Shown here: piece after piece, positions 1 to 4,189 of the stretch | Numbering within the stretch: the first letter of the stretch is position 1 | Layout of the letters: each line of letters opens with the position of its first letter | Source of the DNA: Escherichia phage Qbeta | Sequence record: LC710219.1 | Strand: one strand, 5' to 3' | DNA length: 4,189 nt | Program-made: the position numbers and the translations under genes | The notes under the pieces: generated by a model | Told to the model about the DNA's origin: nothing | The model's input: the letters and a program-made list of their open reading frames with translations, nothing else | Database searches by the model: none

Positions 1-51
1 CCTTAGGGGGTCACCTCACACAGCAGTATTTCACTGAGTATGAGAGGACAT
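1..51 (+). other. 5' untranslated leader, truncated at the 5' end; G-run at 6..10 is the 3' arm of a terminal hairpin whose 5' arm is mostly outside the window
   Basis: No in-frame start before the A2 gene except the ATG at 40; GGGGG at 6..10 has only 2 complementary C residues upstream (1..2) in the window. Levivirus genomes begin with a G-rich 5' hairpin (established knowledge). Confidence 0.7.
42..48 (+). promoter_or_regulatory. Purine-rich Shine-Dalgarno-like element (GAGAGGA) upstream of the A2 start codon
   Basis: GAGAGGA at 42..48, 3 nt before ATG at 52..54; spacing is on the short side. Confidence 0.45.
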
Positions 52-1314
52 ATGCCTAAATTACCACGTGGTCTGCGTTTCGGAGCCGATAATGAAATTC
101 TTAATGACTTTCAGGAGCTCTGGTTTCCAGATCTCTTTATCGAATCTTCCGACACACATCCGTGGTACACACTGAAGGGTCGTGTGTTGAACGCTCATCT
201 TGACGATCGCCTACCTAATGTAGGTGGTCGCCAGGTCAGGCGTACTCCGCATCGCGTCACCGTCCCGATTGCCTCTACAGGCCTTCGTCCGGTGACAACC
301 GTTCAGTATGATCCTACAGCACTATCGTTCTTATTGAACGCTCGTGTTGATTGGGATTTCGGTAATGGTGATAGTGCGAACCTGGTCATTAATGACTTTT
401 TGTTTCGCACTATTGCACCTAAGGATTTCGATTTCTCGAACTCCTTAGTTCCTCGTTATACTCAGGCCTTCTCCGCTTTTAATGCTAAATATGGCACTAT
501 GATCGGCGAAGGGCTCGAGACTATAAAATATCTCGGGCTATTACTGCGCAGACTGCGTGAGGGTTACCGCGCTGTTAAGCGTGGCGATTTACGTGCTCTT
601 CGCAGGGTTATCCAGTCTTACCATAATGGTAAATGGAAACCGACTACTGCTGGTAATCTCTGGCTTGAATTCCGTTATGGCCTTATGCCTCTCTTTTATG
701 ACATCAAAGATGTCATGTTAGATTGGCAGAAACGCCATGATAGGATCCAACGCCTCCTTCGGTTTTCAGTCGGTCACGGTGAGGACTATGTTGTCGAATT
801 CGACAATCTATATCCGGCCGTTGCCTACTTTAAACTTAAAGGTGAGATTACACTCGAACGCCGTCATCGGCACGGTATATCCTACGCTAATCGCGAGGGA
901 TATGCTGTTTTCGATAACGGTTCCCTTCGGCCCGTGTCCGATTGGAAGGAACTTGCCACCGCATTCATCAATCCGCATGAAGTTGCGTGGGAGTTAACTC
1001 CCTACAGCTTCGTTGTTGATTGGTTCTTGAATGTTGGTGACATACTTGCTCAGCAAGGTCAGCTGTATCATAATATCGATATCGTAGACGGTTTTGACAG
1101 ACGTGACATTCGTCTCAAATCTTTCACTGTAAAAGGTGAACGAAATGGACGACCTGTTAACGTTTCTGCTGACCTGTCTGCTGTCGATTCATTTTACAGC
1201 CGATTCCATACGAGTAAGCTTCCGTTCGCTACACTTGATCTTGATACTACCTTCAGTTCGTATAAACACGTTCTTGATAGTATCTTTTTATTAACCCAAC
1301 GCATTAAGCGTTGA
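52..1314 (+). CDS. A2: Maturation (A2) protein: pilus attachment protein and, in Qbeta-type phages, the lysis effector; 420 aa
   Basis: ORF track 40..1314, reading MPKLPRGLRFGADNEILNDFQELWFPDLF from the ATG at 52; recognised from memory as near-identical to Qbeta A2; stop TGA at 1312..1314; length and first-gene position match the levivirus maturation protein. Start at 52 preferred over the in-frame ATG at 40 (see findings). Confidence 0.93.
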   Translation: MPKLPRGLRFGADNEILNDFQELWFPDLFIESSDTHPWYTLKGRVLNAHLDDRLPNVGGRQVRRTPHRVTVPIASTGLRPVTTVQYDPTALSFLLNARVDWDFGNGDSANLVINDFLFRTIAPKDFDFSNSLVPRYTQAFSAFNAKYGTMIGEGLETIKYLGLLLRRLREGYRAVKRGDLRALRRVIQSYHNGKWKPTTAGNLWLEFRYGLMPLFYDIKDVMLDWQKRHDRIQRLLRFSVGHGEDYVVEFDNLYPAVAYFKLKGEITLERRHRHGISYANREGYAVFDNGSLRPVSDWKELATAFINPHEVAWELTPYSFVVDWFLNVGDILAQQGQLYHNIDIVDGFDRRDIRLKSFTVKGERNGRPVNVSADLSAVDSFYSRFHTSKLPFATLDLDTTFSSYKHVLDSIFLLTQRIKR

Positions 1315-1334
1315 AACTTTGGGTCAATTTGATC

Positions 1335-1736
1335 ATGGCAAAATTAGAGACTGTTACTTTAAGTAACATCGGGAAAGATGGAAAACAAACTCTGGTCCTC
1401 AACCCGCGTGGGGTAAATCCCACTAACGGTGTTGCCGCGCTTTCACAAGCGGGTGCAGTTCCTGCGCTGGAGAAGCGTGTTACCGTTTCGGTATCTCAGC
1501 CTTCTCGCAATCGTAAGAACTACAAGGTCCAGGTTAAAATCCAGAACCCGACCGCTTGTACTGCAAACGGTTCTTGTGACCCATCCGTTACTCGCCAGGC
1601 GTATGCTGACGTGACCTTTTCGTTCACGCAGTATAGTACCGATGAGGAACGAGCTTTTGTTCGTACGGAGCTTATCGCTCTGCTCGCTAGTCCTCTGTTG
1701 ATCGATGCTATCGATCATCTGAATCCAGCGTATTGA
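1335..1736 (+). CDS. Major coat (capsid) protein, 133 aa, ending in a leaky UGA
   Basis: ATG at 1335..1337 gives MAKLETVTLSNIGKDGKQTLVLNPRGVNPTNGVAALSQAGAVPALEKRVTVSVSQ...LNPAY, recognised from memory as Qbeta coat protein; the track ORF 1311..1736 starts at an upstream TTG that is not the real start; stop TGA at 1734..1736. Confidence 0.95.
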   Translation: MAKLETVTLSNIGKDGKQTLVLNPRGVNPTNGVAALSQAGAVPALEKRVTVSVSQPSRNRKNYKVQVKIQNPTACTANGSCDPSVTRQAYADVTFSFTQYSTDEERAFVRTELIALLASPLLIDAIDHLNPAY

Positions 1737-2330
1737 ACACTGCTCATTGCCGGTGGTGGCTCAGGGTCTAAACCCGATCCGGTTATTACTCCTCCGGATC
1801 CACCGATTGATCCGCCGCCAGGGACAGGTAAGTATACCTGTCCTTTCGCAATTTGGTCCCTAGAGGAGGTTTACGAGCCTCCTACTAAGAACCGACCGTG
1901 GCCTATCTATAATGCCACTGAACTCCAGCCTCGCAAATTTGATGTTGCCCTTAAAGATCTTTTGGGCAATACAAAATGGCGCGACTGGGATTCACGGCTT
2001 AGTTATACCACGTTCCGCGGTTGCCGTGGCAACGGTTATATTGACCTTGATGCGACTTATCTTGCTACTGATCAGGCTATGCGTGATCAGAAGTATGATA
2101 TTCGCGAAGGCAAGAAACCTGGTGCTTTCGGTAACATTGAGCGATTCATTTATCTTAAGTCGATAAATGCTTATTGCTCTTTAAGCGATATTGCGGCCTA
2201 TCACGCCGATGGTGTGATAGTTGGCTTTTGGCGCGATCCATCCAGTGGTGGTGCCATACCGTTTGACTTCACTAAGTTTGATAAGACTAAATGTCCTATT
2301 CAAGCCGTGATAGTCGTTCCTCGTGCTTAG
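1335..2330 (+). CDS. A1: A1 read-through minor capsid protein (coat protein plus C-terminal read-through domain), 331 codons including the recoded UGA
   Basis: Frame 0 stays open from 1737 to the TAG at 2328..2330 (my manual translation of 1737..1961 plus track ORF 1962..2330): TLLIAGGGSGSKPDPVITPPDPPIDPPPGTGKYTCPFAIWSLEEVYEPP...CPIQAVIVVPRA, recognised as the Qbeta read-through domain. Followed by a second stop TAA at 2331..2333. Confidence 0.9.
1734..1736 (+). promoter_or_regulatory. Leaky UGA stop codon of the coat gene (programmed read-through / recoding site, decoded as Trp at low frequency)
   Basis: UGA followed by A (UGA-A context) and by 197 in-frame sense codons with no stop until 2328; read-through of the coat UGA is established for Qbeta. 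Confidence 0.88.
1737..1832 (+). other. Gly/Ser-rich then Pro-rich flexible hinge linking the coat domain to the read-through domain of A1
   Basis: Translation TLLIAGGGSGSKPDPVITPPDPPIDPPPGTGK; nucleotide-level near-repeats CCGATCC / CCGGATCC / CCGATTGATCC at 1774..1815. Confidence 0.75.
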
Positions 2331-2335
2331 TAACT

Positions 2336-2340
2336 AAGGA
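2336..2340 (+). promoter_or_regulatory. Shine-Dalgarno element (AAGGA) for the replicase gene
   Basis: AAGGA at 2336..2340, 8 nt upstream of the ATG at 2349; it overlaps the non-initiating ATG at 2340..2342. Confidence 0.6.
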
Positions 2341-2344
2341 TGAA

Positions 2345-2364
2345 ATGCATGTCTAAGACAGCAT
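2345..2364 (+). promoter_or_regulatory. Coat-protein-binding translational operator hairpin (represses replicase translation; also the packaging recognition element)
   Basis: AUGCAUGUCUAAGACAGCAU folds as an 8-bp stem (2345-2348/2361-2364 and 2350-2353/2357-2360) with a bulged A at 2349 (the A of the replicase AUG) and a 3-nt loop UAA at 2354..2356. This matches the Qbeta operator architecture (3-nt loop, bulged A) known from the literature. Confidence 0.85.
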
Positions 2365-4118
2365 CTTCGCATAACTCTCTTAGCGCACAATTGCGCCGAG
2401 CTGCGAACACAAGAATTGAGGTAGAAGGTAACCTCGCACTTTCCATTGCCAACGATCTACTGCTGGCTTATGGTCAATCGCCATTTAACTCCGAGGCTGA
2501 GTGTATTTCACTCAGTCCGAGATTCGACGGGACCCCGGATGACTTTAGGATAGGTTATCTTAAAGCCGAGATCATGTCGAAGTATGACGATTTCAGCCTA
2601 GGTATTGATACCGAAGCTGCTGCCTGGGAAAAGTTCCTGGCAGCAGAGGCTGAATGTGCTTTAACGAACGCTCGCCTCTATAGGCCTGACTACAGTGAGG
2701 ATTTCAATTTCTCACTGGGCGAGTCATGTATTCACATGGCTCGCAGAAAAATAGTCAAGCTAATAGGAGACGCTCCGTCCGTTGAGGGTATGTTGCGTCA
2801 CTGCCGTTTTTCCGGCGGTGCCACGACAACGAATGACCGTTCGTACGGTCATCCGTCCTTCAAGTTTGCGCTTCCACAAGCGTGTACGCCTCGGGCTTTG
2901 AAGTATGTTTTGGCTCTTAGAGCTTCTACACATTTCGATATCAGGATTTCTGATATTAGCCCTTTTAATAAAGCAGTTACTGTACCTAAGAACAGTAAGA
3001 CTGATCGTTGTATTGCCATTGAACCCGGCTGGAATATGTTTTTCCAACTAGGTATCGGCGGCATCTTACGCGATCGGTTGCGTTGCTGGGGTATCGATCT
3101 GAATGATCAGACGATAAATCAGCGCCGCGCTCACGAAGGCTCCGTTACTGATAATTTAGCAACGGTTGATCTCTCAGCGGCAAGCGATTCTATATCTCTT
3201 GCTCTCTGTGAGCTCCTACTGCCTCCAGGCTGGTTTGAGGTTCTTATGGATCTCAGATCACCTAAAGGGCGGTTGCCTGACGGTAGTGTCGTTACTTATG
3301 AGAAAATATCCTCTATGGGTAACGGGTACACATTCGAGCTTGAGTCGCTTATTTTCGCTTCTCTTGCTCGTTCCGTTTGTGAGATACTGAACTTAGACTC
3401 ATCTGAGGTCACTGTTTACGGAGACGATATTATTTTACCGTCCTGTGCAGTTCCTGCTCTTCAGGAAGTCTTTAAGTATGTTGGTTTTACGACCAATACT
3501 AAAAAGACCTTCTCTGAGGGGCCGTTCAGAGAGTCGTGCGGTAAGCACTACTATTCTGGCGTAGATGTTACTCCCTTTTACATACGTCACCGCATAGTGA
3601 ACCCTACCGATTTAATACTGGTTTTGAATAACCTATATCGGTGGGCCACGATTGATGGTGTATGGGATCCTAGGGCCCATTCCGTGTACCTCAAGTATCG
3701 TAAGTTGCTGCCTAAACAGCTGCAACGTAATACTATACCTGATGGTTACGGCGATGGAGCCCTCGTCGGATCGGTCTTGGTCAATCCCTTCGCGAAAAAC
3801 CGCGGATGGATCCGGTACGTACCGGTGATCATAGACCATACAAGGGACCGAGAGCGCGTCGAATCGGGATCGTATCTCTACGATCTCTTTTCGCGTTGCT
3901 TCTCGGAAAGTAACGACGGGTTGCCTCTAAGGGGTCCGTCGAGTTGCGATTCTGTAAGTCTATTTGCCATAGATCAGCTTATCTGTAGGAGTAATCCTAC
4001 AAAGATAAGTAGATCTACTGGTAAATTCGATATACAGTATATCGCGTGCAGTAGCCGTGTTCTGGCACCCTACGGGGTCTTCCAGGGCACGAAGGTTGCA
4101 TCTCTACACGAGGTGTAA
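2349..4118 (+). CDS. RNA-dependent RNA polymerase (replicase beta subunit), 589 aa
   Basis: Track ORF 2340..4118; true start taken as the second ATG (2349) giving MSKTASSHNSLSAQLRRAANTRIEVEGN...; contains the YGDD catalytic motif; recognised from memory as near-identical to Qbeta replicase; stop TAA at 4116..4118. Confidence 0.95.
   Translation: MSKTASSHNSLSAQLRRAANTRIEVEGNLALSIANDLLLAYGQSPFNSEAECISLSPRFDGTPDDFRIGYLKAEIMSKYDDFSLGIDTEAAAWEKFLAAEAECALTNARLYRPDYSEDFNFSLGESCIHMARRKIVKLIGDAPSVEGMLRHCRFSGGATTTNDRSYGHPSFKFALPQACTPRALKYVLALRASTHFDIRISDISPFNKAVTVPKNSKTDRCIAIEPGWNMFFQLGIGGILRDRLRCWGIDLNDQTINQRRAHEGSVTDNLATVDLSAASDSISLALCELLLPPGWFEVLMDLRSPKGRLPDGSVVTYEKISSMGNGYTFELESLIFASLARSVCEILNLDSSEVTVYGDDIILPSCAVPALQEVFKYVGFTTNTKKTFSEGPFRESCGKHYYSGVDVTPFYIRHRIVNPTDLILVLNNLYRWATIDGVWDPRAHSVYLKYRKLLPKQLQRNTIPDGYGDGALVGSVLVNPFAKNRGWIRYVPVIIDHTRDRERVESGSYLYDLFSRCFSESNDGLPLRGPSSCDSVSLFAIDQLICRSNPTKISRSTGKFDIQYIACSSRVLAPYGVFQGTKVASLHEV
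3417..3428 (+). other. RdRp catalytic motif C (Y-G-D-D) within the replicase
   Basis: TAC GGA GAC GAT in the replicase frame (codons 357-360), in the context VTVYGDDIILPS. Confidence 0.9.
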
Positions 4119-4126
4119 CCTGGGAG

Positions 4127-4143
4127 GGCGCCGATATGGCGCC
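4127..4143 (+). other. 3' UTR RNA hairpin: 6-bp GC-rich stem GGCGCC/GGCGCC with 5-nt loop GAUAU
   Basis: GGCGCC (4127..4132), GATAT (4133..4137), GGCGCC (4138..4143); GGCGCC is self-complementary. Confidence 0.55.
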
Positions 4144-4169
4144 TAATTGTGAATAAATTATCACAATTA
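4144..4169 (+). other. 3' UTR RNA hairpin: 9-bp stem UAAUUGUGA/UCACAAUUA with 8-nt loop AUAAAUUA
   Basis: TAATTGTGA (4144..4152) is the exact reverse complement of TCACAATTA (4161..4169); loop at 4153..4160. Confidence 0.6.
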
Positions 4170-4189
4170 CTCTTATGAGTGAGAGAGGG

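Follow-up and report, generated by a model that had tools for sequence, protein, structure and literature searches.

Genomes of Qbeta-type phages have the termini 5'-GGGG...CCCA-3' with terminal hairpins, the ends expected for the present genome being GGGG(G)ACCCC... and ...CCCUCUCUCCUCCCA-3', and the coat and A1 proteins of Qbeta are widely used as display scaffolds. Described strains include laboratory Qbeta (AB971354, Anc(P1), and AY099114), the field strains HL4-9 (FJ483841) and TW18 (FJ483840), and three Qubevirus phages from the USA with E. coli MG1655 carrying the F plasmid as host, FrHibiscus (PP430143), FrBurgundy (PP430142), and FrMerlot (PP430144); M11 (AF052431) and MX1 (AF059242) were also used for comparison. 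Eleven different Qbeta-clade genomes, natural or reference and of full or near-full length, were found in the phage collection, and one partial contig was present in two metagenome collections. Despite its name 'Qbeta', the RefSeq entry NC_001890.1 contains the MX1 sequence. It aligned with 83% of the window, the whole 4,189-nt stretch of DNA analyzed here, at only 74.5% identity, and anyone taking it for the 'Qbeta reference' would be misled into seeing a distant relative.

The comparison with these phages indicated that the window is almost certainly a cDNA-sense (+ strand) genome copy of Escherichia phage Qbeta (Qubevirus durum, Fiersviridae), representing a natural strain and falling short of a complete genome by some 10 nt at the 5' terminus and some 25 nt at the 3' terminus. 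Its type is already known, its biology is that of a known phage, and its sequence is ordinary.

Results

The window matches Qbeta-group phages from end to end

The 4,189-nt window was aligned with the Qbeta-group ssRNA coliphages over its entire length (megablast E = 0, 100% coverage). Matches to the Pfam families Phage_mat-A, Levi_coat, Read-through, and RNA_replicase_B reached 205–720 bits against cut-offs of 25–27, and all four products matched solved Qbeta proteins (PDB) over their full length. The E value of 0 over 100% of the window and these Pfam scores exclude chance.

The original prediction had described the whole window as a near-complete Qbeta-type ssRNA phage genome, and every near match was a Qubevirus. 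The order it gave, maturation, coat, read-through, and replicase, all on the + strand, was collinear with ten annotated Qbeta-clade records, and its intergenic gaps of 20 nt and 18 nt were measured at 1315–1334 and 2331–2348. Its figure of 4,067 of 4,189 nt filled by the products was correct for the span 52–4118 including both gaps and incorrect for the coding sequence, which is 4,029 nt. The translations were Qbeta-like, as it had stated, with amino acid identities to laboratory Qbeta of 96.4% (A2 and replicase), 97.0% (coat), and 98.2% (A1); the range of 96.4–98.2% is not too low for homology. When best matches outside Fiersviridae were looked for, all near ones were Qubevirus, and nearly all of the 1,597 replicase-matching records were named as ssRNA phages. 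The scattered amino acid differences that it had pointed out came, relative to Qbeta Anc(P1) (AB971354), to 15 (A2), 4 (coat), and 21 (replicase) substitutions; the read-through extension had 2, together with a two-residue insertion.

Variable sites were found at the third codon position in 180/245 cases for A2, 33/51 for coat, 74/111 for the read-through extension, and 206/296 for replicase. Synonymous changes far exceeded non-synonymous ones between the window and every Qbeta-clade strain, and purifying selection was shown in all four frames.

The window groups with environmental Qbeta-clade strains

Whole-window nucleotide identity was 96.2% to FrHibiscus, 96.2% to FrBurgundy, 95.9% to FrMerlot, 95.4–95.5% to HL4-9, 95.1% to TW18, and 94.2–94.3% to Qbeta Anc(P1); across ten Qbeta-clade genomes it ranged from 91.6 to 96.2%, versus 70–71% to M11/MX1. 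In the neighbor-joining tree the window was sister to FrMerlot plus FrHibiscus/FrBurgundy (bootstrap 100%) inside the Qbeta clade, and the clade uniting it with Qbeta, TW18, HL4-9, and the Fr phages was also recovered with a bootstrap of 100%. This grouping, with 5.7% nucleotide difference from laboratory Qbeta, is in line with the earlier suggestion of a close variant that need not be the reference strain. Among the 11 strains, 29 substitutions were private to the window.

Gene order, gap lengths, and an enlarged A1 linker are shared with FrHibiscus, FrBurgundy, and FrMerlot, whereas about 4% of nucleotides differ and the A1 linker of the window is 3 nt shorter (+6 versus +9 relative to Qbeta). 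With Qbeta, HL4-9, and TW18 the window shares the species-level clade, an identical operator hairpin, and identical intergenic regions. M11 and MX1 resemble it in architecture, read-through, operator-type hairpin, and 3' UTR hairpin pattern, and the records file both under Qubevirus durum, but identity falls to 64–67% for A2 and 71% for replicase. Identity of the window with phage Cute (OP321095) was considered and rejected: the published coordinates of that phage imply 3 nt more between UGA and operator. The exact sequence did not occur in any collection searched. The replicase protein was absent from the contig index, and a window-specific 35-mer had no match in IMG/VR; the replicase-based IMG/VR scan and the scan of JGI metagenomes with a conserved 36-mer both led to one and the same BR12-like contig of 2,890 nt, 91.3% identical. 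Closer relatives could be LC710219 (Qbeta GIII_C) and OP321095, which the literature names and which did not appear among the matches listed.

Three other origins were weighed against a natural Qbeta strain. Laboratory populations make up many of the Qbeta records in the collection (KC137xxx, MH108xxx, JF7197xx, and GQ1539xx), so that a laboratory stock or an experimentally evolved line would be a conceivable source in place of an independent natural strain. All of those records are, however, 93.6–94.3% identical to the window, as is Qbeta Anc(P1), from which it differs by 175 synonymous and 42 non-synonymous codon differences and a 6-nt insertion. This divergence is far above that among the laboratory records, judged by their narrow identity range; the searched collection contained no record of laboratory lineage with more than 99% identity, and the window groups with environmental isolates (bootstrap 100%). 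A laboratory origin is therefore highly improbable. Membership in a different ssRNA phage group, be it Qubevirus faecium (FI/SP type), the M11/MX1 lineage, or Emesvirus (MS2 type), is hardly credible. Family-level gene order and replicase fold are common to these groups and the M11/MX1 records carry the same species name, yet M11/MX1 showed only 70–71% nucleotide and 71% replicase identity, and replicase matches beyond the Qbeta clade were below 60% identical except for M11, MX1, and NC_001890.1 (60–80%). Among the MS2 matches listed, replicase identity was 38–47% over partial lengths, and the MS2 type is excluded because a read-through domain is present and no overlapping lysis ORF is conserved. 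Other-group membership was thus refuted by nucleotide identities, protein identities, and replicase matches.

A recombination mosaic of Qbeta-clade lineages is somewhat less far-fetched, though still improbable. The A1 protein is nearer to Qbeta (98.2%) and FrSangria/HL4-9 (97.9%) than to FrHibiscus (96.1%), A2 and replicase are nearest to FrHibiscus, and the nearest strain shifts along the genome in 300-nt windows. No sharp switch was seen, however, and the best and second-best strains were only a few sites apart per 300 nt. Changes confined to FrHibiscus/FrBurgundy, e.g., ARLPLRQ for VELQPRE/K, account for the A1 pattern, and the 14 A1 differences from FrHibiscus are mostly changes on the FrHibiscus side. 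A mosaic origin was considered and found unsupported by the difference counts in 300-nt windows, and a single natural Qbeta-clade strain remains the preferred reading.

The 5' region and the A2 gene

The 5' untranslated region (1–51, + strand), aligned to HL4-9, TW18, and Qbeta Anc(P1), lacks about 10 nt of the genome 5' end (GGGG(G)ACCCC...) and contains the A2 Shine-Dalgarno GAGAGGA. An A-to-G polymorphism creates an in-frame upstream AUG at 40–42 (+ strand), which is common to FrHibiscus, FrBurgundy, HL4-9, TW18, and VK and reads AUA in Qbeta, FrMerlot, FrSangria, BZ1, and BR12. This AUG is probably not used as a start, because the Shine-Dalgarno sits downstream of it. In the program-made ORF list, upstream AUGs in the same frame shift the starts of A2 and replicase to 40 and 2340. 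The real starts are placed at 52 and 2349, respectively, by the annotation of all relatives and by alignment with solved Qbeta proteins over the full length.

The gene for the A2 maturation/lysis protein (52–1314, + strand, 420 aa; Pfam PF03863, 453 bits) matched the solved Qbeta A2 structures 5vlz/5mnt over its full length. Amino acid identity was 96.4% to Qbeta and 98.6% to FrHibiscus. The substitutions relative to Qbeta Anc(P1) are S76T, A89T, F121I, E125D, A198T, R219K, N227K, K231R, I360V, S374D, L380S, L385F, N389K, F404Y, and V418I. By analogy with Qbeta, A2 would bind the F pilus and would also cause lysis, in Qbeta via MurA block and hence with no separate lysis gene. Among alternative-frame and minus-strand ORFs of at least 60 aa, none remained open in the Qbeta clade and M11/MX1 alike, which fits the lack of a separate lysis gene. 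Additional genes, whether in another frame or on the minus strand, were considered and found no support.

The coat gene and the A1 read-through extension

The 20-nt intergenic gap before the coat start (1315–1334, + strand) had 0/20 variable positions among 11 Qbeta-clade strains. The coat protein gene that follows (1335–1736, + strand, 133 codons including Met; Pfam PF01819, 205 bits) matched PDB 5kip/1qbe, with 97.0% amino acid identity to Qbeta, and Cys75 and Cys81 are present. The differences from Qbeta Anc(P1) are G10S, S35A, A114I, and Q128H (Met = 1).

Translation of the coat gene stops at a presumably leaky UGA (1734–1736, + strand; context UAU UGA ACA CUG), annotated in relatives as the A1 read-through point. 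This UGA and the next two bases (AC) were invariant in 13/13 strains. The frame is open through UGA to a UAG UAA double stop, giving a whole A1 product of 331 aa (1335–2330, + strand), of which the extension (1737–2330, + strand) comprises 197 codons followed by UAG UAA. The extension matched the Pfam Read-through domain (PF16814, 319 bits) and the A1 protein of PDB 3rlc (E = 2.9e-128). By analogy, a few percent of the ribosomes translating the coat gene would read through the UGA to produce the minor capsid protein A1.

In alignments with Qbeta, the proline-rich A1 linker of the window contained an insertion of six nucleotides (Thr-Pro; 1788–1793, + strand). It falls in an indel hot spot at 1777–1793, where four length classes occurred among 11 strains. 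Relative to Qbeta Anc(P1), the extension carries this Thr-Pro insertion after residue 151, V193T, and E199K.

The Rfam scan returned only a sub-threshold mir-2574 match, present on both strands at 1920–1993 (22.8 versus a 90-bit cut-off), which is simply a conserved hairpin.

The operator hairpin and the replicase gene

The 18-nt gap between A1 and replicase (2331–2348, + strand) contains the replicase Shine-Dalgarno UAAGGAUGA and had 0/18 variable positions among 11 strains. The coat-protein operator hairpin AUGCAUGUCUAAGACAGCAU (2345–2364, + strand) encloses the replicase AUG and folds as expected, with an 8-bp stem, a bulged A, and a 3-nt loop; it was identical in 11/11 Qbeta-clade strains. 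The window coat matched the coat chain of PDB 4l8h, which we take to be the coat–operator complex. The published Qbeta operator 20-mer is the same as positions 2345–2364 of the window (PMC12724129). By analogy with Qbeta, the hairpin is a putative translational repressor site, and binding of coat dimers to it would shut off replicase translation.

The gene for the replicase beta subunit (RNA-dependent RNA polymerase; 2349–4118, + strand, 589 aa) matched Pfam PF03431 (720 bits), and residues 1–588 matched PDB 3mmp/3agp/4q7j with about 1,315 bits. Amino acid identity was 96.4% to Qbeta and 98.3% to FrHibiscus. The polymerase palm motif YGDD, read from the sequence, lies at residues 357–360 (3417–3428, + strand), and Asp274 is present along with this catalytic motif. 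Differences from Qbeta Anc(P1) are R8H, F55L, N69G, V91A, A136V, V142A, N163D, N268D, D348N, and R372Q in the first part, and S418N, A420T, I478V, T495I, A504V, L506S, L518F, G532S, A536V, D537S, and A589V in the remainder. Copying of the RNA would be expected to involve the beta subunit in complex with host EF-Tu, EF-Ts, and S1.

The 3' region and the probable RNA nature of the genome

Relative to HL4-9, TW18, and Qbeta, the window starts some 10 nt downstream of the 5' terminus and ends some 25 nt upstream of the 3' terminus, and the part present aligned ungapped. End alignment showed that its 3' untranslated region (4119–4189, + strand) lacks the last nucleotides (...AUCUGCUUUGCCCUCUCUCCUCCCA), about 25 in number. 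The region had a fold z of -4.6 and contains two hairpins, at 4126–4144 and 4145–4168, with 7/20 pairs kept via changes on both sides (Qbeta, VK/BR12, M11/MX1). A long-range interaction between the 3' end and the M-site and a pseudoknot were reportedly described by Klovins and van Duin in 1998 and 1999. A complementarity scan for the 3'-end/M-site interaction gave too many G.U-tolerant candidates to pick one, and a 3' hairpin-loop partner at 3152–3158 (7-nt complement) was rejected as polymorphic among strains.

Fold z-scores averaged about -6.5 on both strands. When 5,426 E. coli genomes and 72,556 plasmids were searched, nothing matched the window, and promoter-like and terminator-like motifs in the window occurred at chance level only. 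From indirect but concordant evidence, namely the taxonomy of the relatives (Leviviricetes), the unchanged operator hairpin, the fold z, the compensatory pairs of the 3' UTR, and the lack of an E. coli genome or plasmid match, we infer that the natural molecule is RNA. As in the related phages, this single-stranded RNA would serve as both genome and mRNA.

Discussion

The window adds one natural genome to the small set of Qbeta-clade sequences. For display scaffolds, the variable length of the A1 linker marks a site at which insertions are naturally tolerated. Annotation of such a genome should follow RNA-phage logic, with one coding strand, a leaky stop, and translational control by RNA structure, without promoters or terminators.

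Natural variation within the Qbeta clade has recently become relevant through strain differences in ApeA sensitivity. According to a 2026 preprint, close Qbeta relatives differ in their sensitivity to the ApeA defence, apparently via an RNA stem-loop in the replicase gene, and this stem-loop was linked to ApeA sensing in FrSangria. In the same stem-loop (3581–3664) the window carries a private change, a G.U wobble at 3659; its other private changes are the Thr-Pro insertion of the A1 linker, G69, D163, D268, and S537 of replicase, and H128 of coat. It is conceivable, though rather unlikely, that the window represents a so far unsequenced natural Qbeta sublineage whose private changes might alter the phenotype relative to laboratory Qbeta, e.g., in the response to RNA-sensing defence such as ApeA or in particle or host-range properties.

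Relationship of the window to Qbeta strains

A megablast search of 50,697 phage records with the whole window matched 81, all of which were Qubevirus. In a MAFFT alignment of the window and twelve genomes, nucleotide identity to the window was 96.2% for both FrHibiscus and FrBurgundy, 95.9% for FrMerlot, 95.5% for HL4-9, 95.1% for TW18, 94.7% for FrSangria, 94.3% for the laboratory Qbeta Anc(P1), 92.2% for VK, 91.7% for BZ1 and 91.6% for BR12, and 70.8% and 69.8% for the distant M11 and MX1, respectively. The neighbour-joining tree placed FrMerlot with the FrHibiscus and FrBurgundy pair as the sister group of the window (100% bootstrap), and this assemblage was nested in a 100% clade with HL4-9, TW18, FrSangria and Qbeta. 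In a comparison of the 11 Qbeta-clade genomes, only 29 nucleotides were unique to the window. No exact copy of the window occurred in the collections searched; it may represent a strain missing from them or a GenBank entry that they do not cover, such as one of the LC7102xx series or a close relative of OP321095. The original prediction of a Qbeta-type genome and close variant was borne out by the megablast matches, the alignment, the tree and the protein identities.

All Qbeta records from laboratory stocks or experimental evolution were 93.6–94.3% identical to the window by megablast, indicating at the sequence level that the window represents an independent natural lineage and not a laboratory derivative; a laboratory line is excluded by this divergence together with the tree position. 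Membership of another ssRNA phage group is excluded by identity, with replicase matches outside the Qbeta clade being less than 60% identical except for M11, MX1 and NC_001890.1 (60–80%). The closest strain changes along the genome, but these shifts amount to a few sites per 300 nt, and the lower identity of A1 (the coat read-through product) to FrHibiscus results from changes private to FrHibiscus and FrBurgundy; a recombinant origin is not supported.

End alignment showed that ~10 nt of the 5′ terminus and ~25 nt of the 3′ terminus are absent from the window; among the Fr phages, several deposited assemblies are similarly truncated. Qbeta-clade genomes are very rare in the IMG/VR and JGI metagenome data, because the only such contig found (L013 = L093; IMGVR_UViG_3300019216_000421/Ga0179939_1057709) was a 2890-nt fragment, 96.9% identical to BR12 and 91.3% to the window.

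The RefSeq record NC_001890.1, named "Escherichia phage Qbeta", gave coordinates and scores identical to those of AF059242.1 (locus L012), which is described as bacteriophage MX1. Since these records are only about 70–75% identical to true Qbeta strains, a comparison that takes NC_001890.1 as "the Qbeta reference" can make relatives look far more distant than they are, which seems to have happened with the A2 comparison of PMC12724129.

Gene organization and start sites

The six-frame ORF list and the sequence gave four plus-strand products: A2 (maturation/lysis protein, 52–1314), coat (1335–1736), A1 (1335–2330, the coat frame remaining open from 1737 until it meets the double stop UAG UAA at 2328–2333) and replicase (2349–4118), with intergenic gaps of 20 nt (1315–1334) and 18 nt (2331–2348). 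These products and gaps were as predicted, and the predicted 4067 nt holds for the span 52–4118 including both gaps but not for coding sequence, which is 4029 nt. The mechanical ORF finder started A2 at AUG 40 and replicase at AUG 2340, the in-frame AUGs at 40–42 and 2340–2342 lying just upstream of the real starts and lengthening the ORFs by 4 and 3 codons, respectively. The annotated starts in 10 relatives are equivalent to 52 and 2349, and with these starts the alignment to the solved chains of Qbeta A2 and the beta subunit begins at residue 1. An A/G polymorphism creates the AUG at 40, which the window shares with five other strains; that at 2340 is conserved and lies within the replicase Shine-Dalgarno sequence.

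Protein conservation

A2 (Phage_mat-A, 453 bits), coat (Levi_coat, 205 bits), the read-through extension (Read-through domain PF16814, 319 bits) and replicase (RNA_replicase_B, 720 bits) all matched Pfam families, with full-length matches to the solved Qbeta structures 5vlz/5mnt, 5kip/1qbe/4l8h, 3rlc (A1 domain) and 3mmp/3agp/4q7j, respectively. Compared with Qbeta Anc(P1), A2 carries 15 substitutions (96.4% identity), coat 4 (97.0%) and replicase 21 (96.4%), and A1 is 98.2% identical. The replicase YGDD polymerase motif (residues 357–360) and Asp274 were present, as were both coat cysteines (75 and 81, Met = 1).

Across the 11 Qbeta-clade strains, variable sites fell mainly at the third codon position in every frame (positions 1/2/3: A2, 39/26/180; coat, 13/5/33; read-through extension, 23/14/74; replicase, 61/29/206), and synonymous codon differences exceeded non-synonymous ones several-fold against most of these strains. 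The read-through extension shares the third-position bias of the other frames and is therefore under purifying selection as a protein. The A1 linker at 1777–1793, directly before a PDPPIDPPP stretch, was an indel hot spot. Its four in-frame length classes among the 11 strains, relative to Qbeta, were +0 (Qbeta, TW18, VK, BZ1, BR12), +3 (HL4-9, FrSangria), +6 (the window; Thr-Pro, 1788–1793) and +9 (FrHibiscus, FrBurgundy, FrMerlot), which suggests that the linker tolerates insertions.

RNA elements and folding

The 20-mer AUGCAUGUCUAAGACAGCAU at 2345–2364 matches the published Qbeta coat-protein operator exactly (PMC12724129) and shows no variation among the 11 strains. It is predicted to fold as expected, into an 8-bp stem with a 3-nt loop and a bulged A, enclosing the replicase AUG. 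Neither intergenic gap varied (0/20 at 1315–1334 and 0/18 at 2331–2348) among these strains, which differ at up to 8% of sites overall, suggesting that the ribosome-binding regions and the RNA structure they form are under strong constraint.

Two 3′ UTR hairpins were predicted at 4126–4144 and 4145–4168 (z = −4.6), and 7 of their 20 pairs stay paired via two-sided changes among nine distinct sequences. In the first hairpin, four adjacent pairs co-vary: M11/MX1 account for three and BR12 for the fourth, a C-G to U-A change. This hairpin (GCGCC-GAUAU-GGCGC) carries in its loop a private A-to-G at 4133, which is probably neutral since the loop varies among strains (AAUAU, AUUAU, ACUAU).

Over ten consecutive 400-nt segments, mean fold z was −6.5 and −6.4 on the two strands against dinucleotide shuffles. 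The sole exception to strong folding was plus-strand segment 1201–1600 (z = −2.8), which contains the coat start, while minus-strand segment 2401–2800, the M-site region, reached z = −12.6 with only 40 shuffles. From knowledge of Qbeta replication, such folding would be expected of a genome with both strands single-stranded and folded.

A long stem-loop at about 3581–3664 in the replicase gene corresponds, with coordinates mapped approximately, to one in FrSangria (own coordinates 3582–3665) reported in a 2026 preprint as the trigger of the ApeA defence nuclease. In the window its apical part is predicted to fold like those of FrHibiscus and HL4-9, and a private C-to-U at 3659 puts a G.U wobble in place of a basal G-C pair.

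Rfam gave no family at threshold in the window. A sub-threshold mir-2574 match on both strands at 1920–1993 in the A1 gene (22.8 and 21.9 bits; 90-bit cut-off) was rejected as a miRNA and marks a genome structure element, a long hairpin that is largely kept in 12 strains, 3 of its pairs having two-sided changes.

Searches of 5,426 complete E. coli genomes and 72,556 plasmids gave no match to the window, which also had no tRNA, and promoter-like (3 vs 5.7 ± 2.5) and terminator-like (7 vs 3.8 ± 1.9) motifs were at shuffle level. Of the 8 alternative-frame or minus-strand ORFs of at least 60 aa, none remained uninterrupted in the Qbeta clade as well as in M11/MX1.

Proposed mechanism

According to established knowledge of Qbeta, the RNA would serve as both mRNA and genome, with the coat gene translated first and a small fraction of ribosomes inserting Trp at the UGA to yield the minor virion protein A1. 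Replicase translation would be repressed late in infection by coat dimers bound to the operator, and A2 would act in F pilus binding, RNA protection and lysis. The beta subunit would recruit EF-Tu, EF-Ts and S1 (PMC4176380). The window contains, in conserved form, the sequence features on which each of these steps depends, and the kind, species and mechanism that it represents are all already known.

Follow-up and report, generated by a model that had tools for sequence, protein, structure and literature searches.

Read-through of a stop codon that yields a low-abundance, C-terminally extended protein is known from the CP-RTD of plant luteoviruses and poleroviruses and from gag-pol of MuLV, and the luteovirus read-through protein belongs, like the product considered here, to the minor components of the capsid and contributes to transmission in an accessory role. 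These systems differ from that of Qubevirus in their eukaryotic hosts and in the use of UAG or UGA together with defined downstream stimulatory RNA elements; their extension domains are not homologous to the A1 protein of Qubevirus, and the likeness is confined to the mechanism. Of the three stop codons, UGA is the leakiest in Escherichia coli, where it is misread by tRNA-Trp, and an A as the fourth base after UGA constitutes a comparatively weak RF2 context. Among the RNA coliphages, the MS2-type leviviruses (Emesvirus) have a coat of homologous fold (PF01819) and a genome laid out on the same overall plan, but we know of no read-through extension in Emesvirus, in which the coat gene is closed by efficient stops and lysis depends on a separate overlapping gene.

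The closest described system is that of phage Qbeta, in which the UGA at the end of the coat gene is read as Trp in ~5% of passages to give A1 (PMC6071253; PMC6526423), an assignment that goes back to Weiner & Weber 1971 as cited in these two papers. A1 is present in few copies per capsid and is essential for infectivity, as stated in PMC13114773 with reference to Weiner & Weber 1971 and Hofstetter et al. 1974. As of 2026, its precise function had yet to be established (PMC13114773).

A near-complete genome of a Qbeta-group Qubevirus

The window, by which we mean the whole stretch of 4,189 nt analyzed here (LC710219.1), is a near-complete genome of a Qbeta-group Qubevirus, a Qubevirus durum-like ssRNA coliphage. 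In a megablast search of the whole window against 50,697 phage records, full-length identity was 96.2% for FrHibiscus, 96.1% for FrBurgundy, 95.8% for FrMerlot, 95.4% for Qbeta HL4-9, and 94.2% for Qbeta Anc(P1), and only ~75% for M11 and MX1; all of these are Qubevirus genomes (Fiersviridae). In the records of these relatives the coat CDS is nested in the A1 read-through CDS, with which it has a common start, between the A2 maturation and replicase genes. The window is collinear with them, with A2 at 52–1314, coat at 1335–1736, A1 at 1335–2330, and replicase at 2349–4118. The exact coat protein of LC710219.1, which carries variant residues near its C terminus (Ile in TELIALLA, His in DHLNPAY), has no entry in an index of 153 billion gene positions; since the best identity in the phage collection is 96.2%, we are dealing with an unrecorded strain of a known species.

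A few features outside the coat region were noted in passing. Compared with Qbeta AB971354, the window is ~10 nt short at the 5' end (GGGGACCCCC...) and ~25 nt short at the 3' end (...GAUCUGCUUUGCCCUCUCUCCUCCCA). At 40–42, four codons 5' of the canonical A2 start at ATG 52, an additional in-frame ATG arises from an A/G polymorphism (UAUAAGAGG vs. UAUGAGAGG) that is common to FrHibiscus, FrBurgundy, HL4-9, TW18, and VK. This ATG lies inside the Shine-Dalgarno region, so the 424-aa A2 ORF that begins with it probably does not use a real start. The mechanically listed replicase ORF begins with ATG 2340, while the homologous annotated start is ATG 2349 (MSKTAS...). This start is spanned by AUGCAUGUCUAAGACAGCAU at 2345–2364, a stretch 12 nt past the tandem stop of A1 that we take to be the Qbeta coat-protein operator hairpin.

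For the comparative analyses, the window was aligned with 15 annotated Qubevirus records, giving 16 genomes: 12 of the Qbeta/M11/MX1 type, which together with the window make up a group III set of 13, and three of group IV (SP, FI, and NL95). Two uncultivated IMG/VR contigs with a coding sequence for the read-through domain were considered in addition.

The coat frame continues for 197 codons beyond its UGA

The major coat protein gene (1335–1736, + strand, as are all parts of the coat/A1 locus described below) consists of 133 codons and the UGA, is homologous to the coat CDS of the 15 Qubevirus records, and matches Pfam PF01819 (Levivirus coat protein) over the full model length with an E value of 3.4e-61. 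The initial annotation had placed the end of this ORF at the UGA at 1734–1736, followed by 197 open codons up to a TAG at 2328 and an adjoining TAA, and every one of these coordinates proved exact. The open frame covers 591 nt (1737–2327), and the tandem terminators UAG UAA close it at 2328–2333 (TAG at 2328–2330 and TAA at 2331–2333). That such an opening is a genuine property of the sequence was likewise borne out: the probability of 197 stop-free codons at the base composition of the window is 5.4e-5, only 1 in 20,000 shuffles of the 591 nt was free of in-frame stops, and the remaining five frames contain 4 to 22 stops each across the same interval.

The leaky UGA is found in the context GCG UAU UGA ACA, the next base being A, and over GCG UAU UGA ACA CUG CUC the window is identical to Qbeta. 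The codon before the UGA encodes Tyr (UAU or UAC) in all 16 aligned genomes, while the base after it is A in 13/13 Qbeta/M11/MX1-type genomes and G in SP, FI, and NL95. The A2 gene also ends in UGA-A (1312–1315; UGA AAC), where read-through would lengthen the product by five residues, up to a second in-frame UGA at 1330–1332. The tetranucleotide is therefore not unique to the leaky site, and it is better regarded as permissive than as a dedicated signal.

The extension encodes the A1 read-through domain

Similarity of the region 1737–2327 to the A1 domain of Qbeta, which the initial annotation had expected, was readily found. Searched alone, that is, without the coat part, the extension matches the crystallized “A1 protein” (PDB 3RLC/3RLK) with an E value of 2.9e-128 over query residues 11 to 197; the 185 aligned residues differ by two substitutions and one 2-residue Thr-Pro insertion and in no other way. 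It also matches Pfam PF16814 (Read-through domain) over residues 19 to 196 with an E value of 1e-95 and 319 bits, the cutoff being 27. A tblastn search with the extension retrieved 85 phage records, all of them Qubevirus, 84 of which cover at least 80% of the query, and among the matches listed each record aligned as a single unbroken piece. The extension can be divided into a Gly/Pro-rich linker (TLLIAGGGSGSKPDPVITPPDPPIDPPP; 1737–1820, extension residues 1 to 28), whose length differs between strains, and the globular read-through domain represented by 3RLC/3RLK and PF16814 (1821–2327, extension residues 29 to 197).

The locus resembles that of Qbeta A1 in its position between A2 and replicase, in the UAU-UGA-A end of the coat gene, in the in-frame extension, and in the UAG-UAA tandem stop. 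It differs in having 197 rather than 195 extension codons, in two replacements within the crystallized region (Val to Thr and Glu to Lys), and in the Ile and His variants of the coat; none of the differences from Qbeta touches a genus-invariant residue. The closest relatives, FrHibiscus, FrBurgundy, FrMerlot, FrSangria, and HL4-9 (PP430142-5 and FJ483841; 94.6 to 96.2% nucleotide identity), have an annotated A1 and carry linker insertions at the same spot as the window, but their extensions comprise 196 or 198 codons. The group IV phages SP, FI, and NL95 (Qubevirus faecium) possess the coat, the UGA, an in-frame extension of 197 to 199 codons, and a homologous domain, but their extensions are only 39 to 45% identical, the UGA is followed by G, a single UAA takes the place of the TAGTAA found in 13/13 group III genomes, and the RNA hairpins of the linker are not conserved.

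An extension of 197 codons was found in none of the 12 other group III genomes, which have 195, 196, or 198, and NL95 alone matches this length in group IV. The length results from an insertion of 6 nt (Thr-Pro), as compared with Qbeta, at 1786–1791 in the Pro-rich linker (KPDPVI[TP]PDPPIDPPP), although its exact placement is ambiguous in this repeat-like stretch. The same 2-residue insertion is absent from the other 15 genomes, and an exact search of IMG/VR for the linker 33-mer of the window gave no match. The linker contains two adjacent indel sites at which strains have 0, 3, 6, or 9 extra nucleotides. At the site used by the window, the inserted nucleotides fall in the loop (1783–1793) of a 7-bp hairpin, in which GAUCCGG (1776–1782) pairs with CCGGAUC (1794–1800). 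Among the window and nine Qbeta-like genomes folded, this loop measures 5, 8, or 11 nt (~13 nt in FrHibiscus), the 11 nt of the window corresponding to the two additional residues. M11 and MX1 have a different, shifted hairpin at this site, and the group IV phages have none. Linker insertions of 1 and 3 residues exist in viable isolates. The Thr-Pro insertion is a small variation in a part of the linker that varies anyway, rather than something new; at most, the natural series of 0 to 3 additional residues indicates that insertions are tolerated here.

The extension is under purifying selection throughout Qubevirus

The initial annotation had also called for coding constraint downstream of the UGA in other Qubevirus genomes and for the absence of in-frame stops in homologues, and both were found. 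The UGA at the end of the coat gene is kept in 16/16 aligned genomes and in both IMG/VR contigs, which share with the window the coat-UGA-extension arrangement and the TAG TAA end, and no in-frame stop other than the UGA occurs in any of these 18 sequences. Across the genomes the extension is 195 to 199 codons long and varies by whole codons only; correspondingly, the nucleotide alignment around the UGA contains gaps of 3 and 6 nt only.

For nine relatives whose dS to the window was unsaturated, Nei-Gojobori dN/dS values against the window ranged from 0.08 to 0.25 over the whole extension. The globular part (from GTGKYTCPF on) gave 0.08 to 0.19 and resembles the coat (0.06 to 0.34), while the 28-residue linker, with very few sites, gave 0.2 to 1.7 and is close to neutral. 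Variable columns are distributed over the three codon positions as 23/14/74 in the Qbeta-like set and as 56/43/127 in group III, with third positions in excess. From Qbeta to NL95, 62 extension residues are invariant, among them those of CPF, CRGNGY, DLDA, GFW, and CP.Q. The extension evolves under purifying selection at the protein level. The UGA as the sole stop, the whole-codon indels, the dN/dS values, and the third-position excess together imply that this stretch is translated in the coat frame throughout the genus.

Conserved RNA helices flank the UGA

An alternative that refines, rather than replaces, read-through from codon context is that its efficiency is set in addition by the flanking RNA. 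The 201 nt around the UGA form a more stable fold than shuffled sequences (z = −3.3), and RNAalifold on 15 genomes, combined with a count of pairs that used slid partners as controls, revealed helices on both sides of the stop codon. One is a hairpin 5' of the UGA (1694–1722; helix 1), with 12 pairs, 3 of them compensatory, and 93.9% of cells paired. The other is a domain 19 nt 3' of the UGA (1755–1819; helices 3 and 4), which encloses smaller hairpins and in which GGUGGC at 1755–1760 (the Gly codons of AGGGSG) pairs with GCCGCC at 1814–1819 (the Pro codons of DPPPG), 3 of the 6 pairs being compensatory; the same proportion, 3 of 6, applies to a hairpin nested within the domain. Taken together, the flanking helices have 94% of cells paired, vs. 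20 to 50% with the partners slid, and nine compensatory pairs, and their covariation score was matched by none of 500 shuffles, figures that are biased in favor of the structure because the alignment scored here is also the one that produced it. Synonymous variation is mildly reduced (0.44 to 0.50) at 1752–1865, around the domain 3' of the UGA.

Against a role in tuning read-through, synonymous sites adjoining the UGA show no unusual conservation: 10 of the 11 degenerate codons for invariant amino acids vary between 1695 and 1751. Moreover, the one stem that would hold the UGA in its loop (4 bp, 1727–1730/1741–1744) shows no compensatory change at all. Dense RNA structure runs through the entire Qbeta genome, where it serves replication and the control of translation, and in E. 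coli tRNA-Trp reads UGA at a basal level with no need of a stimulator. In the literature cited here we found no RNA structure that stimulates read-through in bacteria. We assign the flanking helices to the dense fold of the genomic RNA rather than to a read-through stimulator, and consider it improbable that RNA structure sets the efficiency. As a candidate role, one could imagine that the fold formed by 1694–1722, the pairing of 1755–1760 with 1814–1819, and the hairpin at 1776–1800 tunes the ratio of coat to A1; we rate this, too, as quite unlikely. Were it true, selection would act on the length polymorphism of the linker through the RNA in addition to the protein, and the locus would offer a bacterial example of structure-modulated stop-codon read-through.

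Read-through is the route into the extension

It might also be supposed that the extension is a separate protein made by internal initiation downstream of the UGA, given that a TTG-started ORF in the same frame (1962–2330) appears in the mechanical ORF list. This TTG is missing in SP, FI, and NL95, and the 75 codons of the window from 1737 to 1961 contain no in-frame ATG, GTG, or TTG; in the genus alignment, no conserved candidate start precedes column 212 (group III) or column 248 (group IV). The start-free part nevertheless already holds genus-invariant residues (GTG and CPF) and belongs to the solved domain, the PDB match beginning at extension residue 11. Because no in-frame start lies between the UGA and 1962, the domain is reachable from the coat frame only. 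The published N-terminal sequence of Qbeta A1 is that of the coat, and the annotated records and the literature agree on a single fused coat-A1 polypeptide. Internal initiation thus appears very improbable.

That the open frame is noncoding, and kept by chance or by the constraints on RNA structure, could draw on the conserved helices with their compensatory changes and on the mild synonymous dip described above, but it is contradicted by the amino-acid-level selection (dN/dS and third-position excess), by the match to a crystallized protein domain, by indels of whole codons only, and by a chance of origin of about 5e-5; with detection of the A1 protein already published for Qbeta, this reading has a negligible probability. 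Bypass of the UGA by selenocysteine insertion, a frameshift pair, or hopping has hardly any claim either, as we found no evidence in its favor, coat and extension share one frame, so that no frameshift is involved, with the UGA as the sole interruption in 18/18 sequences, the literature assigns Trp to this position in Qbeta, and neither a SECIS nor any other recoding element turned up in an Rfam scan.

The Rfam scan, which covered the whole window at a permissive E value, returned only two subthreshold matches to the mir-2574 model. They lie at 1920–1993 on both strands, with 22 to 23 bits against a gathering score of 90 and E values of 0.24 to 0.41, and were rejected as chance matches; their occurrence on both strands points to a roughly palindromic local hairpin at 1920–1993, almost certainly fortuitous.

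Read-through of the coat UGA is accordingly the only route into the extension that the sequence offers.

Synthesis of A1 in the LC710219.1 strain

The interpretation put forward in the initial annotation, namely, that the coat UGA is read through to yield A1, is well supported by domain homology and by the comparative coding constraint, and we hold it to be very nearly certain that this is programmed read-through of the kind known from Qubevirus, with the identity of the inserted amino acid, the ~5% rate, the place in the virion, and the need for infectivity carried over from Qbeta. Ribosomes would initiate at AUG 1335 and translate the coat, and most of them would terminate at the UGA at 1734–1736 to release the major coat protein of 132/133 residues. 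In a minority, a near-cognate tRNA (tRNA-Trp in Qbeta) would decode the UGA, and translation would go on in the same frame for 197 codons to the UAG-UAA at 2328–2333. The resulting A1, of 331 codons in all and about 36 kDa, would consist of the coat, a Trp, the 28-residue Gly/Pro-rich linker, and a globular domain of 169 residues, with an expected junction peptide of ...NPAY-W-TLLIAGGGSGSK. Its coat-like N-terminal part would permit co-assembly into the capsid in few copies, displaying the extra domain.

Insertion of Trp at the UGA of this strain is suggested by the identical context, GCGUAU-UGA-ACACUGCUC. The ~5% rate, the incorporation into virions, and the requirement for infectivity are likewise expected for this strain by homology to Qbeta.

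The read-through in LC710219.1 is the one known from the coat/A1 genes of Qubevirus, in a strain ~96% identical to published isolates. For the annotation of the genome it means that 1335–2330 represents nested coat and A1 genes with translational read-through at 1734–1736. Among bacterial examples of programmed stop-codon suppression, the read-through from coat into A1 is a classic one, and Qbeta display technology is built on it.

Follow-up and report, generated by a model that had tools for sequence, protein, structure and literature searches.

Genome context and layout of the replicase initiation region

The window analysed here is the whole 4,189-nucleotide stretch of DNA in sequence record LC710219.1, and positions are given in its numbering unless stated otherwise. 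A megablast search of the whole stretch against the databases matched 81 Qubevirus records, the best of which were FrHibiscus, FrBurgundy and FrMerlot (~96% identity), with Qβ strains HL4-9 and TW18-like records at 95%. Laboratory/reference Qβ is ~94% identical over the full length, and M11 and MX1 are 75-76% identical. The map of open reading frames (ORFs) is the same as that of Qβ and consists of A2, coat with its A1 read-through extension, and replicase. By its sequence, the window is the nearly complete genome of an allolevivirus of the Qβ group (Qubevirus durum) and represents an isolate distinct from Qβ itself. A1 of this isolate possesses a two-residue insertion relative to reference Qβ, and at the replicase start the numbering of the window is 3 nt off that of reference Qβ.

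The genes and features that meet at the start of the replicase cistron are the following, each given with the evidence on which it was assigned.

1335-1736, + strand: coat protein gene, which encodes the trans-acting repressor (ORF and identity to Qβ coat protein)
2328-2333, + strand: tandem stops UAG-UAA, the end of the A1 read-through protein (sequence)
2335-2342, + strand: Shine-Dalgarno (SD) region UAAGGAUG, with the core UAAGGA at 2335-2340 (anti-SD duplex and relatives)
2340-2342, + strand: upstream AUG that overlaps the SD and lies in the replicase frame (sequence; Qβ-proper lineage only)
2345-2356, + strand: out-of-frame AUG with a three-codon mini-ORF, AUG CAU GUC UAA, made by the 5' arm of the operator (sequence)
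2345-2364, + strand: coat protein translational operator hairpin (folding, covariation, RNAalifold and identity to the published operator)
2349-4118, + strand: replicase beta-subunit gene, with its true start AUG at 2349-2351 (annotation of relatives, PDB 3MMP_G and SD spacing)

A preliminary description of this DNA had placed the stops at 2328-2333, the SD sequence AAGGA at 2336-2340, AUGs at 2340 and 2349, and a hairpin at 2345-2364 with a bulged A2349, and all of these coordinates are right. The AUG at 2345-2347, the common frame of A1 and replicase, a hairpin at 2326-2338 and the predicted long-range partner of this segment are points that it had missed.

The product of 1335-1736 is identical to Qβ coat protein (PDB 5KIP, 1QBE) at 129/133 residues (97%), the four substitutions being G9S, S34A, A113I and Q127H in mature numbering. 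Tyr89 is kept, and PDB 4L8H is among the solved structures that match this protein. The UAG at 2328-2330 and the UAA at 2331-2333 are in the coat/A1 frame, which opens at the coat AUG at 1335 ((2328-1335)/3 = 331). A1 and replicase share one reading frame, and the doubled stop therefore separates both proteins if the UAG is suppressed. The UAG-UAA pair and the common frame of A1 and replicase are present in 10/10 of the Q. durum genomes examined, whereas Q. faecium possesses a UAA, two codons and a second UAA.

Structure and identity of the operator hairpin

Positions 2345-2364 read AUGC, the bulged A2349, UGUC, the loop UAA, GACA and GCAU, and form eight Watson-Crick pairs. A2349 is the A of the replicase AUG and the single unpaired nucleotide of the stem, whereas U2350 and G2351 are paired. 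The loop is composed of U2354, A2355 and A2356, so that its 3'-most position is an adenine. All 20 nt are the same as those of the published Qβ operator AUGCAUGUCUAAGACAGCAU (PMC12724129), which occupies Qβ nt 2348-2367, is the operator of PDB 4L8H and corresponds to stem-loop 34 of the virion, and there is no difference within the element. The window also matches Qβ in where the hairpin sits on the replicase AUG, in its 8-bp stem, bulged A and UAA loop, and in the SD and tandem stops. The preliminary description had recognised the classic Qβ coat protein repressor operator and had suggested a comparison with the published element; the letter-for-letter match, the 129/133 identity of the coat protein, and a start at 2349 that is annotated in relatives and seen in 3MMP_G all uphold this identification. 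The operator is an element already known in full, having been characterised biochemically, genetically and structurally for decades.

Folding of 2330-2375, another check that had been suggested, gives a minimum free energy (MFE) structure with exactly the hairpin at 2345-2364 plus three extra pairs, and the hairpin also forms in every other context that was folded. The structure ((((.((((...)))))))) is found in the MFE and in the ensemble, where A2349 is unpaired with a probability of 1.00. Pair probabilities are 0.67-1.0 across contexts of 40 to 1420 nt, and 8/8 operator pairs are present in the MFE of the 4,189-nt full genome. The energy of the 46-mer 2330-2375 is unremarkable for its composition (z = -1.13), and energy alone provides no evidence for an operator. 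An all-Watson-Crick hairpin with operator geometry is expected by chance 0.027 times per dinucleotide-shuffled genome, and the one observed here is found exactly on the replicase start codon. An Rfam scan of the whole window returned no family for the operator hairpin. The only hits of the scan, below threshold and attributable to chance, matched a long hairpin at 1920-1993 to mir-2574 on both strands.

Conservation and covariation of the operator within Qubevirus

A 65-nt segment of the junction differs from reference Qβ at only two positions, both of which are 3' of the hairpin. In 66 Qβ-lineage records, identity across 81 nt of the junction is 95% or more. The operator is present in the global MFE of 9/9 Qubevirus genomes (the window and eight relatives), being partial in SP because of a C·A mismatch. 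An RNAalifold analysis of ten sequences from both Qubevirus species recovered the operator hairpin independently. Across these ten sequences, 93.8% of the cells in the alignment of the stem are paired, compared with 20-49% when the partners are slid, and the two outer pairs exhibit compensatory changes on both sides: A-U/U-A in Qβ, C-G/U-A in M11 and MX1, U-A/A-U in SP, U-A/U-A in FI, and A-U/A-U in NL95.

M11, MX1, SP, FI and NL95 differ from the window in their outer stem pairs, which have changed in a compensating way, but like the window they possess a hairpin at the replicase AUG whose upper stem is UGUC/GACA and whose 3-nt loop ends in AA, with an SD 6-8 nt upstream. The last loop adenine is invariant in 10/10 aligned sequences, whereas the loop itself alternates between UAA and AAA; MX1, SP, FI BR1 and NL95 possess AAA where the window possesses UAA. 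The bulged A is not conserved genus-wide, as in M11 and MX1 this A is predicted to be paired, with a bulged C on the 3' strand instead. The geometry that had been called Qβ-specific is thus preserved exactly in the window, but it is not universal in the genus. Among 79 more distant metagenomic loci (~38-48% replicase identity), in which the start was crudely taken as the first in-frame ATG, start-region hairpins were varied and none had the Qβ geometry, many of the loci possessing 4-nt UAAA loops or SD hairpins.

The upper stem and loop of the operator fall within conserved codons and the z-score of the region is just -1.13, as would be expected if the hairpin were a by-product of coding constraint (Met-Ser-Lys-Thr-Ala) and chance complementarity, with no function at the RNA level. 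However, the 5' arm of the lower stem is non-coding, yet it covaries with the coding 3' arm, and the chance count of 0.027 per genome is low for a hairpin of this type. Furthermore, the exact operator sequence has been the subject of decades of binding and structural work (PDB 4L8H; PMC12724129; PMC11724954). The covariation and the published complex effectively refute the by-product reading, the probability of which is negligible.

Repression and packaging

The stem-loop at the Qβ replicase start is the coat protein translational operator (PMC3561173, PMC10610835), and the replicase cistron is repressed by excess coat protein (PMC2978339). Binding of coat protein requires the 3-nt loop, its last adenine and the 8-bp stem (PMC12724129, PMC11724954), and the four-pair upper stem is also needed (PMC11724954). 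The 3'-most loop adenine fills the adenine-binding pocket of the coat protein (PMC12724129), and the bulged A stacks on Tyr89 in PDB 4L8H (PMC11724954), an entry that carries the title of a Qβ coat protein-operator complex in the reference list of PMC11724954.

The operator has also been called a strong encapsidation site in reviews (PMC10610835), and it touches a coat dimer in the virion (PMC8880383). Both observations would suit an element that serves chiefly in genome packaging, through capsid nucleation, with repression as a secondary role. The Qβ virion model, however, contains 33 operator-like stem-loops, of which the operator is just one. The operator is bound to a C/C dimer, whereas the majority of these loops are bound to A/B dimers and are concentrated in the 5' half of the genome (PMC8880383). 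In addition, the conserved position of the operator on the start codon in both Qubevirus species points to translational control, and a role chiefly in packaging is very improbable. The preliminary description had named the hairpin a packaging operator; the contact with a coat dimer in the virion agrees with this, but its uniqueness was overstated, given that 33 such stem-loops are modelled (PMC8880383). A translational operator that also contacts coat protein in the virion is the preferred reading.

Replicase start codon and upstream AUGs

The annotated replicase start in 14 relatives is the equivalent of 2349, and residue 1 of PDB 3MMP chain G aligns to the Met at 2349. The assignment of the true start to 2349 and not to 2340, as made in the preliminary description, is supported by these annotations and by 3MMP_G. 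The SD sequence AAGGA at 2336-2340 extends to UAAGGA at 2335-2340 plus G2342; the anti-SD duplex has an energy of -5.8 kcal/mol and ends at 2341, and relatives possess AAGGAG at the SD position. The spacing between the SD and AUG 2349 is appropriate, at about 6-8 nt.

The AUG at 2340-2342 lies 9 nt 5' of the AUG at 2349-2351 and is in frame with it, with no stop between the two, and it is invariant within the Qβ-proper lineage. It could thus be functional, either as an alternative start that adds Met-Lys-Cys to the replicase N-terminus or as a true decoy that captures ribosomes. Several observations argue against such a function. AUG 2340 overlaps the only SD and is therefore left without an upstream SD at a usable spacing; annotations and the PDB chain 3MMP_G begin at the downstream Met; and the equivalent AUG is absent from M11, MX1, SP, FI and NL95, where AAGGAG or a variant is found instead. 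The U and G of AUG 2340 also pair with a CA of the coat gene in a predicted helix, which offers a non-coding reason for the AUG. A functional AUG 2340 is hence very improbable. AUG 2340 is probably not a start, and as a candidate start it was rejected as a lineage-specific by-product of the SD sequence. The term decoy, which had been applied to it, implies a function for which support was not found. AUG 2340 is accounted for more simply by the SD sequence, which it overlaps, and by the predicted pairing with CAUCC in the coat gene.

Relatives read CUG, UAG, UUG or AAG in place of the second extra AUG, at 2345-2347, which suggests that its mini-ORF is a by-product of the stem sequence. The mini-ORF AUG-CAU-GUC-UAA was accordingly rejected as a functional element and is regarded as specific to the lineage. 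None of M11, MX1, SP, FI and NL95 possesses the upstream AUGs of the window.

Neighbouring hairpins and a predicted long-range helix to the coat gene

Two further hairpins flank the operator, and three segments of the coat gene are predicted to pair with the surrounding region.

2326-2338, + strand: second small hairpin, CUUAG-UAA-CUAAG (RNAalifold, covariation and published stem-loop 33)
2383-2396, + strand: neighbouring hairpin, GCGCA-CAAU-UGCGC (global MFE; operator-like stem-loop 35)
1571-1578, + strand: coat gene segment whose predicted pairing with 2408-2415 would close off the sub-domain containing the operator (global MFE; probability 0.48-1.0)
1582-1592, + strand: coat gene segment CAUCCGUUACU, codons Pro-Ser-Val-Thr, the predicted partner that buries the SD (global MFE and pair probability)
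1642-1650, + strand: coat gene segment predicted to pair with 2316-2324 as a flanking helix (global MFE; probability 0.82-0.99)

The cryo-EM model of the RNA in the Qβ virion contains stem-loop 33 at 2329-2341, stem-loop 34, which is the operator, at 2351-2364, and stem-loop 35 at 2386-2399 in Qβ numbering (PMC8880383 Table S1). These map to 2326-2338, 2348-2361 and 2383-2396 of the window, respectively. In the hairpin at 2326-2338, the UAG lies in the 5' arm, the UAA forms the loop and the 5' half of the SD falls in the 3' arm. Compensatory changes are seen at three of the five pairs, 98% of cells are paired, and the hairpin covaries in both species. It is weak alone (-1.0 kcal/mol) and has a probability of about 1.0 when the coat partner is left out of the construct.

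The full-genome MFE instead pairs AGUAAC at 2329-2334 with GUUACU at 1587-1592 and GGAUG at 2338-2342 with CAUCC at 1582-1586. Ensemble probabilities were obtained from constructs of 1400 nt and 981 nt that contain both sides. In these constructs, the helix over the stops and SD has a probability of 0.91-0.99, compared with 0.01 for the local hairpin at 2326-2338; the unpaired probability of the SD core is at most 0.01, and the operator is unaffected. The global MFE of reference Qβ, M11 and MX1 uses the same coat position as that of the window, and the pairing of 1642-1650 with 2316-2324 is also present in the M11 and MX1 duplexes. In M11, the coat sequence CCU UCA GUU ACU and the junction AGUAACUGAAGG form 12 contiguous base pairs. 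A genome-wide duplex scan ranked the coat site best in M11, by 6 kcal/mol, and top in MX1 also, whereas in the window and in Qβ the isolated duplex falls outside the five best sites genome-wide. The helices of Qβ and M11 differ in register, so that the support does not amount to strict column-wise covariation. Synonymous differences in the Pro-Ser codons between Qβ and M11 are nevertheless matched by differences in the junction, which provides a simple reason for GGAUG, and hence for the AUG, in Qβ. The helix is missing from the global MFE of Qβ strain BR12, SP, FI and NL95, where the local hairpin is used. In a search for duplexes between coat and A1 in SP, FI and NL95, the partner positions were inconsistent, and no long-range helix is claimed for Q. 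faecium.

These results allow two accounts of the segment upstream of the operator. It may be that 2326-2342 always adopts a local hairpin and that the long-range helix is an artefact of the folding algorithm. The virion model has the competing local hairpin, as stem-loop 33 at 2326-2338, and not the long-range helix (PMC8880383); this hairpin covaries in both species; BR12, SP, FI and NL95 have the local form in their global MFE; and the isolated long-range duplex is unexceptional in the window. Set against this, M11 possesses 12 contiguous complementary bases at the homologous coat position, the best site genome-wide by 6 kcal/mol; one coat position is used in the window, reference Qβ and MX1; and the ensemble favours the long-range helix (0.91-0.99) over the local hairpin (0.01). 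Replicase translation is, moreover, reported to be coupled to coat translation in Qβ: ribosomes that pass through the coat gene are stated to open the site at which replicase synthesis starts (PMC2978339, citing Ball & Kaesberg 1973 and Skripkin & Jacobson 1993). A permanently local hairpin is therefore unlikely, although it is the most serious of the alternatives considered here. The helix between 1582-1592 and 2329-2342 is a predicted and not an established structure, and a conformational switch upstream of the operator is plausible and rather likely.

Such an upstream switch has probably already been described in the older Qβ literature. In its most specific form, the 17 nt 5' of the operator would constitute a switch in which the stops, the SD and AUG 2340 are buried with coat codons 83-86 and refold into the coat-contacting hairpin at 2326-2338 after coat translation. 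The AUG would then exist only because GGAUG complements CCA UCC, M11 using CCU UCA and UGAAGG in their place. With every one of these details, the proposal is a long shot.

Discussion

Taken as a whole, the region is best explained by 2345-2364 being the Qβ coat protein translational operator, accompanied by a probable upstream layer of pairing with the coat gene, a reading to which we assign a probability of about 0.93. Early in infection, a 30S subunit would bind the SD UAAGGA at 2335-2340, as its sequence and standard SD rules suggest, melt the modest hairpin of about -6 kcal/mol and initiate at AUG 2349. Once coat protein has built up, a dimer would bind the hairpin at 2345-2364 and lock the AUG in a helix, repressing replicase synthesis, as is known from the literature on the identical sequence. 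In the virion, the same hairpin would be among the many that touch coat dimers, as is likewise described in the literature. In a second layer, the stops, the SD and AUG 2340 may pair with 1582-1592 and close the replicase ribosome-binding site. Ribosomes translating coat are predicted to disrupt this long-range helix and open the replicase site, which fits the reported polarity, and the freed segment could refold into the local hairpin at 2326-2338, a fold that was computed here and whose coat contact in the virion comes from the literature. Both the long-range switch and the reason for the upstream AUG are what we infer from these models.

The operator of MS2/R17 works on the same principle: the replicase AUG lies in a hairpin, and the coat dimer that binds there represses translation and helps in encapsidation. 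Both the MS2/R17 and Qβ operators possess a bulged purine and loop adenines. According to the literature, the loop of the MS2 operator is 4 nt long, its stem is shorter than that of Qβ, and the wild-type coat protein of MS2 discriminates against the hairpin of Qβ. In MS2, the Min Jou interaction between coat gene positions 1427-1434 and 1738-1745 couples replicase translation to coat translation. The predicted helix of the window resembles it, as an internal coat segment would pair just 5' of the operator and cover the SD. Unlike the Min Jou interaction, the Qβ helix bridges about 740 nt, owing to the A1 read-through region, takes in the A1 stops and competes with a local operator-like hairpin.

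The operator serves mainly as a positive control, in that a textbook regulatory RNA was recognised from raw sequence. To this are added two adjacent conserved hairpins, a predicted helix that sequesters the SD, a non-functional explanation of AUG 2340, and a bulged A that is not shared by M11 and MX1. Designers of Qβ-based RNA tags or replicons could make use of these refinements at the junction, but the understanding of the system is unchanged. If the switch and the origin of the upstream AUG are true and are absent from the older literature on Qβ structure, they would add a minor novelty to a long-studied system.

Hairpins in the window and in related phages

For phages M11 and MX1, folding predicts an operator at the replicase start with a 9-bp stem: the first base of the AUG takes part in pairing, and the 3' strand carries one bulged C, the reverse of the layout of the Qβ operator. 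More distant relatives were represented by 79 metagenomic loci (L016-L094), which are IMG/VR contigs with roughly 38-48% replicase identity. Many of these contigs possess a hairpin with a 4-nt UAAA loop immediately 3' of the putative replicase AUG, for example AUGCGACG-UAAA-CGUCGC, and others possess a hairpin that holds the SD and whose 3' arm carries the AUG. The Qβ operator geometry was present in 0 of the 79 contigs among the start-region hairpins inspected, where the replicase start was crudely assigned as the first in-frame ATG.

Apart from the operator, a motif scan of the window gave two hairpins with an 8-bp stem and a 3-nt loop whose last base is A:

698-716: AUGACAUC-AAA-GAUGUCAU, 8 bp, 3-nt loop with final A
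4126-4144: GGGCGCCG-AUA-UGGCGCCU, 8 bp, 3-nt loop with final A

In the published cryo-EM model of the virion RNA, operator-like stem-loop 10 spans 710-722 and operator-like stem-loop 58 spans 4132-4144 (PMC8880383), and the hairpins from the scan are probably these two stem-loops, respectively. A further structure lies in the read-through region of the coat protein gene:

1920-1993: long, nearly perfect hairpin, A1 read-through region

This hairpin is likely to be one of the long central-domain helices of Qβ RNA. It also matches the miRNA family mir-2574 by chance on both strands, scoring 22.8 and 21.9 bits, below the gathering score of 90.

Upstream AUG at the A2 start

An additional AUG precedes the start of the maturation-protein gene:

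40-42: upstream ATG, in frame, 12 nt 5' of the A2 start (52)

An SD, GAGG, lies between this ATG and the A2 start AUG (agtATGagaggacatATG, window 40-54), making the region a second case of an AUG adjoining an SD. Comparison of isolates revealed that the position is polymorphic: the window shares AUG with FrHibiscus, HL4-9 and VK, and AUA is the form present in reference Qβ, BR12, BZ1 and FrSangria.

Length and termination of A1

The A1 read-through protein varies from 330 to 333 codons across isolates of the Qβ group, and, compared with reference Qβ, the protein of the window has Thr-Pro inserted into its proline-rich linker (PDPVI-TP-PDPP):

1335-2330: A1, 2-residue insertion around residues 151-152

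Every Q. durum genome examined possesses UAG-UAA at the end of A1, with A1 and replicase sharing a frame. All Q. faecium genomes examined, except FI 4184b, possess UAA, two sense codons and a second UAA, with replicase in the +1 frame. In FI 4184b (NC_028902, 2350-2368), A1 ends with one UAA in a frame common to replicase, and the next in-frame stop is absent for 591 codons. Given this single UAA and the position of replicase in the A1 frame, read-through in FI 4184b would yield an A1-replicase fusion.
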